Positions 1-64,000 of a DNA stretch of 64,000 nucleotides are shown here, one piece after another. The notes beneath the pieces are model-generated. The model searched no databases. It saw only the letters and a program-made list of their open reading frames with translations, and was not told the origin of the DNA. This DNA is from an uncultured Pseudoalteromonadaceae bacterium. GTDB lineage: Bacteria > Pseudomonadota > Gammaproteobacteria > Enterobacterales > Alteromonadaceae. The position numbers were made by a program, and so were the translations under genes. Numbering within the stretch: position 1 is the first letter of the stretch; each line of letters opens with the position of its first letter. Where the stretch lies: NCBI GenBank assembly GCA_964640795.1, contig CAZXIN010000003.1, forward strand, positions 60,262-124,261, in the 5' to 3' direction.

Positions 1-1468
1 CTTCATCAACAAGCTCCAGATCTGAGCTGTCTATATTGACTTCATTTGTCTCAGCTTCCTCCTCCGCATCATCGCTACCGGTAGCGATGCGCAGTTCTCG
101 TATGATGAGGTCTTCATCTGTACCAAAAGGCTGTTCAGGTGAGGGAGCATCAACACTGACGGTAATAGTATCTATTGATACATCGCCTCTGCTTCCGTCG
201 TTCACTTCACCTGAGAGCCTGAGTTGAAAAGGCGTCAGTACGAAGTCACTCAAATCAACCACAGCCTTACTCCAGCTGACACCCGATGTATGTTGTTCGC
301 CCTCTCGTAGCCACAACTGTTGCCATGATTCGCCATTGTCGGTCGTAATTTCAAAAGCTAACGACCCGATGTCATCACCGTACATTAGATAGAAAAACTC
401 AGCGTATGCTGTTGGTTGACTAGTGAAGTCGTAACAAGGACTGAGTAGATTAACTTTGTCGTTAGGTAGCAGTAGGCTGTTCCCTGAGTCGATATGAATA
501 AAGCTATGTCCTTCTACAGGACCATTAGCGCCTGTACTTGAGCTGTCTGTGTCAAAGTCGAACGCCCAGTTAAAATTGTCGTTGAAGGCATCTTGCGTCC
601 AAATGTTCGGCGCAAGCTCGTCATTGTAGTTAAGCCCATCGCGATGTGGGAATTGAGTGACTAGGCTGGAGTTTGCACAAGTTGGATTGTTTCCTTCTCC
701 ATATTTGTCATGTAGATGAAACTTGTCGGTAGCTAAGATCTTAGCTATACGCCTGAACTGTTGAGGGCTATACCGGCTGCGGCAAACATTCTGTCCTCTA
801 CCCATGTAGTTAAAACCATCAGGGTTAAAGGCGGTCCCTTCACTGTCTGTATCATCGGCTTGATAGATACATTCACTGTAGTTGCTGCGGCTACCCGGAT
901 CGACAGGGGTGTCTATTAAGCCGTCACCATAGCGCCAACCTAATACGCCTTCTTGCTCTCGTATTGGAGCATCATCAACACCAGAGAATGTATGTCTTAA
1001 GCTAACATTGTGCCCAAACTCATGAATGATAGTGGTCGTTGCTAAATTTTCGGGCTCCACTTCTATGGTATCTGTCGCTTCTTCATGCCGATAGGCGTGA
1101 CCATTTGAACCGTCTAAATCAGCGACAATGATATTGAGGTTTCCGTAAATAAAGAAAGGTCTGGCATCTTCTTCGTCATCGGTATTCCAATCACCATCGT
1201 TAATTCCCGGAACATCTTCACTCGTCACATAGGTGATGTTCTCAATAACAAAGTTGACGTCTATAGGTGCATAACCAGTATTTAGCTGGTTTAGACCGTC
1301 CTGTAAGTCGCTTAATGAAGCTTGAGCCTCAGTACCATCGTTGTCGCTTGCAGCAACAATATAGTGAATGGGAATAGTGATATCTGCAAAGCTAAAAGCA
1401 CTAAAACAAAGTGCTGAAGCCGCGACAGATGTGATTGCAAAGCTGAGTTTTTTCTTCTTATTTGGCAT
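1..1468 (-). CDS. Secreted M43 (pappalysin-like) zinc metalloprotease with MAM domain; runs off the window start (3' partial)
   Basis: Not in the ORF track because there is no stop in the window; translated by hand from ATG at 1468. Signal peptide MPNKKKKLSFAITSVAASALCFSAFSFA, zinc motif HEFGHNVSLRH, Met-turn FNYMG, MAM-like segment (WAFDFDTDSSSTG...LLSPCYDF...FFYLMYGDDIGSL...WSKAVVDLS), then DDAEE...SSDLELVD. The frame is open to base 1. Confidence 0.85.
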   Translation of the reverse strand, partial: MPNKKKKLSFAITSVAASALCFSAFSFADITIPIHYIVAASDNDGTEAQASLSDLQDGLNQLNTGYAPIDVNFVIENITYVTSEDVPGINDGDWNTDDEEDARPFFIYGNLNIIVADLDGSNGHAYRHEEATDTIEVEPENLATTTIIHEFGHNVSLRHTFSGVDDAPIREQEGVLGWRYGDGLIDTPVDPGSRSNYSECIYQADDTDSEGTAFNPDGFNYMGRGQNVCRSRYSPQQFRRIAKILATDKFHLHDKYGEGNNPTCANSSLVTQFPHRDGLNYNDELAPNIWTQDAFNDNFNWAFDFDTDSSSTGANGPVEGHSFIHIDSGNSLLLPNDKVNLLSPCYDFTSQPTAYAEFFYLMYGDDIGSLAFEITTDNGESWQQLWLREGEQHTSGVSWSKAVVDLSDFVLTPFQLRLSGEVNDGSRGDVSIDTITVSVDAPSPEQPFGTDEDLIIRELRIATGSDDAEEEAETNEVNIDSSDLELVDE

Positions 1469-1540
1469 AGGATGCTTCCCCGTTATTAATAGTCAACTTG
1501 TATTAATAAAGGTATATCTTTGCAGGGAGCTCAGGACAAT

Positions 1541-1600
1541 ATAGTACACATCCTTTTTAGCTCTTTTATTGCTCGCTTAGTTATCTCTTTTATATCTCTT
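1541..1600 (-). promoter_or_regulatory. Candidate promoter with phased direct repeats upstream of the M43 protease
   Basis: Minus-strand AAGAG/AAGCG repeats (plus-strand C(T/G)CTT at 1561, 1574, 1585, 1596; spacing 13, 11, 11 bp) just upstream of a -10-like TACTAT at 1541-1546. Confidence 0.45.
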
Positions 1601-1636
1601 AAAGCTCTCCAGAGAGGGTAGCGAGTGATACTCAGT

Positions 1637-3763
1637 TCATTGTATGAGAGGGTGTTGTAAAATCTTAATATCTGATTGAGGGTATGCGGCATTGGTAAAT
1701 AAAAGACTGCTATCGAGCGTGTTAATTGACAATCCTTTAACACCCTGAAATGCAGATAACTGAGACAATTCAGTAAATGATTTTTCTTCTAAATCATAGT
1801 GCATGAAGCGGTATTGGTTATTTTTACTTTGTCGATAATAAACCCCATTCTTGTGAAGAACCCAATAATATCGAGTGTTAAAGTGCCTGCGCCTAAGCAG
1901 GCGTGTTGGTTCGTCTTCGCTGCTCAAGTTTTGTTGCCATAAGCGGCCATTGCTTGAAACATAAATGAGTGATGTGTCTGAGATCATATAGCCATAACGC
2001 CCACGATTAAATGTTAGGCGGCTAGGTTCACCGCCAGAGAGTGGGAAGCGGTAGAGTTCTGTTCTGTTATCTTTTGATACGGCTGAAATAATAGCGTCGT
2101 CGTTGAAGCCCCAAGTTGGCCTAGCATGATATTTAAAGCTTGTCTCTAGCAGCGAAACTTGGTTTTTGTGTATGTCTACAATACCAACCTGATATCCTTC
2201 GGTGTCCTTATCTCGTTGAAGAAATGCAATTTTTTGACCGTCATGAGACCAGCGAGGGTACTTTAGTTCTTGACCTTGCTTTGTCAGCTGTTGCCTGTTG
2301 AGTCCTTTGTTATCTGACAACCATAACTCATATTGCCCTGACTCATTAGATACGTAAACTATTTGATTGGAAGCTGAAGAGTAGTCAGGGTAACTATGGC
2401 TAAAATCCGACAACATGAAAGGTTGGACGTTACTAGGAGAATCAGGCAATAAACTTAAACTTGCTATATGATAGTTTTCTATGTGTTGTTGGTAAAATAG
2501 CTCTCCTGAGGCCATCGAAAAAGCAGGGTAACTAAATCCATCAATATTGAGTGGGTTTTGCTTTTTTGAGGCAACGTCAATGACATATCCGCCTCTTATA
2601 TCGGCATTTTGTGACGCATAAACTAAAGACTCTCCCTTGGGATGCCAGGTTAAGCCTAATATGTCACTTTCACCAAAAGTCAGCTGTTCTTCTCGACCGT
2701 TTTGTAGGTCAACCAAGTAAATATTTTCACTGTTGTCGTTATTGCGACGGCTGATGGCGATTTGTTTACCATCAGGAGAGAAAGCCATGTCCCTGTCTTT
2801 GGAGTCGCAGTTTTCTAAGCATGAAAAACGAACAGGCGCATCAGAAAGGTCATCCAAGTTTTTGAAGTAAATGCCGCTGTTTTTATTGTCTTTGTCTCTT
2901 CCAATATAAGCTAAAGTACTGCCATCAGGCGATATGTCGATATATTGGTAGCCGCTACTGCTGCTGCAATTAGCAATTGGAGTTTCAACATGAGTAGATA
3001 GTGTTACTCGCCTGATTTGGCAATACGGTTTAGTGCGATTCTGACTACTGAAATAGAGGTGCTTTTCATCTGGGCTCCAAACAGAGAACCCTTCTTTTGC
3101 ATCGCTATTGGTTAATTGTTTGGGAGGTGCGTCTGGATATTGTCTATCTTGCATATATAAATTGATATCGCCAGCAGAGTTTATCCATTGATAAGAGATG
3201 AATCTGCCACTGGGTGATGGTGCAACAAAGAGCTCACTGCCAGGGTGTTTAGTAAGATGCTTTATATTGAGTATGGGTTGGTTAAGAGGAAGAAGGGATG
3301 TTGAAGTTAAGTATATAACAGTAAAAATCGCAGCAATAAATAGAGTGCTTATTTTGACTATTGGATAACTTAGCCATAGCTTTTTAAGTGTTAGATAGTT
3401 GCTTTTGGGTTGAGCCTCTTGAAGTGTTGGAGCATCTAACCATTGTGGTTTAATCAATAGTCTATACCCAGCCTTTCTGACGGTTTCTATTATAGGGGCA
3501 TCAGTCTCTTGATTTTTGAGATCTTGTCTTAGATGCCAGATAGTGTTGGTGAGAGGCTTTCCCCCTATGCTTGGATCATTAGACCAAAATAATTTTATTA
3601 ACTCTTGCCTAGTGATAATTTTGGGGTATTGCTGAGCTAGGTAACTTAAAACCGCCATTTGCTTCGGCTGAATAGTATGTGTCGTTCCATTGTCAAAATG
3701 AATCGAAAAATCACAAGGCTGGACGACACAGTCGCCAACCTTAAAAGCATTTTCTGTGCTCAT
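1637..3763 (-). CDS. CadC/ToxR-like membrane-anchored regulator: winged-helix domain + TM + TolB-like (PD40) beta-propeller
   Basis: N-terminal OmpR-type wHTH (IQPKQMAVLSYL...IETVRKAGYRL), one hydrophobic helix (ISTLFIAAIFTVIYL), then repeated xSPDG/WSPD/WHP propeller motifs. Confidence 0.88.
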   Translation of the reverse strand: MSTENAFKVGDCVVQPCDFSIHFDNGTTHTIQPKQMAVLSYLAQQYPKIITRQELIKLFWSNDPSIGGKPLTNTIWHLRQDLKNQETDAPIIETVRKAGYRLLIKPQWLDAPTLQEAQPKSNYLTLKKLWLSYPIVKISTLFIAAIFTVIYLTSTSLLPLNQPILNIKHLTKHPGSELFVAPSPSGRFISYQWINSAGDINLYMQDRQYPDAPPKQLTNSDAKEGFSVWSPDEKHLYFSSQNRTKPYCQIRRVTLSTHVETPIANCSSSSGYQYIDISPDGSTLAYIGRDKDNKNSGIYFKNLDDLSDAPVRFSCLENCDSKDRDMAFSPDGKQIAISRRNNDNSENIYLVDLQNGREEQLTFGESDILGLTWHPKGESLVYASQNADIRGGYVIDVASKKQNPLNIDGFSYPAFSMASGELFYQQHIENYHIASLSLLPDSPSNVQPFMLSDFSHSYPDYSSASNQIVYVSNESGQYELWLSDNKGLNRQQLTKQGQELKYPRWSHDGQKIAFLQRDKDTEGYQVGIVDIHKNQVSLLETSFKYHARPTWGFNDDAIISAVSKDNRTELYRFPLSGGEPSRLTFNRGRYGYMISDTSLIYVSSNGRLWQQNLSSEDEPTRLLRRRHFNTRYYWVLHKNGVYYRQSKNNQYRFMHYDLEEKSFTELSQLSAFQGVKGLSINTLDSSLLFTNAAYPQSDIKILQHPLIQ

Positions 3764-3975
3764 TTAATCTATTTTCCGAGAATTTGTATGTCTAATAGCA
3801 TTAAGGTTTTGCCCTAACCGATGTTAAGTGTAAATCAGCTCGACCAGTAATCATTTATCCTGTAGTAAGCGGCAATATATTACTGCAGTCTCGTGTAGAT
3901 TGGTATTGTAAACTTGTTAAAATTGGATAGGAAATCACACGCTATATGGGCTCTGGCATCGCAAATTACTGTTTA

Positions 3976-4326
3976 TCAAACAAAGGCAACCCATTCGTCT
4001 AATAAGTGCTTAAAATCAATCAGGCCGAAGCCACAGATAGGTTGAGAATTATCTGTTTGACCGATAAATTCTGGGTGAGATACTTCGTTATCATTGAGGA
4101 AAAGCTCGACTTCGTCTTGTTCAAAAATAAGATGGTAAATTTTTCCATTGTGTTGGTAATGTGAGCGTTGTCGATTGAGTAATTGCTTGGTGATATCAAT
4201 GATTAATTTAGCTTGCTGGTTATCTTTTGCTAGATCATTGGTTAACCAGTCGCCGAGTGCTTCATATTCCAAATCACATATAGCTAAGGGGTTGCCTAAC
4301 AAGTCATGTTTAAATTGGTAATCCAT
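3976..4326 (-). CDS. yacL: YacL (UPF0231) family protein
   Basis: MDYQFKHDLLG...EALGDWL...CGFGLIDFKHLLDEW pattern typical of YacL; start overlaps the upstream stop (TGATG). Confidence 0.7.
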   Translation of the reverse strand: MDYQFKHDLLGNPLAICDLEYEALGDWLTNDLAKDNQQAKLIIDITKQLLNRQRSHYQHNGKIYHLIFEQDEVELFLNDNEVSHPEFIGQTDNSQPICGFGLIDFKHLLDEWVAFV

Positions 4327-4856
4327 CAGTTTTTTAGCCTTTTGTCTTCGTTGAAAACATAGCCTGTATGCTCCAGCTCAGTGAGATACACTCTGACATC
4401 AAACTCTATTTGATGATAATCAGGCAACATATGTTGGCAGAGCTTGTAAAAAGCCTTGTTGTGTTGCTTTTCTTTCAGGTGAGCTAACTCATGTACCACT
4501 ATCATATTTAAGAATGGTTCTGGTGTATGCTTGAATAGGGTGCTCACCCTCAGCTCATTTTTACTTTTAAGTTTATTGCCCTGAACTCGTGATACATAGC
4601 TATGTAAGCCTAATGCGTGATTAACAATGTGTATTTCACTGTCGTACTTAACCATACTCAACGGCTGTGATTTCTTCATGTAAAGGTTTTTTAGTGACAT
4701 GACATAAGTACGTAGTTCATTGTCATTTGCAACATGATGAGTGGTTGAGTATCGATTTCTTAACCAGTCTCCCAGCTTATTTTGCTCCAATAATTGTTGG
4801 ATATCACGTTGTAAATGGGCTGCGTAATGCGCCAAGTAAGGCAATGGATGTTGCAT
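4326..4856 (-). CDS. ygjP: YgjP-like metal-dependent hydrolase (DUF45/M48-like)
   Basis: MIVVHELAHLKEKQHNKAFYKLC motif; N-terminal LPYLAHY typical of YgjP. Confidence 0.85.
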   Translation of the reverse strand: MQHPLPYLAHYAAHLQRDIQQLLEQNKLGDWLRNRYSTTHHVANDNELRTYVMSLKNLYMKKSQPLSMVKYDSEIHIVNHALGLHSYVSRVQGNKLKSKNELRVSTLFKHTPEPFLNMIVVHELAHLKEKQHNKAFYKLCQHMLPDYHQIEFDVRVYLTELEHTGYVFNEDKRLKN

Positions 4857-4970
4857 AGTAGTCGATAATACCCCTCAGTTTGGATGCAGTTTACTTGGTT
4901 TTTTGTTGGACTAAGAGCCTTATGTTGTATTAATAGTTGCTTTTTTTGTTGTAGAAATTGAGATTAACTA

Positions 4971-5000
4971 TTGACATGCAACCATTTGGTTGCCCATGAT
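4971..5000 (+). promoter_or_regulatory. Sigma70-like promoter with palindromic operator GCAACC-N4-GGTTGC
   Basis: TTGACA at 4971-4976, perfect inverted repeat at 4978-4993, -10-like CATGAT at 4995-5000, upstream of the ArsR gene. Confidence 0.7.
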
Positions 5001-5328
5001 TGGTTATAACATAAGCGGATTCAGTATGGACATATTTAAAGCGTTGGCAGACGTTAATAGGCGCAGGATTATAGAAGCCTTGTACCGGCAAGAAAGGTTA
5101 TCGATTAAACAACTAACGGCAGGTTCCTCAATGACGAGGCAAGCTATCACCAAGCATTTGAATATTTTAATTCGCGCTAAAGTTGTTATTGCTGAATTTT
5201 CTGGGAAAGAGCGACTACACAGTCTTAACCCTAAAGCGGTGAAAGTACTGATGGACTGGCTAGCACCATTTGCGCAGCAGTGGGATGCTCGCCTTAATCA
5301 TCTGTCTGAACATTTGGGAGATAAATAA
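4990..5328 (+). CDS. ArsR/SmtB family transcriptional regulator (likely start ATG 5026)
   Basis: FKALADVNRRRII...MTRQAITKHLNIL...GKERLHSLN...W is the ArsR HTH subtype associated with SRPBCC genes. Confidence 0.9.
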   Translation: MPMIGYNISGFSMDIFKALADVNRRRIIEALYRQERLSIKQLTAGSSMTRQAITKHLNILIRAKVVIAEFSGKERLHSLNPKAVKVLMDWLAPFAQQWDARLNHLSEHLGDK

Positions 5329-5750
5329 TGCGTAATACGATAGATAATATTAAGCGAGAGCTAACTTTTGATAAACCGATAGAGGTTGTTTGGCGAGCCA
5401 TTACCGACCCTAAAGAAGTGACTTTGTGGTTTGGCTCTGCAGCAAACTTTGAGATGACAGAAGGCTCATTGGGGTATTTTGAATGGGAAGAAGAGTGTGA
5501 AGGTCGATTTGCCATGCGAGTTGAGTCTATTGATGCACCACATTATTTTGCTTGGCGGTGGATGTACAATCAAGGTGTCCCTTTTGATGCCCAGACATCG
5601 ACATTGGTCGAATGGCAATTAACTTCATTGCAAGATGGTAAAACCAGACTTTTACTAACAGAATCTGGATTTGTTGAAATAAAACATAGATTGCAAAACG
5701 TTGATGGTTGGATAGAAGAGCTGGAGGATTTACAGAGTTATTTACTGTGA
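5328..5750 (+). CDS. SRPBCC/AHSA1 domain protein
   Basis: KPIEVVWRAITDP..W...FAWRW...TLVEWQL...TRLLLTESGF...GW; TAATG-coupled to ArsR. Confidence 0.9.
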   Translation: MRNTIDNIKRELTFDKPIEVVWRAITDPKEVTLWFGSAANFEMTEGSLGYFEWEEECEGRFAMRVESIDAPHYFAWRWMYNQGVPFDAQTSTLVEWQLTSLQDGKTRLLLTESGFVEIKHRLQNVDGWIEELEDLQSYLL

Positions 5751-5942
5751 TTGAATCGTTGTTATTGGGGGTGAAGTTGTTGATGGCAGAGCGATTCTCT
5801 TGGCGGCACGACTCTTTGATTATATGTAGACAATCTTATTGATTAAAAATAGTCGGAGCCATGTTTTAAATTGGCATCTGTGCTCTTAGCGTATTCGTTT
5901 AGCTATAGCCTATATTAGTACCTTGCACTCGTTACTGGCTTG

Positions 5943-7130
5943 TCATTTTTTTTGATTGCTAGACTTGTCTGTTGTGAAATCTTGCTCTGCAAGCCGCTCT
6001 AAAAACTTAATGTTGTCTTGTTCATTTGGGGGACGAAAATTAAGTTGATCTGGCGCCATTAATTCTGGCTTGAATACTTGCAAGTCCGTCTCTTGACTTT
6101 TTATAAGCCAATCCCTTGTTTGTTGGTCTTGATCTATTTTTTTTAATGAATCCATGAATCTCAGCTGATTATCTTTTTTGTCTTGCGTTATTTTCTGTAA
6201 CGCAGCCTGAATAGATATCTCTGAAGGGGCTGTTGTTAGCTCATCCACTTGAATCGGTTTGATAGGCATGGTTGGCTCTTGAGGCAATGCGTAGATATCT
6301 TTTGCTACGCTATTTGCTTGTGGATTGTTTTGGTTTGTTGATGGCTCTATAACAACAAAGTCTGGTTCAGGCGCATTAAATATCTCATTGAGCTTTGTGG
6401 CGGCTTGAATAACAAACAAAAAGGCGATTATATAAAGGAATGCGGTAGAGACTCTTGAGTTGTCTTTTGCTGGTGGCCGATTCCTCTGTTGTTTGGTATT
6501 TTGACTTTTTTGATGATTCGTATTGACGTTTTTGAGGTGAAACTCTGACGGTTTTGAGTTAATTGGTAAGGCTTGATTCATGACGAGATCAATTGCGTCA
6601 GCTGAAAAGTTTCTGGCCAACTCAAGCTCGTTACTACCCCAGTTAAATAAGTCTATTAATCTTTGGATAAAAGATGGTGGTATATAAACGTTAATATCTT
6701 GGCGGGTAAAATGTTCAGCAATAATGTAGAAAACGTAGTTGCTTATTAACTGCCGAAACTCCATTGAACGGAGTTCTGGTACCTCCAGCAAAATATCCCA
6801 AGCTCGTTTATCTGTTCTTTGCTGATGGTGTTGGAGTAGTGCTTGTAACGAGCTTAAAAACTCTTCGGCTTTAAGCTTGATATTATCGTTGTGATTGTCG
6901 GTAGGAGCTTGTTCATTTTCTCTGTCCAGATCAACTTGTAATATCTCTGGTTCAGGTCTTGTGATGTTTCCTTTTGCGAGCTGTAGCGCTTCTTTATAAG
7001 CTAGATTAAGTGTTTGAAATTCCTCGGGCTGATCTTCCGGGTGGCATTGCTTTAGTTGTTTTGCATAAGCTCTTTTTATGTCTTTTGTATTTGATGTGGC
7101 ATCAATAGCGAGTCGTTCCCAACAATCCAT
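5943..7130 (-). CDS. J-domain co-chaperone (DjlB/DjlC-like, HPE motif) with a C-terminal TM segment
   Basis: N-terminal J domain CWERLAI...DIKRAYAKQLKQCHPEDQPEEFQTL; hydrophobic AFLYIIAFLFVIQAA; starts 3 bp after hscC. Confidence 0.8.
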   Translation of the reverse strand: MDCWERLAIDATSNTKDIKRAYAKQLKQCHPEDQPEEFQTLNLAYKEALQLAKGNITRPEPEILQVDLDRENEQAPTDNHNDNIKLKAEEFLSSLQALLQHHQQRTDKRAWDILLEVPELRSMEFRQLISNYVFYIIAEHFTRQDINVYIPPSFIQRLIDLFNWGSNELELARNFSADAIDLVMNQALPINSKPSEFHLKNVNTNHQKSQNTKQQRNRPPAKDNSRVSTAFLYIIAFLFVIQAATKLNEIFNAPEPDFVVIEPSTNQNNPQANSVAKDIYALPQEPTMPIKPIQVDELTTAPSEISIQAALQKITQDKKDNQLRFMDSLKKIDQDQQTRDWLIKSQETDLQVFKPELMAPDQLNFRPPNEQDNIKFLERLAEQDFTTDKSSNQKK

Positions 7131-7133
7131 GTT

Positions 7134-8831
7134 TTACCCTCTGTGCTCAATGTCATCTATGATCGTATTGACTTTTTCACGGGCTTCATTGATTAAACCC
7201 TCGTCCTGAGTATGCAATACCTGCTCAAATTGATTAAGAATATTGGCGAGGTATTCGCGAGTTTCCCCTAGGCGTTCTTCATAAAGACGTTCGATTCTGC
7301 TTATTGTCAGGCTATTGGCAGCGCGCTCTCTTGGTAGGATCTTAATATCGTCCAATGCTTTCATGCGCTTTTTAATTTCGTCGGCGGAGAGGTTATTAGA
7401 TGCGTTATTAATCAGCAACGTCTTACTTTCCTCTGTGCCTCCTATTTTGAGCTTTACTTCCAAAATGCCGTTGACATCATAGGTGAACCTAATATCAACA
7501 AATTGCTGGCCAGCTTTGGCTTTAGGTACAGACGCTTCAATCCTACCTAAATTCACGTTATTAGTGGTCAGGCGACTTTCTCCTTGGAAAATTTCACAAA
7601 CAATGGAGTCTTGGTTGTCGTAAATTGAATAGAGGCGCTTTTCACGGCTTAGTGGCACAGTCATGTTTCTTTCTATAACAGGTAAGAAATGTCCTGATTC
7701 ATACTGCTGATTATTCCTTAAAACAGCAATTTCTACGCCTAGCGTATAGGGACAGACATCTGTGAGTACGACATCTTTAAATACACGGTCTCTGTCTTTT
7801 AGTGCTGCCTGAACAGCTGTTCCTTGAGCAACAACTTGATCGGGGTCAATACCACTCGATGGTAGTCTTCTAAATAGTTTGGAAACTTCTGTCCTAACCC
7901 ATGACATGCGTGTTGCGCCGCCTACTAGAATGACATTGTCCAATTCATCTATTGCAATACCACTGTCGTTTAATGCTCGTTCAATTGGCTGAACAAACCG
8001 AGTGATAAGAGGAGCAATCGCTTCTTCAAATTGATTTCTTGAACATGCCCAATGGTAGGTTTTACCATCCAATTGGATGTCAAATTCAGCTTGATGTTGA
8101 GTCGCCAAGTCATGTTTAAGCGCTTCAATTTTTACTTGTAGTTGTGAAAGTTCGGTTTTTGATAGTTTCTGTTCAACCAATTTATTTTGAGTTAAGAAAA
8201 GCTGCTTTAATGACGCAGTGAAATCCTCGCCTCCCAAAAAGTTGTCGCCTGCTGACGCTCTAACTTCGATCACACCCTCAAAGATATCAAGAATAGAAAC
8301 GTCTAGAGTACCGCCACCAAGGTCGATCACCATGAACAGCTGTTCGCTTAGCTCTTCTCCAAAACCATAGGCTAAAGCCGCGGCTGTCGGTTCATTAACA
8401 AGCCTCTCAATTTTAAGCCCAGCCATTTCTCCGGCTGCTTTAGTTGCCGCTCTTTGGGTGTCATTAAAATAAGCTGGTACGCTAATTATCGCCTCTTCAA
8501 TAGAGGTTCCTAGGTATGACTCAGCATCTGCTTTTAGTTGTTTTAGTAGCAGTGCTGATAGTTCTTCGGGATAAAAGGATCGGGAGCCAAACTGGATAGA
8601 CTTCTTGGTCCCCATGTAACGTTTGAATGCTGCCATTGTAAGGTGAGGGTGGCTGACTAGCCTATTTTTAGCGGCTTGACCGATAATAATTTCTTGGTTG
8701 TCTTCATCAAAACTGATAACAGAGGGCGTTATCAGTTGGCCTGTGGCATTTGGAATAATAATAGGCTTCCCATCTTGCCATAAGCATGACAAGCTGTTTG
8801 TTGTTCCTAAATCAATACCTAATAGCGCCAT
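7134..8831 (-). CDS. hscC: Hsp70-family chaperone HscC (Hsc62)
   Basis: GIDLGTTNS, ISVPAYFND.QR, NEPTAAAL, DLGGGTLDVS, VILVGGATR; 565 aa with short C-terminus as in HscC. Confidence 0.9.
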   Translation of the reverse strand: MALLGIDLGTTNSLSCLWQDGKPIIIPNATGQLITPSVISFDEDNQEIIIGQAAKNRLVSHPHLTMAAFKRYMGTKKSIQFGSRSFYPEELSALLLKQLKADAESYLGTSIEEAIISVPAYFNDTQRAATKAAGEMAGLKIERLVNEPTAAALAYGFGEELSEQLFMVIDLGGGTLDVSILDIFEGVIEVRASAGDNFLGGEDFTASLKQLFLTQNKLVEQKLSKTELSQLQVKIEALKHDLATQHQAEFDIQLDGKTYHWACSRNQFEEAIAPLITRFVQPIERALNDSGIAIDELDNVILVGGATRMSWVRTEVSKLFRRLPSSGIDPDQVVAQGTAVQAALKDRDRVFKDVVLTDVCPYTLGVEIAVLRNNQQYESGHFLPVIERNMTVPLSREKRLYSIYDNQDSIVCEIFQGESRLTTNNVNLGRIEASVPKAKAGQQFVDIRFTYDVNGILEVKLKIGGTEESKTLLINNASNNLSADEIKKRMKALDDIKILPRERAANSLTISRIERLYEERLGETREYLANILNQFEQVLHTQDEGLINEAREKVNTIIDDIEHRG

Positions 8832-9024
8832 ATTTATTCCCTATCCATCAGCTTAGAGCTTTAATATAATGGGTTAAGGTCATTCACTCAACGCCCTTTT
8901 AATTTACCCTTTGAGGTATATTTTAAGGAGTATCCGTTTTCAAGCGCTTCGTTGGCCTTCTTTGATTGCATTAACGAAAAGAGTCAATGTTCTTGAGGCC
9001 ACGGTTTTAAGTGTTTTTGTTGAG

Positions 9025-10317
9025 TTAACTATTAAATGCTTTTTCGAGCAATGAAAACGGTAAATCTCCTATCAACAAGAGCTTTTCATGGTGCTTTTTC
9101 AACTGAGCAGGGGTATTGATGTTGTTGTCGTTTTTAAGCTTAAGTAGTGCACTCGCGCCGTACTTGTAGGTAATAACTTGAGCTGGCCAACGCTTCATTC
9201 TGGCGATTTCTCTGCGGGCAATGTCATCTTTTCCTTGGATATATTGTTGCCAATATTGTATTGCCTTTTCGTCACTCCAAGCGTAATAGTTAAGGCCGAC
9301 ATCTAACACAATGCGCACGGAGCGCACGATATCCCACTCCCATTTGCCCAGTTCGTCATAAGCATTGTCATAGAAACCGCATTCATTACCTAGTTCTTCG
9401 ACATAAGCTGCCCAACCTTCTCTATATCCTGAGTAATTGAAAAGTTGCTGCGCCTTGCTCTCTGGTAATAATGATTCCAAAGTGAGCTGATAATGGTGTC
9501 CGGGAATAGCTTCGTGTAAATAAAGCCATGCGATTTGTCGAATGTTATACGGCTCATCAAAATAATTGTAGGAGAATTGGTTGTTTCTATAGTAACCCGG
9601 TGTTTGGGCCAGATTGCGATTGGTGCCTGCCGCGATAGGAATATCTGGAATTTTGTCAATAAAAGGGAAGCACTGACTAACTTGTTCGCTAATGTGTTGT
9701 TTTTCATCGATAAAAGCTGCATGCACCGCATCTATATCATTTAAAAAGAAACGTGACTGATTTAAGCTTTGATTGTCTTTTCCTAGAGAGTTTTTCACGT
9801 TCTGTTCTGCTTTTAGTATTCGCTGATGAACACGTGTTACTTCAGCTTCACCAAATACCATCATTTGCTCAGGTGTGGCTGCGATATCAACCCAACGCTT
9901 TAAATAATATTGATACCAAGATTTACCATAGGTTGTATGGCTTAAGCTTTCTTCTGACAATACACGCTCAGAGGTTTTCAACCATTTTTTTTCGAGTGTG
10001 ATGCGCTCTAGGTTAAGAGAAATCTCATATTGAAGCAGATCGAAATCGCGTTTTTGCAATTTAGGTAAATCACTATAACTAATCGTCGTTAGCTGATCCT
10101 GTATGCTCTCTAAAGTTCTTTGTTGTGTGTTGAGCTGTTGAGAAGATTTAATGGACTTAATGTTATCGACATAGCTGAGCTGTATTGTTGGCAGTTGCAG
10201 TGCTTGGACATTATTTAATAAGGTGTTTAATTTTTGCCCACTTTCTGCTTCATTACCGTAAGCTGTTGAGAGCATCATGGTCACAGTGCAAGACCAATAA
10301 ATTATTCGTTTAATCAT
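9025..10317 (-). CDS. Exported DUF885 family protein (putative metallopeptidase)
   Basis: Signal peptide; LHEAIPGHHYQ, YREGWAAYVEE, RSVRIVLDVGL, EIARMKRWPAQVITYKYG motifs. Confidence 0.85.
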   Translation of the reverse strand: MIKRIIYWSCTVTMMLSTAYGNEAESGQKLNTLLNNVQALQLPTIQLSYVDNIKSIKSSQQLNTQQRTLESIQDQLTTISYSDLPKLQKRDFDLLQYEISLNLERITLEKKWLKTSERVLSEESLSHTTYGKSWYQYYLKRWVDIAATPEQMMVFGEAEVTRVHQRILKAEQNVKNSLGKDNQSLNQSRFFLNDIDAVHAAFIDEKQHISEQVSQCFPFIDKIPDIPIAAGTNRNLAQTPGYYRNNQFSYNYFDEPYNIRQIAWLYLHEAIPGHHYQLTLESLLPESKAQQLFNYSGYREGWAAYVEELGNECGFYDNAYDELGKWEWDIVRSVRIVLDVGLNYYAWSDEKAIQYWQQYIQGKDDIARREIARMKRWPAQVITYKYGASALLKLKNDNNINTPAQLKKHHEKLLLIGDLPFSLLEKAFNS

Positions 10318-10414
10318 GGCGCTTTTTCACAAGGTTGGTGTCTATATGATTCGACCATGGCTTGACCTTATCAACAACTTAAAGATGTAAGGTGATATGA
10401 ATGGTGACTTGTAT

Positions 10415-10679
10415 TATACCCATACCACCTCAAAATGCGCGTTTCAGAACGATTAGGGTACACCAATTCAAGGCGCGTCAATGACGGAATGTTCATGACC
10501 TTTTGAATTGGCGCAACGACGAAGTGGGGTGCCCTAGCCGTTTCCTTTGGACGGGTTTTAAAGCAAGTTATCCTGCTTTAGATATTCTTGACTTAGATGA
10601 CTAAGCCTGCACATATCCGCCTTGACTAACGTGCTTTAAAGTCCCGCTGAAACGTGCATTTTGAGGTGGCATGGGTATA
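10415..10679. mobile_element. 265-bp non-autonomous MITE/ERIC-like element with TATACCC...GGGTATA ends
   Basis: 33-bp terminal inverted repeats (10415-10447 vs 10647-10679, 31/33 match), TA at both ends, two internal imperfect hairpins, no ORF. Confidence 0.85.
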
Positions 10680-10709
10680 TACCAATCACCTCATTAGATA
10701 GATTGCTAT
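10679..10709. repeat. Short ATACCAATC...GATTGCTAT hairpin (collapsed repeat) abutting the 265-bp element
   Basis: 9-bp inverted repeat with 1 mismatch; shares the TA with the element and touches the AraC stop codon. Confidence 0.45.
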
Positions 10710-11605
10710 TACATCAATCGCTGTTTTTCTATACGTCGATAATGCAGTGGTGATTGATTCGTTGCTCTTTTGAATGAACGACTAAAGTACGAACTGTTTT
10801 TGAAACCAAGGTGTTGCGATATAACACCGACGTCTTGGTCTGTGTGAACTAACAAACGACGTGCTTCAGAGGTAACACGTGAGTGAATCAATTGACTTGC
10901 TTTCGTACCTAAGTGTTTTTGACAGAGGAAATTTAGGTGCCCTGGCGTCAGGTTTAATAGGTCAGCGTATTCAGCGACGCTTTGTGTCGTCTTAAAGTGC
11001 TGTTCTATTAATTGTCTAAAGCGAGAGATCGTCTGATGAGAAACATGATCGAGCTTCTGGCCATTCTGTAATGCATACCAACGATTAATTTTAACGAGAA
11101 CCTCATAAGCAATTGCGCGCAAAAGGTGGGGGCTGTCGTCACTCAGATCGTGTATCTCATCACGCATGGCGTTGAAACGCTCTTTTAAGTATTGCTGTTG
11201 TTCTGCAGTGACAGTTAAAGACAAGGGGCCTGATCCTGTATGAAAGTAACGTAATCTGTGCAGAAATAAGGCGTCGTTGAAATGTTCCAATAAAAACTCA
11301 GACGGAAAAAATAAGCACAGGCCATCTAAGTCGTCGGCAAACCAGCGCCTTACTTGTCCTGGTGACGTAAAAAATAATGTGTTAGGTAAAATAGTATGTT
11401 GTTCGTTATCCAGCCAAAAGTCACCTGTTCCATGGGAAATAAGCGTAATGTCATAGAAGCTTAGCCGATATGGCTGCATCGATTTTTCAAATGTTGGCAT
11501 TTCATGTATCCAAGCGACATCAATCAGTAATTCAGGCCCGTATTTTTGTTTTGAAAACTCGATGTTTTTAACATCGTTTATGACGGAGGTTTGTTTAATA
11601 CTCAT
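10709..11605 (-). CDS. AraC family transcriptional regulator (cupin + HTH)
   Basis: N-terminal cupin (FYDITLISHGTG), C-terminal SVAEYADLLNLTPGHLN...LGFKNSSYFSRSFKR. Confidence 0.92.
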   Translation of the reverse strand: MSIKQTSVINDVKNIEFSKQKYGPELLIDVAWIHEMPTFEKSMQPYRLSFYDITLISHGTGDFWLDNEQHTILPNTLFFTSPGQVRRWFADDLDGLCLFFPSEFLLEHFNDALFLHRLRYFHTGSGPLSLTVTAEQQQYLKERFNAMRDEIHDLSDDSPHLLRAIAYEVLVKINRWYALQNGQKLDHVSHQTISRFRQLIEQHFKTTQSVAEYADLLNLTPGHLNFLCQKHLGTKASQLIHSRVTSEARRLLVHTDQDVGVISQHLGFKNSSYFSRSFKRATNQSPLHYRRIEKQRLM

Positions 11606-11793
11606 AAACTGGCTTTTCCCTTACGTTGAATTTATGGATATAACGTGTTCTCAGGCAGTATCACTCATTTATCATTAATTTTTACAATTATAAATACCTC
11701 ATCATTGAAAAGTACCGAAAGTGGCTTGTTTGTGGCATATCAAGCACCGCAGTTCGCATCTAGAATAAGTGCCTTGGTTGGAATTTTGGGACG

Positions 11794-12936
11794 GTGATTA
11801 TGTCGATGTTTAAAGTGCTCTTATTGTTAGTTCAATTTATTGGGTTGCTCATGCTTTCTTCCATGAGTATTGCGCTGCAAGTTGTTGAAGTAGATGATCC
11901 AAACTGGGTGTTTGATGATAAAGGAGTCAGTCTTGAAAAGGTTGCTGGGCGTCAAGCTATCAAGATTAAATCAGGAAAAGCCGTTTTAAACGATATTTTA
12001 TTGGAAGATGGGATCATTGAATATGATATGTACCTTTCCGGTGAGCGCGCTTTTAGCTATTTGTATTTTCGTTATGAATCTAACGATGAGCACGAAGAAA
12101 TTTACTTCAGAAGTCACAAGAGTAATGCGCCTGATGCGGTGCAGTATTCACCTGTTTTTCAGCGACGTTCGGCTTGGCAAATCTATCATGGTGATAAAGG
12201 CACTGCGCCAGTAACATTGCCACCTAAAACGTGGATCAAAGTCAAAATTGAACTGATTGGGCAAACAATGAAGTTATGGGTGGGAGATAATCCAGAAGTG
12301 GTACTCACGATTAACCACTTGGGGCGGAAGGCTCAATCAGGAGCATTGGCTTTTCGAGGCTTTGTGCCTAGAAATAGCCCCGCAGAATACAGTGCTTATT
12401 TCAGTAACTTAAAAATCACCAAAAGAACGGCTGCTAAGACTGACGTTAACCCTGATGTATCTTTACCTTTAGGGCAGATTACAACGTGGCGTGTTTCACC
12501 TGCATTCGATAGCGCGAAAGGGCCTGTGGTTCAGTTGCCAGAGTTACCTGATAGCAGTAAGTGGACAACGCCCACTATGCAGCCAGATGGTAGTTTTGAG
12601 TTTTTACGATCGCGAAAGATACCAGATAAATCTGGGCACTGGGCAACGGCTGCAGACGTAACCCTTCGTTCTGAACAACCTCAAAATTGCGAGTTACACC
12701 TTGGGTTTAGCGATGAAATAACGCTGTCGGTAAATGGAACCCCCGTGTTATATCAGGATGCTAGTTATAGATACGGTGATAGGCGGCAAGAAGGGTTGAT
12801 GCATCCAGATCAAGTTGTTGCCTATATTCAGTTGGCTAAAGGTGATAATCATGTTCGAGCTGTGATTGCAGATCGATTTGGTGGATGGGGGTTAAGCGCT
12901 CGTCTTGAAAAATGTACTGGTGTAGAGCAGCGCTAA
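11794..12936 (+). CDS. Exported protein with DUF1080/concanavalin-like N-domain and beta-sandwich C-domain
   Basis: Signal peptide; LEDGIIEYDM...EEIYFR...DAVQYSPV...WQIYHG...WIKVKIEL pattern. Confidence 0.65.
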   Translation: MIMSMFKVLLLLVQFIGLLMLSSMSIALQVVEVDDPNWVFDDKGVSLEKVAGRQAIKIKSGKAVLNDILLEDGIIEYDMYLSGERAFSYLYFRYESNDEHEEIYFRSHKSNAPDAVQYSPVFQRRSAWQIYHGDKGTAPVTLPPKTWIKVKIELIGQTMKLWVGDNPEVVLTINHLGRKAQSGALAFRGFVPRNSPAEYSAYFSNLKITKRTAAKTDVNPDVSLPLGQITTWRVSPAFDSAKGPVVQLPELPDSSKWTTPTMQPDGSFEFLRSRKIPDKSGHWATAADVTLRSEQPQNCELHLGFSDEITLSVNGTPVLYQDASYRYGDRRQEGLMHPDQVVAYIQLAKGDNHVRAVIADRFGGWGLSARLEKCTGVEQR

Positions 12937-12997
12937 GCCTTCAAATGCTAATTGAATGCACTGGAACAGGGCATTTGTTGCACAAAATAAACGAACC

Positions 12998-13411
12998 CTA
13001 GTGCGCTAGAGCCTGATCAGGGGCTTTTAAAGTACTTGCCATATACGCTAGCATGGATGCTGCGCATAAGACTAACAAGCAAAATAGAATGGAGTTTCCA
13101 ATTATCGCGTGCAATAAGACTGACGTTGTGGCGATTGTTACCATCATAGTCGCCGCCACAAAAATGAAATTGGGCTTAAACAGTAAAAGTGCTGCTGTTA
13201 ATTTAAGGCTGCCAACCACAATCATGCCAAGGAAGTTTGACTCAATGGTAGCAAGTACCGAATACTGCGGAGGGTAACCTAATAAAGTTTGACTGCCGCA
13301 GACAGCAAAAACAACAAACAAAGATAACCTTAATACAGCATAGACTCCGTCTGATAGGAGCCGTTTCTTCTCTATGTACTCTTTTCGCTTTTCTTTGAAG
13401 GTACTCAACAT
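12998..13411 (-). CDS. Small membrane protein (DoxX-like)
   Basis: Four hydrophobic segments; LRLSLFVVF...GSLKLTAALLLF resembles DoxX. Confidence 0.55.
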   Translation of the reverse strand: MLSTFKEKRKEYIEKKRLLSDGVYAVLRLSLFVVFAVCGSQTLLGYPPQYSVLATIESNFLGMIVVGSLKLTAALLLFKPNFIFVAATMMVTIATTSVLLHAIIGNSILFCLLVLCAASMLAYMASTLKAPDQALAH

Positions 13412-13843
13412 AACGTTTCCCTTTTATATAGATTGATATGTTGGTGGTGTTCAGCTTATCTATAAGAACTCGACCGATCGTAGCAATCCTATTAATCATA
13501 TGAATGAGTAAGCATTTTATAGGCCAACAGTAACAATAAAGTGATTGGTTGATCTCGATGCCTTTAGTGTTAGCTTGGTTAAAATGAATGATATATCTCA
13601 GTCGTATTACTTATGTCTTTGACTTATATGCGCTTTGATTAAGAAAGTACTGTCCTTTGTTGTAGTCGACGATCTTATTTTTTTAACGCTCTTTAAGCTC
13701 AGAATGTATTCTGAAATGTAAACCTCTTGGTTGGTGATGCCATTCTCTTTCTGAGTTGTAAAAAAATATGACAGGTGTGCCGATTCAAAACTCAGATTGA
13801 CGAGATATCGGCTAAACAAACGCTAACGGCGATTTCGTGCGTA

Positions 13844-13883
13844 ATACCAATCATAGTGATCAGTTCTCACTAGGGGTTGGTAT
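13844..13883. repeat. 40-bp ATACCAA...TTGGTAT hairpin (collapsed MITE-like remnant)
   Basis: ATACCAATCATAGTGA / TCACTAGGGGTTGGTAT arms; same ATACCAATCA start as 10679. Confidence 0.55.
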
Positions 13884-13922
13884 AATGTATTCTGAAACAA
13901 TAATAAAAACGAGAAAGGCATA

Positions 13923-14216
13923 ATGGAAAAGCTATTCGTCAGCTTATTTGCATTGATTTGTGCTTGCGACTTAGTCTTAAAAATTGAGCAAGTGACTGTA
14001 GCGGCTGCCAACAGCGAACCAAATATGAGGCTTCCTAAGGGAGGTTGGCTCGAGACTCAACCAACAACTGTCCTCAAAAAGTGGCTGAGTGATGTTTTAA
14101 TTATGCAGCCGAGAAGTGATATGAGCATGCTACTGCAACTTCGCACTTTCGTTTGGCACGTTATGAAGTGTTTGATGAAGAGGTTTGATGTGCGCGTGAC
14201 CAAATTGGCGTTGTAA
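13923..14216 (+). CDS. Possible small exported/lipoprotein ORF, hypothetical
   Basis: RBS-like GAAAGG before ATG, hydrophobic N-terminus ending in ALICAC, stop 3 bp before the next start; no recognisable family. Confidence 0.3.
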   Translation: MEKLFVSLFALICACDLVLKIEQVTVAAANSEPNMRLPKGGWLETQPTTVLKKWLSDVLIMQPRSDMSMLLQLRTFVWHVMKCLMKRFDVRVTKLAL

Positions 14217-14219
14217 CAC

Positions 14220-15257
14220 GTGCCCTTGTTGTTACTAAACTGGGTTAACCTGGTACAAGTTAGCGCATTGACGCTGCTGGTTTTTGGCTTGTATTTGCTT
14301 AAAGGCTATAAGCATTATCGATTGGTGCAGGCGTTCTTTGTGTTTGTGCTGGCTCTGGTTGTCGCCAATATTGCTGAAGAAGTGTTCAATACGCGCCAAT
14401 GGTATCTCGTTTCGCCTATATTTGTGGTGGGCTATGGGCCTATGCTTTATCTCGTTGCTCGTTCTCTAGTGCATCAAAGTATCAATAGGAAAGGGATATA
14501 TCACTTTTTACCTATGTTTGCGTCACTCTTCTTTACTCAGCATCCGCAATGGGTTATTGGCTTCGGTACTATACTGCAAGCGATCTATGCTGCGATGACT
14601 TTTCTGTTGGTGCTGAATTTTAATAAAGAACTCTTGAGCAAGAGGTCAGATTCCGAAGACCTGTCGCTGACATGGTTTGCTTGGTTGTTTGGTGTTTCCA
14701 CTATGGTACATGTTTTCGACTTAGTGAGACTTAATATTCAGCCGTTTATTGATCTTGATACTAATCTGTTAGGGCAACTGCTTAGTACTATCATTGGTGT
14801 TGTCGTTATGGCTGTCATGTTGAAAAAATTACTTCAATATAACGAGGGGATTTTATCACTAATTGAGCAGAATGAGATCGATGAGGTTTCTGGCACCGAT
14901 GATTCAAAAGGTGATGACTTTCTGTCTATCTTCGAACATCTTGACACCGATATAAAGTTAAAAGGTCTTTACCGGCAACCGCGTTTAAGCTTGACTGATT
15001 TGTCTAATCAAACTGGATTGCAGTCTCGAGATATCTCCAGAGCGATTAACCTGCATAGTGGATTAAACTTTAATGACTACATTAACCAGTTTCGTGTTGA
15101 GGATGTCAAACGCGCAATTTTATCGGCACCCAATGCTTCTCTGCTAGAGTTGGCATTAGTTGTAGGATTTAATTCCAAAACCAGCTTCAACCAAACCTTC
15201 AAGAGGTTAACTGGTGAAACACCTAGCGCATTCAAAAAGCGCCATATCAAGACTTAG
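14220..15257 (+). CDS. Membrane-embedded AraC-family regulator (multi-TM N-terminus + C-terminal HTH)
   Basis: About six hydrophobic helices, then LYRQPRLSLTDLS...NFNDYINQFRVE...VGFNSKTSFNQTFKRLTGETPSAFKK. Confidence 0.9.
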   Translation: MPLLLLNWVNLVQVSALTLLVFGLYLLKGYKHYRLVQAFFVFVLALVVANIAEEVFNTRQWYLVSPIFVVGYGPMLYLVARSLVHQSINRKGIYHFLPMFASLFFTQHPQWVIGFGTILQAIYAAMTFLLVLNFNKELLSKRSDSEDLSLTWFAWLFGVSTMVHVFDLVRLNIQPFIDLDTNLLGQLLSTIIGVVVMAVMLKKLLQYNEGILSLIEQNEIDEVSGTDDSKGDDFLSIFEHLDTDIKLKGLYRQPRLSLTDLSNQTGLQSRDISRAINLHSGLNFNDYINQFRVEDVKRAILSAPNASLLELALVVGFNSKTSFNQTFKRLTGETPSAFKKRHIKT

Positions 15258-15259
15258 AG

Positions 15260-15283
15260 CGTTCTAAATCATGATTTAGAACG
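15260..15283. promoter_or_regulatory. Perfect 24-bp palindrome CGTTCTAAATCATGATTTAGAACG, candidate operator
   Basis: Exact self-complementary sequence 2 bp after the AraC stop and 52 bp before the amidohydrolase ORF; no poly-U tract on the plus strand. Confidence 0.65.
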
Positions 15284-15335
15284 AATAAAAAAGCGAACTC
15301 GATAGGCTGTCCGTCAATGATTTTTACAGGATGAC

Positions 15336-16703
15336 TTGATGCCTACTTTTATACGTCTTGCTTTTAGCTTTATCGTGCTAGTGACTCTTGGTTGCAATAC
15401 GGTTGCTCCAGAATCAAACCATGACCTTGTATTAACAAACGTTAATGTCGTTGATCCACTCAATAAAACCATTATCCCAAATCAAAAAATATGGATGAGT
15501 GACGGTGTTATAAAAACAATCAGTCCGGCCAGTGACTTAGTTGAATCAACCAAGGTGAATACGATTGATGGACAGGGTGGTTTTGTGACGCCAGGCTTAA
15601 TTGATATGCACACGCATATATACGATAGAGCTGCACCTGCGATTGCCCTCTCACATGGTGTAGTGCATATGCGTGTGTTAAATGGCATGCCGCAGCTTTT
15701 ACAATGGCGAGAAGCCTTGAATAAGGGCGAATTGTGGGGAAGTACATTGAGTGTCAGTAGTCCCATAGTGACTGGGAATCCAGATGACGCTCTTAGAACT
15801 TACATTGAAACAACCGCTGATGCCCATGATGCTGTCGAAGATGCACTTGAGGCGGGATATGATTTGATTAAGGTATACAATAGCCTATCCCTTGAGTTAC
15901 ATGACGCAGTTATCACTCGGGCCAATGAGCTCAATATGCCGATAGCTCAGCACGGTCCGCATCCGCCAACAGGGATGCCGTGGGAACGACTCAAAGGAAT
16001 ACAATCACTTGAGCATGTAGAAGACATATTTCAAGGGCCTTTAGTGTTTAAACAGGATGCAGAAAAGTTAGAAAAAACGCTAACTAAACTAAAAGCACTT
16101 GAAGTGCCTATTGTCCCAACCTTGAGTGTTTTTGAACAACTGACGCGGATAAGCACGGAAAAAGAGGTATTTCTCAATACATTACCGACTGATTATACGC
16201 CGCCCATTGTTCGTTATGTCGAGAAAACAGGGCAAGTTAAACGTTGGTTAGATGCGTCAGAGGCAAGAGCAGATTTCAATCGCCAAGAGCTGGAATATTT
16301 GATCCACATAACGCGCGAAATTCATGATAAAAGCATGCCCATATTAGTTGGTTCAGATTCTGGCGTTTTAATGTTGCCCTATGGTTTGGGCACACATTCT
16401 GAAATGGCGCTATTGTTAAGGGCTGGACTATCTAGCTTTGAGGTGATTCAAGCTGCAACCGTTAGTCCGGCTAAGGTGCTTGGGCTTGATTCTGAATTAG
16501 GGCAAATTAAACGTAACGCAAGAGCTGATTTTATCTACACTCGAAGCAATCCAACACAGGATTTAACTGTACTGAGAGAGCCTGATGCAGTGGTTAAAAA
16601 AGGCCGATGGTATAGTGCGGAGTCGTTAATTGCACACAGAGAGAATGCGATTAGAAAAAGAAGTTTGTTTAAGGAGTTATGGTTGTTGTTGAGTAATTTA
16701 TAG
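15336..16703 (+). CDS. Amidohydrolase family lipoprotein
   Basis: Lipobox VTLGC; TPGLIDMHTH, DLIKVY, IAQHG, SLEH, VGSDSG, AATVSPAKVLG, ADFI motifs. Confidence 0.9.
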   Translation: MMPTFIRLAFSFIVLVTLGCNTVAPESNHDLVLTNVNVVDPLNKTIIPNQKIWMSDGVIKTISPASDLVESTKVNTIDGQGGFVTPGLIDMHTHIYDRAAPAIALSHGVVHMRVLNGMPQLLQWREALNKGELWGSTLSVSSPIVTGNPDDALRTYIETTADAHDAVEDALEAGYDLIKVYNSLSLELHDAVITRANELNMPIAQHGPHPPTGMPWERLKGIQSLEHVEDIFQGPLVFKQDAEKLEKTLTKLKALEVPIVPTLSVFEQLTRISTEKEVFLNTLPTDYTPPIVRYVEKTGQVKRWLDASEARADFNRQELEYLIHITREIHDKSMPILVGSDSGVLMLPYGLGTHSEMALLLRAGLSSFEVIQAATVSPAKVLGLDSELGQIKRNARADFIYTRSNPTQDLTVLREPDAVVKKGRWYSAESLIAHRENAIRKRSLFKELWLLLSNL

Positions 16704-16792
16704 CTGAATCAGTCTATATTGATTCGCATTGGAATAGGTTTATCTGCACTCTAAGTAGAGAGGTGTTAATTAGCGTAAACCCAAGTATGACC

Positions 16793-16820
16793 TTTAGTGG
16801 CTGCGGCCACTAAATTTTTT
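16793..16820 (+). terminator. Rho-independent terminator
   Basis: TTTAGTGGC-TGCG-GCCACTAAA followed by TTTTTT, downstream of the amidohydrolase. Confidence 0.75.
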
Positions 16821-16846
16821 GTCGACTTTGAAGTGATGAGTATGCC

Positions 16847-17269
16847 TTAACCGAATAGGTTATGGACATTATCTCTAGGCCTTGGTCTATGAGGCTCTAT
16901 AGAGTGAATAGGCAGCTTAGCATCATCATACTGATGAATATTGACTATCCATGGCTCCCCATCTTTGAAAATTGCATAGACCCTATCAACATCGACAAAA
17001 CAGATTAAAAATAGTGGACTAGCATGATTCACATATTGCCATTCATATTCATCTGTTTGACGAAAAGCATTATCTCCATGGAAACAAGCAGCATACACAT
17101 AGTCGGTTTTAGACTCAGATAGAGCGGTTTCATAATCAATAAAGCCACCCCATTGTATGGATTTATAGTCATACTCATTCTGTACCACATCCACACAGCG
17201 ACCACACGCATAACTGCCAACAACAACCGCTAAAGCTTCGTGTTTGAGTTTTAATTCATATTTCTTCAT
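16847..17269 (-). CDS. Hypothetical protein
   Basis: 140-aa ORF filling an intergenic gap with plausible composition; no motif recognised. Confidence 0.6.
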   Translation of the reverse strand: MKKYELKLKHEALAVVVGSYACGRCVDVVQNEYDYKSIQWGGFIDYETALSESKTDYVYAACFHGDNAFRQTDEYEWQYVNHASPLFLICFVDVDRVYAIFKDGEPWIVNIHQYDDAKLPIHSIEPHRPRPRDNVHNLFG

Positions 17270-17425
17270 GCTGTATAAATTTACAGTATTTTGTCTGGAA
17301 ACTCAAATTTTTACCAAACCACTCAAATTCAAAAGTATAAAGATTAGCGTAATACGCTCTAGCGTTTTCTATATCAGAATCAAGAGAAGTTGTTTTCTAC
17401 CAATGCTTAAAACATGAAAGTAAGC

Positions 17426-18637
17426 TTAAAGGTTTGTATGTGAAATCAGTTGCTGTAAGGCAATATTGAACTTATCTCGTAAATGAGAAGGAGTCGTTTG
17501 ATGAAGTTCAACGCGCTCGCATTTGTTAAATAGCATGAAGTGCTTTAGTTCTTTGATAAAAGCATCAATGAAAGGCTCCAGTTTCCTTAGTGTGGGTTCC
17601 AAAGCGATATGCTGAATATGAAGTGTGGATGTTTTCCTATCCGATTTGCAGTCGATTCTCGCAACGAGCTTTCCGTCCCATAAAATAGGTAATGAGAAAT
17701 AGCCATGTTGCCGTTTGTTCGCAGGTAGATAACACTCGATTAAATAATCAAAGTTAAAAAAGCGCTGCATACGCTTACGCTGAATAACTAAGTTGTCAAA
17801 TGGAGATAGGATCTTGAGCTTGCTTCTTGAGAGAGGCTGGCTTAACAGAGCAAATGATTGGGGTAATGCATAATATAAACTTTTACCTACATTAACTTCG
17901 GCCAATTCGTTACTGATCAGCATATTATGAATTTGAGTCTTTACTATCTCTTTAGTATTTTTCAGTAAATAAACGATATCTGGCAGTTGAGCTAACCCAT
18001 TAACTTCAAGGTATCTCGTAATGAGGAATCGCGCATACTCTTCATCGCTTGGCATGGTTGTGTCAACCGAACTTGGGAGTACACGTTCTGTTAAGTCATA
18101 GACTTTGTGAAAGTTATTTCGGCGAGAGATCATTAAATCCCCTTGCATAAAGAGGTATTCAAGCGCTTGTTTGGTTGGCTTGCTTGCCCAATCCACTTTG
18201 TTTGTTGTGTCATTGTCGAAGTCTTTTGCCATTAAAGGACCTTCGCTCTTGATTCTTTCCAATACTTCACTAATGAGTTTGTTGTTACGCGGATACCAGT
18301 GTTTTTGTTTACCTGTTTTCATGGCATGTTTACGAGATAAACTAAACCGATAGTCCTTCATGGGGAGGTAAGCGGCTGCATGTGACCAGTACTCAAAAGC
18401 ATCCTTTGATTTTACAAGCTGATCTAAATGATCATTTTTATATCTCGGGTTTCTGTTCCAAAGCGTATGGTGATGTGCTCTTTCAATGACTGAAATAGTA
18501 TCTATTTGCACATAACCAAGGTGCTCAAGTGCTGACAAAGTAACGTTAATACTTTGCCCTTTCGTTGTGCTAGGAGGTAGCTTTTGTGATAGGAGAATGA
18601 GTTTTCTGGCCTCTGCAATGGATAGTGAATCAGTCAA
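17426..18637 (-). CDS. ycaQ: YcaQ-family winged-helix DNA glycosylase (crosslink repair)
   Basis: LGYVQIDTISVIERAHH catalytic QxD motif, FEYWSHAA, ILSPFDNLVIQRKR, RQHGYFSLPIL. Confidence 0.9.
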   Translation of the reverse strand: MTDSLSIAEARKLILLSQKLPPSTTKGQSINVTLSALEHLGYVQIDTISVIERAHHHTLWNRNPRYKNDHLDQLVKSKDAFEYWSHAAAYLPMKDYRFSLSRKHAMKTGKQKHWYPRNNKLISEVLERIKSEGPLMAKDFDNDTTNKVDWASKPTKQALEYLFMQGDLMISRRNNFHKVYDLTERVLPSSVDTTMPSDEEYARFLITRYLEVNGLAQLPDIVYLLKNTKEIVKTQIHNMLISNELAEVNVGKSLYYALPQSFALLSQPLSRSKLKILSPFDNLVIQRKRMQRFFNFDYLIECYLPANKRQHGYFSLPILWDGKLVARIDCKSDRKTSTLHIQHIALEPTLRKLEPFIDAFIKELKHFMLFNKCERVELHQTTPSHLRDKFNIALQQLISHTNL

Positions 18638-18663
18638 CGAATACTCCTTATTATGTCGAGTTT

Positions 18664-19890
18664 TTAGATAATGCCTTGTTGAGATAGCGAATCAATCTCG
18701 TCTGCATCCATTTGTAGCCTATCGTTTAAGATACATTGCGTGTGTTGTCCTAGAGTGGGTGGTGCCTGTTTATATTGTATAGGCGTTCTAGAAAAATTGA
18801 TTGGGTTTGCAACTGACGGAACAACATCGTTGCTTTCGTTGATTAAGTCCAGTTGCATTTGTCTGTGCTTGATTTGGTCATTGTCGAATACCTGTTCAAT
18901 AGTGTTAATTGGGCCGCATGGGACACCTTTTTCTTCTAGCTTTTCTAACCAAAACGCACTGCCTTTAGCTTCGATAATTGCTGACAGGGTTGGTACAACA
19001 ATATCACGATGCGTTACGCGTGAAGCATTCGTGGTAAAACGCTCATCTTTAAGAAGTTCATTGCATTGAGCGACGTCACAAAAATCAGCAAATTGCGAAT
19101 CGTTACCTATCGTTAATATTATAAAACTATCGAGTGTTTTGAATGTTTGATAAGGGACAATATTGGGGTGTGCGTTACCCATTCTTTGTGGAATTTGATC
19201 ACCAGCGAGGTAGTTCATTGCTTGATTAGCTAATGTAGCCACTTGAACATCAAGTAACGCCAGATCAATGTGCTGCCCTAGCTGGGACTTCTCACGCTCG
19301 ATTATTGCACTCTGAATGGCTGTTGTTGCGTACATACCGGTGAGGATATCAGTAAGGGCTACACCAACCTTTTGCGGACCTCCACCGGGCATATCATCTG
19401 ACTCGCCCGTGACACTCATAAGCCCACCCATGCCTTGTAAAAGAAAGTCGTATCCCGCGCGATTTGCATAAGGTCCACTTTGACCAAACCCTGTAATAGA
19501 GCAATATATGAGTTGTGGGTTGATAGCTTTCAATGATGGATAATCGAGTTTGTATTTTTTCAAACCTCCGACTTTAAAGTTTTCTATGACAACATCACTT
19601 TGTTCAACAAGCTTATGAAGCAGTGCTTGTCCCTGAGGTTTACGAATGTCTACTGTTATTGACTGTTTACCTCGGTTGGTAGACAAAAAATAGGCTGACT
19701 CGGATGTCGCATTGCCTTGTTCGTCTTTTAGATAAGGAGGACCCCAATGACGTGTATCGTCTCCTGCTACCGGCTTTTCTACCTTTATTACGTCTGCTCC
19801 TAAGTCAGCTAGCATTTGTCCTGCCCATGGGCCTGCAAGAATGCGACTGAGCTCTAAAACTCTAATATGTGATAAGGGGGCTTGGTGCAT
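18664..19890 (-). CDS. CaiB/BaiF family CoA-transferase
   Basis: RVLELSRILAGPW..MLADLGADVIKVE, GDDTR, STNRGKQS, ENFKVG, GYDFLLQG. Confidence 0.93.
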   Translation of the reverse strand: MHQAPLSHIRVLELSRILAGPWAGQMLADLGADVIKVEKPVAGDDTRHWGPPYLKDEQGNATSESAYFLSTNRGKQSITVDIRKPQGQALLHKLVEQSDVVIENFKVGGLKKYKLDYPSLKAINPQLIYCSITGFGQSGPYANRAGYDFLLQGMGGLMSVTGESDDMPGGGPQKVGVALTDILTGMYATTAIQSAIIEREKSQLGQHIDLALLDVQVATLANQAMNYLAGDQIPQRMGNAHPNIVPYQTFKTLDSFIILTIGNDSQFADFCDVAQCNELLKDERFTTNASRVTHRDIVVPTLSAIIEAKGSAFWLEKLEEKGVPCGPINTIEQVFDNDQIKHRQMQLDLINESNDVVPSVANPINFSRTPIQYKQAPPTLGQHTQCILNDRLQMDADEIDSLSQQGII

Positions 19891-20068
19891 GAAGTGCTTT
19901 CCTCACAAGAAAACTGACTTGGTATGTTCAGAGTAAAATAATAGCGGAAGCTGTCAGTGTAAAATAGATAGCATTTGGTAAGAAAAATGTTATACAAATC
20001 AAGATGTATCGCATATAGAGTATTTCGCGTCAATGATTTTGTAAAGCTGGCCGATAGAACATCTAATA

Positions 20069-20337
20069 CTAGAGCGTGTTGATCTTTTCTGTACGGATTT
20101 TGTTCTAAATGAAGGCTTTTTGATTGCAGCGCGTACTTGTAGGCCTATAAATATAAGTCAAAAGTACGTAACAAAGAGCAAGAAGCTTTTATGACGAACC
20201 CTTTGGACAGCGTTTGTTTGTTATTGATATGGCATCAGAGCCTATTCGTTTATGTCAATAAACCTTGTAGTCTCATCTTTGTCTGAATAACAAACAACTC
20301 GCTGCAAAACTGTACAGAAAAGATCAACATGCTCCAA
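20069..20337. mobile_element. MITE-like element, CTAGAGCGTGTTGATCTTT family, longest copy (269 bp)
   Basis: Inverted ends TAGAGCGTGTTGATCTTTTCTGTAC / GTACAGAAAAGATCAACATGCTCCA; right 140 bp nearly identical to 25654-25795. Confidence 0.88.
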
Positions 20338-20636
20338 TTGTATCTAATGAAGTGGCCGCTCAACGAGAGTTAAAAGGGGTTGAGTCTGGCGAGACATAAT
20401 GAACATACATTTTCTGAATATTAGCCTGACTAAAACGAAGTATATGTACGACTAACGAATGCACATTTGAGGCTTAAAAAGCTTTAGAAAAGAGAGTTAA
20501 TTGCCTTCACTATTTTTTGGAATATTTAACCGATGTATTCCATACTTGATAATGGAATCTACTCTTTTATGTGCAACGTGATGTGATTTAAGCGAGAGGA
20601 GTTGTCGTTATTTTATCGATTAATAGTTTTAGAAAT

Positions 20637-21866
20637 ATGATCAATAGTGTGACAGACGCTGTTGTTGTATTTAATCATCAAGGTACCGCACTCTATTACA
20701 ACAGAGCGTTTGAGCAACTTGATCATGAATTAAAAGCTGAAGTGAGTAGCGATATAAAGAAAAGCTTCAGCGAGCCCAACTGTGTTTTTGAGCATCGTAG
20801 AAAGTTAATAAGGCGACTTGTTGTAGATGAAGGTTATGCTTTCATTATTGGACCAGAACACGCTCATGAATCAATTGCAGAAAGGACGTTGAGAGAATTG
20901 TCTGCCGCAGTTTCTATTTCTGATGATATATATGTGGCCGCCGCAAGTGCGATATTCTCTTGTCTAGGTTGGCGTTGGGTTGTTATTACTCGATTCTCTT
21001 CGCCAGAAAGGCTAGAGGTGTTGGCTTTTCTGGATAACGGCGAAAGGCAAGATGAGTACGAATATGAGTTTGCAGGGACACCTTGCGAATCCGTTGTCGA
21101 TACCAAGCGTTTTACTATGTTTTCTGACGTCAGCTTGGCATTTCCTGATTACAAAGCGTTAAGCGATATGGGTGCCAAAACATATGCCGGGCTTGTTTAT
21201 CGAGGGACAGACAATCAACCTCTCGGACACGTCATGGCAATACATGACTCTAGAGAAGTGGACTTCAGCGTGACTGAAGATGTCATAGGGACAGCGACTA
21301 TCGCACTATCCTCCCATTTTCAGCTACTCAAAACACATTCTAAATTGGTTGAGGTCGAGGCACTGGCGAGAGTGGATTGTTTGACGAATATAGGGAATCG
21401 CCAAGCCTATCAATCAACTTTAGAGACAGTGATTCAAGAGGTTAGCGCTACTGGGAATCTTAGTTGGACTATTGCTATTGTCGACCTTGATCATCTAAAA
21501 GAATTAAATGATGAAAGAGGGCATAGTGTCGGCGATAAATTCTTACAGCTTATGGCATCTGAACTTGCTCGTATTGGTCGGACTGAAGATTATGTCTTTA
21601 GAATTGGCGGTGATGAGTTTGCGTTGATATATCGGCAAAGTAATTCTGTTTTCATTAGTTCACTGCTTCAGCGGTTTGAGAAAGCGGTTGAACGAGTTCG
21701 TTTAGCGCTGAACTTTTACATCAATGCCAGTATTGGCTGCGCAGTTTTGGATGAAGTTGGTGGTGATGTCAACGAATGTGTCAAGCTTGCTGATAAGCGT
21801 ATGTACAGCATGAAAAGTAAAAACAAAGGAATGTTAGATGTCTCAACGACGGTTATTGAGCGCTGA
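20637..21866 (+). CDS. Diguanylate cyclase (PAS-like/GAF + GGDEF)
   Basis: DCLTNIGNRQAY, IVDLDHLKELNDERGHSVGDKFL, RTED-YVFRI-GGDEF (I-site RxxD intact); GAF-like region with FAGTPCE. Confidence 0.9.
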   Translation: MINSVTDAVVVFNHQGTALYYNRAFEQLDHELKAEVSSDIKKSFSEPNCVFEHRRKLIRRLVVDEGYAFIIGPEHAHESIAERTLRELSAAVSISDDIYVAAASAIFSCLGWRWVVITRFSSPERLEVLAFLDNGERQDEYEYEFAGTPCESVVDTKRFTMFSDVSLAFPDYKALSDMGAKTYAGLVYRGTDNQPLGHVMAIHDSREVDFSVTEDVIGTATIALSSHFQLLKTHSKLVEVEALARVDCLTNIGNRQAYQSTLETVIQEVSATGNLSWTIAIVDLDHLKELNDERGHSVGDKFLQLMASELARIGRTEDYVFRIGGDEFALIYRQSNSVFISSLLQRFEKAVERVRLALNFYINASIGCAVLDEVGGDVNECVKLADKRMYSMKSKNKGMLDVSTTVIER

Positions 21867-22695
21867 CACCGATAACACCGTCATTGACTTCTAGGTAGTT
21901 AGCCGCCGGATGCTCGCTATTCAGATAACGGGATACCAATTCTTTGAATGCTAAGGAGGTTTTGAATTCTTCGGCTGAGGCCTTTAAGGCGTTAGATACG
22001 GGGACGAGATCATCGCTTTTCTTCAATGCGAGATAACTGACAGACTTTTTATAAGTGAATACGCGCTTGATGGATGAGCAGTCTAGTTGGCTGTCAATGC
22101 AAGTGAGGATTAACCCCATATCAGAGAAAAAAAGGCTCTTTGTTCGGCCTTTTAAAAGGGAGCGAATAGCAACAGACCATTGATTAAAGGCTATGGTTGT
22201 GTCTGCGTGCTTATCACGGAGAATCTGATGTCGGTAATCATCTCTAAGGACAGCGATACTCCCCAATTGACTGACATCCTCTATAGATTCTATCTTATGA
22301 TTGACGGTATCAAGTGTGTATATGGCTACTGCGTTGACAGATATAGGGGTAATCCAGAAAAAGGCATTTTCTCTTTCTGGGGTTCTTACCAAGGCTGAAA
22401 TGACGCTGAGTCGATTGTTTTCAGACCGCTTTAATACTCTTGCCCACGGTAAGCTTTCAACTTTTGCTTGATAACCAGCATTTTTGAGTATGGCTTTATT
22501 TAGATCGATTGAGTAGCCATCTAGCGTCGTGTGGTCATCCATCATACTAAAGAAGGGCACGGGACTCGTTAAAAGCTCTAATTCAATATTGGGCTGAACA
22601 CCTATAGCGTAGACAAATGTACTCGATAGCAGCACAACAGTAAGCAAAGATCGCTTGATAATGTGTGTCACCAAGTTTAAGTCACGCTTATTCAA
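21853..22695 (-). CDS. Periplasmic substrate-binding protein (family 3-like)
   Basis: Signal peptide; GYSIDL...LPWARVLK...RTPERENAFFWITPI; no permease nearby. Confidence 0.8.
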   Translation of the reverse strand: MNKRDLNLVTHIIKRSLLTVVLLSSTFVYAIGVQPNIELELLTSPVPFFSMMDDHTTLDGYSIDLNKAILKNAGYQAKVESLPWARVLKRSENNRLSVISALVRTPERENAFFWITPISVNAVAIYTLDTVNHKIESIEDVSQLGSIAVLRDDYRHQILRDKHADTTIAFNQWSVAIRSLLKGRTKSLFFSDMGLILTCIDSQLDCSSIKRVFTYKKSVSYLALKKSDDLVPVSNALKASAEEFKTSLAFKELVSRYLNSEHPAANYLEVNDGVIGVSAQ

Positions 22696-22971
22696 ATCTC
22701 CTCCTTTTGCTATTCATGATGCTTCATTCAGCTTAGACCCTAAATAGGCATTTTATAAGTTTAACATCTGACTTAGGTTAAAAATATGCGCGTTTTAGCC
22801 AGCATTGGTCTCGGTATAAATGAAAATATGGATTTCTACATGTCAAACGCAATACTTTTTACAAATATTCACAATTGAATGCCTCTTTAAGAAGTGTTTT
22901 TTTCTACAAATGATAGATTTATAGAGGAGTTAACGACTTCAATAAATAGACTTAAATGACCCGGTGATAAA

Positions 22972-23739
22972 TTGTTAAAGCAAAATGTACTGGTTGTGGA
23001 CGATGAATATTTAGCCCGGCAATCAGTTAAAATAATGTTAGAAAAGCAGAATGGTGTAGGTGAGGTTTTTGAAGCAAAAAATAGCTCCGAAGCTCTGAAA
23101 GTATTTGGTGATCAAAACCCTGATATTGTCTTTATGGATATACAGATGCCAGGTATTAGCGGAATTGAGCTTGCTAAACAGCTACCTAATCATTGTCATA
23201 TAGTGTTTGCGACGGCTTACGATAAGTTTGCTGTCGAGGCGTTTGAGCTAAATGCTGTAGATTATCTATTGAAACCATTTGATGATGATCGATTTACACA
23301 AGCTTGGATGAAGATTCAAGATAAATCGAAGGATAATTCGAGGGAGAATATCGACTTTCATCAAGTAGAAAAAAGCATAGAAAACCTTAGTGATACGCAA
23401 GAGAAAATATATAGGAAACGTCTGGTCATAAAAGACCCAGGACGTATTCGCCTTGTTGATGTCGACAGTATTCAGTACATATCTGGTGCAGGGAATTATG
23501 CTGAACTTCATTTAGCTGATTGCAATGAAGTATTGCATAGAGAAACATTAACAATGCTCGAAAAGCAGCTAGACCCTGAGTTATTTGTTCGTATCCATCG
23601 TTCAACTATTGTACGGCGTGACAGTGTAATAGAACTAAGGCCTAACGAGCGAGGTGATTACAGCATTGTCCTTAAGTGTGGAAAAGTACTCACCCTGTCT
23701 CGAACGCATAAAGACAAGCTCGATATGTTATTGAGCTAG
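22972..23739 (+). CDS. LytTR family response regulator
   Basis: VVDDEYLAR, FMDIQMPG, FATAYDKFAVEAF, DYLLKPF; LytTR domain FVRIHRSTIV. Confidence 0.93.
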   Translation: MLKQNVLVVDDEYLARQSVKIMLEKQNGVGEVFEAKNSSEALKVFGDQNPDIVFMDIQMPGISGIELAKQLPNHCHIVFATAYDKFAVEAFELNAVDYLLKPFDDDRFTQAWMKIQDKSKDNSRENIDFHQVEKSIENLSDTQEKIYRKRLVIKDPGRIRLVDVDSIQYISGAGNYAELHLADCNEVLHRETLTMLEKQLDPELFVRIHRSTIVRRDSVIELRPNERGDYSIVLKCGKVLTLSRTHKDKLDMLLS

Positions 23740-23861
23740 ACTAACTTGCCTCGCTCACAGCACATGCATCATGACTGTTTGAGTGGGCATTTGTTACATC
23801 AATTTCAATCTGTATTAGATTGCTTGCAGCTATATCTATACATTTCGTATTAGACTGTGCT

Positions 23862-25592
23862 TTAAGCAAAAATGAGCACAGTGGCTGTCCACAATAATCC
23901 GGCTATTCCCGCCGCGAAACTGGCAGGCACAATTTGCGTTCTAACATGATCCATCAAGTCACACCCCGTCGTCATTGAACTCAATATGGTGGTGTCTGAT
24001 ATGGGTGAGCACTGATCACCAAACACGCTGCCATTGAGTACTGTAGCGAAACAAACCGCCATATAGAGCTCTGGGTGTGCTAACCCTTGTGTTTGTGCAA
24101 TTGCCCAAGCTAACGGCAGCGCGAGCGGAAATGCAATAGCATAAGTTCCCCAACTGGTGCCTGTTGAAAAGGCGATAACCATTGTCATTAGCTGCAATAG
24201 CACAGGTAAAACCCAGAACGGAATTTGCTGCCCCAGTAATTCCACAAGGTATAATCCACCTCCTAACTGCTTGCTAATTGCACCAATAGTAATAGCTAGC
24301 ATTAAAATTACTGACGCAACGACCACGCCTTTTATTCCGGTTCCAAAACCATCAAGAAGATCACCTAAACTCATGCCTTTAAATAAGGCCATGATCATGC
24401 ACAACCCAAGAGCTGAACCGAAGGCCCAGTTAATTTGAGGAGAACCCGTTGTGATAAATGTCGTAATCGCAACAGCAATGAGAAGAACAATGGGTAAAAC
24501 AAACTCGAGCATACTAGGCTTGTAGTGCTCTGGCACTGTTGTACTTTGTAGTTCCTTGGCGCTGAGTGGCTTAGCATTTGGAGCGTCAAGTTGGCCTGTA
24601 GTCTTTGCTCTTTCAATCGCTTTGCGTAGAGGTTTGCCAGCAAATGTGTAGATATTCAAACTAATTAATAGTGTGCCAAGGACAGCAAGGATGCCGTAAA
24701 AGCTGAAAGGTACACTGCTGAAGAAAAAGGCGATTCGGTCAGATTCTGTTGCTAAAAAAGAGACACCAGGAACAAAGATAAGTGCCTGAACATAGGCAGG
24801 CCAAGCATTGAACGCTATGACCGAAGCAATAGGAGAGGCTGTCGAGTCGACAATGTAGCTCAACTCTTCGTGGCTGACGTTGGCTTTGTCAGCCATAGGT
24901 TTAACCGTGGAACCAACGAGGACCGTACTCATAGTGCCGCCTTGAAAGAAAAGAACCCCTAGCATCCAGGTGATTAATTTGGCAGAGCGAGGGCCTTTGA
25001 CATAGTGCTCTGTCATGTATGTCGCAAATGCTTGTGCTGCGCCTGTTTTGGTCCAAATACCCATGAGCCCACCAAGCAGCCAAAGATAGAGTAATAAAAT
25101 ACCTGCGGCTGATGTGGTCGCCATATTCGGAATAAGTACAGCGTCAGTAATGTCAAAACGACCTAACATAAAAGCACCGATAACAATGCCACTGAATAAA
25201 GCTACAAGTGGCTCTCGAGTCAATAAACAAAGAGCAACAGCGACCAGCGCTGGTAATAATGACCACAAGCCATAATGAAAGACCGGTTTGATAAGTTTTA
25301 GGTTAGACGGGTCTTGATTAAAGTAGACCCACTGCTGATTTAATTCGGGTTGTTGACGTGTTTTGTCGAGTGCTTCTTGCCTCAGTGCCGAGTTTTCGTA
25401 GGCAACGGGATTATCGACAAGGACTTCTTTACCTCTTTGTGTGTATGCCTGTTGTCCGAATTCATTTTGATAAATTTGATAAGTTTGGCTTTGTTCTCGC
25501 CAAGTTGGATCTACATTGAAAAAGACATGCAAAGAGCCTGCAAGGCTTAAAAAAAGTATAAAAAGTGCTAGCCGGTTGGCGTTATTGAACAT
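23862..25592 (-). CDS. Na+/H+ antiporter NhaC-family transporter
   Basis: [58 protein letters not shown]. Confidence 0.88.
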
Positions 25593-25620
25593 GTGAGCAT
25601 CGCTTATATTGATCCAATTA

Positions 25621-25795
25621 CTAGAGCGTGTTGGTCTTTGTTGTATAGATTTAGAACCCTTTGGACAGCGTTTGTTTGTTATTGATACGGCATCAGAGCC
25701 TATTCGTTTATATCAATAAACAACATCGTCTCTTCTTTGTTTCAATAACAAATAACTCGCTGCAAAACGGTATAACAAAGATCAACACGCTCTAG
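25621..25795. mobile_element. MITE-like element, CTAGAGCGTG family, internally deleted copy (175 bp)
   Basis: Ends CTAGAGCGTGTTGGTCTTTG / CAAAGATCAACACGCTCTAG; lacks about 94 bp present in the 20069 copy. Confidence 0.88.
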
Positions 25796-26027
25796 TCTAT
25801 CCTGCCATCAATAGTTTAGCTATTAGCTTGTTAACCCATTGTTTAAATTAATGTAAAGTGGGTTTTGCACTTGCTACTTGCTGAATATGGCAAATGGGTT
25901 GGCAGTTATTCCTCAAGCATTGTAAGGTTATGCACTGAACACATAAAACGGCGATCAATTTCTTCTGTTGAAGCCACAATCACATTGTTAGCGGGGTACG
26001 TTAACAAACTATTGTCAGGAACACATC

Positions 26028-26879
26028 ATGTTAAAAACTCTCACATTGTTGGCGTCGCTCCTTAGCGTTGCAGCTGTTGCACAAGATCGATTTGCTAATG
26101 TAGAAATTAAAACGACCCCTTTAAATGGTAGCGCGTTTATGTTGGTTGGTGCAGGTGGGAACATAGGTGTGTCAGCAGGTGACGATGGGCTTTTGATTAT
26201 TGATGATCAGTTTGAGCCACTCGCTGAGAAAATTGCAGCTGCATTAAAAGACATCAATAAGTCACCGGTAAAATATGTTGTCAATACGCATTACCACGGT
26301 GATCATACGGGCAGTAACGCTTGGTTCAAAGACAATCAAGATGCAACGATTTTCGCTCACGACAATGTCAGAGTTCGCATGACGTTGGGCGCTGATGCTA
26401 AGCCATCTAGCTTCCCAGTTGTCACTTATGATCAAGGGTTAAAGTTCCATTTCAATGGTGACACTATTCACCTCAAGCACCTCAACACTGGACATACAGA
26501 CGGAGACAGTGTTGTCTTTTTTGAAGACGCAAATGTGTTGCACGCTGGAGATCTATATTTCAATGGCTTCTTTCCATTCATTGATTTATCGAGTGGCGGG
26601 TCGGTTCCTGGCTTTATCGACAGTATTGAACAGATGGTCGCTTTAGTTGATAACAATACGCAAATTATTCCTGGACATGGTGAGCTGGCTAGTAAAGGTG
26701 ATTTGAAAGAGTATCTTAATATGCTTTACGCGACTCGTGATGCGGTAGCTAGAATGAAATTTAGTGGTATGACACTTGAAGAAGCGATTGAGAAAGGCTT
26801 GGATGAAAAGTGGGAACCTTGGGGCAACTTTTTCATTAAAGAAGACCGTTGGATAACAACGCTTTATCTTGGTTTGTAA
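26028..26879 (+). CDS. Exported MBL-fold metallo-hydrolase (cyclase-like)
   Basis: Signal peptide; VNTHYHGDHTGSN, GHTDGD, LHAGD, IPGHG. Confidence 0.9.
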   Translation: MLKTLTLLASLLSVAAVAQDRFANVEIKTTPLNGSAFMLVGAGGNIGVSAGDDGLLIIDDQFEPLAEKIAAALKDINKSPVKYVVNTHYHGDHTGSNAWFKDNQDATIFAHDNVRVRMTLGADAKPSSFPVVTYDQGLKFHFNGDTIHLKHLNTGHTDGDSVVFFEDANVLHAGDLYFNGFFPFIDLSSGGSVPGFIDSIEQMVALVDNNTQIIPGHGELASKGDLKEYLNMLYATRDAVARMKFSGMTLEEAIEKGLDEKWEPWGNFFIKEDRWITTLYLGL

Positions 26880-26899
26880 TTCATTAGGTTTAGAATGAT

Positions 26900-26930
26900 A
26901 AAAAGGCGCTTATTTTAGGCGCCTTTTTTT
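26900..26930 (+). terminator. Rho-independent terminator
   Basis: AAAAAGGCGC...GCGCCTTTTTTT right after the MBL gene. Confidence 0.85.
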
Positions 26931-26945
26931 GTACAAAAAATATGC

Positions 26946-28007
26946 ATGGGGGTTAGTCATATGCGTGCTGTTGTTTACGAAAAATTTGGTCAATTGCCTT
27001 CAATTCAGACTATGCCAGATCCCACACCAACCCCTGAAGGTGTGGTAATCAAAGTTGAAGCCACTGGTGTTTGTAGAAGCGATTGGCATGGCTGGATGGG
27101 ACATGACGATGATATTGATTTACCGCATATCCCTGGGCATGAATTGGCTGGAATTGTCGTTGCTGTGGGGCATAAAGTCCAACGCTGGAGAGAAGGAGAG
27201 CGTGTTACGGTTCCTTTTGTTGGTGGGTGTGGTCATTGCCCTGAATGTGCAGCAGGACATCATCAAGTTTGTGACGATCAGTTTCAACCAGGGTTTACTC
27301 ATTGGGGCTCGTTTGCTGAATATGTGGCTGTTGACTATGCTGATGTAAATTTAGTTTCATTACCCAAAAGCATGGCATTTAGCACCGCAGCCAGTTTAGG
27401 GTGTCGTTTTGTCACTTCTTTTAGAGCAGTTGTTGATCAAGGTAAAGTGTCGGCCGGGCAATGGGTTGTTGTGCACGGTTGTGGCGGTGTCGGACTGTCT
27501 GCTGTGATGATTGCCAATGCACTTGGAGCCAATGTTATCGCAGTTGATGTGAATGAAGAGACGCTCTTATTCGCTAAATCTCTTGGAGCGATAGCAACCA
27601 TTAATGCATCACGGCAATCTGATGTTGTCGATATGGTTCGTGAATTAACGGGTGGGGGAGCGCATGTTTCAATTGATGCGTTGGGGCATCAATCGACCTG
27701 TTTCAATTCTATTAGCAACTTACGAAAACGTGGAAAACATATTCAGATTGGTTTGATGCTAGCGGAACATAGCTTGCCGCAGATTCCAATGGGGCAAGTG
27801 ATTGCTAATGAGTTAGAAATTATTGGTAGCCACGGTATGCAATCTTATCGTTATTTGGCTATGTTTGATATGATAAGCGCGGGCAAACTTGCACCAGAGA
27901 GACTAGTCGGTAATACCATCAGCTTAAGTGAATCTATATATGCGCTTACAACCATGGATAAAGCGATCACACAAGGGGTCACTGTCATCACTGAGTTCGA
28001 TAAATAA
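26946..28007 (+). CDS. Zinc-dependent alcohol dehydrogenase family protein (likely start ATG 26961)
   Basis: [28 protein letters not shown]. Confidence 0.93.
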
Positions 28008-28121
28008 ATAGATCGGTAAAAGGTGAATATGCCACCGATTTGGTATGCATTAATGGCATCATGAACGGCTATTTGATATAGACTAAGGCATTTCAACTTC
28101 GAGGTTATAAGGACAGTCAAT

Positions 28122-28499
28122 ATGTCAGATCAAATTGATACTGAGACACTTAAAAAAATACAAAGTTATGGTGCTGACAAGCGCTATCAATATCTGATAA
28201 AGCAAGTTGCAACACATCAAAAAGTATGGATTCTAAAAGATGAACACGGCTGCGTTATGCTCAATTCTGATGATGAAGATTGCGTACCTATATGGCCTCA
28301 CAAAGAAGCGGCTGAAGCATGGGCAACCGAAGAATGGGAGCAATGTCAGGCAGAATCGATTGAGTTAGATGTTTGGTTAAGCCGCTGGACGAATGGGCTC
28401 ATTGATGACGAAATCGCGATAGCTGCTTTTCCTGATACGAACAGTGAAGGTTTAGTTGTTTATCCTGATGAGTTTGAAGAACAGTTGAATAAAAATTAG
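28122..28499 (+). CDS. DUF2750 family protein
   Basis: RYQYLIKQV...VWILKDEHGCVML...CVPIWPH...W..GL..D...FP pattern. Confidence 0.85.
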   Translation: MSDQIDTETLKKIQSYGADKRYQYLIKQVATHQKVWILKDEHGCVMLNSDDEDCVPIWPHKEAAEAWATEEWEQCQAESIELDVWLSRWTNGLIDDEIAIAAFPDTNSEGLVVYPDEFEEQLNKN

Positions 28500-28515
28500 C
28501 GCGAGTTGGACTCGA

Positions 28516-28533
28516 AAGATCAACATGTTCTAG
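28516..28533. repeat. Solo end of the CTAGAGCGTG MITE family
   Basis: AAAGATCAACATGTTCTAG closely matches the right-end sequence AAAGATCAACACGCTCTAG. Confidence 0.55.
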
Positions 28534-28551
28534 TGACGGTAAATTATTTTC

Positions 28552-29046
28552 TTGATTATTTCGCAAACTCAATACACATTAGTCAAAGCAGGTGTTAGTC
28601 ATATGCCTGTGGTTATGGAATGGCTAGGTTCCGCTGAGGAATTACTTTTGTGGGGAGGTCCTGGCTTGATTTATGGGCTTGATGCAGAAGGGTTTGCTGA
28701 ACAAATTAGACTGGATGAGGTTAACTCTTGGGTTTTGCAGAATAACCAGAAGGGCATTGTGGGCTTCGGTCAATATTATGAGCGATTGGATCGTATCCAT
28801 TTTGGCAGGATAGGTATTGATAAAGCCAAAAGAGGGGAAGGTTTAAGTCATGTCCTGATGTCTAAGTTGATCAATGAAGCAACAAAAAATGATAACCGAG
28901 AGATGTCTTTATTTGTCATGCGAGACAATATTCCGGCAGTCAAGTGTTATGAGAGACTTGGCTTTTTTGTGAGTCAATATCCAGACGCAATGCCAGACGG
29001 TATGAATAATGTTGAGTATAGAGTGAATGATAGAAGCAGAGGATAG
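28552..29046 (+). CDS. GNAT family N-acetyltransferase
   Basis: HFGRIGIDKAKRGEGLS motif A; NIPAVKCYERLGF motif B. Confidence 0.88.
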   Translation: MIISQTQYTLVKAGVSHMPVVMEWLGSAEELLLWGGPGLIYGLDAEGFAEQIRLDEVNSWVLQNNQKGIVGFGQYYERLDRIHFGRIGIDKAKRGEGLSHVLMSKLINEATKNDNREMSLFVMRDNIPAVKCYERLGFFVSQYPDAMPDGMNNVEYRVNDRSRG

Positions 29047-29105
29047 ACAATCATTAAGAACACCTAATTGTATTAGTTAGAGTGTTACAAGTCGTCTAGG
29101 AGATA

Positions 29106-30437
29106 GTGTTAGCGACTACAACTTTTGAAAGTTTGGAGGGCGTTGTGGCTGAAAAGCATAATCATAGAATCATCGAATCGAAAGAGCGGCGACAAGCTAT
29201 CAAACTTGGCTTGAAGGCGGGTGCCGCCGCAAGCTTGGCTACAGTTGCCCCATTTGCTATCGGTAAAGGGAAGCCTAAGCTCCGTATATTGGGAACTCAT
29301 GTCACGTTACAAGACGAGCTGTGTCAAAGGGCGATGCAAGATCTCGGTATCGACCTTGTTTATGAGCCTAAAGGGAGTGCTGCGGTATTACAAAAAGCGT
29401 TTGTGTCTCCGGACACCTTTGATTTGTTTGAGCAATGGTCAAACAGTATTCGCGTCCTATTGCGCTCCGGTGCGATTCAACCTATCGACAAAAAACGACT
29501 AACCTATTGGGATGAAATAAACCCATTAACTAAAACCGGTAAGGTAACACCAGAAGCTAATATAGGTGATGGAGACGCACCTTATAAAATACTGCATATT
29601 CAAGATGACAATCAATTAGGCACACAACATACCGATAAACTGAGCTTCTTACCTTATGTACACAATGTTGATTCTTTTGGCTACAACACCAACGTCATAG
29701 AAAAAGGTGTCCCTTATGAGACTGAAAGCTGGGGATGGTTACTAGACCCTAAATATGCAGGGAAAGTCGGCATTGTAAACGCACCTTCTATCGGCATATT
29801 TGACTTAGCATTAGCGGCTCAAGCTAGAGGGCTAGTCACGTTCAAAAATATAGGTGCGATGTCGAAGAGCGAACTTGATCAGCTCTTCCGAGTATTAGTC
29901 GATTTAAAGCAGAAGAATCACTTTAGTGGTTTTTGGACATCGGTCCCTGAATCTGTAAGGTTTATGAAAACGAATCGAGTGGTTATCGAAAGTATGTTTT
30001 CGCCTGCCGTTTCGGCATTAAATGGCGAGAACATTCCGGTCACCTTTGCAGCGCCTAAAGAGGGCTATAGAGGTTGGCATGGTGTAATGTGCTTGTCATC
30101 GCGGACGCAAGGACGTGTAAAAGATGTGGCATATGAATACATGAATTGGTGGCTTTCTGGGTGGCCAGGGGCTTTTATTGCTCGCCAAGGTTATTACATA
30201 TCTAATCCCAATCGCTCAAAGCAATATCTCAGTGAGGCCGAATGGAACTATTGGTATCAGGGATTACCAGCCTCAGAAACATTAGTCGGGACAGATGGCA
30301 ATGTGTCTGTTCAAAAAGGCGAAGTGCGAACGGGCGGCAGTTACGAGAAACGGTTTAGTAATGTCGCTGTATGGAATACAGTTATGCCGACATACGATTA
30401 CAGTTTGCAAAAATGGTATGAATTTATTAGTTCTTAA
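29106..30437 (+). CDS. PotD/PotF-like extracellular solute-binding protein with twin-arginine signal (likely start GTG 29145)
   Basis: ERRQAIK + hydrophobic stretch; PYVHNVDSFGYN, SWGWLLDP, FAAPKEGYRGW; GGAGG RBS before 29145. Confidence 0.85.
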   Translation: MLATTTFESLEGVVAEKHNHRIIESKERRQAIKLGLKAGAAASLATVAPFAIGKGKPKLRILGTHVTLQDELCQRAMQDLGIDLVYEPKGSAAVLQKAFVSPDTFDLFEQWSNSIRVLLRSGAIQPIDKKRLTYWDEINPLTKTGKVTPEANIGDGDAPYKILHIQDDNQLGTQHTDKLSFLPYVHNVDSFGYNTNVIEKGVPYETESWGWLLDPKYAGKVGIVNAPSIGIFDLALAAQARGLVTFKNIGAMSKSELDQLFRVLVDLKQKNHFSGFWTSVPESVRFMKTNRVVIESMFSPAVSALNGENIPVTFAAPKEGYRGWHGVMCLSSRTQGRVKDVAYEYMNWWLSGWPGAFIARQGYYISNPNRSKQYLSEAEWNYWYQGLPASETLVGTDGNVSVQKGEVRTGGSYEKRFSNVAVWNTVMPTYDYSLQKWYEFISS

Positions 30438-30534
30438 GCAACTAGCTGAAAATTATCTTGACGTAGAATGACTATGCCTTCGATAATCTCCATTGCCTAA
30501 AGAGCGTTTAAATCCAACTGAATGATGCCAATTT

Positions 30535-33264
30535 ATGCTTATTCAGCTATACCCAATATTGAGGCGTTTAATGCTCACATCTCTGAAGTCACAAGTGACA
30601 GTTTTCCTTGTATTACTGATCACGTTGTTGTCCACGCAACTTGTGCTAACTCGAATAGATCAAGTGTCGCTTATCGAAGATCTCCAGACCGCAGAACGTG
30701 TCTTTATTGATGCTGGTCTTGTTAGGGAGCTTGAAAGAGATGTGTATGACTTGCAGAGAAATGTACTGATCTATAAAGAAACTGCGAGTGAGTCTGTTGA
30801 AGTGCGTTTTTCCGTTTTGATGGACTCTATTAACGAAAAAATTGAGCAACTTAGACTGCCACTGAATGAGCAGGATGAAGGCGCTGACAGGTTAGCCATG
30901 TTGGGCTCGATGCAATCTCACTTAGTTGATTATAAAGAGAATTTTAACAGCGTGGTTGACGGCCTAGAACAGCGATCAAAGTTGTTTGATGAAGGCTTGT
31001 TAGTCGAACTAGACGCGTTGATCAATTTTATAGGTAATATTGATGAGCAGATGGAAACGGGAGATAACGCATCTACCTTGGCTATTCAATACCATGTCGC
31101 CCGAGCAGAAAATGCAGCTTTTCAATATTTACTTAACCCTAGCATTGATCATTTCGAAGAGTTTGAAAAACAAATTCAATATACTGAACAGGTGTTAAGT
31201 AAGCTCCCTGCCTCAAGTGTTTATACTGACAATATTAGAAATTCATTAAAGCAAGTCGATGCGCACTTCGTTCAATTGACTCTGATCACGCGAGGTTACT
31301 TGTATTTAGTAAACGTGGTCATGGCAGGTTCGGCAAATGAGTTTCTGTTCTTAACGTCTCAATTGGCAGAAAGTGTCGTTGAGCAATCAGATATTACAAA
31401 TCAGCAAGTGCTACGCAATATTAATAGCGCTCAGTTTAGGAGTAATATTTTTGCTGCGTTTGAAATATTACTTGTCGTTGCGACAGCAATATTTATGGGG
31501 GTGCGGGTTATCCTTCCTATTAGTTCTATGTCTGAAATTTTTGAGAACCTGATTAAGGGCAAAGACTTTGTGCAAACCCCTGCATTTTCTCGAAGTGATG
31601 AAATGCGACGTTTGTTAGAAGCAGCGAAGGTTTTTAATGACAAAAATATCCAAACTCATGCCTTGCTTGAAGATGCGACTAAACTTAACGCGCAGCAAGA
31701 AGAATTAAATAAGCAGCTTGAGCATTCCAAAATGAATGCGGAGAAAGCAGCAAATTCAAAAAGTATTTTTCTAGCTAATATGAGCCATGAAATTCGTACG
31801 CCTATGAATGGTATTGTTGGTCTGGTGGATTTGGCTTTACGTGAAGAGATACCTAAGAAGCTTCATGACTATCTGAGTAAAGTGGCAGCATCTAGCCAAA
31901 TACTTATGAGCATTATTAACGATATTCTTGATTTCTCTAAAATAGAAGCAGGCAAGATGGATATTGAAACGGTTAGTTTCTCTTTGCATTCTATCTTTGA
32001 CAATGTGCTATCGATAGTGACACTCAAAGCGCGAGAAAAAAACCTAAATGTTAAATTACAAGTACAACCATCACTACCCGGTAACCTGATTGGTGATCCG
32101 TTGCGTATCACGCAGGTTGTTCTTAATTTGACTAATAATGCTGTCAAGTTTACGCGTAATGGCCATGTTCGTATTCGGTTCTATAGTGATTATGCCAAAG
32201 ATAGTAGTGACATGATGCTCTACGTGGATGTGCATGATACAGGGATAGGAATGAGTGAAGCACAGCAAGAAAGGGTGTTTGAGTCGTTTGAACAAGCTGA
32301 CGGCTCGACGAGTCGAGAATATGGTGGAACAGGGCTTGGGCTTGCCATAGTCAAGCAGCTTACCGAGTTGATGGGCGGCACTGTTACTATTAAATCAGAG
32401 CCTAACAAAGGAAGCTCATTCACCGTTAGCTTTGCGATGAAAGTTTTTAAACAGCAACAAGGGCTGTTGGAGTTTGAAGACAAGCTAGCACCGACTCTAT
32501 TCTATGTTACTGATAATGCGTTAATGTGCGATGATTACCTCGTCTCTTTTGCAAAGGCTGTGGTACCAGTATCTCTCAATGAGTTGCCCAACCTGAAAGA
32601 CCGAGTACAGACAGATGATATCGTACTCATTGATGCATTCTCTGTGGCTTATATTAAAAAACATGAGGCAGCCATTGAAGAGCTTGTCTCAAGTAAACTT
32701 CATATAGGCTTTGTGACCGATACACAGCCAACGCAATTACCCATGCAGTTAAAAACACGTTGGGGTTTTCCTGTTCTTAGTCAACCATTTGCACCGAACC
32801 AATTGATTGAGTTTTTTGAGATGACATTGGGGCAGACGCCAGAAGATAAAATCCCAGAAACGTCAATTGTCGAAGGGCTGGACTCGGATAAAAAGTTTGT
32901 TGGGCATGCATTATTGGTTGAAGATAATAGTATTAATCAAGTAGTGGCAGGGGAAATGCTCACTTCACTAGGTATGACATATGAAATTGCAGAAGATGGT
33001 CGACAAGCAGTTACAAAGATTACTAATTCGCCACATTACGATATTGTGTTAATGGATATACAAATGCCTATTATGGATGGTTATGAAGCCACCTCTATTA
33101 TCCGGGAATTAGGTTACAAGACTATTCCTATTTGTGGCTTGTCGGCTAACGCAATGAGAAAAGACAAGGAAAAAGCTGAAGAAGTCGGCATGAATGATTA
33201 TCTGATCAAGCCGCTTAAGCGAATTAAACTTATTGAAGTACTAGATAAGTACTTCTCGCTTTAG
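30535..33264 (+). CDS. Hybrid sensor histidine kinase/response regulator
   Basis: Two TMs around a helical periplasmic domain, HAMP-like linker, [38 protein letters not shown], receiver LVEDN...LMDIQMP...KP. Confidence 0.93.
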
Positions 33265-33289
33265 TATGTGTTGTTTGCTTATTGGGTAT

Positions 33290-33329
33290 TCGCGAATGAA
33301 TTCATTCCTACAAAATGAATGTCATTCGC
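33290..33329. repeat. GTAG-class REP-like sequence between convergent genes
   Basis: Reverse complement reads TGTAGGAATGAATTCATTCGCGA; forms a hairpin with the adjacent AATGAATGTCATTCGC. Confidence 0.55.
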
Positions 33330-33391
33330 TTTAGCAACAGTTCATAAATAAATCCGTTTCCACATGAGAACTCAGCAAGCTTCAATAAGTG

Positions 33392-35071
33392 TTATTTAGT
33401 GAACACTTTTTTACCTGCAATCCATGTTTGTAGTACTTCTGGCTGCCACAGTTGTTCATTTGGAATGGTAAATATGTCTTTGTCTATCAGAATAAAATCA
33501 GCCCACTTTCCTTTGGTTAAACCACCCAGTACCTTATCCTGATGCCCTGCGTAGGCAGCGTCAAGAGTAAAAGATTTGAAGGCTTGATAAACAGTCATTT
33601 TCTCTTCGGGCAGCCAACCTTGTTTTGGTTGATTTTCACGATCTTGGCGTGTCACCGCAGCATGTAAACCAAAGAACGGGTTGGCTAACTCGACAGGGAA
33701 GTCAGAACCAGATGCAACTCGAGAGCCTTGGTTTAAGAATGTTTGCCAAGCATAGGCGCCACGCAAGCGTTCTTCACCTAGTCGGTCACCAGCCATGTTT
33801 TTATCACTGGTAGCATGGGTGGGTTGCATAGCGGGGACAATACCGATTTGTTTAAAACGAGGAATATCAGAAGGGTTAATGATTTGCGCATGCTCAACGC
33901 GATTGCGGAGATTCTTACCCCCCAGCCTATTGATAGTATCTTCAAATTGATCCAGTGCTAACCGGTTTGCTCGGTCGCCTATGGCGTGGAAATTTAGCTG
34001 AAAATTGCTGCCGATAACGGTATCAAATAATGACTTTAAGTCTTGTTGCTTAGTCACCAATAAACCAACATTATGAGGATCGTCATGGTATGGCGCTAAT
34101 AAAGCAGCGCCTCTGCTCCCTAGTGCTCCGTCACCATAAGCTTTTACACTGCGAATGGACAAAAAGTCACCTTTATCTTTTATGTGGCCTTCTTTCAGCA
34201 TGTTTCTAAGTTCAGGATCCGTTGCAGCCAGCATGGCGTAGATTCTGATCGGTAGCTTATTTTGTTCTGTTTTCGCTCGATAAAAGTCATAAACTTGCTT
34301 ACTGATGCCTGCGTCATGCGTGCTGGTGACACCCAAAGACAACAAATGCTTTCCCGCCGTATTGAGCGATAAAGCCAAAGTTGACTCTGACGTTTCTGGG
34401 ATAAGTTTGTCTACTAATGATGTTGCATTGTCGACCAACACACCGGTTGGTTCTCCGTTGGCGTCACGAATAATTAAGCCACCGGGAGGATCAAGCGTAT
34501 CTTTAGTGATCCCAGCAAGCTCAAGCGCTTTGGTATTGACCCATGTTGCATGACTGTCTACGCGAGCTAACATGACAGGTTTGTTGCTCACATACTCATC
34601 AAGATCTTTGGCTGTTGGAAATTCTTTTCCTGGCCATAGAACTTGGTTCCAGCCCCGTCCCATTATAATAGCCAAGTCAGGGTTAGCATCAGCGTATTGC
34701 TTAACTTGCTTCGCTGCATCTTTTGCCGAACCTAAGCTACGAACATCCACTTGCAGTAAATTTTCGCCTAATCGCAATACGTGGCCATGTGAATCTATTA
34801 AACCGGGGAGTAACGTTTTCTGACCGCCATCAATGACTGTGGCGTTGGGGTATTGCTCAATCAGCAAGTTATCGCCAATTGAAAGGACCTTACCCTCTTC
34901 AAAAACTAAGGTACTGAACTGAATGAATTCGCCAGCATTGCCGAAGGTATATCCTCTGACATTAGATATTGCTGTTGGCTCAGCAAATGTTGCAGTGCTG
35001 GCGATTGAGAGGCAAAGTGAGATCGCAAGTTTTTTAAAATTGATTTTTTTCATTGCTAATTTCATAGGCAT
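33392..35071 (-). CDS. YtcJ-like amidohydrolase (exported)
   Basis: Signal peptide; LPGLIDSHGH, RVDSHATWVN, DGALGSRGAAL, FHAIGDRAN, RVEHAQ, GSDFPV. Confidence 0.92.
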   Translation of the reverse strand: MPMKLAMKKINFKKLAISLCLSIASTATFAEPTAISNVRGYTFGNAGEFIQFSTLVFEEGKVLSIGDNLLIEQYPNATVIDGGQKTLLPGLIDSHGHVLRLGENLLQVDVRSLGSAKDAAKQVKQYADANPDLAIIMGRGWNQVLWPGKEFPTAKDLDEYVSNKPVMLARVDSHATWVNTKALELAGITKDTLDPPGGLIIRDANGEPTGVLVDNATSLVDKLIPETSESTLALSLNTAGKHLLSLGVTSTHDAGISKQVYDFYRAKTEQNKLPIRIYAMLAATDPELRNMLKEGHIKDKGDFLSIRSVKAYGDGALGSRGAALLAPYHDDPHNVGLLVTKQQDLKSLFDTVIGSNFQLNFHAIGDRANRLALDQFEDTINRLGGKNLRNRVEHAQIINPSDIPRFKQIGIVPAMQPTHATSDKNMAGDRLGEERLRGAYAWQTFLNQGSRVASGSDFPVELANPFFGLHAAVTRQDRENQPKQGWLPEEKMTVYQAFKSFTLDAAYAGHQDKVLGGLTKGKWADFILIDKDIFTIPNEQLWQPEVLQTWIAGKKVFTK

Positions 35072-35227
35072 TTTAAATAGTGAGACACAACATGCAGCAT
35101 GTGAGAGGCGAGTTCAACTTTTTTGTTAAATCAGCTCGCTGGCTGCGTGTGTTCTTTACTTGGCACAATATGCCTTCATCCATTCGCCTTGCCTCAATGC
35201 CTTTTAATGCCAGCTGAACATCGTAAA

Positions 35228-35662
35228 TTAAGTTGATAATGAGTCTAAATGTTGTTGGCAAATTTGAATTAACAACGTGAGGTCAACACTGCCAGAGGTT
35301 TTGTAAATCATTGACTGATTTAACATGACAAGTGCTACAGATTCGTCGTTAATCAATGATAAGCCTTGTTTAAATCGGCGCCTCTCCCTTCCTGACATAT
35401 CGGTGTATGGTTTCTTGTTGTGCACTCCATTGAGATCAATTAATGCAATATCCAGTCGTTGAATATGATGCGCCAACTGTGCTGCTTGATTTTCGAAGAC
35501 ACTTTGGCTATCGCCTTTGAGACTGTATATTATCTGGCAACGACCATCGCTCTGTATGGATGCTGCCCAAGCATTATTCCAAAACATTAAGCCGAAAATA
35601 GCAGTGAAACAGTATCGCATAAAGCTCAGCTCGTTATTTGGCTTACCTAGGTTATTCATCAT
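35228..35662 (-). CDS. Hypothetical exported protein (weak DUF4174-like)
   Basis: Signal-like MRYCFTAIFGLMFWNNAWA; thioredoxin-like spacing but no clear motif. Confidence 0.55.
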   Translation of the reverse strand: MMNNLGKPNNELSFMRYCFTAIFGLMFWNNAWAASIQSDGRCQIIYSLKGDSQSVFENQAAQLAHHIQRLDIALIDLNGVHNKKPYTDMSGRERRRFKQGLSLINDESVALVMLNQSMIYKTSGSVDLTLLIQICQQHLDSLST

Positions 35663-36710
35663 GATGAAGACTAGGTGTGTGTTGTAAATGGTTTTCTTGC
35701 CACAATGTTTGCATTTTCAGGTGGTCAATGTTCCCACCTGACAGAATAACGACAACGCGTTGTTTGGTTTTCTTTGTTTTTAACCACTGAGTTACCGCTG
35801 CCATCGCCATCGCACTGGTGGGCTCAACATGCGCTTTCAGTAGGTGCTGTAGCCACTGAGTCCAATAAGCAATACTGGGCTCGTCAATTTCGTAAAAGTT
35901 ATCTAATTGCTGTAAAAAAGGAAAAGTAATATTGCCAACGGCTAACGTTGCGGCGCCGTCAGCTAATGTTTTAGGTGATTCTGATAAACGTTGAATAACA
36001 CCTTGGCGAATAGATTCAGCTGCGTCATTGCCGGCAAGTGGCTCTGCACCTATAACTTCAGCTTTGGGACTCGTAGCTCTCGTCGCCAGTAAAGTGCCGG
36101 ATAGCAGTCCACCGCCTCCACAGGGGGCACAAACACAATCGACTTCTCCAGTTTCTTGTAAAGCCTCTAGGGCAGCAGTTCCTTGCCCGCAAACTATTTG
36201 TTCATGATTGAAAGGCGGAATCCAGTAAGTTCCCTTTTCTTCAGAAGCCGCCACGACTTGCTCATCTGCTTCTTTTCGGGTGTCGAAAATTTTTAGATCA
36301 GCACCATAAAATTGTGTTGCGGCGGCTTTCACGCCCGATATATTCGCTGCGCTATAGATAGTGGCAGGTAAGTTAAATAATTTAGAAGCAAGTGATACCC
36401 CTTGTGCGTGGTTACCTGAGCTGTTAGCAATAATGCGCTCTGGTTGTTGTCCTGTTTCCTTTAACCACGACAAAATATTTGATGCACCGCGCATTTTGAA
36501 AGCGCCTGTCTTTTGGAAGCATTCTGCTTTAAAAATAATCTCATGACCTAGCCACTGATTTAGTAAAGCGGATTGTAGGAGCGGTGTTTTTACAATATAA
36601 GGTGCGATACGTTGCTGTGCTGCAGTAATATCTTTAATGCTCAACTTGGACATAGGTGTAATGTAATAATGCTCTCTTGAAATAGCCATATACCTTAGCA
36701 TGAGGGACAT
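35652..36710 (-). CDS. PLP-dependent serine/threonine dehydratase (likely start near 36653, MSKLSIKDI)
   Basis: FKAECFQKTGAFKMRGA PLP lysine, SSGNHAQG, GQGT, PCGGGGL, LSGGN. Confidence 0.92.
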   Translation of the reverse strand: MSLMLRYMAISREHYYITPMSKLSIKDITAAQQRIAPYIVKTPLLQSALLNQWLGHEIIFKAECFQKTGAFKMRGASNILSWLKETGQQPERIIANSSGNHAQGVSLASKLFNLPATIYSAANISGVKAAATQFYGADLKIFDTRKEADEQVVAASEEKGTYWIPPFNHEQIVCGQGTAALEALQETGEVDCVCAPCGGGGLLSGTLLATRATSPKAEVIGAEPLAGNDAAESIRQGVIQRLSESPKTLADGAATLAVGNITFPFLQQLDNFYEIDEPSIAYWTQWLQHLLKAHVEPTSAMAMAAVTQWLKTKKTKQRVVVILSGGNIDHLKMQTLWQENHLQHTPSLHHDE

Positions 36711-36793
36711 GAAATGGCATTAATTAGGACGCCTTTTATACCTGTATATGGTGTACACTCAAGAGGATACTTATTCAACTATGAGAGGGTGAT

Positions 36794-37168
36794 ATGGGGT
36801 TTTTAGATGGTTTGATTGGTAACGCGTCTGAAGTCAGTGTTGATGAGGTAGCTGAGGAGTTCGCACCCATTTTGGGTGAGGGTGAAAGCTTGCAACAAGT
36901 GTTTAAAGAAATACGCGACATGTATTTGTTTACCAATTACAGGCTAATATTGGTGGACAAACAAGGCTTGACAGGTAAGAAGGTAGATTATCATTCCATT
37001 CCTTATCGAGCGATCACGAACTTTATTGTTGAAACCGCTGGCCATTTTGACTTGGACGCTGAGTTGAAGTTATGGATTTCCGGCAGAGATGAGCCGATTG
37101 AGAAAGAGCTAAAGAAAGGTTCTGTTATCGGAATTCAGAAGACATTAGCGACTTGGATGTTTAATTAA
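36794..37168 (+). CDS. Bacterial PH-domain protein
   Basis: IRDMYLFTNYRLILVDKQGLTGKKVDYHSIPY...ETAGHFDLDAELKLW. Confidence 0.9.
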   Translation: MGFLDGLIGNASEVSVDEVAEEFAPILGEGESLQQVFKEIRDMYLFTNYRLILVDKQGLTGKKVDYHSIPYRAITNFIVETAGHFDLDAELKLWISGRDEPIEKELKKGSVIGIQKTLATWMFN

Positions 37169-37235
37169 CCTCGGCTATCCATGTGAAACTCTATAGGAGC
37201 CTTTAAACGCCGAGTGAATTATTGTGGCAATGCTG

Positions 37236-37685
37236 TTAGCGTCGCCTTACTGTGAAACCTTTTCCTTTAGGTTGCCTAAGATCGACAACGACAGGTTTGC
37301 CACCAAAACCGTGCTGATTGCACTTGGCACGAACAACGACTTGCGTAAGCTCATCTGGAATATTAATACCACATTGGCTACGAGTGAAGGGTTGTTCATT
37401 GTCGTGGGGGTGGGCGAGCGGTCGCTCACCGAGTTGATTACCATTAAGGTCGGTGACTTCCCAACCATCAGCATAGTGCCCCCAACTTTGATCATTATGC
37501 CGTACGCTCGTATGGAAACACCAGCTTGTATCATTTCGCTGGACGGCTTTTACTCTAATAACTTGCGCGTAATCTAAAGACGTTGAGAAGCTTTCGACAT
37601 CAAATTCAGTTGCCGAGAGTGTGAATGGAAGGAAGGTTAATATGAGGAGTGCTCTCACTTTCATTAACTTCATATTATTTACCAA
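37236..37685 (-). CDS. Conserved exported hypothetical protein with His/Cys motifs
   Basis: Signal peptide; HND..WGHYADGW, LAHPHDNEQPFTRS, RAKCNQHG. Confidence 0.8.
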   Translation of the reverse strand: MVNNMKLMKVRALLILTFLPFTLSATEFDVESFSTSLDYAQVIRVKAVQRNDTSWCFHTSVRHNDQSWGHYADGWEVTDLNGNQLGERPLAHPHDNEQPFTRSQCGINIPDELTQVVVRAKCNQHGFGGKPVVVDLRQPKGKGFTVRRR

Positions 37686-37697
37686 CGCCTTAGATGA

Positions 37698-38045
37698 TCA
37701 GTTATACGCTTTATTAGATGTTAAGTTAGCTAAGCCTTTTATAATTTTATAGACAGACCAAATCCAAACACCAAGCAGAATGAAGTAGCCGATAAAAATG
37801 ACGAATAAAATAGTCCCTATAATTGATAGACCAAAGCCCCACCAGAATGTTTTGACAATATTGGTGTAATGATCTTCGAAAAGAGTACCCGCAGCGTCAT
37901 CTTTTTTTACCATGGCCCATATGGCACCTATAATCCAAAATATCCCAGTGAATAAGCCGAGTACCATTAAGCCGTAGGCAATAAGAGCATTTGTTTTGGC
38001 GATGTCATCTTTTGCCGAAAGCGTGACTGTTTGTGGGTCTGACAT
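37698..38045 (-). CDS. DUF4870-like membrane protein
   Basis: IAYGL...GAIWAMVKKDDA...HY....TFWW...WSVYKIIKGL. Confidence 0.8.
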   Translation of the reverse strand: MSDPQTVTLSAKDDIAKTNALIAYGLMVLGLFTGIFWIIGAIWAMVKKDDAAGTLFEDHYTNIVKTFWWGFGLSIIGTILFVIFIGYFILLGVWIWSVYKIIKGLANLTSNKAYN

Positions 38046-38264
38046 AGTCTTCCTCTGTTGTTATTTGATCCAGTCAATTTAAGGTTAACAGGGACAATGA
38101 CAGAATGAAAAACAAAACTTGCTTCTCCGATGAGTGTATATGGTTTTGAATTGGCAGTAGAAACAAATCAACCTTAGGTTGGCATAAACCGAAGCTTGGC
38201 TTAAAGGATAGGACATCATAATGTCACTAAAATGAGTGGGCTTTCTTCAATACGTTGAGGTTAA

Positions 38265-38891
38265 TCAACAGGCCTTAGCAGATGACATCAGTCCAAGCGA
38301 GCGTTTCTCTAAGTCTTCAAAAAAGGCCATCCATTCCTCAGTACCATCTTCGTGTTTATGAATCATATGAGGGGCATTGATAAAATGAATGCCAAGTGTT
38401 TGCCACTTTGCATAAGTTTCTTGGATATCTTGCACCTTTAAGTACAGTATCGATTCTGATGGATTAACTTGCTCGCTTTCAGAAAGCATTATCCGTGTAC
38501 CGTCTATTTCAAAGAATGCCAGTTTGTCAAAGGTGTATAGATGTTTTAATTGAAGCACCTCTTTATACCATTTTTCTGAGGCTTCTATATTTTTAACACT
38601 TCTAGCAATTTGTCCTAGGCTGATCACTGGGTTTGTATTCGACATGATACTTTGTCCTCTTGTTATTGAGCTATCAATAGGCGCGCCATGCCAATGTTTA
38701 AGCGCTTTTTTATTCTCTAAACCAAGCTTGGCGATAGCATTCGCAACGTGATATTTCACGCCGTCCAAACTGATTTTTTCTAACGTCGCTATCTCTTGAT
38801 TCTTTAGGCCATGTCTAACAGCATTGACGATACGCCATTCGGATGGCGTTAATCGATCATTGTGTGGCGGTCGTCCGCGAGGCTTCTTCAT
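38265..38891 (-). CDS. LuxR-type HTH fused to a VOC/glyoxalase domain
   Basis: LTPSEWRIVNAVRHGLKNQEIA...VKYHVANAIAKLG, then LGQIARSVKNIEASEKWY...MAFFEDLEKRSLGLM. Confidence 0.85.
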   Translation of the reverse strand: MKKPRGRPPHNDRLTPSEWRIVNAVRHGLKNQEIATLEKISLDGVKYHVANAIAKLGLENKKALKHWHGAPIDSSITRGQSIMSNTNPVISLGQIARSVKNIEASEKWYKEVLQLKHLYTFDKLAFFEIDGTRIMLSESEQVNPSESILYLKVQDIQETYAKWQTLGIHFINAPHMIHKHEDGTEEWMAFFEDLEKRSLGLMSSAKAC

Positions 38892-38990
38892 AACGTTAAT
38901 TTACAATGTTAAAGCAGTATTTTCCCTCCCCTTTTTGTAAAAAGAGTGAGTTAGTGCATTATTGATACAACAGTATCTATTGAGAAAAAG

Positions 38991-39830
38991 ATGAAAAAGC
39001 TAATAAAAACACTTGTTATGGCAATACTGCTTGGGAGTTGTTTATCGGCCAATGCCGAGAGCGATTATTCGATTCAGGCAATATCTTTTGGTGATGTGAA
39101 AGGCGTGAACCGAAGCTTCTTTGTTGAAGGTGAAAGAGGTGAAGATAAGATTGATATCCCTTTCGTCATTTGGCTACTGAAGAATGATGAAAGGACCGTT
39201 CTGTTTGATGCAGGTTATTTTAGAGAAAGTTGGCTCAAACAATGGAATACTCAAAACTTTGTATCCCCTGACAAAGTGACTGAAAAGGCTGGTGTTACTG
39301 CTGAAGAAGTGACAGACATTATCGTCAGTCACATGCATTGGGATCATGCTCAAGGTGCGTTGCTGTTCCCGAATGCTAACGTATGGGTTCAGGAAGAAGA
39401 GTACACCTATTATACGGGTGAAGCTTGGCAAGAAGGTGGAAATGCTGGTGGGATTGATAAAAGGGATGTGGCAGGTTTTGTACAGCTAAACCTGGATGGA
39501 CGTCTTAAGTTTATTAAAGGAGACAATGTTGAGGTTTTACCAGGCATAACAGCTTATACCGGTGGTAAGCATACTTTCCAGTCTCAGTACATCAAGGTGG
39601 ATGGCAAAGAACCTATCGTGCTGGCATCTGACAACGCCTATTTATTTCAAAACATAGAAACACAAACACCCATTAACAGTAATGCTACCTTTTCTGTTGA
39701 GTCTAATCGAGCAGCGATAAAGCGAATGATTCAATTAGCTGGTGATGTTAGTCGTGTTTTGCCGGGGCATGACCCTCTTATCTTTACGCGTTATCCAGTA
39801 GAAAACAATGTCGCGACTATTAGGGAGTAG
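38991..39830 (+). CDS. Exported N-acyl-homoserine lactonase-like metallo-hydrolase (AiiA/AttM type)
   Basis: Signal peptide; SHMHWDHAQG, GKHT..SQ, LASDNAYL, LPGHDP. Confidence 0.82.
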   Translation: MKKLIKTLVMAILLGSCLSANAESDYSIQAISFGDVKGVNRSFFVEGERGEDKIDIPFVIWLLKNDERTVLFDAGYFRESWLKQWNTQNFVSPDKVTEKAGVTAEEVTDIIVSHMHWDHAQGALLFPNANVWVQEEEYTYYTGEAWQEGGNAGGIDKRDVAGFVQLNLDGRLKFIKGDNVEVLPGITAYTGGKHTFQSQYIKVDGKEPIVLASDNAYLFQNIETQTPINSNATFSVESNRAAIKRMIQLAGDVSRVLPGHDPLIFTRYPVENNVATIRE

Positions 39831-39877
39831 TTACACTATTTAGATTAACAATTGACGCTTATGGCTTGGCTTTCGAG

Positions 39878-39907
39878 AAGGCTTTAGATGATGTTATCTA
39901 AAGCCTT
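39878..39907. terminator. Hairpin between convergent genes (probable terminator)
   Basis: 12-bp stem AAGGCTTTAGAT/ATCTAAAGCCTT, 6-nt loop. Confidence 0.55.
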
Positions 39908-39922
39908 GCTTAGGTTTATTGA

Positions 39923-42220
39923 CTACTTGTTTTCTAAGTTTCGATCAAAGAAATTTGTGATGGTGTGATATAAGTGAATCCCAGTTTGCTTACCACGAAT
40001 ACTATGCTTCTTACCAGGGTAATCCATTGTCTCGAATGGGATAGCTAAGTCTTGTAGGTGTTTGTACAGCTTGGTACTGTTTTTAAATAAAACGTTATCA
40101 TCAGCCATGCCATGATAAATCAATAAAGCGCCGGTCAAATCTTTGGCATAAGGGAATACCGAAGATGCTTCATACTGTTCTGCATTCTTGCCTGGGTGCC
40201 CCATATAACGTTCGGTGTAGTGTGTGTCGTACAGCGACCAATCTGTCACAGGTGCGCCAGCCACTCCGGCTTTGAAATACTCTCCAGCTTTAAACATTGC
40301 CATAAGTGTCATGTAGCCACCGTAACTATGTCCATGTACACCAATACGTTCTTTGTCAACATAGGGGAGGGTATGTAAGAATTTAACGCCCGACACTTGG
40401 TCTTTCACTTCAATATCGCCCATTTGTTCAAAGATTGGGTCTTCGAAAGCTTTGCCTCGGTTATAAGAACCACGGTTATCGACGGTGAAGACAACATAGC
40501 CTTTGTCAACCCAGTGTTGCAACAACAAGCCTCGATTGCCTGCCCAGCGGTTGGTTACTAGCTGGGCATGAGGTCCACCATATTGAAAAACAATTGCCGG
40601 GTGTTTTCCGTTAATGACTTTCGGTGTATATAAACGGTAATGCAGTGTGGCACCGTCGTTCGTTTTGATTGTTCCAAACTTTGGTGCAACCCATTGCTCT
40701 TGATAGGCGTGCAGTGGGTGGGATTCGTCAATTTGGTTTTCTTCAAGCCATGTCAGCTGATCGCCCAAACTACTGTGTAAACTGACCTGAAGCGGTGTAT
40801 TCGCAGTAGAGAAGCTGTCAACATAAACAGTTGCATCTTTACTGAACACGATATCGTGGAAACCACTACGTTGACTAATGCGTGCGACATTGTTGTTGCT
40901 CAATGTATTACTGGCTTCATAGGAGACACTGTATAAATGGCTTTCGATAGGTGTATCTTTCCTACCAGTGAAATAGACGGTTTTTTTCTTCTCGTCTATC
41001 GCTTCAATTTCATCAACAACCCAGTCGCCGTCAGTTAGCTGTTGTACAAGCTCACCATTATTTTTAAATAGATAAAGGTGCTTAAAGCCGCTTCTTTCTG
41101 AAGCCCAGATAAAGTGCTTTTTGTCTTTCAGAAAGCGAAGGTCTTCGTTCAGGTTGACCCAAGTATTGCTAGACTCACTGAGGATAAGTGACTGTTTTTT
41201 GCTTTTTGAATCATAAAGTCGTAACTCAAGTTCTTGCTGGCTTCTGTTTTGCCATTGGTAAGTTAGTCCGATGTTGTCTTTTTTCCAATTCACACGAGCT
41301 AGGTAGATATCTTTGTTCTCGCCTAAATCCACCCAGTCTATTTGTTTATTTTTTAACGTCATAACGGCTAATTCAACAGACACATTGTTAGTGCCTGTGC
41401 TTGGATAGCGCTGCTTAATAAGTTCAATAGATTCAGCGTAGATTTCTGTGCGTGTAATTTCGTCGACAGGGCTTTCGTCTACTTTGGTAAAAGCAATTTT
41501 CGATTCATCAGGAGACCACCAGTATCCAGTGAGTCTTTTCATTTCTTCTTGAGCGACGAATTCGGCCATACCAAATTTGATAGTGCCACCGCCACCTTGC
41601 GTGAGTTGTTGTTCTTTACCGTTTTTAACATCCATAATGTAAAGGTTTTGATCACGAATGTAGGATATAAAGTTTCCTTTCGGGGAGAAGCGAATATCTG
41701 TCTCGAATGCTTCGGTTTTTAGCAGTTGCTTAGCATTCTTATCGCCAAGGTTGTATACGTAGGCGTCTCCGGCTAAAGGAAATAATAAACTTTGGCCGTC
41801 GGCAGACCAGAAGTACTCTAAAATACCCGTACCATAGACTCGTTGACGTTCTCTTCTAGCTTTCTCTTCATCAGATAAGGCTTCAGGGCCTGAGTGTAAG
41901 TCATCTGAATCAAAAAGAATGGTTGTTTTACCGCTCTCAACTTCGTATTGCCACAAATCGTAACGGTCAAAGTCTGTCGATTTCCCCTGTAAGAAGGTGA
42001 CACGTTTACCATCCGGCGATACTTTAAGTGAGCGAGGTGCTGTGCCTTGAAGAGCAGGTGATGAATGAATGCGCTCTATCGTGAGCTTTTCGGATGCATG
42101 ATCTGCTAATGCTGAGGAAGACAGCCCCCCGAATAAGCTCAATGTCATTGAGCTTATTGCAATGAGGTAAGGAAACGAGATATTTTTCATTATTATGCGT
42201 ATTCTGTGACTACAAAGCAT
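39923..42220 (-). CDS. Dipeptidyl peptidase IV (S9B) family peptidase (likely start 42190)
   Basis: DPPIV propeller (EFVAQEEM...GYWWSPD), GHSYGG nucleophile, HGMADDNV, KKH. Confidence 0.95.
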   Translation of the reverse strand: MLCSHRIRIIMKNISFPYLIAISSMTLSLFGGLSSSALADHASEKLTIERIHSSPALQGTAPRSLKVSPDGKRVTFLQGKSTDFDRYDLWQYEVESGKTTILFDSDDLHSGPEALSDEEKARRERQRVYGTGILEYFWSADGQSLLFPLAGDAYVYNLGDKNAKQLLKTEAFETDIRFSPKGNFISYIRDQNLYIMDVKNGKEQQLTQGGGGTIKFGMAEFVAQEEMKRLTGYWWSPDESKIAFTKVDESPVDEITRTEIYAESIELIKQRYPSTGTNNVSVELAVMTLKNKQIDWVDLGENKDIYLARVNWKKDNIGLTYQWQNRSQQELELRLYDSKSKKQSLILSESSNTWVNLNEDLRFLKDKKHFIWASERSGFKHLYLFKNNGELVQQLTDGDWVVDEIEAIDEKKKTVYFTGRKDTPIESHLYSVSYEASNTLSNNNVARISQRSGFHDIVFSKDATVYVDSFSTANTPLQVSLHSSLGDQLTWLEENQIDESHPLHAYQEQWVAPKFGTIKTNDGATLHYRLYTPKVINGKHPAIVFQYGGPHAQLVTNRWAGNRGLLLQHWVDKGYVVFTVDNRGSYNRGKAFEDPIFEQMGDIEVKDQVSGVKFLHTLPYVDKERIGVHGHSYGGYMTLMAMFKAGEYFKAGVAGAPVTDWSLYDTHYTERYMGHPGKNAEQYEASSVFPYAKDLTGALLIYHGMADDNVLFKNSTKLYKHLQDLAIPFETMDYPGKKHSIRGKQTGIHLYHTITNFFDRNLENK

Positions 42221-42236
42221 CGATTCTAATCAATTC

Positions 42237-42866
42237 ATGACAAAACACAAAACAGCATTGGTCTTAGGTGCCACCGGATTAGTTGGTAAAGCACTAGTAG
42301 CGCAACTAAAAGTTGACAACCGCTATTCAAGAGTCACCTGTATCGTCCGTCAATTGCCCTATCAAGAGGAGTCAAAAGAGACAGACAAAGTTATTTTTTT
42401 AGAAGCTCATTTTGATGAGTTGGACAAACATGCTGCTCTCTTTGCTGTTGATCATGTGTATGTCTGTTTAGGTACAACTATTAAAAAGGCTGGGTCGCAG
42501 TCGGCTTTTCGGCGTGTTGACTATGATTATGTATACGATGCTGCTCTACTATCAGCAAAAGAGCAGGTGAATAGTTTTGTGTGGATATCATCTGTTGGGG
42601 CTAAAGCTAGTCGTCATAACTTTTACCTGCGAGTGAAAGGAGAGTTAGAAGAAGCTATTCATCGTTTAATTGAACTCAAAGGCGCAGCCTGTGTGCAACC
42701 TTCGCTTTTACTTGGTGAAAGAGGTGAATCGAGGCTCGCAGAGAAAATAGGGGGCGTACTGGGTAAACTTATATCACCATTGTTAGTTGGTAGGCTGGCT
42801 AAGTACAAACCTATTACTGCAGAAAAGGTCGCTGAGCAAATGATTGGCTTACAGCAATTTAGTTAA
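42237..42866 (+). CDS. NAD(P)H-binding protein (TIP30/YraR-like)
   Basis: LGATGLVG, CLGTTIKKAGSQSAFRRVDYDY, NFYLRVKGELE, QPSLLLGER. Confidence 0.9.
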   Translation: MTKHKTALVLGATGLVGKALVAQLKVDNRYSRVTCIVRQLPYQEESKETDKVIFLEAHFDELDKHAALFAVDHVYVCLGTTIKKAGSQSAFRRVDYDYVYDAALLSAKEQVNSFVWISSVGAKASRHNFYLRVKGELEEAIHRLIELKGAACVQPSLLLGERGESRLAEKIGGVLGKLISPLLVGRLAKYKPITAEKVAEQMIGLQQFS

Positions 42867-43614
42867 AATGGAATATTCGAATAAAAACACGCGTAAGCGA
42901 AAAGGTTTCCAGTGTAAGCAATTTTTTGTCGCACATGACAAATGTGCCATGAAGGTCGGCACCGATAGCCTGATCTTAGGCAGTTGGTGTGACACCGCAT
43001 TTTCAAAGCGTATTTTGGATATAGGTTCTGGTAGTGGAATTTTGTCATTAATGTTGGCACAAAAAACAGAAGCAATGGCACAAGTGATAGGAATTGATAT
43101 TGATGCGTCAGCAGTCCGTCAGGCGATAGATAACGCAACAAATACAAAGTGGCGAGATAAGATATCTTTTGTCCAAACGGACATTGCAACTTATCGATCA
43201 CCAGATAAGTTTGACCTGATTATTAGTAACCCACCTTATTTTGCTTTTTCGCAGAGTGCCTCGATTAAGATGACAGCCTCTCGCCGACAAGCTAGGCAAA
43301 CGGCCTCTCTATCTTTTGAACAACTTATTCAATCGGCCAATGAGCTGTTATCTGATACAGGGCAGTTCTATCTCATTATCCCACAAGATGTTGTGCCGCA
43401 TATTGAAGAACTAGCAAGGTCTAAAGGGTTCGCGATGGTTAAGCGATTAAAAGTAAAGAGTAAAAGTGATGGGCCTTTTATCCGTCAATGCTTATGCTTG
43501 GGATATCATGAGTCTAGTGAATATTCGAGTTCAACGCTCATTATTTACAATGATGACGGAAGCTACACAAAGGATTATCGCACTTTGTGTAGGGGCTTTT
43601 ATCTTTCTTTTTAA
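42844..43614 (+). CDS. yfiC: tRNA1(Val) (adenine-37-N6) methyltransferase
   Basis: FQCKQFFVAHDKCAMKVGTD, ILDIGSGSG, IISNPPYF. Confidence 0.9.
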   Translation: MAYSNLVKMEYSNKNTRKRKGFQCKQFFVAHDKCAMKVGTDSLILGSWCDTAFSKRILDIGSGSGILSLMLAQKTEAMAQVIGIDIDASAVRQAIDNATNTKWRDKISFVQTDIATYRSPDKFDLIISNPPYFAFSQSASIKMTASRRQARQTASLSFEQLIQSANELLSDTGQFYLIIPQDVVPHIEELARSKGFAMVKRLKVKSKSDGPFIRQCLCLGYHESSEYSSSTLIIYNDDGSYTKDYRTLCRGFYLSF

Positions 43615-43964
43615 GAGTTAGTTGTTGGTGCTTTATCGTCGTATTCGTAGTCGCACGCTTCTTCTATATCACTGATTCTCATATGGAGAATATCGTCAAG
43701 TTTTCCAGTCGCAATGGAGCGGCGACTAGTGAACTCACCTGATAATAAATTTATCAAGACAGAAGTAGGAGAAAAGAAAGTGATGCCATTAGCCAATTTT
43801 TCACCGACAGAAGATTTCTCTTCTAATAGGGCGGCAATGTCTTGGTCTGCTGTATCGCAATTAATAGGTTTCGATACTTGAGCGTTAACTACTTGATGAC
43901 GACCAACAGCAGAAGAGCATCCACCGAGGACAAGTAGTATCGCTATTAAGCTAAGTACTTTCAT
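43611..43964 (-). CDS. Small lipoprotein, hypothetical
   Basis: Lipobox LGGC; additional C...C pair. Confidence 0.75.
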   Translation of the reverse strand: MKVLSLIAILLVLGGCSSAVGRHQVVNAQVSKPINCDTADQDIAALLEEKSSVGEKLANGITFFSPTSVLINLLSGEFTSRRSIATGKLDDILHMRISDIEEACDYEYDDKAPTTNS

Positions 43965-44248
43965 TGTATTTACCCTAAAAATTAGTCGTCAATAAACTAT
44001 TGAGTACACAGGCCTCTCAACCGACCGCTCAACATTATGTTAAGCATCATATATCATTAATTGGCTAAAAATAGGCCTGTTCGATTTCGTTATGATTTTG
44101 TTAATCTCTGTGATTGTCTCAATACAATCATGTGATTGAGGAACATCAGGTTTATACTTCTTTGGTTATAATGTTTGTTGATTGGGGTAAAAGTGAAATG
44201 CGCTGCTATAGTGTTATGTAGATGTCTAATTTAAGGGAGTGATGCAGT

Positions 44249-44626
44249 ATGTCGAAGGTGAGGTTGCCTGAGTCGATACATTCGTTAACCGAATCATTGC
44301 AATTAGTAGAGCTTTCATGGTTTGGCATACCGATTCAATTGCCAAGGTTTTCTGTCTATGCTGTGATACCTGATCCGGTTTTTGACGATGTTATTGAGCG
44401 TAAAGGGCGGGTAATTGGCATTATGAGAATGGGACGGTATTTGGTCCCTGTACTTGACCCGTTCAAAAGTGACATTACAGACCCGCCTAAGTTTGCTGTT
44501 ATCGTTAGCTTAATGAAGAAAAACCATTTCGGGTTGTTTGCTTATCCCGCTGACAGCGTTGAGTATGATGTACGTGTACCTATCGAGCATAGCAGTGTAG
44601 AAACACTGGTTCGAGATTTCTTATAG
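44249..44626 (+). CDS. Stand-alone CheW-like domain protein
   Basis: IGIMRMGRYLVPVLD and FGLFAYPADSV resemble the CheW/SH3-like strands. Confidence 0.55.
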   Translation: MSKVRLPESIHSLTESLQLVELSWFGIPIQLPRFSVYAVIPDPVFDDVIERKGRVIGIMRMGRYLVPVLDPFKSDITDPPKFAVIVSLMKKNHFGLFAYPADSVEYDVRVPIEHSSVETLVRDFL

Positions 44627-44753
44627 TCGCTTTGCCAACTTGGGTTGCGTGACTCATAGATTGCACACTATCTCTTTTCTGTTTATCTTGAGTTTATTAG
44701 GACGAAGTTCGACGTGTTCTAAGTTCACCAAAATACAATAAGAAGGTAAAAGA

Positions 44754-45611
44754 ATGAGAATAACTCCCTCGTTGTTGGCTATTTTTTCACTATCTGCAAC
44801 GGCAGCAGGAACCGATGTTTATCTATTTGATCGTCATAATGATTACCGGTTTGTAGCAAATATTAGTGATCGTGATGGTTACGACAATCAACCAAGCTTT
44901 ACGTTAGATAGTTCGTCCGTTTTGTTCAGCTCAGACAGAGTTGGAGGGCAGACAGATATTTTTAAATACGATATTCAGACAGGGCAAACGCACAATCTGA
45001 CTGATACACCAGATAAAAATGAATACTCTGCCCAACCTCGTTCTCATGAGCGCTTTAACTACATTTTACAAGAAGGGGCTCCTTACCAGAACCTATGGCA
45101 TACCAGTTATGAAAAAGGTGCTTCTGAGCGAGTGCTAACCAGTTATGTGCCAGCCGCATACTATGCTATCAATGAGAAAGGTGTGTTATTTTGGGGGCGT
45201 TATGCGTTCTCTTTATTTTTTGAGCCTGCCGGCGTAGATGTTGGGCCTGCAATTGGTGAATCGCTTTTTGTTATGGACAAAGCAGGCCGTAGTATTCATT
45301 CAATTCCCAATTCAACATCATTCAGCGTTGTTCATAAGCAGATGAACGGTAATTGGGTTGTGAAGTCTTTTGACCCTGATACCAAGGCGATGACTCCTAT
45401 GGTTTCTATTGGGGCTGATAATGAAGATTATTGCTGGACACCTGAAGGGAAAATGCTACGTGCAAATGGCAGTACGTTGACAACATATAACCCCAAAACG
45501 GAAGCGGGGTGGGAAACCGTTACTGAGCTTGTCGGTGGTCAGTTTGTTAAAGGTGGACGTTGTTCAGTGAGTAGCGATGGCCGTTATTTAGCGATAGTGA
45601 ATACTTTTTAG
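44754..45611 (+). CDS. Exported TolB-like (PD40) beta-propeller protein
   Basis: Signal peptide; GYDNQPSF, TDIFKYD, YCWTPEG, SVSSDGRYLA. Confidence 0.8.
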   Translation: MRITPSLLAIFSLSATAAGTDVYLFDRHNDYRFVANISDRDGYDNQPSFTLDSSSVLFSSDRVGGQTDIFKYDIQTGQTHNLTDTPDKNEYSAQPRSHERFNYILQEGAPYQNLWHTSYEKGASERVLTSYVPAAYYAINEKGVLFWGRYAFSLFFEPAGVDVGPAIGESLFVMDKAGRSIHSIPNSTSFSVVHKQMNGNWVVKSFDPDTKAMTPMVSIGADNEDYCWTPEGKMLRANGSTLTTYNPKTEAGWETVTELVGGQFVKGGRCSVSSDGRYLAIVNTF

Positions 45612-45618
45612 TGGACAC

Positions 45619-45646
45619 AAAAAAAGCACCTTAAGGTGCTTTTTTT
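45619..45646. terminator. Bidirectional rho-independent terminator
   Basis: AAAAAAAGCACC-TTAA-GGTGCTTTTTTT between convergent genes. Confidence 0.9.
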
Positions 45647-45664
45647 AAACATCAATAGTGAATG

Positions 45665-46066
45665 TTATTCTTTAACCATCACTGACAAGTTCACGATGCC
45701 AGCCTCAGATATCTTGTCCATCACTTGAACAACCAAGCCATGCTTAGTTTTTGGATGTGCCTGTACAACGGCTGCATCTGTAATATTTTCTGCTAGAAAA
45801 GTTTGAACGTTTGCAGTAACACGTTCAACATCTGTAATACGACCGTTTAAATTGATAGTGCCTAACTCGTCGATACGAACAGATATGTTCTTTTTATTTG
45901 TATTTGTTGGATTGTTATTCGGCTCTGGTCGTTTGACAGCCAATCCTTTTTCATTCACGAAAGTTGTTGTTACGATAAAGAAAATAAGCATGATGAAAAC
46001 AATGTCCAACATGGGTGTCATATCTACACCAGCTTCCTCATCGTTACCGACGCGTTTTTTCTTCAT
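45665..46066 (-). CDS. exbD: ExbD/TolR biopolymer transport protein
   Basis: DMTPMLDIVFIMLIFFIVTTTF; HGLVVQVMD...AG. Confidence 0.92.
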   Translation of the reverse strand: MKKKRVGNDEEAGVDMTPMLDIVFIMLIFFIVTTTFVNEKGLAVKRPEPNNNPTNTNKKNISVRIDELGTINLNGRITDVERVTANVQTFLAENITDAAVVQAHPKTKHGLVVQVMDKISEAGIVNLSVMVKE

Positions 46067-46275
46067 TTACTTCTCCTAAGCCTCACTTTGATCAATGAGC
46101 TTGTACTTAAACAGGTATTAATATTAACTTTATCTTAACACTGCAATGCTCACAATTTAAATTCATTTTTATCTAATCTTAGTGATTTTTAACATTAAGC
46201 AGTGTAAGAAAACACGAAGAAACCAATAATTTTAATATAAAACAAATGGTTAAGCTTCTCATTGAGTTTACCTGT

Positions 46276-46794
46276 TCACTCGATCATTTCTTTTAGAATT
46301 TGTTCTGTCCATTCGTTAATACGTTGTTCAGACAGCTCGAACTGATTTTCATCGTCCAAAGCTAGCCCAACGAAGGCATTCTCATCATGTGTTAGTGCCT
46401 TTGATTTTGTATATTCGTGGCCGTCGGTTGATGAGTAACCAATAAATTTGCACCCTGTGGGGACTAGTTCATCGTGGAGCATACCTAATGCATCTTGATA
46501 CCAGTCGGCATAACCTAACTGATCACCTAACCCAAACAATGCCACTGTCTTGCCATGTAAGTTAAGAAGCGAAACGTCATCCCAAGTAGACTCCCAATCT
46601 TCTTGCAGTTCACCAAAGTCCCAAGTGGATATACCAAAGATAAGAATGTCGTAATTCTGAGCCTTTGAGAGTGATGTGTTTTTTATATCGAATGTATCGA
46701 CTAACTCTTCACCTATAGCTGCTTGAATTTTCTCAGCAGCCATTTCTGTGTAGCAGGTTGTTGAGCCATAAAATAGACCAATTTTGTCCGACAT
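46276..46794 (-). CDS. fldB: Flavodoxin FldB
   Basis: [50 protein letters not shown]. Confidence 0.95.
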
Positions 46795-46857
46795 CGTCTT
46801 CCAGAGTTGTAAAAACTGTTATTGTGCGAAAAGCTGTGCGACAAATCTAGAGGTATT

Positions 46858-46933
46858 TGGAGCGAGCTGATCTTCTGGGTGCAAAACACAAACAAACCGC
46901 TGTAAAACTGAACGCAAAAGATCAGCCACTCCA
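46858..46933. mobile_element. 76-bp degenerate copy of the CTAGAGCGTG MITE family
   Basis: TGGAGCGAGCTGATCTTCTG / CAAAAGATCAGCCACTCCA ends; internal CAAACAAACCGCTGTAAAACTG aligns with CAAACAACTCGCTGCAAAACTG of the 20069 copy. Confidence 0.7.
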
Positions 46934-47196
46934 GTGTATCCATTAGATTGATATTGTGAGTTAAGCTAAGACTTTGTAAGTATTAGTACACAACTGGATA
47001 TACCAAAGTTGCAAACTTAACACCCATAAATCGTAATTTTGGTTTACCATTGGAGTCAATAAACAAAAATAAGTTATTTTTTTGTAAACAAATAAGGCTA
47101 AGGTAGGTCTTATATATCTGACACGATGTGTCATGAGATTGTTGTTATATATTTGCGTTATTTTTTAGCTATTTAATTAAATTTTCGGGTCATTTT

Positions 47197-47925
47197 ATGA
47201 AGTATTGGATAAAACGTTTTTCTTTAGCTTTAGCGCTGATTTCAGCCTCAAGTATGCTGAGTGCACAAGAAACAGATATTTCCGCAGCTAGGGAAAAACT
47301 GGAAGGGCAGCTAGGTTTACAAGTTTCTGAGATTAAGCCATCACCTGTTACTGGGTTATTTGAAGCATTTACTGATAGAGGTTTGTTCTATGTTAGCCAT
47401 GATGGCAAATTCCTAGTTCAAGGCCGTGTATATAATATCGATCAAAGAATGCGTAATGAAACTGAGGAGTCTCTGTCTAATATTCGCCTTGAAGGTATTA
47501 CAGAGTTTGACAATTCAGTCATCGAATACAAAGCTGAAGATGAAAAATATGCAGTAACCGTATTTACTGATATTACTTGTGGCTATTGCCGTAAATTACA
47601 TAACGAGATAGACGCATACAATGACTTGGGTATTACCGTTCGTTATTTAGCGTTCCCTCGCGGCGGTATTCAGAGCCAAAGCTATACAGATATGGTTTCT
47701 GTGTGGTGTGACAAAGATCCACAAGACGCGCTAACAAAAGCTAAAGCAGGTGACTCCTTTAGAAAAGGCAGTACTTGTGACAAAGAACAAGTGGCTAAGC
47801 AGTATGAATTTGGTCGCCAGATTGGTGTAACAGGTACACCCGCTATTGTTTTACAAAATGGCAGCATGGTGCCTGGGTATCAACCACCAGAGCAATTAAT
47901 GAAGACGCTACAGTCTATTCGTTAA
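47197..47925 (+). CDS. dsbC: Protein-disulfide isomerase DsbC
   Basis: Signal peptide; FTDITCGYCRKLH, FPRGG, GVTGTPAIV. Confidence 0.96.
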   Translation: MKYWIKRFSLALALISASSMLSAQETDISAAREKLEGQLGLQVSEIKPSPVTGLFEAFTDRGLFYVSHDGKFLVQGRVYNIDQRMRNETEESLSNIRLEGITEFDNSVIEYKAEDEKYAVTVFTDITCGYCRKLHNEIDAYNDLGITVRYLAFPRGGIQSQSYTDMVSVWCDKDPQDALTKAKAGDSFRKGSTCDKEQVAKQYEFGRQIGVTGTPAIVLQNGSMVPGYQPPEQLMKTLQSIR

Positions 47926-47930
47926 TACGC

Positions 47931-47968
47931 TTTAAGGGGTTTAAATGATTGTATTTAAACCCCTTAAA
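47931..47968 (+). terminator. 16-bp-stem hairpin between dsbC and recJ
   Basis: TTTAAGGGGTTTAAAT-GATTGT-ATTTAAACCCCTTAAA followed by TATTTTTC. Confidence 0.6.
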
Positions 47969-48052
47969 TATTTTTCTTCTGTTGCTTCACTCGCCATTCT
48001 ATTTCATCATCTTAATGATTAATTTCTTACCAGCAGATCGAAAAAGAAACTC

Positions 48053-49771
48053 TTGAATATTGTCAGACGCCCTAACTGTGAAGACAGTCATCTACCATCG
48101 AACCTTCACCCTAAAATAAAGCAAATCTATGCGAGTCGTGGTGTGCAAGAAACGAAAGAGCTGGATCGCTCAACTGCATCGCTTGCACATTTTAATCAGC
48201 TAAAAGGTGTTGATGCAGCCGTTGCTATTTTAGCTGACGCAATTCGTGATAAAAGTAAGATCATGATTGTCGGAGATTTCGATGCTGATGGAGCGACAAG
48301 TACGGCTTTGTGCATGCTGGCACTTAAACAGTTAGGTAGTGTTAAACATGATTTTTTAGTGCCGAATCGATTTGACTTCGGATATGGCTTAAGCCCTGAA
48401 ATTGTGGAAGTAGCACATCAGCAAGGTGCTGAGCTTATTGTCACCGTAGACAATGGTATTTCTTGCATTGCAGGTGTTGCGTTAGCGAAAAAGCTCGGTA
48501 TGAAGGTTGTGATTACAGATCATCACTTGCCAGCAGAAACACTACCTTTAGCGGATGCCATTGTTAACCCTAATCAACCGGGTTGTGAGTTTATCTCAAA
48601 AAACCTTGCTGGCGTTGGTGTAGCGTTTTACTTGATGCTAGCAATAAAAACACACTTGCAAAAAGTGGGTTGGTTTGAGCTTAGGAGTATCAAAGCACCC
48701 AATTTAGCGACTTTACTCGATATTGTTGCCGTGGGTACAGTCGCCGATGTTGTCACATTAGATATGAATAATCGAGTGCTGGTACATCAAGGCATTCAAC
48801 GTATCCGCAGCGGGAAGTGTCGTCCAGGAATAAATGCGTTAATTGAAGTTGCAGGTAAAAGTAATAAATCTCTCGTTGCTTCAGATTTAGGCTTTGTCTT
48901 GGGGCCTCGGTTAAATGCTGCTGGACGCTTAGATGACATGACCATTGGTATACAATGCCTAGTGACTGAGGATGAAGCGTCAGCAAGGTCGTTAGCGGTG
49001 CAGTTAGATAGTTTAAACAGAGAGCGGCGCGAAATAGAGGCGTCTATGCAGCAAGAAGCAATCAAGACGCTAGATGCATTGGAGGTCAATACAGAGGACA
49101 TGCCCGATGGTTTGGTTCTCTTTGAAGCTGATTGGCATCAAGGTGTTATTGGTATTCTTGCGGGGCGTATTAAAGAAAAGTATTTTCGACCGACTATTGC
49201 ATTCGCTCATCAGGACGATTTTATCGTCAAGGGATCCGCTCGTTCGATACCTGGTTTGCATATACGTGACTTGTTGGAAGATATTAACACTCGTTATCCT
49301 GATATCATTGATAAGTTTGGTGGTCATGCCATGGCTGCTGGGCTGTCACTTAAAATAGAGAATTTGAGTGCGTTTAAGCGAGTTTATGAGCAAGTGTGTA
49401 AAGAGTGGTTAGCAGGAAAGCCTCTGCAAGGTCAGGTGCAGACAGATGGCAGTCTACAGAAAGAAGATTTCACACTAGAGTTCGCAAAACTATTGAAGGA
49501 TGCAGGGCCATGGGGGCAGGGTTTTGCTGAGCCCGTTTTTGATGATGTTTTTGCTATTAAAGATCAACGCTTAGTCGGGCAAAAGCACTTGAAGATGATG
49601 GTAGAAAATGGTGCAGGGCAATTGATTGATGCAATAGCTTTTAATGTTGATCTTCAGGAATGGCCCAATCAAAGTGCGAAGAGAGTTCATTTAGCTTACA
49701 AATTAGATATCAATGAATTTCGAGGCAGAGTGTCTCTGCAATTGTTGGTTGAAAGTTTGAAGGTCGTTTGA
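48053..49771 (+). CDS. recJ: Single-stranded DNA exonuclease RecJ
   Basis: GDFDADGATS, TVDNG, ITDHH (DHH), PRLNAAGRL, GGHAMAAG. Confidence 0.97.
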   Translation: MNIVRRPNCEDSHLPSNLHPKIKQIYASRGVQETKELDRSTASLAHFNQLKGVDAAVAILADAIRDKSKIMIVGDFDADGATSTALCMLALKQLGSVKHDFLVPNRFDFGYGLSPEIVEVAHQQGAELIVTVDNGISCIAGVALAKKLGMKVVITDHHLPAETLPLADAIVNPNQPGCEFISKNLAGVGVAFYLMLAIKTHLQKVGWFELRSIKAPNLATLLDIVAVGTVADVVTLDMNNRVLVHQGIQRIRSGKCRPGINALIEVAGKSNKSLVASDLGFVLGPRLNAAGRLDDMTIGIQCLVTEDEASARSLAVQLDSLNRERREIEASMQQEAIKTLDALEVNTEDMPDGLVLFEADWHQGVIGILAGRIKEKYFRPTIAFAHQDDFIVKGSARSIPGLHIRDLLEDINTRYPDIIDKFGGHAMAAGLSLKIENLSAFKRVYEQVCKEWLAGKPLQGQVQTDGSLQKEDFTLEFAKLLKDAGPWGQGFAEPVFDDVFAIKDQRLVGQKHLKMMVENGAGQLIDAIAFNVDLQEWPNQSAKRVHLAYKLDINEFRGRVSLQLLVESLKVV

Positions 49772-49789
49772 GGTGGTATTGAACGGCTT

Positions 49790-52171
49790 TTAAATTTTGT
49801 CTGGATTGTTTTGCAAAAATTCTAATAATGCTTGTTCTTTTAGAGGCTTTGATAGCAAATATCCCTGAAACCTTTTGCAGCCTAACTCTTCCAAACACAC
49901 TTGTTGCTCAATGATTTCTATGCCTTCCGCTATGCACGACATGGATAAGCTATTTGCGACACCTATAATTCCTTTAACTATGTCTCTTTGATTGCGGTTA
50001 GCATGAATGTCTTTTATAAAGGAGCGATCAATCTTTAGGGTGTCAAAAGGTAAACTCAATAAATAAGTGAGTGACGAGTAACCGGTACCGAAATCATCAA
50101 TAGCTAGCCGGACCCCATGAGATTTTAAACTTTGGAATAAATGCTTGGTTTTTTCCAAATCCTGTAAATGCATATTCTCTGTTATCTCAAGTTCAAGCTT
50201 ATCACCGGGGATCCCATTTTGTGCTAGTGCATCGAGTATGACCAATTGAAAATGCTCGGCATCTAAGCAATCTTTTGCTGAAATATTTATTGATGCATAA
50301 ATGGAGGGGTATTGAGTATGTAGCTGCTTAATAAAGGTAAGGCTGTGTTCCAAAACCCACAAGGTAATTTCTTGAATGAACCCTCTTTCTTCCGCAATTT
50401 CACAGAAAATATCAGGACTTATATGACCTAGTTCTGGGTGTTTCCATCTTAGTAAGACCTCAACCCCCGTTATTTTATTACCGGTGAGTAAAGGCTGGTA
50501 AACTAGAAAAAGCTCATTGTTGGAGATAGCTTTCCTGAGATCATTATCTATTTTTTGTCTTAATCCAACTTCTTTTAATAGCGCCTTTGAATACCATTTT
50601 GTTTTATTCTCACCCGTTTTTTTGGCGTAGTACATCGCTATATCTGCAAACTTCAGTAGCTCGCTGGGCGATGAACTATGCTCTGGATAGCTTGCGAGTC
50701 CGACGCTGCAACCTATATAAATCTCGTGTTGGCCTATGTGTATAGGAGCTTTTATGGTGTTGATGATATTCTCAGCAATGTTGGCAGCGTGCTCATTGTC
50801 TGAACAGTTATCGAGCAGTATGACAAACTCATCGCCTCCATGGCGGCTGATAATGTCTTTTTCTCCAAGCTGACGTTTCATGCGATAAGAAACTGTACAT
50901 AGGATGCGATCACCGATTTCGTGCCCGAGTGTATCGTTAACAGCTTTGAAACGATCGAGATCAACAAATAATATAGTGAAAGGCGTTGGAGAAGGATCGC
51001 GAATACTGTCATTAAGAATACGATAGAGCTGACTCTTGTTTGGTAAGCCAGTTAGCTCATCGAAAGAGGCTCGGTAGGTAAGCTCTGATTGCAATTCTAC
51101 CCTTGATAGCGTTGCACTCATGATGCCACTAAGCATGCTGAGTATACGGAGGTGTTGTGCGCCATCTTCTATGCTCTCAACGCTTGCAGCGTTGAGTAAC
51201 CCGATGACCTTACCTTTTACTTTTACCGGTACACTCCATGCCGACTTAAGCCCTAAATTGGACAACATTCTATGATCCGTGTATTCGGTATCACCAAGTG
51301 ACGAGGAAAAGAGCCCTTCACCTGTTTCTAATGCATGCGCCATCGCAGTGCCTGTCATTAGCATGTTTTTCTGCGAAACGAAGTTTTCGCTGATAACGAG
51401 TATTCGCTTAATCGCGAACTCATTTTTACCCGCTATTGGAACGGTATAACTTACCCTGTCAGCGGATGTAATCTGCTTAGCTGAGTTAGTGATCATTGAA
51501 AAGACGTCATCTTCGCTTGAAGCAGAAGAGAGCTTTTCTGATACTTTGGCTAGCTCTTCGAGCTGAAAAGTATAGTTTCTGTAATCGTGGATGTTTGATT
51601 GTGCTTGCTCAAGTAAGCGTTGTCTTTCCAAATTGGTAGAGACAATCGATGTCACCAAATTCAAAAGATCGATAGAGTTCTTGTCGTAATTATCCTCTTG
51701 ATAACTACCTATGTTAATTGTACCAACCGTTTTATGGCTAAAATGAATAGGGGCATTGACACAGCTTTTGATACCTTGTTGATACAATAATTTGGCATCT
51801 ATGTGATTGTTTTTTTCTAAAGCGGAATGGCTGTATGTTTTTCTATTGAGTATTGCCGTGCCAATAAATGAATTATTAAAAGGGACAGTTGCACCAACAG
51901 ACAATTCTCCTTCGTTGCCACTGAGTGCGTATATTTCTATATCACTTGTGGTTTCATTTAGAAGGGCAACACTACACCGATCGGCAGGCAATATCTGCGG
52001 CAAGCGTTCAGCTAACATCATATAGATTGCACTTTCTGACTTGGCTTGCGCGATATCCATTGTAAAGCGATTGAGCTTTTCTGAAATATTAGGCGTAGCT
52101 GAGGACAATCTGTTTAATGTGGACTTCAAAGTACAGCCAAAAAATAAATGTAGTCGTAAAAAGTATACCAA
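49790..52171 (-). CDS. GAF-GAF-GGDEF-EAL c-di-GMP signalling protein
   Basis: Two GAF-like regions; DELTGLPN, SRHGGDEF; EVLLRW, ELEITE, IDDFGTGYSSL, LKIDRSF, EGIE. Confidence 0.92.
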   Translation of the reverse strand: MVYFLRLHLFFGCTLKSTLNRLSSATPNISEKLNRFTMDIAQAKSESAIYMMLAERLPQILPADRCSVALLNETTSDIEIYALSGNEGELSVGATVPFNNSFIGTAILNRKTYSHSALEKNNHIDAKLLYQQGIKSCVNAPIHFSHKTVGTINIGSYQEDNYDKNSIDLLNLVTSIVSTNLERQRLLEQAQSNIHDYRNYTFQLEELAKVSEKLSSASSEDDVFSMITNSAKQITSADRVSYTVPIAGKNEFAIKRILVISENFVSQKNMLMTGTAMAHALETGEGLFSSSLGDTEYTDHRMLSNLGLKSAWSVPVKVKGKVIGLLNAASVESIEDGAQHLRILSMLSGIMSATLSRVELQSELTYRASFDELTGLPNKSQLYRILNDSIRDPSPTPFTILFVDLDRFKAVNDTLGHEIGDRILCTVSYRMKRQLGEKDIISRHGGDEFVILLDNCSDNEHAANIAENIINTIKAPIHIGQHEIYIGCSVGLASYPEHSSSPSELLKFADIAMYYAKKTGENKTKWYSKALLKEVGLRQKIDNDLRKAISNNELFLVYQPLLTGNKITGVEVLLRWKHPELGHISPDIFCEIAEERGFIQEITLWVLEHSLTFIKQLHTQYPSIYASINISAKDCLDAEHFQLVILDALAQNGIPGDKLELEITENMHLQDLEKTKHLFQSLKSHGVRLAIDDFGTGYSSLTYLLSLPFDTLKIDRSFIKDIHANRNQRDIVKGIIGVANSLSMSCIAEGIEIIEQQVCLEELGCKRFQGYLLSKPLKEQALLEFLQNNPDKI

Positions 52172-52452
52172 AAAACTAAGTGTAGTCTATTTTAAGTACA
52201 GTAGTAGTTGGTGTATAAAGTGATACAAAACTTTACAGGTTTATAAATATACCCACTGAATTTTTATTCTCCAATTTAGGACTTGTTTATTTTTGTTCGT
52301 TTCTTATACGAAAAGAACAATAAGCCCTTAAAGTAGTATGATATGTCGGCCGTCATATTACCTTGACTTAAATCTAAGCGTTGGAGTTAACAAGAGTGTT
52401 CGATGTATGTTTATTCCTTTAGAGTGACTTTTTATTCCGAAAAATTTGGTAG

Positions 52453-53121
52453 CTACTCTATGCTTTTAGCGAGCTCTTCCAACTCTTGCTTGTAGAGTTG
52501 ACCGCCGCGTTCCTCTTTTAAAATATTGGTTAAGTCATTAATGGATCTTCCAATAGCTTTACTGAGTTGTGTATATTTTTCTTCAGGTGATGTGCGTAGC
52601 ATAATATTTATTCGATAGAGGTCGTCTAAGCAACAGTTTTGTATATCCTTATTGTATTGTTCACCGAGAAATTCAACCATGTTATCAGTGCCAGCTTTCT
52701 TACTCACTGAATAAGGTTGGGACTTTATATCGTTTATCCGTTGGCGCAAATTGATGGTCTTTTGAGTCATCTCCTGCATCAACGATATCGCTTTATATGC
52801 TAGCGCTGAATCATGGCGGTGTAATTTACTGAAAAGTGCATCCACCTCTGGCTGCTCAACATCGAATATCTGTGCCTTTTTGAAGACATTTTTAGCCTCG
52901 TCTGCTACTTCTTTCGCATAAACAAGCTCAGCTAAATTTTCGAGAGGTGCATCTGCTATTTTGTTATCGAGAATATCGTTGGCTTTGTCAACGACGGATT
53001 GCGTTTGCCGTTGCGCATTTTCAAAATGTATCATTAACTCCGTTTTCTCTGATTCTTTCGAGCAAGCAAAAATAACAAGTGAAGAAGCGAGTAAAATCCA
53101 AACTTTCATTAACGTCCCCAT
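52453..53121 (-). CDS. Helical lipoprotein, hypothetical (likely start ATG 53109)
   Basis: MKVWILLASSLVIFAC lipobox. Confidence 0.75.
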   Translation of the reverse strand: MGTLMKVWILLASSLVIFACSKESEKTELMIHFENAQRQTQSVVDKANDILDNKIADAPLENLAELVYAKEVADEAKNVFKKAQIFDVEQPEVDALFSKLHRHDSALAYKAISLMQEMTQKTINLRQRINDIKSQPYSVSKKAGTDNMVEFLGEQYNKDIQNCCLDDLYRINIMLRTSPEEKYTQLSKAIGRSINDLTNILKEERGGQLYKQELEELAKSIE

Positions 53122-53296
53122 AAACTAGATGGTACAACCAAGATAATAGATGCATCGCTCCTTGTGAATGGCAAATACCAAATTGTGATGATCTTTTGAA
53201 ACAATACCAATATATACGGATTTATTTTCGTGAAGTCCATTCAGAGTAATTCACATATCAGGTAGACTATGGCCTGTATTATCTAATCGTCTTGCT

Positions 53297-53572
53297 ATGA
53301 AAAAAACTGTCGACAAATTACTCGCGAAACATCCTGATTTGACTCATTCAGAAGATCAGAAGGTGTCATCACATGTCCAAAGAGTGGATGGAGATTGGGT
53401 TCAACATACGGTGATGTTAGAAGGGTATGAGGTTCCTTTCAAATTTAAGCGCAAGAAGCAATACAAAAGCCTTAAAGGTGCAAGAGTCAATTTGACTTAC
53501 TATCCTGATACGGAACTTGTCGTCGGTATGGAGTTTGAGGTTATGAAAGTCGTTCGAATCAAGGTTGCCTGA
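53297..53572 (+). CDS. Small basic hypothetical protein, possibly OB-fold
   Basis: 91 aa, beta-rich and Lys-rich; ends 7 bp before recO. Confidence 0.75.
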   Translation: MKKTVDKLLAKHPDLTHSEDQKVSSHVQRVDGDWVQHTVMLEGYEVPFKFKRKKQYKSLKGARVNLTYYPDTELVVGMEFEVMKVVRIKVA

Positions 53573-53579
53573 GTAGCGA

Positions 53580-54293
53580 ATGATGGATGACATGATTGAT
53601 GGTTTTGTATTGCATAGCCGCCCATACCGTGAGACAAGCGCATTGGTGGATTTGTTTTGCGAGCAGATCGGCAAAGTGAGTGTTGTTGCTAAAGGAGTCA
53701 GAGGCAAGAAAAATGCGAAGAAGAGTATCTTGCAACTATTCCAGCCATTACAATTCTCTCTTTCTGGTAAAGGAGAGCTTAAAAACCTTGGGCATACTGA
53801 AGCTTGTGGTAAAGCTTATAGGTTGTCTGGCAATTCTCTTTTTTCTGCGATGTATCTCAATGAACTGCTGAATAGATTACTATTAAAAGAGTTCCCGTAC
53901 CCCGAAATATACAATCTTTATTGCCAAACATTAACTCATTTAATGACACAGGATATCGAACCTTTATTAAGAGAGTTTGAGTTTGGTTTGTTAAATTCAT
54001 TAGGATATGGCATCGATTTTTCTGCCGAATGGCAGAATGACCGTGCGATTGACGCCAGCAATTACTATGCTTTTGTTTCTGAGCATGGATGGCAATTGCT
54101 AGACAACAATCATCAGCATCGTCATTGTTTTCACGGCGCTGATTTACTGGCTATTTCAGAATTGCAGTGGCAGCCTGCCTCTTTGTTAGCCGCCAAAAAA
54201 ATCACTCGAATGGCTTTGCACCCATTATTAGGTGATAAACCGTTAAAAAGTAGAGAGTTATTCTCACGTATATCAATAGCAATAAATAAGTGA
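53580..54293 (+). CDS. recO: DNA repair protein RecO
   Basis: FVLHSRPYRETSALVDLF, LQLFQPL, YLNELL, LREFE..LL..LGYG, PLKSRELF. Confidence 0.95.
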   Translation: MMDDMIDGFVLHSRPYRETSALVDLFCEQIGKVSVVAKGVRGKKNAKKSILQLFQPLQFSLSGKGELKNLGHTEACGKAYRLSGNSLFSAMYLNELLNRLLLKEFPYPEIYNLYCQTLTHLMTQDIEPLLREFEFGLLNSLGYGIDFSAEWQNDRAIDASNYYAFVSEHGWQLLDNNHQHRHCFHGADLLAISELQWQPASLLAAKKITRMALHPLLGDKPLKSRELFSRISIAINK

Positions 54294-54350
54294 TTACTCA
54301 GCGAGCGTTGAAGATTTATTTATTGGTATTGCCAGAATGGAGCAGATTTA

Positions 54351-55082
54351 ATGAAAGATATTTTACTAGGCGTCAATATTGACCACATAGCAACCATTCG
54401 AAATGCGAGAGGTACTCAGTACCCTGATCCCGTGCACGCTGCTGATGTCGCAGAAAGAGCAGGAGCCGATGGTATTACTGTGCACTTGCGAGAAGATCGT
54501 CGGCATATCATTGACAGAGATGTTGAGATTTTGAGTCGAACGCTTAATACGCGCATGAATCTCGAAATGGCGGTGACAGAAGAAATGTTATCCATTGCTG
54601 AAAAAACTAAGCCTACGTTTTGTTGTTTGGTGCCTGAAAAACGTGAAGAGTTAACGACCGAAGGTGGTCTAGATGTTGCCGGTAATATTGATAACATCCA
54701 AAAGGCCTGTCAGCGCTTGAATGATGCTGGCATAGTAGTGTCGCTTTTCATTGATGCCGATAAAGAGCAAATAGATGCAGCGAAAGCATGTAACGCAACT
54801 TTTATCGAAATACACACAGGTAAATATGCCGATACAATCGATTATAGTGAGCAGCAAGCTGAACTAGCTAAGTTAGTTCAAGGTATTGAATATGCTGATA
54901 GTTTGGGGCTAAAAGTGAATGCAGGACATGGTTTACATTATCACAACGTTAAACCAATCGCAGCAATCCCTCAGTTATATGAGTTGAACATTGGTCATGC
55001 CATCATTGCCAGAGCGGCTTTTGATGGCTTGCACAAAGCCGTGGCAGATATGAAACGTATTATGTTGGAAGCTAGGTTGTAA
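54351..55082 (+). CDS. pdxJ: Pyridoxine 5'-phosphate synthase
   Basis: [43 protein letters not shown]. Confidence 0.97.
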
Positions 55083-55104
55083 GTCGTTTAAATAGAGGTA
55101 AGCA

Positions 55105-55482
55105 ATGGCGATTGTTGGTTTGGGGACGGATATTGTTGAAATTGCACGAATGGAAAAGCAACTGGAAAAATCCACTCGACTTGCTGAGCGTATTTTAACG
55201 CCTGTTGAATTATCGCTGTTTCAGCAAAGTAAATTTCCTGCGCGGTATTTAGCGAAACGTTTTGCTGCCAAAGAAGCGATGGTAAAAGCTGTAGGGACGG
55301 GGATCGGTAATGGTGTCGGATGGCAGCAAATGACGGTACTGAATCATGATAATGGCCAGCCTTATCTAGAATATTCAGGGTTCTTAGCTGAGACTTGCGA
55401 GAAAATGCATATCAAGCATTGCTTTTTAACCATAGCCGATGAGATACATTATGCTATCGCTACCGTTATTCTTGAAGCCTAG
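55105..55482 (+). CDS. acpS: Holo-ACP synthase
   Basis: GLGTDIVEIAR, LAKRFAAKEA. Confidence 0.96.
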   Translation: MAIVGLGTDIVEIARMEKQLEKSTRLAERILTPVELSLFQQSKFPARYLAKRFAAKEAMVKAVGTGIGNGVGWQQMTVLNHDNGQPYLEYSGFLAETCEKMHIKHCFLTIADEIHYAIATVILEA

Positions 55483-55488
55483 CTGATT

Positions 55489-56817
55489 ATGGTTAGTATT
55501 TTTAAAGCACCTAAAAAACAAAAGCAGCGTAAAAAACTGATTTTGACAATTGATCGACTTGATCATGAAGGAAGAGGTGTTTGTCGACACCATAATCCAA
55601 TTGTTTTTGTTCCTCAGACTTTACCGGGCGAGCGTTGTGAGGTAGAAGTTAAAACTAGCGGGAGAAATTTTTCACAAGGTAGCTTGATTAAAATTCTTGA
55701 TAAGAATGAGCACAGAATTGAACCGAATTGCCGATACTTTGAGCTGTGTGGTGGGTGTCAAACGCAATACTCTGACGCTGAGTATATGCTATCTCAAAAA
55801 CAGAGTGCTTTAAGCTCTTTGTTTCAAAAGCAGCTAGGGGTAAACATAGTTCCTTGGCAGCCACCTTTGATTGGTGACAATTGGCACTACAGGCGAAAAG
55901 CGCGCTTGGCTGTTGACGCACAAAATATAAAAGCTATCAAACTGGGTTTTAGATCAGAAAACAATAATGCGGTATTAGATATCAACGACTGTCCTGTTCT
56001 AGATAAATCGCTAAATATGTTGCTACCAGAGCTAAAGCAGCTGTTGCCAAAAATAGTTGGACTGAAGCACCTTGGTCATATTGGCATGCTTAGAGGAAAT
56101 AATGGTGTGCAGTTGGCGTTCAGGTTCACTAAAGACATCAATAAGTTAGACCGAGAATTACTGAGAGGCTTTGCAGACAGGCTAGATTTAGAATTGGTAT
56201 TGGAAATACATAAAAACCAATTTGAAACATTGTCAAAAGCTAACGAGAACATGTACATAGCGTCAGGGAGTAAAACTAAACTTTATTGTGAACCAAACGA
56301 TTTTATACAGGTCAATGATAAGGTTAACCAGCAGATGGTGGCACAAGCGAGTGATTGGCTGTCGCTTGGAGAAGAAGATATATTGGCCGATTTGTTTTGC
56401 GGTATTGGCAATTTTAGCCTAGCTTTGGCAGATGGTTGTTGCAGGGCCATAGGTCTTGAAGGTATCGCAACAATGGTCGATAGAGCAAGCAGGAATGCAC
56501 AGCTGAATGCAGTCGAAAATGTAGCGTTTGATTGTATTGATCTTAATCAAGCTAATTCGCTAAAGTACGAAGGTATCAATCAATGCAACGTGATGGTGCT
56601 TGATCCGTCTCGTGCTGGTGCAAAAGAAGTTGTTGAGCAAGTGAATCCATTACAATGGAAAAAAATATTATATGTCTCTTGCCACGCAGGTACGTTTGCT
56701 CGGGACGCAAAAATTATGCAATCAAAAGGCTTTGAAATGGTTAAAGTAAGTGTATTAGATATGTTTCCGCAAACGTCTCACATTGAGCTAATGGCACTTT
56801 TCTTGCCAGCACGTTAG
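55489..56817 (+). CDS. rlmD: 23S rRNA (uracil-1939-C5) methyltransferase
   Basis: TRAM N-terminus, CRYFELCGGCQ Fe-S motif, DLFCGIGNF, LDPSRAG, YVSC, DMFPQTSHIE. Confidence 0.95.
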   Translation: MVSIFKAPKKQKQRKKLILTIDRLDHEGRGVCRHHNPIVFVPQTLPGERCEVEVKTSGRNFSQGSLIKILDKNEHRIEPNCRYFELCGGCQTQYSDAEYMLSQKQSALSSLFQKQLGVNIVPWQPPLIGDNWHYRRKARLAVDAQNIKAIKLGFRSENNNAVLDINDCPVLDKSLNMLLPELKQLLPKIVGLKHLGHIGMLRGNNGVQLAFRFTKDINKLDRELLRGFADRLDLELVLEIHKNQFETLSKANENMYIASGSKTKLYCEPNDFIQVNDKVNQQMVAQASDWLSLGEEDILADLFCGIGNFSLALADGCCRAIGLEGIATMVDRASRNAQLNAVENVAFDCIDLNQANSLKYEGINQCNVMVLDPSRAGAKEVVEQVNPLQWKKILYVSCHAGTFARDAKIMQSKGFEMVKVSVLDMFPQTSHIELMALFLPAR

Positions 56818-56839
56818 ATTTTACGAACATAGATAGCTC

Positions 56840-58999
56840 ATGGTTTCAACGCGTAAGGTTCACCAAGATATACGTCCCGGATTCAGTGATTGGCTAGCAA
56901 CGCTAGCGCTCTCTGCTGAAACTAAAGGCAAACTCGCTACTATTTTTGATAGCCCTGATATTTTATTAATCGGGCAAGAGATGGTTGAGATATTACACCA
57001 GTTGCACATGGACGATACGACTTTATTGGCGGCACTTGTCTATCCCTATTGCCAGCAACATGGACTCAACGATAATCAAATAGCAGAAAGCTTTTCTCCA
57101 GAGGTACAGAAACTGGTTTCAGGCGTCCGCAGTATGGATGCTATTCGCACGTTACATTTTAGTGGTCGATATAACAATCCTTCCTCAGAAGTTCAAACGG
57201 ACAATATTCGACGCATGCTGTTATCAATGGTAGAGGATGTTAGGGCTGTTGTAATTAAGCTTGCTGAGCGTATATGTGAACTACACTCCGTTAAAGATGC
57301 AGATGAAGAAACACGTGTTCTTGTTGCAAAAGAGTGCGCTGAAATATACGCACCTTTAGCCAATCGGTTAGGTATTGGCCAGCTTAAATGGGAACTGGAA
57401 GATATTTCTTTTCGTTACCTTCACCCTGAAACGTATAAAAAAGTCGCCAAATTGCTTGATGAAAAAAGAACGGTTAGAGAAAATTATATCCGTGATTTTG
57501 TTGACGACCTTCAAGCGCTTTTGTCAAAGCATAATATACGTGCGAAAGTCTTTGGTCGCCCCAAACATATTTACAGTATTTGGAAGAAAATGCAGAGGAA
57601 GCAACTGCAGTTTTCTGAATTATTTGATATTCGGGCCGTGCGGGTTATTGCTGAGCGGATGCAAGATTGTTATAGCGCGTTGGGTACTGTTCATTCGACA
57701 TGGAAACACATTCCCAAGGAGTTTGATGACTATATTGCAACCCCAAAAAACAATGGCTATCAGTCCATTCATACCGTTATTAATGGGCCTCAAGGTTTAA
57801 CTGTAGAAATTCAGATTCGTACACAAGAAATGGATCAAGACGCCGAATTAGGTGTTGCCGCACACTGGAAATATAAGGAGGGTAATACCTCCGGCCAAGA
57901 CAGTTATGATGAGAAAATCAACTGGCTGCGTAAGATTTTGTTGTGGCAAGAAGATGTCTCCGATAGTGGTGACATTATTGAAGAACTTCGAAGCCAGGTT
58001 TTTGAAGATCGTGTTTATGTTTTTACCCCAAAAGGCGATGTCATTGATTTGCCTTTCGGCTCAACGCCTTTGGACTTCGCCTACTATATACATAGTAATG
58101 TTGGCCACCGATGTAATGGCGCAAAAGTGTCGGGGCGTATTGTGCCTTTCACTTACCAATTACAAACGGGTGATCAAGTTGAAGTGCTGACAAGTAAAGA
58201 GCCCAACCCAAGCCGTGATTGGATGAATCCATCTTTAGGGTATGTGCACTCATCACGTGCACGAGCAAAAATACAAACATGGTTCAAGAAGCTTGATCGA
58301 GAGAAGAATCTTTTAGCCGGAAGAGACATTCTCGATACAGAATTACCTAAAGCGCATTTGAATCCGAAAGATGCGAACAAAGCTTGGGAGAAGTTTAATT
58401 TTAGAACAGTCGACGAGCTATACGTTGCTATTGGCGCAGGGGATGTTAGCTTCAGGCAAGTGGTTAACTATCTATTGCAGTTAGCTGCACCAGAACTTGA
58501 TGTCGATCCGCGACTTAAGCAACCCAAAAGTGCCAGCCCTACTAAGCAGGATAGTATTGAAATTGAAGGGGTAGGGAATCTACTCACTCAACTTGCAAGG
58601 TGTTGTCGTCCTCTACCAGGAGACGAAGTGCAAGGTTACATTACTATCGGTCGAGGGGTGAGTGTGCACAGGCAAGATTGCGATAAACTAGAGCAATTGC
58701 TGAGGCAAACTCCAGAACGTGCGATTGATGTCAATTGGTCCAATGATGTTGGTGGCAGCTTTACCACACAAGTCGATATTCGGTGCGTTGATCGCGATGG
58801 CATGTTACGTGATATTACTACTGTTTTAGCCAATGAAAGAGTGACGTTACTGGGGGTTAATAGCTCCAGTGATACGAAATACAATGAAGCGAGAGTAGTG
58901 GTAACGTTGGAAGTGAAAAATATTGCTATTCTGTCTAAAACAATGAATCGACTGTCGAACCTTAAAGGCGTTGAGCAGGTCACCCGCATTCTGCAATAA
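56840..58999 (+). CDS. relA: GTP pyrophosphokinase RelA
   Basis: Degenerate hydrolase region, GRPKHIYSIWKKM, EFDD (RelA-type EXDD), GYQSIH, TGS, ACT domains. Confidence 0.96.
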   Translation: MVSTRKVHQDIRPGFSDWLATLALSAETKGKLATIFDSPDILLIGQEMVEILHQLHMDDTTLLAALVYPYCQQHGLNDNQIAESFSPEVQKLVSGVRSMDAIRTLHFSGRYNNPSSEVQTDNIRRMLLSMVEDVRAVVIKLAERICELHSVKDADEETRVLVAKECAEIYAPLANRLGIGQLKWELEDISFRYLHPETYKKVAKLLDEKRTVRENYIRDFVDDLQALLSKHNIRAKVFGRPKHIYSIWKKMQRKQLQFSELFDIRAVRVIAERMQDCYSALGTVHSTWKHIPKEFDDYIATPKNNGYQSIHTVINGPQGLTVEIQIRTQEMDQDAELGVAAHWKYKEGNTSGQDSYDEKINWLRKILLWQEDVSDSGDIIEELRSQVFEDRVYVFTPKGDVIDLPFGSTPLDFAYYIHSNVGHRCNGAKVSGRIVPFTYQLQTGDQVEVLTSKEPNPSRDWMNPSLGYVHSSRARAKIQTWFKKLDREKNLLAGRDILDTELPKAHLNPKDANKAWEKFNFRTVDELYVAIGAGDVSFRQVVNYLLQLAAPELDVDPRLKQPKSASPTKQDSIEIEGVGNLLTQLARCCRPLPGDEVQGYITIGRGVSVHRQDCDKLEQLLRQTPERAIDVNWSNDVGGSFTTQVDIRCVDRDGMLRDITTVLANERVTLLGVNSSSDTKYNEARVVVTLEVKNIAILSKTMNRLSNLKGVEQVTRILQ

Positions 59000-59034
59000 T
59001 AGAAGGTAGTTAACCTTCTACAATAAGTTACCTC

Positions 59035-59862
59035 ATGCACGAAACCAACGATTCAGCTTATCCTCAGCTTAGTCAATTATTATGGGTGATGGACGAGTTG
59101 AGAGAGCCAGAAAGGGGCTGCCCTTGGGATCTCGAGCAGGATTTTAAATCCATTGTCCCTCACACGCTTGAAGAGGCCTACGAAGTTGCTGATGCTATTG
59201 AAAATGGCACTATGGAAGACATCAAAGGCGAGTTGGGAGATTTGCTTTTTCAAATTGTTTTCTATGCGCGTTTAGCACGTGAGCAAGGTGTATTTGATTT
59301 TGAGGATATTGCCAAGACAATCTCTCAAAAGTTGATTCGCCGACATCCTCATGTGTTTGATCGTGAAAACTATCAAAAAGCAAAAGATCTACCTGACTTA
59401 AATGCGCAGTGGGACAAGATTAAAAGACAAGAGAAACTGAGAGCGGGTGAAATAACTGATTCCAGCATCTTTTCAGGGCTAACCAAAGGGTTAGCGCCAC
59501 TGACAAAAGCGATGAAATTACAAAAACGTTGCGCCAAAGTTGGGTTTGATTGGCCTGATTTACCGCCAGTGGTTGAGAAAATACACGAAGAAATAGACGA
59601 AGTTCTGGCTGAGTTGGATACAACGCCGAAGAACCCAATGCGAGTTGAAGAGGAAGTCGGCGATTTATTATTTGCCGTGGTTAATCTTGCGAGGCATGCC
59701 AAAGTAGACCCCGAAACGGCACTAAGAAAAGCAAATGTAAAGTTTGAGAAGCGTTTTCGTCAGGTTGAAGAACAAATGTGTTTGGACTTTGGTTCGCTCG
59801 ATAATTGTAATTTGAAACAGATGGAAAACGCTTGGATGCAAGTTAAGCAAACAGAAATATAA
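59035..59862 (+). CDS. mazG: Nucleoside triphosphate pyrophosphohydrolase MazG
   Basis: LREPERGCPWD, EEAYEVADAI, ELGDLLFQIVF, tandem second domain EEEVGDLLF. Confidence 0.96.
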   Translation: MHETNDSAYPQLSQLLWVMDELREPERGCPWDLEQDFKSIVPHTLEEAYEVADAIENGTMEDIKGELGDLLFQIVFYARLAREQGVFDFEDIAKTISQKLIRRHPHVFDRENYQKAKDLPDLNAQWDKIKRQEKLRAGEITDSSIFSGLTKGLAPLTKAMKLQKRCAKVGFDWPDLPPVVEKIHEEIDEVLAELDTTPKNPMRVEEEVGDLLFAVVNLARHAKVDPETALRKANVKFEKRFRQVEEQMCLDFGSLDNCNLKQMENAWMQVKQTEI

Positions 59863-59873
59863 AGGCAGTAATA

Positions 59874-60188
59874 TTGATGATAGCAACAACGCCTAGACCT
59901 CCTTATTACGCGGTAATATTTACCTCTCTACGCACTGATGTTGATGAAGGTTATGGTAATGTTGCGGCGCGAATGGTTGAGCTTGCTGAGAAGCAACCTG
60001 GTTATTTAGGGTATGAATCAGCAAGAGATGGCGTAGGTATTACTATTTCATATTGGACCGATTTAAATGCCATAAAACAATGGAAACAACAAATGGAGCA
60101 TAGAGAAGCGCAACGGCTTGGTAGGGAGAAATGGTACAGTGATTTTACCATTCGAATTGCCAAGGTAGAGAGGGAGTATTCACTTTAA
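59874..60188 (+). CDS. Antibiotic biosynthesis monooxygenase family protein
   Basis: PPYYAVIFTS, QPGYLGYES, TISYW, EH..AQ..GR..WY. Confidence 0.9.
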   Translation: MMIATTPRPPYYAVIFTSLRTDVDEGYGNVAARMVELAEKQPGYLGYESARDGVGITISYWTDLNAIKQWKQQMEHREAQRLGREKWYSDFTIRIAKVEREYSL

Positions 60189-60303
60189 ATAATTAACACA
60201 ATATCAACTTATGTGACTGAAAGTTGAGGAATTAATATGACAAGGCATTTTACTTAAAGGGCATTGGAGCAACACGCTCTCACATTAAAATGCTGTCTGG
60301 ATA

Positions 60304-63300
60304 ATGCCATTAGCTGTAACAGAAGGAACTCAGATGAGAAAAATACATATCCCTACCGTATTGATTGGCCTATGTTTTTTATGGGCAAGCAATATCCCTG
60401 CTTTAGAGAAGCAAGCACCAAAATTTTCACGTTCAAATCAGCCAGTACCTGCACATTTTGCCAAGTTTAACCAACAGTCTATTCGCTCGTTTTCAGTGAA
60501 TAACAATGCTCTGTTAACTGAAAGCTCGGCGAACCGAGCAGACTATATCTTCGATTTTCCGCTGATTGATCACCCGTTAGTGATTCAACATCAAAAAATG
60601 ATTCACCATAGCAATGGCGATATTTCATTTAACCTCCAAGCCAATATCGCTCAATCACCAAGGCAAGTTATTTTTACGCAAGGTGAAGGGGTTGGAATGG
60701 GAGAGATTAGAGGGGGTGGCCAACACCTTTATTTTGAACAACGAGGTGACGAGCTATTTATCATCGACATTGGGTTATCGGGGATACTCTCACCAATATA
60801 TGAGAATGATGTGATTGGCGAGATTTCTAGTGCTGTGATCAGTGGCGCTAATCAGCTGGCTGCTGTCGGTGAAACTCAGGTCATCGTTGATGTGATGCTT
60901 CTTTTTACACAGAATATTGTAGATGAGTTTCCGGGTGAGATGACGCAAGTTCTATTAAATCAGCTAGTTATGAGAGCTAATCAGGCTTTTGTTGATAGCG
61001 ATATTTCGGTGCAGCTCAGGCTTGTTCATACTCAATTTGTTGACTATTTTCAACAATCAGATCTCCGGGCACTAACAGATCTCGATGCTGCTCTACGGAC
61101 GGATAGGGATGGCGGAATTGATCCTTCCCTATCTGATGTTGCTGCATTGAGGGATCAGTTTGGCGCTGACATCGTATCAATGATTAGAACGCACGACCTT
61201 AATGAGAGAGAAGTTTGCGGCGTCGCGCGCTTTCCTCGTAATGGACCATTAATTAATATCAGCAATGTTGGCATTAGTGGTGGGTCAAACTGCCTAGACA
61301 CTTTTACACATGAGATAGGACATAATTTTGGTGCCGGACACCAACGTGTTGATAATGAGCCTCAAGGAGCCTTGCCATTCGCTGGTGCGTTTGTTGTAAG
61401 CAACAAATTTAATACGATAATGACTTCTGCTGCTACTGGGGATGCTAATCGAGGCCTTAGATTCAACGTATTTTCGAATCCTAATTTACAGTGTGGAGGG
61501 GGAGCCTGCGGTAGTGCAGTAGTGGCTGACAACGCGAGAATAATTAATGAGTTTGCACCGGGAAATGCAGGGTTACGACCAGCTGTTTCTACTGCTGTTG
61601 TTGTAGCGCCTCCTAAAAGCTCTATCGATAGTGATGGGGACAATACACTTGATGTGAATGACACATTCCCTTTTGATGAGACTGAGGTACTAGACAGTGA
61701 TTTAGATGGTGTTGGTGACAATGCTGATCAATTTCCCAACAATCCCGACGAAACTATTGATACGGACAACGATGGCATAGGTAATAATGCTGATTCAGAT
61801 GACGACAACGATGGTGTTGAGGATATTGATGATGACTTACCTCTTGATGCTAACGAATCAGTTGATAGTGATGGTGATGGTATTGGACAAAATGTTGATG
61901 TGCTTGATAACGACTTTCAAGATTTCTTGGATTTTGATGGCGATGGAATAGGCGACAAACAAGATCTTGATGATGACAATGATGGAGTTGCTGATTTTTC
62001 TCCAATCGATAGCTTGTCGACAAGTGAAGCATGGGTTGCAAGCGCAGGTACTGGAGCAATCGTTCGCCTAAATGCTGAAACGGGTGATTTCGTTGATACT
62101 TTGATTGAAGGCAATCCGCTGAGCTTCTCTTTCAGGAGTGATATGACTTTATCCCCTTCGCAGCAATTGTTCTTTATTTTTTCGAGTGAAATATTTGAAT
62201 ATGATCCTCAAATAGATGAAGTGAGGCTAATAATAGATCGTTCCGACCTATCAAGTAACTTCCCTGGACATATTGCTTTTATTGATAATGACACATTACT
62301 CATTAGTCATGGTTTTAGCTCCAGCTTTGCGCCAAGTTTTGTTGACTCATTCTCACTCTCTTCCGATGGCAATAATTTAGCCTCTAGTGTTAGCAACAAT
62401 GAAGTGACTCGTGATGTATTGGTAACAACTGATAACCGCTTGCTTATCATATTGCGCAATAGTAATAGGATAGTGTCTGTCGACTTGAATGCTCAGGATT
62501 CAGGGCAAGTTGGAGTGCCCTTTATCTCAGAAGGGTTAAGTTTGCCAGAACATATGGTCGCTGATGCGAGCGGCAATATTTATGTCACTAATGCTGGCAG
62601 TGGCACGGTGACACAATATAACGCTGCAGGTGATTTTTTAGGGGTGTTTATTACCACTGGAGCGGGTGGTTTAGGAGAACCGAGTTGCATTACTATCGGC
62701 CCTGAAGGTGATCTTTACATTTGTAGTATGGATACCAATCAAATATTGAAGTTTGACGGTGAAAGTGGTGCTTTTATCGAGGTTTTTGCTGATAGTAGTA
62801 ACAGTCAGATTGAGCAGCCAGTCAGCCTTGTTTTCGCTGGGTTGCCTCTAGATGAGTTACGCTTGGATGGTGAGCATGATACCGACGGAGATGGTGTTAA
62901 CAATGTTAATGATGATCTCCCTCAAGATAGCACCGAAACTACTGACTCTGATAATGATGGTATTGGAAATAATGCAGATGAAGATGACGACAATGATGGC
63001 ATGCCTGATCAATTCGAAATTGATAATAACTTCGACCCGTTAAATGCTGATGATGCCTCGGAAGATGCAGACAATGATGGCAGTACCAATTTACAAGAGT
63101 TTCTTGCGGGAACAGATCCTAATTCCGCAGCTTCGACCCCGGCTCCACCAACGCCACCACCGCAGCCGACTCCGCCAGCACCTCCAGTGGCACCTCCCGT
63201 GTCGGAAAATAACGGGGAGAGTGGTGGCGGTAGCTTTAGCGGTATTGCTTTAATCGTTTTGATACTGATGAGAGGTATCATTAGGCGCAAGCAACCGATG

Positions 63301-63327
63301 AAGAAAGTCAGTCACTTGGAAATGTAA
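60304..63327 (+). CDS. Secreted M12/reprolysin-like metalloprotease with TSP3-like Ca-binding repeats, NHL-like propeller and GlyGly-CTERM anchor (likely start ATG 60334)
   Basis: THEIGHNFGAGH, Met-turn TIMT, about 11 DxDxD(G) motifs in two blocks, propeller (LGEPSCITIGPEGDLY), Pro-rich linker, SGGGSFSGIALIVLILMRGIIRRK. Confidence 0.9.
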   Translation: MPLAVTEGTQMRKIHIPTVLIGLCFLWASNIPALEKQAPKFSRSNQPVPAHFAKFNQQSIRSFSVNNNALLTESSANRADYIFDFPLIDHPLVIQHQKMIHHSNGDISFNLQANIAQSPRQVIFTQGEGVGMGEIRGGGQHLYFEQRGDELFIIDIGLSGILSPIYENDVIGEISSAVISGANQLAAVGETQVIVDVMLLFTQNIVDEFPGEMTQVLLNQLVMRANQAFVDSDISVQLRLVHTQFVDYFQQSDLRALTDLDAALRTDRDGGIDPSLSDVAALRDQFGADIVSMIRTHDLNEREVCGVARFPRNGPLINISNVGISGGSNCLDTFTHEIGHNFGAGHQRVDNEPQGALPFAGAFVVSNKFNTIMTSAATGDANRGLRFNVFSNPNLQCGGGACGSAVVADNARIINEFAPGNAGLRPAVSTAVVVAPPKSSIDSDGDNTLDVNDTFPFDETEVLDSDLDGVGDNADQFPNNPDETIDTDNDGIGNNADSDDDNDGVEDIDDDLPLDANESVDSDGDGIGQNVDVLDNDFQDFLDFDGDGIGDKQDLDDDNDGVADFSPIDSLSTSEAWVASAGTGAIVRLNAETGDFVDTLIEGNPLSFSFRSDMTLSPSQQLFFIFSSEIFEYDPQIDEVRLIIDRSDLSSNFPGHIAFIDNDTLLISHGFSSSFAPSFVDSFSLSSDGNNLASSVSNNEVTRDVLVTTDNRLLIILRNSNRIVSVDLNAQDSGQVGVPFISEGLSLPEHMVADASGNIYVTNAGSGTVTQYNAAGDFLGVFITTGAGGLGEPSCITIGPEGDLYICSMDTNQILKFDGESGAFIEVFADSSNSQIEQPVSLVFAGLPLDELRLDGEHDTDGDGVNNVNDDLPQDSTETTDSDNDGIGNNADEDDDNDGMPDQFEIDNNFDPLNADDASEDADNDGSTNLQEFLAGTDPNSAASTPAPPTPPPQPTPPAPPVAPPVSENNGESGGGSFSGIALIVLILMRGIIRRKQPMKKVSHLEM

Positions 63328-63436
63328 TGGGCATCATAGCGACATAAGAAGAGGAGTCATGTTCTCTTCCGTTAACTAGCGGGAAAATTGATTTTTACAT
63401 CTATAACAGGGAAGTTTTTAAGTCTGCTCGTGGTCC

Positions 63437-63484
63437 TATACCCAAACCTACCTAAACCACTCTTTCTTGAGTGGTTTAGGTATA
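63437..63484. repeat. Collapsed TATACC...GGTATA hairpin element
   Basis: Perfect 14-bp stem TACCTAAACCACTC/GAGTGGTTTAGGTA with 6-nt loop, preceded by TATACCCAAACC; ends resemble the 10415 element. Confidence 0.6.
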
Positions 63485-63523
63485 TACGACAACATCTAAA
63501 CGCTAAGCTGAGTAAAGTTAAAC

Positions 63524-63994
63524 ATGACACGTATCGAAACACAGTCAGACTACGAACAACTGATAAATAGCAATGACCTCGTTATCATTAATGTATACCG
63601 TGGTTTTTGGTGCCCATTTTGTAAAAAATACTTGAGTAAATTCGATCGTGCTTTTAAAGATCTCCCCGAAGGGAGTCATGCTTTATATGGTGTTTCTGTT
63701 GATTCTGAGAGTACAAATTCAAAATTACAAAGTTCACTCGGGTTAAGCTTCCCTCTTATTACGGATGCTGGTCAACTATTCCGTTCGGACCTTAAAAACC
63801 CTGTTAGCACCTCTCATCCTAATGTTAAGAAAACTGTGGACGGTTATTTTCTGCAACCAGCAGTTTACATTTATCTACAAGGCGAATTGAAATATCAATG
63901 GCAACAAAAGTCTAAATTACTTAACCTTGCGGGTGCTATTGGCCGTGTTGAGGTTGAAGACATTGTTGGCGAAGTCAAAAAGCTGATGAAATAA
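63524..63994 (+). CDS. AhpC/TSA (peroxiredoxin-like) redoxin
   Basis: YRGFWCPFC, GVSVD, FPLITD, QPAVYI. Confidence 0.85.
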   Translation: MTRIETQSDYEQLINSNDLVIINVYRGFWCPFCKKYLSKFDRAFKDLPEGSHALYGVSVDSESTNSKLQSSLGLSFPLITDAGQLFRSDLKNPVSTSHPNVKKTVDGYFLQPAVYIYLQGELKYQWQQKSKLLNLAGAIGRVEVEDIVGEVKKLMK

Positions 63995-64000
63995 CACTCA

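Follow-up and report, generated by a model that had tools for sequence, protein, structure and literature searches.

A 708-aa membrane protein encoded in a seawater bacterial genome is probably a one-component regulator that acts through a repeat operator and controls a protease-cohesin operon in cis and receptor/phosphatase genes in trans. This best explanation comes from the analysis of a 64,000-nucleotide stretch of DNA, hereafter the window, whose source is a seawater metagenome-assembled genome. No RNA runs containing the region were found, and it occurred only in four seawater DNA metagenomes. The features on which the argument turns are the following.

1637..3763, minus strand: regulator gene, 708 aa (open reading frame, Pfam and NCBIfam matches, AlphaFold2 model, fold matches)
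3449..3763, minus strand: OmpR/PhoB-type winged-helix DNA-binding domain, predicted cytoplasmic, residues 1-105 (Trans_reg_C, N-terminal alignment)
within 3449..3763, minus strand: predicted recognition helix of the winged helix, about residues 67-80, GGKPLTNTIWHLRQ
3299..3364, minus strand: predicted single transmembrane (TM) helix, residues 134-155 (AlphaFold2)
1640..3268, minus strand: tandem PD40/TolB-type beta-propeller, putative periplasmic sensor, residues 166-708 (PD40, DPPIV_N and TolB-model matches, strands, fold matches)
1559..1608, minus strand: putative operator, 11-bp-phased direct repeats AGAGCT (1608-1603), AGAGAT (1599-1594), AGAGAT (1588-1583), AGCGAG (1577-1572) and, after 13 bp, AGAGCT (1564-1559) (unit order, matrix rank)
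1511..1539, minus strand: candidate core promoter TTGTCC-N17-TATACC (layout shared with locus L056)
1492..1500, minus strand: conserved block CAAGTTGAC, which reads CAAGTCGAC in L056 (alignment with L056)
2..1468, minus strand: first 489 codons of a secreted metzincin (M43-like) and MAM protease (open reading frame, Pfam, fold matches)
G000:C3:59037-59642: cohesin/PEP-CTERM-like gene, 201 aa, next after the protease

Pfam detected Trans_reg_C at residues 29-102 of the regulator (50.5 bits; cut-off, 26.2) together with PD40 and DPPIV_N, and the same search gave no Response_reg match. AlphaFold2 modeled the protein with a mean pLDDT of 89.4 as a winged helix (residues 1-105), a disordered linker (113-132), a TM helix (134-155), and an all-beta region (166-708). 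L71, N73, W76, and R79 of the recognition helix were unchanged in 56 homologues, and the pattern L-T/N-N-x-I-W-x-L-R is kept family-wide. Four cysteines of the propeller region (Cys248, Cys266, Cys315, and Cys319) were invariant in the homologue alignment, which fits a periplasmic location of the beta region. Since the model contains about 52 strands, equivalent to roughly 13 blades, the sensor is predicted to consist of two propellers, unlike the single one of TolB; its best fold matches were tandem propellers (2ymu, tricorn 1k32, and LRP6) and TolB. A preliminary description of this DNA had proposed a winged helix, one TM helix, and a TolB-like propeller, to be checked by structure prediction. 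The high-confidence model retains the first two elements and replaces the single propeller with a tandem one.

TolB proper combines an N-terminal TolA-binding domain with a single six-bladed propeller. The TolB model (TIGR02800) scored 119.9 bits (cut-off, 343), with a match limited to the propeller repeats, and was ruled out. CadC proper (NCBIfam NF007540) was ruled out as well, as it scored 33.3 bits (cut-off, 400) and aligned only to residues 4-111. Likewise, the regulator is not an HTCS/BguR-type sensor of Bacteroidota, as it has no PF07494 or PF07495 match and carries PD40 and DPPIV_N instead.

The protease gene runs off the window start, and the full gene (G000:C3:59639-61729) encodes 696 aa. 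Its product had been described as a secreted M43/MAM metzincin, and our analysis bears out the secretion signal, the metzincin type, and the MAM domain: it has a signal peptide, the zinc motif HEFGHNVSLRH (metzincin HExxHxxxxxH), whose H149, E150, H153, and H159 do not vary across 19 homologues, and a MAM domain (PF00629) at residues 290-437 (50.7 to 51.4 bits; cut-off, 26.4). The Peptidase_M43 score (PF05572) was borderline (cut-off, 23; window fragment, 23.0 bits; full length, 22.1 bits); homologues of the protease carry PF05572, and one is named M43 family zinc metalloprotease by NCBI. The structure model, of only moderate confidence (pLDDT, 70.5), gave meprins and PAPP-A as fold matches (E values of 1e-13 to 1e-9), and solved structures matched by the protein include MDGA1 and neuropilin, through their MAM domains. 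The best matches of the model were meprin alpha and beta, which join a catalytic domain to MAM, and PAPP-A, from which the window protease differs in being bacterial and single-chain and in lacking TRAF or EGF modules.

At its C terminus (residues 638-685), the protease carries a type I dockerin (PF00404; 25.2 bits; cut-off, 22.9). The 201-aa protein of the window genome had no Pfam match at an E value of 0.1; its L058 orthologue matched cohesin (PF00963), and a five-sequence profile matched, among solved structures, only cellulosomal cohesins (best, 3l8q; E value, 7.5e-5). The protein ends in a degenerate VSEPP motif, which is VPEPS in orthologues, followed by a TM segment, RARHR, and a 20-aa tail. 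The PGAP-CTERM model gave 14.7 bits for a cut-off of 25; the same genome encodes an exosortase (PF09721, 144 bits, C1:111993-112688) and about 13 further PEP-CTERM-like tails. The PEP-CTERM-like anchor would tether the protease to the cell surface via the dockerin-cohesin pair. Such an arrangement resembles the dockerin-cohesin pairs of cellulosomes but would serve, in a Gram-negative bacterium, to hold one protease on a PEP-CTERM-like anchor, and we found no paper on cohesin/PEP-CTERM tethering of a protease.

Between the regulator and protease genes lies a spacer of 168 bp (1469-1636), and both genes have the same direction, exactly as the preliminary description stated. The repeat spacing that it gave (11, 11, and 13 bp) is correct for the distances between unit starts if the count begins at the first AGAGAT. 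In the window, AAGMG-N6-AAGMG-N6-AAGMG has a single occurrence, and 100 shuffles yielded none. The fourth unit of the window operator is 2 bp out of phase and lacks the GATTGT common at receptor sites. The TACTAT first taken for the -10 element is present at 1546-1541, but it is not kept in L056, the closest locus. We tentatively assign the promoter to TTGTCC-N17-TATACC, of which the L056 counterpart, TTGCTA-N17-TATACC, is kept despite diverged flanks. A consensus promoter scan of the spacer gave nothing convincing, and a scan of the spacer for terminators found none.

The family of the regulator is widespread in marine bacteria, with members in Colwellia, Thalassotalea, Pseudoalteromonas, Shewanella, Bowmanella, Alteromonas, and relatives. 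These members are usually paired with a divergently transcribed TonB-dependent receptor gene and a periplasmic PPP-type phosphatase gene, or with an S9 peptidase gene in another clade. The homologue regions contain a repeat core, AGA(G/T)(A/G)T, phased by 11 bp as in the window spacer. Named genomes supplied 65 intergenic regions between regulator and TonB-receptor genes; a 22-bp matrix scored at least 14 toward the receptor in 63 of them and in the reverse orientation in only one. The consensus of 62 distinct operator sites is AAtAGAtATTaAAtAGAtaTA, with AGA invariant every 11 bp. A rule of three hexamers (AGAGRT, at most two mismatches in total, spacing of 11 to 13) overlooked the window's own site and was therefore replaced by a matrix built from receptor-side sites only. 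In this held-out test, with the matrix trained on 12 such sites, the window site ranked 8th among 10.67 million genome positions. Region-wise P values were 2.5e-4 for the window, 3.2e-4 for L058, 1.4e-4 for L059, and 5.9e-3 for L056, and two protease loci without a regulator had no significant site. The likeness of the L058 and L059 motifs may partly reflect shared ancestry. The nearest relatives of the window regulator, the receptor-linked regulators of L064 and L065 (47 to 48% identical), have receptor-side operators of the form AGAGAT, (A/G)GAGAT, AGCGA(G/T), (A/G)GAGAT, and the window shows the same unit order, imperfect third unit included. The spacer repeats, previously proposed as the regulator's site from their phasing, thus match the family operator, and the in silico evidence supports their being the conserved operator of this family. 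This conserved, oriented operator suggests that the regulator may bind the repeats near the promoter and control transcription while anchored in the membrane.

The pairing of regulator and protease, presented at the outset as the core of the system, proved to be recurrent but secondary. The conserved partner is the receptor/phosphatase pair, and the protease is an occasional add-on, present at about 5 of 79 regulator loci of named genomes. Conversely, a family regulator lies within 7 kb at about 10 of the 12 loci of this rare protease, and the protease-linked regulators are spread over at least four regulator clades. A regulator-first search had made the pairing look like a one-off: tblastn found no protease within 8 kb at 11 regulator loci of relatives, and its catalytic part was absent from all 60 relatives searched, which marks the pairing as lineage-restricted. 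A search from the closest homologues of the protease overturned the one-off reading. A family regulator adjoins all of these homologues (75 to 54% identical), with varying gene orders and flanks, and one is also near the protease in L063, L084, L110, and L128/L136. The survey of neighbor genes that had been proposed as a check therefore supports the protease link when approached from the protease (several lineages and gene orders) and points to the receptor and phosphatase when approached from the regulator. L056 keeps the order regulator-protease-cohesin, with a regulator 60% and a protease 75% identical to those of the window. Operator-like sites precede the protease in five separate loci, four besides the window (region P values, 1e-4 to 6e-3), and Pseudoalteromonas luteoviolacea has one operator toward the receptor and a second toward the protease. 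By matrix scan, the protease has no operator of its own in L057, L063/L088, and L110. In L084, a high-scoring operator-like site lies inside the protease coding region; we regard this site as fortuitous or of unclear significance. The protease family itself is rare and patchy.

Two other contigs of the genome bear on the range of targets. On C31, a receptor 67% identical to the one beside a 51%-identical regulator of a same-genus genome retains its operator, and the adjoining regulator is reduced to a remnant of about 30 codons with in-frame stops. The receptor-side regulator copy has decayed, and the window copy is the survivor; its probable targets are the protease, in cis, and the C31 receptor operon, in trans. 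A second family member, on C33, is 33 to 34% identical to the window regulator and has nearly the same recognition helix; it adjoins its own receptor and S9-peptidase operon, whose operator scores 25.7.

We propose the following mechanism. The regulator would be an inner membrane-anchored one-component transcription factor whose cytoplasmic winged helix may bind head-to-tail on direct repeats of 11 bp, about four in number, that share the core AGA(G/T)(A/G)T. The ancestral target of the family would be the divergent TonB-dependent receptor and periplasmic PPP-type phosphatase genes. In the window, the operator (1559-1608) would lie just upstream of the promoter of the protease-cohesin operon, and the dockerin-bearing protease would be held on the cell surface by the small cohesin protein with its PEP-CTERM-like membrane anchor. 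The periplasmic double propeller is the presumed sensor; a ligand on it probably turns transcription on, activation being favored over repression. This ligand, for which the preliminary description suggested peptides or polymer fragments, could be peptides or phosphopeptides entering through the receptor. Three targets are probable: in cis, the protease-cohesin operon; in trans, the C31 receptor-phosphatase operon and, on C7, a second phosphatase-like gene.

In another reading, the regulator represses the protease promoter or acts only once released from the membrane by proteolysis. Repeats upstream of or overlapping the -35 region are the usual layout of OmpR/PhoB/ToxR-type activation. The family repeats lie in this position, and many of the receptor sites, as read from their sequences, have TTGTA(G/C) inside the fourth unit and a TA-rich hexamer about 17 bp farther on. 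Repression or release therefore seems unlikely to us, even though the sequence data are compatible with either direction of control and some ToxR/CadC-type proteins are under proteolytic control (PMC11484849 and PMC7593790).

The identity of the protein on the operator can also be questioned. The C33 member could bind the same sites because its recognition helix is similar, so that the operator might be real but bound mainly by the paralogue, or by both, and the neighbor would not be the specific controller of the protease. The genome does hold two family members with nearly identical recognition helices, one of them beside its own receptor/S9-peptidase operon and high-scoring operator. However, the window unit order (AGAGAT, AGAGAT, AGCGAG) is that of the L064/L065 clade and not that of the C33 clade (AGATAT, AGATAT, GGTTAA), and the gene order conserved in L056 also ties this regulator to this protease; we judge binding by the paralogue, mainly or jointly, quite improbable. 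A further account would have the pairing and the repeats arise by coincidence, with the regulator serving a distant TonB-receptor operon only and the repeats having no function. Most family members indeed have no protease nearby, and the protease is rare and patchy. Against this stand the operator-like sites before the protease in five loci and in neither regulator-less locus, the regulator within 7 kb at most protease loci, and the position of the window operator: the canonical operator lies at the regulator 5' end, and because the window operator lies past the 3' end, it did not simply travel with the gene as a relic. Coincidence is thus very improbable, and control of the protease-cohesin operon by its neighboring regulator remains our preferred reading.

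The regulator shares with the ToxR/CadC-type transmembrane transcription regulators (TTRs; survey, PMC10269533; CadC DNA-binding domain, PMC5430869) a receiver-less N-terminal OmpR/PhoB winged helix (Trans_reg_C without Response_reg), a single TM helix leading to a C-terminal periplasmic sensor (AlphaFold2), and phased repeats beside the promoter of a neighboring target operon. It differs from ToxR and CadC in its sensor, a tandem PD40 propeller of about 540 aa in place of their periplasmic domain, in that no ToxS- or LysP-like partner gene of the window regulator was seen, and in the family targets, which are TonB receptor, phosphatase, and protease genes rather than acid-stress or virulence genes. 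The TTR survey (PMC10269533) does not mention PD40, TolB, or propellers. We found no paper on winged-helix/TM/PD40 regulators, and the literature search likewise returned no characterized example of the regulator-protease pairing, in agreement with the preliminary description. The PhoB pho box is built of direct repeats in head-to-tail order with a period of 11 bp; it adjoins or overlaps the -35 element and often forms two adjacent dimer sites. The window family has similarly arranged repeats, but with the core AGA(G/T)(A/G)T instead of CTGTCAT and a receiver-less, membrane-bound regulator. Likeness to BguR, SusR, and the HTCS of Bacteroidota polysaccharide utilization loci is confined to function and architecture. 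BguR has a periplasmic tandem beta-propeller, a single TM helix, and a DNA-binding domain, and it controls an adjacent TonB-dependent transporter and hydrolase locus via a conserved motif before the first gene (bioRxiv 10.64898/2026.01.10.698779). It comes from another phylum and has the opposite topology, with an N-terminal sensor and a C-terminal HTH; BguR and HTCS combine Reg_prop and Y_Y_Y with a GerE or AraC domain, whereas the window family combines PD40 with an OmpR-type domain. The substrates of the Bacteroidota systems are glycans, and the enzymes associated with the window family are phosphatases and peptidases.

It is possible, and we put it forward tentatively, that marine Gammaproteobacteria have, in the winged-helix/TM/double-propeller proteins, a large unrecognized class of one-component envelope sensors, a functional counterpart of HTCS/SusR/BguR that would control protein/phosphoprotein utilization loci via an operator of about 44 bp, with the sensor here moved before a surface-tethered protease. 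If so, such loci would comprise a TonB-dependent receptor, a periplasmic PPP-type protein phosphatase, S9/M28/M61/M43 peptidases, and sometimes an L-serine ammonia-lyase, and all would share one operator of four 11-bp repeats. The locus also hints at dockerin-cohesin tethering of single enzymes to PEP-CTERM-like anchors in Gram-negative marine bacteria. How marine heterotrophs sense particulate and dissolved protein and turn on its breakdown is poorly understood compared with polysaccharide use in Bacteroidota. The family offers a regulator in many cultured genera for which the operator is defined, a regulon of TonB receptor, phosphatase, and peptidases is predicted, and the sensor model has high confidence, and the question is therefore open to direct testing. 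In the window lineage, the arrangement would close a sense-degrade-import loop for particulate protein in the sea.

The window regulator has the following parts; the domain boundaries are those of an AlphaFold2 model.

1637-3763, minus strand: ORF of the 708-aa regulator
Regulator residues 1-105: winged helix
Regulator residues 113-132: disordered linker
Regulator residues 134-155: transmembrane (TM) helix
Regulator residues 166-708: all-beta region of about 52 strands

The protein matched Pfam Trans_reg_C (residues 29-102, 50.5 bits), PD40 and DPPIV_N. Identification as CadC or TolB was rejected, as the NCBIfam equivalogs matched partially and far under their curated cut-offs. The model, built from 56 homologues, had a mean pLDDT of 89.4, and its best Foldseek matches were the tandem propellers 2ymu, tricorn and LRP6, with TolB also matched. 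Given these matches and the number of strands, the modeled sensor is a double propeller. Its cysteines 248, 266, 315 and 319 are invariant in the 56 homologues. The regulator has the architecture that defines ToxR/CadC-type transmembrane regulators. Its logic is similar to that of the Bacteroidota HTCS, SusR and BguR sensors of TonB-transporter loci, but topology, propeller type and DNA-binding domain all differ. PD40, TolB and propellers are absent from a survey of transmembrane regulators (PMC10269533). A literature search found no study on the winged-helix/TM/PD40 family, in agreement with the preliminary description, which knew of no characterized regulator-protease pairing of this kind. 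The source genome, G000, holds about 10 proteins of 700-1100 aa with a winged helix, a TM segment and a large periplasmic domain (on contigs including C33, C9, C2, C1, C8, C28, C4 and C73). Only the copies on C3 (the window) and C33 have the family recognition helix, the other proteins being distant (20-29% identity). Upstream of the regulator lie UPF0231 (YacL-like) and YgjP-like metallopeptidase-domain genes (3976-4856, minus strand), whose ORFs have the single base 4326 in common; in no other locus examined were these genes kept beside the regulator.

That this regulator stands upstream of a co-directional secreted protease, with phased repeats in the spacer, was borne out: both ORFs, the 168-bp spacer and five repeat units were located.

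1608-1603, minus strand: AGAGCT, repeat unit in spacer
1599-1594, minus strand: AGAGAT, repeat unit in spacer
1588-1583, minus strand: AGAGAT, repeat unit in spacer
1577-1572, minus strand: AGCGAG, repeat unit in spacer
1564-1559, minus strand: AGAGCT, repeat unit in spacer

The three-repeat pattern of the spacer appeared in 0 of 100 window shuffles, and the comparative evidence is stronger than this test. In the first set of regulator/TonB-receptor intergenic regions fetched, all carried 11-bp-phased AGA(G/T)(A/G)T repeats pointing at the receptor. The nearest receptor-linked relatives (loci L064 and L065) have AGAGAT, (A/G)GAGAT, AGCGA(G/T) and (A/G)GAGAT, and the window operator follows the same order of units, imperfect third unit included. 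We scored sites with a 22-bp matrix trained on 12 receptor-side sites only. When the comparison of homologues proposed in the preliminary description was carried out on 79 loci from named genomes, 63 of the 65 divergent regions scored at least 14 toward the receptor, against 1 of 65 in the opposite orientation. AGA every 11 bp is invariant in the consensus of 62 distinct operator sites. The receptor-trained matrix ranked the window site 8th among 10.67 million positions of the 5.3-Mb genome and detected operators upstream of the proteases of the window (region-wise p 2.5e-4), L058 (3.2e-4), L059 (1.4e-4) and L056 (5.9e-3). At two protease loci lacking a regulator, it gave no significant match upstream of the protease. 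The regulator/receptor region of another locus (L057:88-490) has a variant operator of three exact 11-bp repeats, TCGAGGTAAAT, which scores poorly with the AGA-type matrix and may mark a clade with altered specificity. An operator-like site of 18.3 bits also lies inside the protease coding sequence of Pseudoalteromonas sp. A601 (L084:10777-10798, minus strand), about 390 nt past the start codon, and may be a chance match or an internal site.

Viewed from the regulator side, the protease link is not conserved, with no protease within 8 kb of the regulator at 11 loci of relatives and its catalytic part not found in 60 relatives. The conserved neighbor is a divergently encoded TonB-dependent receptor (about 1000 aa). 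A Metallophos protein comes after it, except in the Shewanella-type and C33 clades, where an S9 peptidase takes its place.

L064:3148-4224: Metallophos gene after the receptor
G000:C31:58662-59747: an example of its homologues

The Metallophos protein matched the structures 1v73 and 2z72 of the Shewanella cold-active protein-tyrosine phosphatase (psychrophilic phosphatase I) with an E value of 1e-87, and several family loci additionally contain an L-serine ammonia-lyase.

The link looks different from the protease side. The protease family is rare, with 22 proteins at E ≤1e-5 among scored candidates from a 5.8-billion-sequence collection, and a regulator stands near most of its loci. L056 has regulator, protease and cohesin in the window order with different flanks (regulator 60% and protease 75% identical). 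In L057, the tail of the receptor operon carries protease and cohesin; L058 has a broken regulator divergent from the protease, and L059 has a convergent regulator directly after the cohesin gene. At the L063/L088, L084, L110 and L128/L136 protease loci, the regulator is at most 7 kb away. It is absent near the protease only in dockerin-less loci of the Colwellia MT41 type. Pseudoalteromonas luteoviolacea has two operators, one facing the receptor and the second facing the protease. In the regulator tree, the window and L056 proteins (support 100) are sister to a receptor-linked protein from the same genus and nested among receptor-linked proteins, and protease-linked regulators are spread over at least 4 clades. 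The regulator-protease circuit initially proposed therefore stands in part: sequence comparison supports the operator and the recurrent protease association, but the usual partner of the regulator is a receptor with a phosphatase.

The window covers G000:C3:60262-124261; the protease gene continues past the window start and is followed by a small ORF.

Start at 1468, minus strand, running past the window start: protease ORF inside the window, 168 bp downstream of the regulator
G000:C3:59639-61729: complete protease gene, 696 aa
Protease N-terminal part: signal peptide and zinc motif HEFGHNVSLRH
Protease residues 290-437: MAM domain
Protease residues 638-685: type I dockerin
G000:C3:59037-59642: 201-aa ORF just beyond the window start, its start overlapping the protease stop codon

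The protease scored 22-23 bits against Pfam M43, for a cut-off of 23; its homologues do have an M43 match, and one is labeled M43 protease by NCBI. Meprins and PAPP-A were the best fold matches of its model (pLDDT 70.5). The domain at about residues 460-635 also occurs in large secreted proteins and has no Pfam match. The 201-aa product begins with a signal peptide and ends in VSEPP, a TM segment and a basic tail; orthologues have VPEPS instead of VSEPP. One orthologue matched Pfam Cohesin, and among solved structures a five-sequence profile matched cellulosomal cohesins only. G000 encodes an exosortase and about 13 further PEP-CTERM-like tails. From the dockerin, the cohesin-type profile matches, the PEP-CTERM-like tail and the exosortase, the operon appears to encode both a protease and the membrane-anchored cohesin to which this protease docks. 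A second pair in G000 (C3:192630-197784) consists of a 1523-aa dockerin protein and then a cohesin of 191 aa, whose PEP-CTERM tail has the canonical VPEPS. With two pairs, a module in which a single enzyme is tethered by its cognate cohesin anchor seems to recur in this genome.

The best-conserved promoter candidate in the window is TTGTCC-N17-TATACC (1539-1511), which is common to L056. TACTAT, first taken for the -10 element, is not shared with L056 and was discarded. No terminator-like site was found in the spacer, so that the protease could also be transcribed by read-through from the regulator gene. Between operator and ribosome-binding site, GATATACCTTT (1508-1518, minus strand) and CAAGTTGAC (1492-1500, minus strand) are conserved with L056. 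L058 and L128 have related blocks, G(G/A)T(A/T)T(T/A)ACCT, downstream of their repeats. By our own reading of the sequences, the fourth unit at many receptor sites contains TTGTA(G/C), with a TA-rich hexamer about 17 bp on, a layout that would suit activation. We infer this direction of control and propose that the regulator would act as a membrane-bound activator, its winged helices bound head to tail along four 11-bp units next to the promoter and its periplasmic propellers binding a ligand that would set its activity. Peptides or phosphopeptides are a reasonable guess for this ligand, as the enzymes of the loci include a phosphoprotein phosphatase, S9, M28, M61 and M43 peptidases, and serine ammonia-lyase.

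The top matrix matches in G000 were C7:18396, the C33 paralogue's own site, C31:55356 and the window site. The recognition helix of the C33 paralogue is similar to that of the window regulator, and cross-talk of this paralogue at the operator is possible. The best match genome-wide (C7:18396-18440, 26.4 bits) has no regulator close by; it is found 110 bp upstream of a stand-alone ORF.

G000:C7:18506-19582: 358-aa ORF

The N terminus of its product resembles Metallophos proteins and has a lipoprotein-like signal; the first 75 residues, the only part scanned, had no Pfam match. The C31:55356 operator lies 172 bp upstream of a receptor and phosphatase operon. In G001, a genome of the same genus, a regulator with 51% identity adjoins a receptor that is 67% identical to the C31 one. 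Beside the C31 receptor and divergent from it, about 30 codons of a regulator N terminus remain (G000:C31:55080-55169, minus strand). This remnant, MTVKGAFKIGHYLV*PNSFSIQLNKGSRRA, is interrupted by in-frame stops; it matched the regulator of L056 with an E value of 1.7e-4. The adjoining ORF of 494 aa (C31:53425-54909) is unrelated and had no match in Pfam. Since only a remnant is left there, the window copy is the surviving member of its clade. Judging from these sites, the window regulator probably controls the neighboring protease in cis and, in trans, the targets on C31 and C7. The operator and regulon of this regulator family are well supported in silico and ready for bench tests.

Follow-up and report, generated by a model that had tools for sequence, protein, structure and literature searches.

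A perfect 24-bp palindrome separates two genes in a 5.3-Mb genome, and its place between them raises the question of what it does. The locus runs from a gene for a seven-transmembrane (7-TM) AraC-type regulator to the palindrome, then to a gene for an amidohydrolase lipoprotein and lastly to a terminator. Within the window (the whole 64,000-nucleotide stretch of DNA that was analysed), all of the elements named in the original prediction are present, as follows.

14220-15257, + strand: gene for a 7-TM AraC-type one-component regulator, 345 aa (ORF, PF12833, AlphaFold2)
15000-15242, + strand: region coding for the HTH_18 domain, aa 261-341 (profile match)
15255-15257, + strand: regulator stop codon TAG, followed by AG and then the palindrome
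15260-15283, unstranded: 24-bp box CGTTCTAAATCATGATTTAGAACG, candidate operator or activator site (single genomic copy, conserved beside homologues)
15281-15286, + strand: implied -35 ACGAAT, a poor match to TTGACA (position deduced from the -10)
15303-15308, + strand: predicted -10 hexamer TAGGCT, 19 nt past the box (kept in the 70% and 67% relatives)
15328-15331, + strand: Shine-Dalgarno AGGA, 7 nt before ATG 15339 (sequence reading; three-way alignment)
15339-16703, + strand: amidohydrolase lipoprotein gene, 454 aa, presumed regulated target (PF01979, lipobox)
16793-16824, + strand: intrinsic terminator TTTAGTGGCTGCGGCCACTAAA followed by TTTTTTG, with a 9-bp stem, a 4-nt loop and a T-run (terminator scan)

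The 2-bp gap between regulator and palindrome is as originally given. The gap on the other side, put at 52 bp, is right as far as TTG 15336, where the amidohydrolase ORF opens; however, ATG 15339 is the likelier start because of its distance from the AGGA, and with that start the gap is 55 nt. The terminator lies 90 nt past the amidohydrolase stop and closes the unit.

The palindrome within its genome

The palindrome has 12/12 complementary pairs. Since AATAAAAAAG comes directly 3′ of it, there is no T-run on either strand; its stem is AT-rich, and the terminator scan makes no call here. Some 24 perfect palindromes of at least 24 bp occur in the genome and most of these are terminators composed of an A-run, a GC stem and a T-run, unlike that at 15260-15283. 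A search of the whole genome for a second copy, allowing up to 5 mismatches, returned none. Membership of a REP or MITE repeat family was therefore rejected, there being no copy or near-copy elsewhere in the genome. Moreover, when the genome was scanned with a position-weight matrix, built from sites picked by eye, the box scored 28.4 bits versus 18.0 for the next-best site. This single box adjoins the only member of the regulator family in the genome.

It is hardly credible that the palindrome arose by chance or was left behind by a mobile element. Chance alone would give ~0.45 perfect 24-bp palindromes in the whole genome and 0.005 in the window, no second copy exists, and conservation of the box in orthologous and distant loci (see below) has effectively refuted this explanation already.

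The regulator and the amidohydrolase

The regulator falls within the AraC/XylS family, having a C-terminal two-HTH domain of ~100 aa that scores above the gathering cut-offs: PF12833 (HTH_18) matches aa 261-341 with an E-value of 1e-17 and 64.3 bits (cut-off 33.6), whilst PF00165 reaches 32.0 bits (cut-off 26.6). The AlphaFold2 model (pLDDT 92) shows seven N-terminal hydrophobic helices (8-27, 31-55, 66-83, 90-105, 109-141, 151-176 and 179-206), in agreement with hydropathy. These helices (~aa 8-206) are followed by two linker helices (aa 208-248) and the AraC DNA-binding domain (aa 255-343), whose first recognition helix reads RDISRAIN and whose second HTH reads GFNSKTSFN. The protein is thus a predicted transmembrane regulator, combining a DNA-binding domain and at least one TM region in one polypeptide. 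By the positive-inside rule, its loop charges fit an N-out/C-in topology; this would place it in the inner membrane with the N-terminus outside and the C-terminal AraC domain in the cytoplasm. Foldseek matched AraC DNA-binding domains alone (TM-score on target 0.8-0.87), and the model superposes on the AraC-type domains of 3oou, 3lsg, AdpA, SoxS and MarA (TM-score on target 0.6-0.87). The membrane domain itself had only weak, non-significant Foldseek matches to the 7-TM bundles of GPCRs and rhodopsins (TM-score 0.35-0.47). No NCBIfam model reached its cut-off for either the regulator or the amidohydrolase.

A membrane-sensing AraC subclass had been put forward, but it is not a new one: membrane AraC regulators beside secreted enzymes were already known from genome surveys of 2008 and 2023. 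AraC proteins with 6-7 TM helices beside secreted-enzyme genes were noted in the former (PMC2386152), and they are counted in the latter (PMC10269533), where HTH_18 is the commonest DNA-binding domain in transmembrane regulators (33% of 50,302; Table S1A).

PF01979 matches the amidohydrolase with an E-value of 1e-15 and 58 bits (cut-off 25). All 15 regulator-linked homologues compared keep the metal-ligand residues H91, H93, K178, H205, H226 and D340, and from this HxH, carboxylated Lys, two His and Asp pattern we predict the binuclear-metal subtype of the superfamily. The N-terminus reads ...LVTLGC, and on reading, MPTFIRLAFSFIVLVTLGC fits a lipobox pattern of the PROSITE PS51257 type; orthologues carry the lipoboxes LCAC, IASC, MTSC, FAGC and LISC. 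The enzyme is accordingly annotated here as a predicted membrane-tethered lipoprotein. More distant amidohydrolase homologues have an N-terminal TM anchor in place of the lipobox. Among solved structures, those closest to the enzyme are prolidase-like 2p9b, bottromycin amidohydrolase 6i5s (PurAH) and carboxypeptidase Cc2672 3mtw. These COG1228-type enzymes, together with Sgx9260 3be7, have the same fold (PF01979) and the same metal ligands (HxH, Lys, His, His and Asp). However, the matches to them are weak (best E-value 3e-19), and the enzyme described here is predicted to be membrane-tethered and falls below every NCBIfam cut-off.

Conservation of the box and its place in the predicted promoter

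The original prediction proposed looking after the stop codons of TM-AraC homologues for a conserved CGTYC...GRACG box. We ran this test, and the sequence after or beside these genes does hold such a box, with the family consensus CGTnCnnAATCnnGATnnnGnACG. The homologous regulators that it accompanies are 25-70% identical at the protein level and come from Gammaproteobacteria and, in one case, an alphaproteobacterium (the window, L012, L014, L002-4, L009, L016-L022, L025-27, L051, L006, L099 and L105). The exact palindrome reported at first is real here, but its perfection is limited to this genome's copy; those of relatives are pseudo-palindromic and partly asymmetric (median 8/12 pairs), and the asymmetric arm pair AGTGC/GGACG recurs among them. 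The box has four conserved elements ~6 bp apart, and tandem copies, where found (L016, L020, L026), are 22 bp apart. In a three-way alignment of the closest loci the flanks have diverged, whilst the box, AATAAA, TAGGCT and AGGA are retained. L012 has an insertion of ~50 nt separating the box from the stop, and the distance from box to start is still ~60 nt. When 401 genomes of the order were scanned for the exact pattern GTNCNNAATCNNGATNNNGNACG, 8 had matches, versus ~13 matches for the reversed-pattern control; the pattern is therefore not enriched genome-wide, the control having given no fewer matches. Among the non-self genomes, only the three matches that adjoin TM-AraC genes (palindromic boxes in L098, L099 and L102/L105) are informative, and the other four (L097, L100, L101, L103) look like chance.

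Presence of the box tracks a DISxAIN-type recognition helix. Most of the 21 relatives that have the box carry the motif (R/K)(D/E)(I/V)S(R/W)AIN. In L006, L016, L023, L025 and L026 it differs at one or two positions, and it is missing from paralogues without this box. A comparison of SRAIN and SWAIN helices with variants of the box arms revealed no clear pattern. Could the box instead serve another transcription factor, a soluble dimer, as its operator, with the AraC gene a mere neighbour? A roughly two-fold symmetric site of 24 bp would suit classic HTH dimers better than an AraC domain. However, the TM-AraC gene is the sole neighbour common to all box loci, the box travels with it across classes and phyla, the AraC recognition helix varies with box presence as described, and a single site in this genome would be odd for an unlinked regulator. 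We consider this explanation quite improbable.

The box is found ~50-105 nt upstream of the hydrolase start in tandem, reversed, divergent and convergent gene orders. In the reversed order of L027 it lies 5′ of the hydrolase, with the regulator downstream; in divergent pairs (L020, L023, L024, L006, L105) it is on the target side; and in L099, where regulator and target converge, it is still before the target. The box is therefore a 5′ feature of the hydrolase gene. An inverted repeat at the regulator's own 3′ end, as first described, is correct for the tandem layout seen here, but that position is an accident of tandem order.

A -10 hexamer of the form TAnnnT begins 19-21 nt past the box in 16/25 sites, against a background elsewhere of ~0.03 per site per offset (binomial p 5e-12; such p-values are optimistic, because the box sites share ancestry and are not phylogenetically independent). 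About one site in three does not show the phasing (L004, L016, L018, L022, L025, L026, L051, L099, L020a). TAGGCT is invariant, at identical spacing, in the 70% and 67% relatives. Given where TAnnnT begins, the box would end near -33 and overlap a poor -35, and the implied -35 (ACGAAT and equivalents) compares poorly with TTGACA at nearly all sites. An ECF-sigma promoter, GAAC...CGTC in 15296-15316, was also considered and rejected, its spacing being wrong (13 nt) and the sequence not conserved in relatives. The promoter-proximal placement, the -10 phasing and the target-side position in all gene orders support the earlier reading of the palindrome as an operator and not a terminator.

The same data bear on a role in RNA, as a terminator, an attenuator or a hairpin stabilising the 3′ end of the AraC mRNA, which we regard as very improbable. 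A 10-bp stem of -10 kcal/mol is possible right past the stop, and L019 has a similar box between an A-run and a T-run. However, a U-tract is found on neither strand, the fold is no more stable than shuffled sequences (z -1.0) and the stem is unconserved, with conserved A.G and G.G clashes. There is no preference for G.U, G.T and A.C mismatches being equally frequent (26 vs 21). Moreover, the box of reversed, divergent and convergent loci is beyond the reach of any AraC transcript, and an Rfam search gave only a sub-threshold chance match (rli61, 14 bits versus a cut-off of 50).

A model of the module and its relation to known systems

Taken together, these data make it probable that the palindrome controls the amidohydrolase promoter in cis, most likely as a site for the neighbouring 7-TM AraC protein, and that this promoter is activator-dependent. 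We favour a binding site of the regulator over a terminator because the box is conserved upstream of promoters beside 7-TM AraC genes. Relative to the start predicted from TAGGCT, the box would span ~-56 to -33 and cover the weak -35, and this overlap suggests a class-II, activator-dependent layout. The regulator would sit in the inner membrane with its AraC domain facing the cytoplasm and would recruit RNA polymerase when it receives a signal, presumably in or at the membrane. What the cell then makes would be a metallo-amidohydrolase of the peptidase-like COG1228 type, tethered to the membrane and facing the periplasm. The regulator may act as a parallel membrane homodimer with its two-fold axis along the membrane normal, a geometry suited to a dyad-symmetric site, which such a dimer would naturally read. 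One AraC domain carries two HTHs and usually reads 17-20 bp of asymmetric sequence. A 24-bp dyad is unusual as a site for this domain and counts against our reading, as does a site over the -35, which could equally serve repression.

It is unlikely, however, that the same regulator binds the box as a repressor, occupying the -35 and holding the hydrolase promoter off until a signal arrives. Some AraC-family proteins are repressors and the box does overlap the predicted -35. Against this, a -35 so poor at nearly all sites is typical of activator-dependent promoters, and it is established that AraC/XylS proteins with sites abutting the -35 are usually activators (AraC I2, MarA/SoxS class II). 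Moreover, TfoS provides the precedent of a membrane AraC protein that activates (PMC3903286).

The presumed targets comprise amidohydrolases tethered to the membrane, proteases of the S41 and CPBP types, hydrolases with beta-lactamase or alpha/beta folds and MacB-type permeases. Such a set suggests a widespread module that senses in the membrane and acts in the envelope. Further afield, a looser dyad, CGWYC-N14-GRWCG, is 9.3-fold enriched just past polytopic AraC genes of other phyla, namely Bacteroidota, Leptospira and Acidobacteriota (p 2e-12; 67 independent loci), and a -10 or Bacteroidota -7 element again lies ~20 nt past the dyad. Whether polytopic (5-7 TM) AraC regulators share one grammar across phyla is close to an even call, and we propose it tentatively: the dyad would lie 19-21 nt upstream of the -10/-7 of an adjacent envelope-protein gene, and a membrane-embedded dimer of two-fold symmetry would read it. 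If true, the single-gene regulons of thousands of unstudied membrane sensors could be predictable from sequence, and the perfect palindrome of the window would be an idealised form of the shared operator.

Transmembrane one-component regulators are abundant; to our knowledge, studies have dealt with only a few bitopic examples (ToxR, CadC, TcpP, TfoS), whilst 6-7-TM AraC-type proteins have been counted in surveys and not dissected. A conserved box would allow regulon prediction by sequence, and its fixed distance to the -10 beside the regulator gene makes the family testable, since DNA site, target gene and mutations to try can all be named. It also raises a structural question, in that AraC domains normally read asymmetric or direct-repeat sites and here would read a 24-bp dyad from the membrane. 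Phrase searches of the literature for membrane AraC regulators gave no paper describing the box. A conserved operator grammar of membrane AraC regulators appears to be undescribed so far.

The 6-7-TM AraC proteins of Saccharophagus degradans 2-40 (PMC2386152) and of the later survey (PMC10269533) have the same polytopic N-terminal membrane domain and C-terminal AraC HTH, and those of S. degradans follow the same genomic logic of a gene beside that of an exported enzyme. Both reports are censuses with hypotheses from context, and an operator, a promoter architecture or an experimental test is not given there. The neighbours differ too, being glycanases in the earlier reports and amidohydrolases, S41 and CPBP proteases and other envelope proteins here. 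TfoS of Vibrio cholerae (PMC3903286) is alike in sitting in the inner membrane with its AraC-like DNA-binding domain in the cytoplasm and in activating a promoter directly from the membrane. However, TfoS has just one TM helix and carries a large sensor domain in the periplasm, and its target is tfoR and not a neighbouring hydrolase gene, whereas the regulator described here has seven predicted TM helices, lacks a periplasmic domain and has one presumed target, next to it. As in CadC-cadBA and ToxR-type systems, the gene of a membrane-tethered regulator would lie immediately beside the promoter it controls, an arrangement that suits such a protein because it cannot diffuse through the cytoplasm. 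The CadC and ToxR-type proteins differ in having an N-terminal winged-helix domain of the OmpR type, a single TM helix and a periplasmic sensor, and their operators are direct or quasi-palindromic repeats unrelated in sequence to the box. Lastly, class II AraC/XylS promoters (AraC I2 at araBAD; the marboxes of MarA/SoxS/Rob) likewise place the site at a weak -35 and at a fixed distance from the -10. Their sites are asymmetric 17-20-bp boxes for one domain, or direct repeats ~21 bp apart, whereas the box here is a 24-bp pseudo-palindrome of four elements ~6 bp apart.

Genes and elements of the cassette

The regulator ORF, perfect palindrome, amidohydrolase and terminator of the original prediction were all present in the window.

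Elements of the window cassette
14220-15257, + strand: AraC-type regulator ORF, 345 aa; C-terminal PF12833 (aa 261-341, E 1e-17)
15260-15283: perfect palindrome CGTTCTAAATCATGATTTAGAACG, first base 2 nt past the regulator TAG stop
From TTG 15336 (ATG 15339 the likelier start): amidohydrolase ORF (PF01979), N-terminus ending in lipobox LVTLGC
16793-16824: canonical hairpin and T-run

ATG 15339 is preferred because it lies 7 nt after AGGA. In the AlphaFold2 model of the regulator (43 homologues, mean pLDDT 92), seven hydrophobic helices spanning aa 8-206 are followed by a pair of linker helices and the AraC domain, the sole part recognised by Foldseek; the membrane bundle bears only a weak resemblance to other 7-TM proteins. 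Loop charge distribution fits an N-out/C-in topology.

Around 800 nt without a convincing gene precede the regulator gene (window 13412-14219); a 97-aa ORF within it (13923-14216) matched no family and has no counterpart in orthologous loci L012 and L014, which carry relatives at 70% and 67% identity. Further upstream, window 11794-13411 encodes an exported protein of 380 aa that resembles DUF1080/3-keto-disaccharide hydrolases (PF06439 narrowly under cut-off) and, on the minus strand, a four-helix membrane protein (137 aa). This gene order is kept in L012 and L014, and therefore the whole neighbourhood is orthologous. Past the terminator, in window 16847-18637, minus-strand ORFs of 140 aa (no Pfam match) and 403 aa are convergent with the cassette.

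A box shared by homologous loci

Perfect palindromes of this kind are expected about 0.45 times per genome, and the 5.3-Mb assembly held no second copy with up to 5 mismatches allowed; chance origin and a repeat element were rejected on these grounds. The other long perfect palindromes of the genome are mostly A-run/GC-stem/T-run terminators, and this one is of a different kind.

Full-length regulator homologues are scarce (~60 in a 5.8-billion-protein collection), and the membrane domain as sole query matched 100 clusters at 50% identity among 1.84 billion representatives. Most of the homologues belong to marine Gammaproteobacteria (Alteromonadaceae, Kangiellaceae, Arenicella, Pseudidiomarina), and one belongs to the alphaproteobacterium Maricaulis. 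A 24-nt element recurs beside their genes in many loci, and the palindrome is one copy of this conserved box.

Boxes beside regulator homologues in other genomes
L012: CGTTCGGAATCATGATCCTGAACG
L014: TGTCCTCAATCACGATCCTGAACG
L009: AGTCTGAAATCCTGATTTCGGACG
L019: CGTCCTAAATCCTGTTTTAGGACG
L027: AGTGCAAAATCATGATTCTGGACG

A matrix of 26 sites comprises the elements (C/A)GT.C, AATC, GAT(T) and G.ACG, ~6 bp apart, and scanning the whole genome returned one strong site, the palindrome itself (28.4 bits; runner-up 18.0). Alignment of the three closest loci shows diverged flanks but no change in the box, in the AATAAA that comes after it, in a TAGGCT hexamer or in the AGGA ribosome site. Thus a CGTYC...GRACG-type box is conserved beside membrane AraC homologues, as the operator idea anticipated. 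Palindromic symmetry did not generalise: 12/12 complementarity is limited to the window copy, and its relatives are pseudo-palindromic (median 8/12).

The alternative, that the palindrome acts as a conserved terminator or RNA hairpin, was weighed against fold and layout. Its RNA fold stability was not above that of shuffled sequences and Rfam held nothing for it. Box mismatches are about equally G.T and A.C (26 vs 21), and in ~9 sites an asymmetric arm pair (AGTGC distal, GGACG proximal) brings A.G and G.G clashes; conservation lies in the sequence and not in a hairpin. Moreover, in divergent and reversed loci the box falls outside any plausible regulator transcript, and the palindrome has no U-tract; a conserved terminator or RNA-hairpin role is therefore excluded. 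The palindrome may still have a minor effect on read-through that is specific to this genome.

Promoter position and the candidate binding protein

The palindrome had been proposed as an operator at the regulator's own 3′ end. The operator-like character held up; the location did not, the box being attached to the target promoter in all layouts. In L012 some 50 nt are inserted between regulator stop and box, which still lies ~60 nt before the amidohydrolase start. The order in L027 (Glaciecola) is box, amidohydrolase, regulator; in L020, L023, L024, L006 and L105 the box sits between divergent regulator and target; and in L099 it lies 5′ of an exported alpha/beta hydrolase gene whose adjoining membrane AraC gene is convergent. 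Throughout these layouts the box is ~50-105 nt from the target start codon, and it seems to be part of the target gene's promoter, not of the regulator 3′ end. No copy was found in window 13412-14219, upstream of the regulator gene, and therefore autoregulation through this box is unlikely.

TAnnnT starts 19, 20 or 21 nt past the last box base in 16/25 sites, against a background of ~0.03 per site per offset elsewhere (binomial p 5e-12, sites partly non-independent). By this spacing the box spans about -56 to -33 and covers the -35 position, where the window has ACGAAT, a poor match to TTGACA. The arrangement looks like that of an activator-dependent class II promoter.

In L020 (Pseudoteredinibacter) three boxes flank one regulator gene (2417-2440 and 3558-3603), one toward a divergent amidohydrolase gene and a tandem pair toward a downstream gene for an NmrA-like NAD-binding protein; such an arrangement would give one regulator a regulon of two targets.

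The sole neighbour common to all loci is the membrane AraC gene. Its first recognition helix reads (R/K)(D/E)(I/V)S(R/W)AIN in most of 21 box-bearing regulators, with departures of one or two residues in L006, L016, L023, L025 and L026; paralogues without this box carry other helices, e.g. HHLSEVLN and KALSTLIN. Tandem boxes 22 bp apart occur in L016, L020 and L026, and multi-site promoters of the AraC family typically have a spacing of about two helical turns. From the shared neighbour, helix pattern and tandem spacing together, we therefore take the regulator as the probable box-binding protein. The 6-bp spacing of the four elements would suit a pair of domains reading with two-fold symmetry, which a parallel membrane dimer would impose.

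A paralogous polytopic AraC gene (31% identity) lies on contig C22 of the same genome (12669-15211; locus L010 1369-3911), upstream of its target, an exported M20 peptidase gene. Two 22-bp direct repeats between them, ACGTTCAgTaTTATAAgatc and ACGTTCAaTtTTATAAtctg, form boxes that are likewise 22 bp apart and each fit CGTTC-N14-xxxCG at 9/10, and an extended -10-like TGATGAAAT lies 20 nt past the second; the layout is repeated in same-genus genome G001 (L005). Its grammar is that of the box family, with a different inner sequence. Repeated GC-rich hairpins 3′ of a box-less paralogue (L007 2416-2590, genome G030), GTCATTCCCGCGAAAGCGGGAATC and GTCATTCCCACGAAAGTGGGAATC, look like a REP-type element family.

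We extended the search to 67 loci unused in defining the box (Bacteroidota, Leptospira, Acidobacteriota, other Proteobacteria). A relaxed dyad, CGWYC-N14-GRWCG at ≥9/10, loosely defined and picked after examples had been seen, occurred at 20/9,986 positions from -20 to +130 of the AraC stop versus 75/346,601 elsewhere (9.3-fold, Fisher p 2e-12), and perfect 10/10 dyads numbered 5 near the stop versus 2 elsewhere (87-fold). The linked regulators are nearly all polytopic (4-7 hydrophobic segments; one with 3, one unscorable). About 19-21 nt past the dyad stands either TATAAT or TAAATT; Bacteroidota may instead have a -7 element resembling TAnnTTTG there, for example TAGTTTTG, TAATTTTG or cATATTTG. 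Linked envelope targets are CPBP (n=3), beta-lactamase-fold, alpha/beta hydrolase, redoxin, SurE-like, MacB/FtsX and TonB-receptor-like proteins. An extension of the box grammar beyond this regulator family, to other phyla, is suggested but not proven.

Targets, distribution and known systems

Regulator-linked amidohydrolases form one subfamily (25-66% identity to the window enzyme) with H91, H93, K178, H205, H226 and D340 invariant. Their N-terminus is a lipobox or a TM anchor, which would tether them on the periplasmic side. No NCBIfam model reached cut-off for the window enzyme; the closest solved structures are peptidase-like amidohydrolases 2p9b, PurAH 6i5s and Cc2672. Box-linked genes of other kinds encode TPR-S41 peptidases, CPBP (Rce1-like) proteases, an NmrA-like protein, an LRR protein and an alpha/beta hydrolase. 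A membrane-resident sensor would switch on a single adjacent gene, encoding a membrane-tethered periplasmic hydrolase.

The distribution is patchy: neither of the two same-genus genomes searched has the cassette, and metagenomic relatives share its gene order. Given that it also occurs in an alphaproteobacterium, the regulator, its box and the target are likely to travel as a unit.

A noisy literature search of open-access text found no description of the box, the fixed -10 phasing or the cross-phylum spread. Membrane AraC regulators are already known as a common class, a point on which the original prediction needed correction: HTH_18 is the most frequent DNA-binding domain, in 33% of 50,302 transmembrane regulators (PMC10269533, Table S1A). 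The genome paper on Saccharophagus degradans placed 16 of its 31 AraC proteins in the membrane, several of them having 6-7 TM helices and adjoining secreted glycanase genes, and proposed a role for them in sensing extracellular polymers and responding to these (PMC2386152). For TfoS of Vibrio cholerae, activation by a membrane AraC protein has been demonstrated by experiment (PMC3903286), though TfoS has a periplasmic domain and a single TM helix, versus seven in the window regulator. As in the window cassette, the regulator gene of cadC-cadBA adjoins the target promoter.

Follow-up and report, generated by a model that had tools for sequence, protein, structure and literature searches.

What does a PotD-like solute-binding protein (SBP) with a predicted Tat signal do directly in front of a hybrid histidine kinase gene, when no ABC transporter is found nearby? 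This question is raised by a locus in the 64-kb window analyzed here (C3:60262-124261), which an earlier note had read as a LuxPQ-like sensory pair for a polyamine-like or unknown ligand. The note had located a twin-arginine SBP 97 bp upstream of the kinase, and both open reading frames (ORFs) were recovered at the coordinates it gave, the SBP at 29106-30437 (443 aa) and the kinase at 30535-33264 (909 aa), both on the forward strand. Our analysis makes it reasonably probable that the pair is a two-gene, binding-protein-dependent sensor. The locus is organized as follows:

29135..29140, + strand: Shine-Dalgarno-like GGAGGG, 4 nt before GTG 29145, from reading the sequence
29145..29264, + strand: probable Tat signal peptide of the SBP with the motif ERRQAIK; export predicted
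29265..30437, + strand: mature SBP, predicted PotD/PotF-like fold (cluster-D type), from Pfam, AlphaFold2, and Foldseek
30438..30534, + strand: 97-bp intergenic spacer with a sigma-70-like match, TTGACG-18-GATAAT, at 30458-30487
30535..30657, + strand: kinase N-terminus and membrane helix 1 (residues ~19-41), from hydropathy; AlphaFold2 helix 17-83
30658..31440, + strand: periplasmic all-helical sensor domain (residues ~42-302), predicted HBM/TorS-like fold, from AlphaFold2 and Foldseek
31441..31674, + strand: membrane helix 2 (residues ~303-325) and HAMP-like linker, from hydropathy, AlphaFold2, and the family profile
31759..32436, + strand: kinase core, HisKA and HATPase_c, from Pfam
32455..32904, + strand: poorly conserved linker (residues 641-790), 19% mean pairwise identity
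32911..33264, + strand: C-terminal receiver (residues 793-903; D841 at 33055-33057), from Pfam Response_reg, and stop codon

For the SBP, GTG at 29145 is a likelier start codon than the ORF start at 29106; it yields a protein of 430 aa, and the homologues have 420-433 aa. The spacer of 97 bp compares with a median of ~18 bp in relatives, where the two genes are separated by short gaps or overlap. Promoter-like sites were no more abundant over the whole region than in shuffled sequence, and TTGACG-18-GATAAT is a pattern match only.

The kinase lies directly 3' of the SBP on the same strand in all 80 testable related loci (75 with complete kinases and five with kinases cut by a contig end; one further locus was untestable). 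These loci come from Alteromonadaceae, Colwellia, Pseudoalteromonas, Psychrosphaera, Bermanella/Oleispira, Cellvibrionaceae, Kangiellaceae, and others, and thus cover several families and orders. No gene family is common to the flanks of the pair in the 80 loci, and because the kinase follows the SBP everywhere while the surroundings change, the pairing is not due to chance. Among 401 genomes sampled from the phylum, 26 gave a match to the sensor domain, which in every one of them lies immediately downstream of an orthologous SBP (26/26). The neighborhood conservation that the earlier note had wished to see checked is therefore evident. The pair occurs in ~5% of the sampled genomes of the host order and in ~9% of a Pseudomonadota sample, with carriers including Alteromonas, Paraglaciecola, Colwellia, Pseudoalteromonas, Oleispira, and Bermanella.

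Adjacency of sbp and kinase genes does not always guarantee a functional link: AgtB/PA0602 failed to bind the sensor domain of AgtS, nor did PA4985 interact with that of AruS (PMC11113362). With these precedents, and with a promoter-like match in the spacer that could give the kinase its own transcript, the two genes might be neighbors by chance or for the sake of a common promoter. The preserved order and strand in the 80 loci and a sensor domain never found without its SBP make such a meaningless adjacency highly improbable.

We next consider transport. A whole-genome scan placed no ABC_tran match in the window; the sole match on the contig is >110 kb from the pair, and the contig carries no BPD_transp_1 permease, confirming that permease and ATPase genes are missing nearby, as the earlier note had stated. 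ABC genes flank the pair in none of the 80 related loci, and the genome encodes neither a paralogue of the SBP nor a canonical PotD/PotF. The SBP could nevertheless be an orphan transport protein serving a distant ABC importer, with the kinase co-regulated, or it could serve both functions, as in CBP-ChiS and GltB-GtrS; dual-use SBPs are known (PMC8050422). Indeed, paralogues 34-44% identical to the SBP are encoded in ABC operons together with a TOBE_2-containing ATPase and two BPD_transp_1 permeases, and for one importer of the genome (C22:79614-83484), which is cut off by the end of its contig, no SBP is visible. We rejected this importer as the remote partner because its permease is missing from four complete genomes that carry the pair. 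Of about six BPD_transp_1 systems in the genome, at least four have a candidate SBP-like ORF nearby, as judged by reading ORFs rather than by a Pfam scan. Moreover, a clear score gap divides the orthologue clade from the transport paralogues, orthologues scoring >650 bits and paralogues <455 bits. Taken together, a role in transport appears improbable to us.

The earlier note had conceded that homologues usually sitting in ABC operons would speak against a sensory pair. This situation holds only for the distant paralogues and not for the orthologue clade, as expected if the sensor SBP descends from a duplicated transport SBP; such an origin would fit the precedent of NspS and PotD. In the wider family, one SBP lies near a HAMP-PAS-SpoIIE protein with one gene between them, and others have a GntR regulator as neighbor or as fusion partner, suggesting that these SBPs were repeatedly used as sensors. 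The ABC-operon paralogues are accompanied by GntR/FCD regulators, Asp/Glu/hydantoin racemase, SDRs, and hydantoinase A/B, a context that hints at cyclic amides or amino-acid-derived compounds as their substrates. We did not transfer these substrates to the sensor clade because of the 34-44% identity and the different pocket residues. Public records name the SBP homologues putative spermidine/putrescine transport SBP or ABC transporter SBP, labels that are probably wrong for the orthologue clade. Our literature search found no study of this SBP/kinase family.

The SBP was assigned to SBP_bac_6/8 by Pfam match, the 443-aa ORF clearing the SBP_bac_6 cut-off weakly (E 3.9e-7), and its best sequence match in the PDB is PotF (E 1e-8, partial). 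Its AlphaFold2 model is of moderate confidence (pLDDT 72.6, pTM 0.75), several invariant loops being modeled with low confidence. The best Foldseek matches of this model are VcPotD1, PotF, SpuD, and PotD (E 1e-12 to 1e-9, 14-17% identity), and the top 35 PDB matches are all of the PotD/PotF type or close relatives (PotD, PotF, SpuD/E, YdcS, Atu4243), with TM-scores of 0.61-0.72 normalized to the target. The model thus has the class II, cluster-D periplasmic binding fold. Compared with PotF, the SBP has an insertion of ~40 aa and a C-terminal extension of ~50 aa.

In polyamine SBPs, W37, D39, E185, D247, and D278 are each conserved to at least 96% (PMC8666671). In the alignment with PotF, these five residues correspond to T51, V53, G217, A288, and G313 of the SBP; T51, V53, G217, and G313 are invariant in 42 orthologues and A288 is conserved to at least 90%. 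The replacement of D278 by Gly is backed by the HMMER alignment. Three aromatic positions are kept (PotF W244 as F285, F276 as W311, and Y314 as Y351). Judged from the aligned residues, the polyamine pocket is lost. Because W37 and the four conserved carboxylates are replaced, a polyamine is an unlikely ligand, which speaks against the polyamine-like signal that the earlier note had named as one option. Likewise, the SBP scores 29.8 bits with the NCBIfam equivalog model for PotF (cut-off 636) and 29.6 bits with that for YdcS (cut-off 725).

The N-terminus of the SBP reads ...ESKERRQAIKLGLKAGAAASLATVAPFAIG/KGK, in which ERRQAIK is followed by LGLKAGAAASLATVAPFAIG; the hydrophobic region ends with APFAIG, and the putative cleavage site precedes KGK. 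The twin arginines R28-R29 (numbering of the 443-aa ORF) are encoded at 29187-29192. With this motif, a moderately hydrophobic region, and TatC encoded in the genome (238.7 bits), the SBP has the features predicted of a Tat substrate. All 81 orthologues carry [RK]R at the twin-arginine position, ~47 RR and ~34 KR; since ~42% have KR instead of RR, the use of Tat is not certain family-wide. The Tat signal itself is also present in the ABC-operon relatives with 34-44% identity and hence is not specific for signaling. The Tat clue of the earlier note thus holds as to the signal but not as a mark of a signaling role.

What might the SBP face in the periplasm? The kinase is a hybrid histidine kinase with two membrane helices predicted by hydropathy (~19-41 and 303-325), and AlphaFold2 gave an all-helical model for residues 1-400 with pLDDT 90.4. 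The top Foldseek matches of the sensor domain are the ligand-binding domain of McpS (2yfa/2yfb) and the TorS sensor (3i9y, 3o1h-j), the match with 3i9y having E 4e-4 and a TM-score to target of 0.61. At the level of the modeled fold, the domain is therefore a double four-helix bundle of the helical bimodular (HBM) type, while Pfam and profile comparisons detected no sequence-level link to TorS, HBM, or any Pfam family. Mean pairwise identity is 33% in this fast-evolving domain, except for three near-invariant islands (residues 66-81, 126-140, and 245-273), which are a candidate docking surface for the SBP. The McpS domain was crystallized with malate and with succinate according to the PDB titles; HBM domains can thus bind ligands directly, and for this reason the islands could also form a pocket in which the kinase itself binds a ligand.

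This leads to the rival reading that the kinase senses directly through its HBM-like domain, as McpS does, and that the SBP is an accessory acting as a negative regulator, chaperone, scavenger, or monitored enzyme or cofactor protein. Tat export, the invariant cleft His/Cys residues, and the extreme conservation would in this case point to catalysis or to a metal or cofactor bound by the SBP rather than to simple ligand delivery. The SBP is far more conserved than its partner, with a mean pairwise identity of 75% over 66 orthologues spanning families and orders versus 53% for the kinase core. H52, H173, and C316 are invariant in the orthologues and H312 is nearly so (at least 90%), H52 and H312 aligning to, or adjoining, pocket positions of PotF. 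Tat signals usually mark proteins that acquire their fold or a cofactor before leaving the cytoplasm; signal-less cytoplasmic paralogues exist, two of which adjoin CobW-type metallochaperone GTPases; and HBM domains bind small acids directly (PDB 2yfa, 2yfb). However, the wider family, the CobW-adjacent paralogues included, does not preserve H52, H312, and C316, and the ABC-operon paralogues resemble ordinary transport SBPs although they carry Tat signals as well. Pfam and NCBIfam profile scans recognized no cofactor-binding motif or enzyme family in the SBP. On balance, we regard direct sensing by the kinase as possible but unlikely.

A bolder variant, for which we see slim odds, is that the SBP is a Tat-exported catalytic or cofactor- or metal-bearing protein whose metal load, redox state, or substrate turnover is read by the HBM kinase. 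The identity of 75% across orders, the cleft His/Cys residues, and the cytoplasmic paralogues beside CobW or fused to GntR are signs in this direction, and, if true, the input logic would be one not described for SBP-kinase pairs.

The disparity between the SBP (75% identity) and the sensor domain (33%) is not what a simple co-evolving interface predicts. A mirror-tree comparison of the two was uninformative, as their pairwise divergences correlate weakly (Spearman 0.30) because the divergence of the SBP is compressed.

For the binding-protein-dependent sensor that we favor, we propose the following course. The SBP would reach the periplasm, probably folded, through the Tat pathway and there bind a small molecule other than a canonical polyamine. 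Loaded or empty, it would dock on the HBM/TorS-like domain of the dimeric hybrid kinase, and docking would shift the balance between kinase and phosphatase activity via membrane helix 2 and the HAMP linker. A phosphoryl group would then move inside the kinase from H418 to D841, be handed to an HPt protein whose gene lies outside this locus, and end on a response regulator.

The cytoplasmic part of the kinase is consistent with this relay. HisKA (residues 409-473, Pfam E 7e-19) contains the phospho-acceptor H418, encoded at 31786-31788, and is followed by HATPase_c (520-634, E 4.7e-29) and the receiver (793-903, Response_reg E 1.8e-22) with the acceptor D841. The sequence thus has the hallmarks of a hybrid histidine kinase phosphorelay, and Pfam found no HPt domain in cis, so that a remote HPt and regulator are needed. 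The genome has eight HPt matches, one of them a stand-alone ORF of 200 aa (C23:43555-44157), which agrees with the remote HPt and regulator put forward in the earlier note. Some orthologous kinases, such as those of loci L051 and L022, have an extra receiver and an HPt, confirming the logic of a phosphorelay. The Pfam model for HAMP did not match the window kinase; the profile of the kinase family, over its positions 311-350, matches Af1503 HAMP domains of solved structure (E 1e-5), and several orthologous kinases show a weak Pfam HAMP match below the cut-off. Hydropathy, AlphaFold2, Pfam, and the family profile therefore agree with the architecture first noted for this protein: two membrane helices, a helical periplasmic domain, a HAMP-like linker, and a receiver.

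Residues 641-790, with a mean pairwise identity of 19%, may possibly be a degenerate receiver; the second receiver matched by Pfam in L051 and L022, whose position was not in the output, is placed there by inference. A pseudo-receiver in the window kinase itself was dismissed, its pattern being suggestive but without a Pfam match even at E up to 10.

A 2021 review tabulated seven SBP-dependent sensor kinase systems, and TorS is the one HBM-like kinase sensor known to be SBP-driven (PMC8050422). TorT-TorS (TMAO; E. coli, Vibrio parahaemolyticus; PDB 3O1H, 3O1I, 3O1J, 3I9Y, 3I9W) is the closest system in mechanism, likewise combining a dedicated, transporter-free SBP with a two-helix hybrid kinase that has a periplasmic HBM-like double four-helix bundle of ~260 aa. 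The differences are considerable: TorT belongs to Peripla_BP_1 (ribose-binding-protein-like), whereas the window SBP has a PotD/PotF-like fold; TorS has its own HPt; no torR or torCAD genes lie near the window pair; and the cytoplasmic part of the window kinase scores 327 bits with the TorS model, below the equivalog cut-off of 676.5. LuxP-LuxQ (AI-2, Vibrio) also joins a dedicated SBP to a hybrid kinase without HPt, LuxQ signaling via the separate HPt protein LuxU. However, LuxQ has a tandem PAS (dCache-like) sensor (PF09308) instead of an all-helical one, LuxP is a Peripla_BP_4 protein, for which the window SBP has no match, and the window kinase core reaches 308 bits with the LuxQ model (cut-off 1200). 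Since the sensor domain folds like the HBM domains of McpS and TorS, TorT-TorS is the better analogue; the idea of a LuxPQ-like pair is retained as a dedicated, transporter-free module but not as to the sensor fold.

For the SBP, the nearest likeness is NspS of Vibrio cholerae, a PotD-family protein (SBP_bac_8) that left its ABC transporter and is encoded beside MbaA, the protein it controls (PMC8050422; PMC8079147). MbaA, however, is a GGDEF-EAL enzyme with a dCache-like periplasmic domain, unlike the HisKA-HATPase_c-receiver kinase with its HBM domain, and NspS binds norspermidine and spermidine, whereas the window SBP has lost W37 and the four pocket carboxylates. In the literature consulted, a Tat signal and extreme conservation are not described for NspS. 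PotD and PotF of ABC importers share the overall fold with the window SBP, which differs by its Tat-type signal, its extra insertions, and the lack of PotABC-type permease and ATPase genes in the window and the 80 loci.

Kinase activation by SBPs is an accepted principle with few known systems, to which this pair adds an uncharacterized, sharply delimited family in which the SBP has the PotD fold and its partner is a hybrid kinase with a TorS-like HBM sensor. That the SBP sequence has hardly changed suggests a single conserved signal; as the carriers include many well-known marine heterotrophs, the identity of this signal would reveal which cue they follow in seawater or on algae. How a class II SBP docks on an HBM domain could also be studied cleanly in this family, with no transporter to confound the result.

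A conserved output gene beside the pair was sought by Pfam among 135 downstream flanking proteins and dismissed, as these share only lineage-specific synteny, and GGDEF in 4 of the 135 is not convincing. The lineage-specific neighbors include valyl-tRNA synthetase and HolC in Alteromonas, cyanate lyase with a formate/nitrite transporter, and AraC. Ten downstream genes scanned singly encode a DEAD helicase, an FAD oxidoreductase, an Fe-ADH, an M19 peptidase, and others.

Both open reading frames (ORFs) sit where the earlier note had placed them when it read them as a LuxPQ-like sensory pair for a polyamine-like or otherwise unspecified ligand:

Window 29106-30437 (+): solute-binding protein (SBP) gene, ORF of 443 aa
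Window 30535-33264 (+): hybrid histidine kinase gene, 909 aa

A scan with one genome per species gave 390 SBP relatives, from which the 80 best loci (68-80% identity) were examined, with all their flanking ORFs clustered. The kinase follows the SBP on the same strand in 75 loci, at a median distance of about 18 bp, several of the gene pairs overlapping. Five of the six remaining loci have the kinase cut by the contig end, and the contig of the sixth stops 143 bp past the SBP. The order SBP then kinase is thereby kept in 80/80 testable loci. The loci with the pair belong to Alteromonadaceae, Colwelliaceae, Pseudoalteromonas, Psychrosphaera, Bermanella, Oleispira, Oleiphilaceae, Cellvibrionaceae, Kangiellaceae and others, and their other genes have nothing in common beyond lineage-local synteny. 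A reverse search with the periplasmic domain of the kinase (263 aa) detected it in 26 of the 401 Pseudomonadota genomes sampled. In each of these 26 the orthologous SBP is encoded as well, and each match sits immediately downstream of its gene. The module is single-copy in each genome having it, and it occurs in 15 of 301 genomes of the order (14 with orthologue-level matches) and in 36 of the 401 genomes of the phylum sample. The pairing of SBP and kinase is real and specific.

Convergent to the kinase, an Amidohydro_3 protein (559-570 aa) is encoded both in the window (33392-35071, -) and in the closest relative, Alteromonadaceae bacterium M269 (L001:12286-13995, -). Since its family does not figure among the flanking families most often seen across the wider set, the arrangement probably reflects local synteny rather than a target gene.

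The absence of a transporter near the pair was likewise confirmed: neither an ABC ATPase nor a BPD_transp_1 permease is encoded across the 64-kb window, and the contig's sole ABC_tran match stands over 110 kb away from the two genes. The only importer of the genome without a visible SBP lies at a contig end (C22:79614-83484). It is absent from four complete pair-bearing genomes, which makes a remote ABC partner unlikely. A canonical PotD/PotF was not found by tblastn with E. coli PotF in the 5.3-Mb assembly (95% complete), where the best match was the window's own SBP gene (E 0.004). The genome has 11 BPD_transp_1 matches, few for its size.

The upstream ORF passes the Pfam SBP_bac_6 cut-off weakly (E 3.9e-7), and the NCBIfam PotF and YdcS models stay below threshold (about 30 bits, where 636 and 725 are required). 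By sequence, the PDB entry closest to this ORF is E. coli PotF (E 1e-8), matched over two short stretches. The homologues are 420-433 aa long, their alignment begins at about residue 17-28, and GGAGGG stands 4 nt ahead of a GTG at 29145; this GTG is therefore the likelier start, giving a predicted product of 430 aa. The N-terminus reads ERRQAIK, followed by a mildly hydrophobic stretch closing in APFAIG/KGK. At the twin-arginine position, [RK]R occurs in 81/81 collected orthologues (RR in about 47, KR in about 34), in each case followed by a similar hydrophobic region that ends in APYVFA[KR] or APFAIGK, and the genome encodes TatC. As a sequence feature, the predicted Tat signal thus has good support.

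The earlier note had given this signal a part in the sensory reading, a point that the wider family does not sustain. When 1.84 billion cluster representatives were searched exhaustively, 117 proteins had E <1e-30, and in the genome searches orthologues (>650 bits) separated cleanly from paralogues (<455 bits). Transport paralogues at 34-44% identity are located in ABC operons, and many carry textbook Tat motifs, e.g. SRRTILKG and TRRDFLKK; the Tat signal is therefore ancestral and nothing specific to signalling. The 123 neighbour proteins at 16 paralogue loci included 15 BPD_transp_1 permeases, 10 ABC_tran ATPases, nine TOBE_2 matches, 10 GntR/FCD regulators and six Asp/Glu/hydantoin racemases. 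Homologues sitting usually in ABC operons had been named as a finding against a sensory pair; such operons were seen only around distant paralogues, as expected if the sensor SBP derived from a transport SBP.

Some paralogues are cytoplasmic and have no signal peptide. P0131 (L082:6001-8262, metagenome contig; 753 aa) joins an N-terminal GntR-FCD regulator to a C-terminal SBP-like domain that is 38% identical to the window's SBP and lacks a signal peptide, and in it the periplasmic-binding fold of the family is predicted to serve as a cytoplasmic effector domain. Its neighbours are hydantoinase A/B, M20 peptidase, Zn-ADH and polysaccharide-deacetylase genes. The signal-less paralogue P0128 (42% identity; L086:1709-3924, L087:3086-5301) overlaps by 4 bp with a GntR gene standing upstream of an ABC importer. 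At L086, two SDR genes and a protein of 407 aa come after the importer; the 407-aa protein has no Pfam match and may be the exported SBP of the same family. L121 has a similar arrangement. P0126 (L081:624-2824), a cytoplasmic paralogue of 43% identity, lies directly downstream of a CobW/COG0523 GTPase with a 4-bp overlap, and this adjacency, also seen in 2/16 paralogue loci, hints at metal involvement in that branch. The Tat-bearing paralogue P0134 (38% identity) is followed by a 239-aa protein and an 803-aa HAMP-PAS-SpoIIE membrane protein, which would give the family a second sensory pairing of another kind. The GntR fusion and adjacency, together with the SpoIIE pairing, suggest that the binding module was recruited repeatedly as a sensor.

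The structural model of the SBP is of moderate quality (pLDDT 72.6, pTM 0.75). Its leading structure matches are VcPotD1, PotF, SpuD/E and PotD at 14-17% identity, and as regards the fold the PotD-like description therefore holds. The pocket tells against the polyamine-like ligand that had been proposed. In polyamine SBPs, W37 is 100% conserved and D39, E185, D247 and D278 are each conserved to at least 96%, in the numbering of the PotF pocket defined by Kröger et al. (PMC8666671). We aligned PotF with the SBP family, using a PotF sequence that agrees with all 13 residues checked at their published numbers.

Pocket residues of PotF and their counterparts in the SBP family (430-aa numbering)
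W37: T51
S38: H52
D39: V53
E185: G217
D247: A288
D278: G313
W244: F285, aromatic kept
F276: W311, aromatic kept
Y314: Y351, kept

The replacing residues are invariant or nearly so among 42 orthologues, and HMMER alignments independently show F276 to W and D278 to G. W37 and all four amine-holding carboxylates are therefore lost from the family, and the ligand is probably not a polyamine. Public annotation as a putative spermidine/putrescine or ABC transporter SBP is probably wrong for the orthologue clade.

The kinase comprises HisKA (409-473, with H418), HATPase_c (520-634) and a receiver (793-903, with D841); an HPt domain was not found in it. Two hydrophobic helices lie at about 19-41 and 303-325, and the family profile matches solved HAMP domains directly after the second. 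An AlphaFold2 model of residues 1-400, built with 61 orthologues, is helical throughout (pLDDT 90.4). Among PDB structures the model is most like the ligand-binding domain of McpS (2yfa, 2yfb) and the sensor domain of TorS (3i9y, 3o1h-j, 3i9w), with probability 1.0 and TM-scores to target of 0.44-0.65. As modelled, the periplasmic domain is a helical bimodular (HBM) fold. At the sequence level it matches neither a Pfam family nor TorS, and the tandem PAS fold of LuxQ is absent among its structure matches.

Mean pairwise identity by region over 66 orthologous pairs
Mature SBP: 75% (minimum 67%)
Kinase receiver: 59%
Kinase HAMP and catalytic core: 53%
Kinase periplasmic domain: 33%
Kinase linker 641-790: 19%

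It is unusual for an accessory binding protein to be more tightly constrained than its kinase's catalytic core. This conservation, the Tat signal, and the invariant H52, H173 and C316 with a nearly invariant H312 leave room for an SBP that carries a cofactor or metal or is catalytic, its state being read by the kinase, albeit as a rather improbable reading. Less improbable, and the most serious rival, is direct sensing by the kinase with some other role for the SBP-like protein, which we still consider unlikely. Three near-invariant islands of the sensor domain (residues 66-81, 126-140 and 245-273) are a candidate docking surface and could equally form a direct ligand pocket. Adjacency alone can mislead, to judge by P. 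aeruginosa, where SBPs encoded near AgtS and AruS, from genes described as ABC-transporter genes, do not bind those sensor domains (PMC11113362); by contrast, the window pair has no transporter and its coupling is universal.

The best-supported reading, which we hold to be reasonably probable, is a TorT-TorS-like system in which an SBP drives the phosphorelay of an HBM kinase. The exported SBP would bind a small molecule and dock on the dimeric kinase at its HBM domain, and the signal would reach the kinase core by way of membrane helix 2 and the HAMP linker. From H418, phosphate would then move to D841, to a separately encoded HPt and to a response regulator. This relay logic is supported by the second receiver and HPt found in cis in orthologues such as L051 and L022 and by eight HPt matches in the genome, one of which is a stand-alone ORF.

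The likeness to TorT-TorS is one of working mode and not of membership, since the SBP is of another structural class and the kinase falls below the curated TorS cut-off and lacks the HPt domain. With NspS-MbaA the pair shares a PotD-fold SBP released from its transporter, whereas its signalling partner and SBP pocket are different. The LuxPQ analogy is reduced to an HPt-less hybrid kinase. The observation of the earlier note was thus borne out and its interpretation in part, the pair being best read, on the models, as a sensor kinase that depends on an SBP, a PotD fold being here combined with an HBM domain. Full-text literature searches found no study of this SBP-kinase family. SBP-dependent sensing as a principle is already well known; the universal coupling, wide marine distribution and unexplained conservation raise the importance of the pair.

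A stand-alone 200-aa HPt ORF at C23:43555-44157, followed by ORFs of 227 and 302 aa, is a candidate partner for HPt-less hybrid kinases such as this one. The ATPase-to-receiver stretch (residues 641-790, window 32455-32904), the least conserved part of the kinase, has no Pfam match in the window protein; its beta-alpha-like pattern (LFYVTDN, DIVLIDA, HIGFVTD, VLSQPF) suggests a degenerate receiver. The 97-bp spacer between the two genes is unusually long, and in it a sigma-70-like pattern match, TTGACG-18-GATAAT (10/12; window 30458-30487), could be an internal kinase promoter in this genome.

Follow-up and report, generated by a model that had tools for sequence, protein, structure and literature searches.

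Previously, TipA has been described as an autoregulated single-gene system with two start codons, in which the predominant short form sequesters the ligand, and as a minimal sensor-plus-neutraliser module controlling its own promoter (PMC7762955). In TipAL/TipAS of Streptomyces lividans and the TipA class at large (e.g., SkgA and AlbA-like systems), a helix-turn-helix (HTH) at the N terminus precedes a C-terminal ligand-binding domain, and two in-frame starts yield a long regulator together with a short protein that is the effector only. The parts of TipA are a MerR HTH, a coiled coil and the TipAS domain (PF07739), and its operator is a palindrome located between the -35 and -10 elements. The LuxR/GerE regulators (GerE, the NarL/FixJ output domains, and LuxR/TraR/CviR) carry a four-helix HTH, and GerE and LuxR-type activators bind at the -35 region or overlap it. 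Small VOC proteins, such as FosA/FosB/FosX, glyoxalase I, BLMA, ZbmA and TnmS1, are single domains with a paired beta-alpha-beta-beta-beta fold; the Fos proteins, glyoxalase I and the bleomycin-family binders act as small-molecule detoxifiers or sequestering proteins. Furthermore, the AHL lactonases of the MBL fold (8X78, AiiA, AiiB/AttM, GcL, AaL, AhlX and the secreted MomL-type) are defined by the signature HxHxDH...H...D..Y...H. Secreted AHL lactonases are known.

The present study concerns a LuxR-VOC fusion gene and a divergent lactonase-like gene in the window, i.e., the whole 64,000-nt stretch of DNA that was analysed. The fusion ORF (38265..38891, minus strand) encodes a long form (L) of 208 aa, consisting of an RGRP arm, a LuxR/GerE HTH, a linker and a VOC domain. 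GerE and Glyoxalase were the only Pfam domains found in it. The GerE/LuxR-type HTH (PF00196; aa 13-65; 38697..38855, minus strand) scored 32.6 bits against a cut-off of 23.5 (E 6e-8), and the Glyoxalase/VOC match (PF00903; aa 92-174) scored 32.7 bits against 20.6. The AlphaFold model agrees with both, placing a four-helix HTH at residues 16-65 (helices 16-26, 31-37, 42-56 and 61-65) and a complete VOC domain at 94-206 (eight strands, two helices), joined by a linker of low confidence; from the Pfam match and the model strands together, the VOC domain (glyoxalase/bleomycin-resistance fold) spans aa 92-206 (38274..38618, minus strand). The HTH shares the four-helix architecture of the LuxR/GerE regulators, and its profile matches in the PDB were the DNA-binding domains of VraR, NarL and CviR. 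The sequence-only reading had described an N-terminal LuxR HTH fused to a complete VOC domain in a reversed, one-component-type layout, and this description holds. Unlike the quorum-sensing LuxR proteins, the fusion has its HTH at the N terminus rather than the C terminus, has no receiver or autoinducer-binding domain, and is associated with a site that is not a dyad.

The extreme N terminus forms a basic, AT-hook-like arm, KKPRGRPP (aa 2-9; 38865..38888, minus strand), in which G6, R7 and P8 are invariant among 24 aligned homologues. Against the AT_hook profile (PF02178), the window protein reached 14 bits with a cut-off of 17.4, and two homologues gave no match. The arm is flexible, as its model pLDDT is about 60. 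Invariant residues are present in both domains of the family alignment. A terminator-like hairpin found by consensus scan lies 84 nt past the stop codon (38169..38181, minus strand), as expected of a monocistronic gene. The GC contents of the regulator and hydrolase genes (0.41 and 0.42) equal the window mean (0.41), and therefore give no compositional sign of recent transfer.

The VOC domain matched FosB, glyoxalase I and antibiotic-binding VOC proteins in Foldseek searches at identities of up to 22%, with a probability of 1.00 for FosB and glyoxalase I. It has the paired fold of these small proteins and differs from them in not keeping the canonical metal ligands of Fos and glyoxalase: the FosB triad H7/H66/E115 aligns by profile to Q94/I148/G200. 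The family carries an invariant motif of its own, PHMIHKHxDGxEEWMAFF. The scores of the fusion protein against the Fos-family NCBIfam models (18 to 28 bits) lie far below the cut-offs of 171 to 295.

Database searches with the fusion returned 3,595 matches, and the best 120 all contained PF00196 plus PF00903 at 55 to 82% identity. With more than 3,500 matching proteins, and both domains in each of the best 120, the architecture is not that of a chance ORF. Relatives are encoded in at least 580 genomes from several phyla; stand-alone VOC homologues also exist, e.g., at 47% identity on a Microbacterium plasmid. When a conserved neighbour was sought in 80 genome loci, the largest neighbour cluster was found in 10 of them, and the recurrent neighbours were mutually unrelated (ribosomal proteins S12/S7, GumN, an ABC transporter, DUF1800). 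Since no gene family occurs in more than 10 of the 80 loci, guilt by association yields no function for the fusion, and no paper that describes fusions of LuxR and VOC domains turned up in our search of the literature. As far as sequence comparison can tell, the gene is a member of a family of self-contained regulatory genes that is widespread and uncharacterised.

The linker of the fusion contains an in-frame ATG (Met83, MSNTNPV; 38643..38645, minus strand), which forms a column of the family alignment. A Shine-Dalgarno (SD)-like AGAGGA in the linker coding region (38655..38660, minus strand) stands 9 nt before it. Family comparison predicts that a short form (S) of 126 aa, holding the VOC domain only, starts here (38265..38645, minus strand), and the predicted short products across the family have 123 to 131 aa. 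A start codon was present at this column in 76 of 82 loci (61 ATG, 14 GTG and 1 TTG) with a background of 6.9%, and an SD core at -17 to -5 in 68 of 82 with a background of 10%; the mean anti-SD duplex at the internal start was -7.2 versus -3.0 kcal/mol. Independent metagenome loci gave corresponding values, with the internal start codon in 64 of 69 and the SD core in 59 of 69. GGAG is kept while the amino acids encoded over it vary (QE, KE, GE, RR, RS, KD). In some genomes, public gene callers have annotated the short form alone. Thus, a second, VOC-only product from the Met of MSNTNPV, earlier suggested from the letters of this one gene, now receives strong and replicated comparative support as a prediction. 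Internal SD-like sequences could also serve as pause sites rather than initiation sites.

Upstream of the long form, the family shares a promoter layout consisting of a box, a 14-nt spacer, a TAnnAT -10 element, 6 nt and the ATG. The box in the window, GGGGAGGGAAAATA (38918..38931, minus strand), is a putative operator of the long form at about -40 to -27 of the predicted transcription start. Its 14-nt consensus, GGG[G/T]AGGG[A/T]AA[A/T]TC, is asymmetric and occupies the position of a -35 element. The core was perfect in 78 of 81 genome loci, the distance from box to ATG was 40 to 41 nt in 68 of the 81, and the exact box recurred in 68 of 75 metagenome loci. The logo carries 1.3 to 2.0 bits per position across the 14 nt and the flanks are unconserved, in genes whose proteins are only 50 to 60% identical. 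The -10 hexamer, TAAATT in the window (38898..38903, minus strand; 6 nt 5' of the long-form ATG), appears in the family logo at fixed positions as T (75/81), A (72/81), two unspecified bases, A (52/81) and T (70/81). A strong anti-SD duplex was found at 6% of first starts versus 71% of internal starts. As the long-form ATG lacks an SD and follows the -10 hexamer at a distance of 6 nt, the predicted mRNA of the long form would be leaderless. Leaderless mRNAs are uncommon in Gammaproteobacteria.

The best position-weight-matrix match in the 5.3-Mb genome of the organism was the box upstream of the fusion gene itself. Of the eight genomes scanned, seven (G000-G002 and G062-G065) each contained the exact box a single time; in the eighth (G061) there was one extra copy, which is not followed by a -10 element. 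A regulon scan of the organism's own genome and the seven others revealed no further sites above chance: near-matches in the own genome reached 18 bits, and one-mismatch matches were not more frequent than those of a reversed control pattern. A second box of at least 10 bits within 120 nt upstream was seen in 0 of 130 promoters in direct and 1 of 130 in inverted orientation. Partial box repeats are visible by eye in some Steroidobacteraceae loci; they are weak and lineage-specific. Covariation of the box variants (G/T at position 4, A/T at 9 and 12) with HTH residues did not exceed the background of the VOC columns; the best HTH column was residue 32 (R with G; mutual information 0.38, compared with 0.43 for VOC columns), a value confounded by phylogeny. 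From the co-inheritance of box and gene and the once-per-genome occurrence of the box, we infer that the HTH binds its own box.

The divergent gene (38991..39830, plus strand) encodes an exported, MBL-fold, AHL-lactonase-like hydrolase of 279 aa, assigned by a Lactamase_B match and by structure. Its export signal, MKKLIKTLVMAILLGSCLSANA (aa 1-22; 38991..39056, plus strand), can be read from the sequence in two ways, as a signal-peptidase-I site (between ANA and ES) or as a lipobox (LLGS before C17); hydrophobic N-terminal signals were present in 25 of 25 aligned homologues, and clear lipoboxes in two. The metal-binding motif HMHWDH (H114-H119; 39330..39347, plus strand) is invariant in the 25 homologues, as are, beyond H114, H116, D118 and H119, the residues H194, D214, Y217 and H260. 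The lactonase signature is therefore complete, including the D..Y pair that aligns to D191/Y194 of AiiA. The best solved relative was the Pseudomonas poae AHL lactonase 8X78 (Z 31, rmsd 2.3 A over 253 residues, 29% identity), and 19 of the next 20 structural matches were quorum-quenching lactonases or 4-pyridoxolactonase. Against the named NCBIfam equivalogs (AiiA, AidB, AttM, AhlS, YtnP) the protein scored far below the cut-offs, at best 62.4 bits versus 375 (AiiA). By likeness, we infer that the enzyme is exported and is a dinuclear-metal lactonase from the clade of the AHL lactonases. The signal-bearing HxHxDH enzyme and its AHL-lactonase character, both read earlier from the sequence 99 bp away on the other strand, thus stand, the latter as a likeness. 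A terminator-like hairpin found by consensus scan (39878..39907, plus strand) follows the gene, before a convergent DPP-IV gene. The autoinducer-binding domain PF03472 was absent from the 94.9%-complete genome of the organism, while the E. coli control was positive; a LuxI family search of the same genome gave no match, as did the control genomes, so that the latter search is uninformative. Since neither LuxI nor an autoinducer-binding LuxR was seen in the genome, any AHL target of the hydrolase would originate outside the cell.

The sequence-only reading had made control of this lactonase the regulator's task and had suggested looking at whether the divergent pair is conserved. Accordingly stated, the fusion would be a dedicated sensor whose VOC ligand switches 38991-39830 through the 99-bp intergenic operator (38892..38990), leading to periplasmic degradation of AHLs or lactones. 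The divergent arrangement over 99 bp speaks for such a link, as does the position of the genome's only high-affinity box, 60 nt upstream of the lactonase ATG. Furthermore, the pair is adjacent in two of the three genus genomes (with a gap of 119 bp in the second), both genes are confined to the genus among the 61 genomes searched (G000 plus 60 relatives), and they lie within 3 kb of each other in 3 of 3 genus genomes and 0 of 58 relatives. Their co-occurrence in all three genus genomes and in no relatives leaves room for a local functional link. However, the hydrolase was found within 4 to 6 kb of the fusion in 0 of 159 loci outside the genus, and adjacency was absent from 79 of 80 genome loci and 80 of 80 metagenome loci. 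The third genus genome has a DPP-IV gene between the two genes and no box upstream of the lactonase, as recorded for the genus relative M269, the sole related locus with both genes. Moreover, the regulator-proximal half of the intergenic region alone is conserved within the genus, the lactonase-proximal half differing between the two genomes with adjacent genes, and the box is phased to the regulator's own -10 element and ATG and to no neighbour. We therefore regard a dedicated sensor of the lactonase as unlikely, and the role assigned earlier to the regulator is not supported by the comparison. Judged from these loci, the divergent position of the lactonase is genus-specific, a local accident. 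In this genome, the lactonase might still be co-controlled incidentally, as the shared intergenic region has the box 60 nt upstream of the lactonase ATG.

An ordinary single-product factor with targets in trans would explain the same elements differently, the internal SD and ATG being a relic of a VOC gene or a pause site, the box an autorepressor operator and the weaker sites a regulon. Stand-alone VOC homologues such as that of the Microbacterium plasmid mean that the internal start could descend from a gene start, the near-matches of up to 18 bits could be taken for such a regulon, and no arrangement is commoner among bacterial regulators than autorepression. Yet a relic would not keep an SD and a start codon in 83 to 93% of loci across phyla while the linker residues vary, the near-matches are not commoner than the reversed control pattern, and an operator that merely overlaps a promoter needs no exact 14-nt spacing to the -10 element; a factor of this kind seems to us quite improbable. 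The probability is very small indeed that the box is the site of some other factor (an alternative sigma, for instance, or a protein of the host) or acts in the RNA of a leadered transcript. The GGAGG inside the box does resemble an SD, and a sigma-70-like match at 38986-38958 (minus strand) could give a leadered transcript, although this match is weak (2 matches versus 3.7 expected by chance). One third of the loci, however, carry GGGTAGGG, which destroys the SD core, and 40 nt separate the box from the ATG. For a sigma or global factor, many sites would be expected in each genome, whereas the box is unique. It is inherited with the gene across phyla irrespective of the host.

Because the family carries its own promoter box and a second, internal start, the fusion probably controls itself and not the lactonase. 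We consider it reasonably probable that the gene is self-contained, autoregulated and two-isoform, with TipAL/TipAS logic, and that the lactonase is a lineage-specific neighbour, perhaps co-controlled. Two proteins would arise from the one gene, i.e., a scarce long form with the RGRP arm, the LuxR HTH and the VOC domain, and a more abundant VOC-only short form. The long form would bind the box through one HTH, which would read GGGGAGGG, with the RGRP arm reading the A/T tract, and would thereby regulate its own promoter. Two features favour activation over repression: the box keeps a fixed phase with the -10 element, and a -35 hexamer is lacking. Such activation would resemble that by monomeric activators whose sites overlap the -35 region. 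The VOC domain would bind a small molecule, and the short form would bind or detoxify the same molecule.

Such a gene would follow TipAL/TipAS logic built from different domains. Like TipA, the fusion has an N-terminal HTH and a C-terminal domain of the ligand-binding kind. The conserved box at its own promoter, found once per genome in most of the genomes scanned, would fit autoregulation, and the two-start anatomy of the gene is predicted from conserved cis-signals. In contrast to the MerR HTH, coiled coil and TipAS of TipA, it uses a LuxR/GerE HTH, an RGRP arm and a VOC domain, and neither MerR (PF00376/PF13411) nor TipAS domains gave a match in the protein. Its box is single, asymmetric and placed at -35 of a promoter whose mRNA is predicted to be leaderless, whereas the TipA operator is palindromic and placed between -35 and -10. 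On this comparison, the resemblance to the TipA class would lie in gene logic only.

A more far-reaching version, which we put forward tentatively as a possibility, is that of a portable, host-independent module. Here, an HTH that acts as a monomer, resembles sigma region 4 and carries an AT-hook arm would read the unique 14-nt box as a surrogate -35 element on a leaderless promoter, a ligand bound by the VOC domain would switch on the module's own gene, and internal initiation would supply an excess of VOC-only neutraliser. If true, single-gene sense-and-neutralise systems of this kind would form a class not yet described and convergent with TipA, whose carriers, hundreds of species, range from Pseudomonadota to Chloroflexota and Acidobacteriota.

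For the window itself, the lesson is that divergent orientation alone does not make the lactonase the target of the regulator. The labels 'LuxR C-terminal-related regulator' and 'VOC family protein' are both given to the same locus in different genomes. If the model of a self-contained, two-isoform gene holds, thousands of genes under these labels would be one two-product system, and a systematic split in annotation would be corrected. The system would provide one invariant operator working across phyla, a compact orthogonal promoter-regulator pair, and a second instance, unrelated to the first, of the design principle known from TipA. Finally, the wide spread of such a gene would point to a widespread small-molecule stress that is handled by the VOC domain.

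The 208-aa LuxR-VOC fusion encoded at 38265-38891 on the minus strand joins a GerE/LuxR helix-turn-helix (HTH; residues 13-65) to a VOC/glyoxalase domain starting at residue 92, both above the Pfam cut-offs. In its AlphaFold2 model (mean pLDDT 85), the N-terminal arm is flexible, residues 16-65 form four helices, and a linker modelled at low confidence leads into a VOC domain of eight strands (94-206). The sequence-only reading had thus correctly described a LuxR-type HTH and a VOC domain fused in one ORF, 99 bp from the start of an exported hydrolase on the opposite strand. In the family alignment, an RGRP arm directly N-terminal of the HTH is invariant; its match to an AT-hook is sub-threshold. 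Foldseek matched the VOC domain to FosB/FosA/FosX, glyoxalase I, integron-cassette VOC proteins, and the antibiotic binders TnmS1 and ZbmA, with identities of 22% at most. By profile alignment, the FosB metal triad falls on Q94, I148, and G200 of this domain, and a Fos-type enzyme identity was therefore rejected. The motif PHMIHKHxDGxEEWMAFF is invariant and private to the LuxR-VOC family. Stand-alone homologues of the VOC domain are found in Gram-positive bacteria; one of them (locus L173, NZ_CP072877.1 370602-371012), 47% identical to the VOC half, is encoded next to an IS5 transposase gene on a Microbacterium plasmid of 465 kb and may be the domain's ancestral, unfused form.

The hydrolase (38991-39830, plus strand; 279 aa) belongs to Lactamase_B, has an export signal at its N terminus, and contains an HMHWDH motif. 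Among NCBIfam models, it is nearest to the AHL lactonases AiiA, AidB, and AttM, yet it scores far under every equivalog cut-off (62 bits versus 375). Its best solved relative by sequence is 8X78 (E 1e-25; AiiA, about 1e-9), a Pseudomonas poae protein that its depositors title an N-acyl homoserine lactone lactonase. Superposition of the structure model (pLDDT 85) on 8X78 gives a Z of 31 and an rmsd of 2.3 Å over 253 residues at 29% identity, and GcL, AaL, AiiB, AiiA, AhlX, and 4-pyridoxolactonase come after it at Z 22-24. The D..Y pair of AiiA (D191/Y194) is also present in the alignment, and H114, H116, D118, H119, H194, D214, Y217, and H260 are invariant in 25 homologues, every one of which has an N-terminal signal peptide. 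Given these matches, invariant residues, and signals, "exported AHL-lactonase-like enzyme" is a fair label. The signal itself (38991-39056, plus strand) permits two readings, an SPI site at ANA|ES or a lipobox at LLGS|C17; lipoboxes are clear in the homologues P0124 and P0125 and absent from most others. A database entry, P0121 (270 aa), begins at Met10 and would lack part of the signal. No autoinducer-binding LuxR was found in the window's genome (94.9% complete).

A database search with the regulator returned 3,595 matches, of which the top 120 are all two-domain proteins (55-82% identity). Relatives are encoded in at least 580 species-representative genomes and occur in Gamma- and Alphaproteobacteria, Burkholderiales, Myxococcota, Chloroflexota, and Acidobacteriota. 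The earlier proposal that the regulator controls the divergent lactonase was not supported, as the hydrolase lies within 6 kb of the regulator in only one of the 80 best genome loci, that of Alteromonadaceae bacterium M269, and in none of 80 independent metagenome loci. When all neighbour ORFs at the 80 loci were clustered, no family was present at over 10 loci; unrelated proteins make up the recurrent neighbours, namely ribosomal proteins S12/S7, GumN, an ABC transporter, DUF1800/1501, and a serine beta-lactamase-family protein. Among 61 genomes (the own genome and 60 relatives), both genes are confined to the window's genus, being present in all three of its genomes. The genes are adjacent in two of these genomes and 2.7 kb apart in the third, and intergenic conservation within the genus covers the regulator-proximal half only. 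The window encodes a 765-aa exported DPP-IV/S9 prolyl peptidase (39923-42220, minus strand) convergent with the lactonase. In the genus relative M269 this DPP-IV gene (772 aa) separates hydrolase from regulator, so that the order of the three has changed inside the genus. Beyond the 3′ end of the regulator lie genes for a bacterial PH-domain protein (36794-37168, plus strand; bPH_1, E 7e-47), an exported protein of 149 aa that matches no family (37236-37685, minus strand), and a membrane protein of 115 aa whose Yip1 match is weak (37698-38045, minus strand), in the same order as in M269. The family-wide evidence says that the lactonase is a local neighbour rather than the target defining the regulator.

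What does travel with the gene is its promoter. A logo built from upstream regions aligned on the start codon revealed a 14-nt box, GGG[G/T]AGGG[A/T]AA[A/T]TC (0.9-2.0 bits per position), followed by 14 unconserved nt, a T-A-n-n-A-T hexamer with the classic −10 conservation pattern, 6 nt, and the ATG. In the window, the box lies at 38918-38931 and the −10 element, TAAATT, at 38898-38903, both on the minus strand. Of 81 loci, 78 have a perfect box core and 68 place it 40-41 nt from the ATG; among 75 metagenome loci, 68 carry the exact box, 65 of these with a −10 at the same offset. Since the proteins of box-bearing loci are only 50-60% identical and the nucleotides flanking the box are random, the comparison indicates that the box is maintained by selection and not by recent descent. 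In a PWM scan of the own 5.3-Mb genome, the regulator's box ranked first (21.2 bits), and the second hit (18.1 bits) violates an invariant position. Of five other genomes, four hold a single exact copy and one holds two, the extra copy lacking a following −10 and appearing to fall inside a coding region. The exact box occurs once in each of the other two genomes of the genus, where one-mismatch matches are no commoner than those of a reversed control pattern. No second box stands beside the first in 130 promoters. In several Steroidobacteraceae loci (L015, L031, L035, L038, L057, and L062), the main box is preceded at 20-35 nt by a weak partial repeat of it in direct orientation (GGGAAAAATTCG-like), which scores less than 10 bits and is not general.

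A −10 that ends 6 nt ahead of the start codon predicts a leaderless transcript. The first start codon is essentially devoid of a Shine-Dalgarno (SD) sequence (strong anti-SD duplex in 6%). At a few loci (L023, L024, L055, L009, and L079), this apparently leaderless start is GTG, not ATG, which would be unusual for leaderless translation.

The internal Met from which a VOC-only product had been suspected is residue 83, in the linker, a small correction to the earlier description. Its alignment column holds a start codon in 76 of 82 loci (ATG 61, GTG 14, TTG 1) versus an in-frame background of 6.9%, and a GGAG/GAGG/AGGA core lies 5-17 nt 5′ of it in 68 of 82, versus 10% in the same genes. Mean anti-SD duplex energy is −7.2 kcal/mol at the internal start, as against −3.0 for the background and −2.5 for the first start. 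Over the internal SD, the encoded residues differ (QE, KE, GE, RR, RS, KD) while the GGAG nucleotides are retained, in GC-rich genomes even through normally rare AGG/AGA arginine codons; this points to selection at the RNA rather than the protein level. The metagenome loci replicated both features (start codon 64/69; SD 59/69). Furthermore, some public 124-134-aa "VOC family protein" entries are exact short forms of fusion ORFs: P0321 is 100% identical to L090:1772-2173. P0324 and P0317 correspond approximately to loci L089 and L070. One kind of locus thus bears two public annotations, a 208-aa LuxR-type regulator or a 124-134-aa VOC protein beginning at the internal SD/ATG, a systematic gene-calling split. 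With the conserved start and SD, their replication, and these entries, the predicted second product, an aside in the sequence-only reading, became its best-supported part.

All that we say of the functions of regulator and hydrolase we infer from such comparisons. The box accompanies the gene from phylum to phylum, is unique in every host, and keeps exact phase with the gene's own −10; the simplest reading makes it the putative site at which the encoded protein binds. The box is asymmetric, a G-rich half preceding an A/T tract; a monomer would read the G-rich half with its HTH and the A/T minor groove with its RGRP arm, and would then resemble other activators overlapping the −35. A leaderless first start would keep the long form scarce. 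In the window's genome the lactonase ATG follows the box at a distance of 60 nt, and incidental co-control of the lactonase is therefore possible there. The gene itself looks like a single-gene module that would make two products and regulate its own transcription; such a logic has been described for TipAL/TipAS (PMC7762955) and would here be built from a LuxR HTH and a VOC domain.
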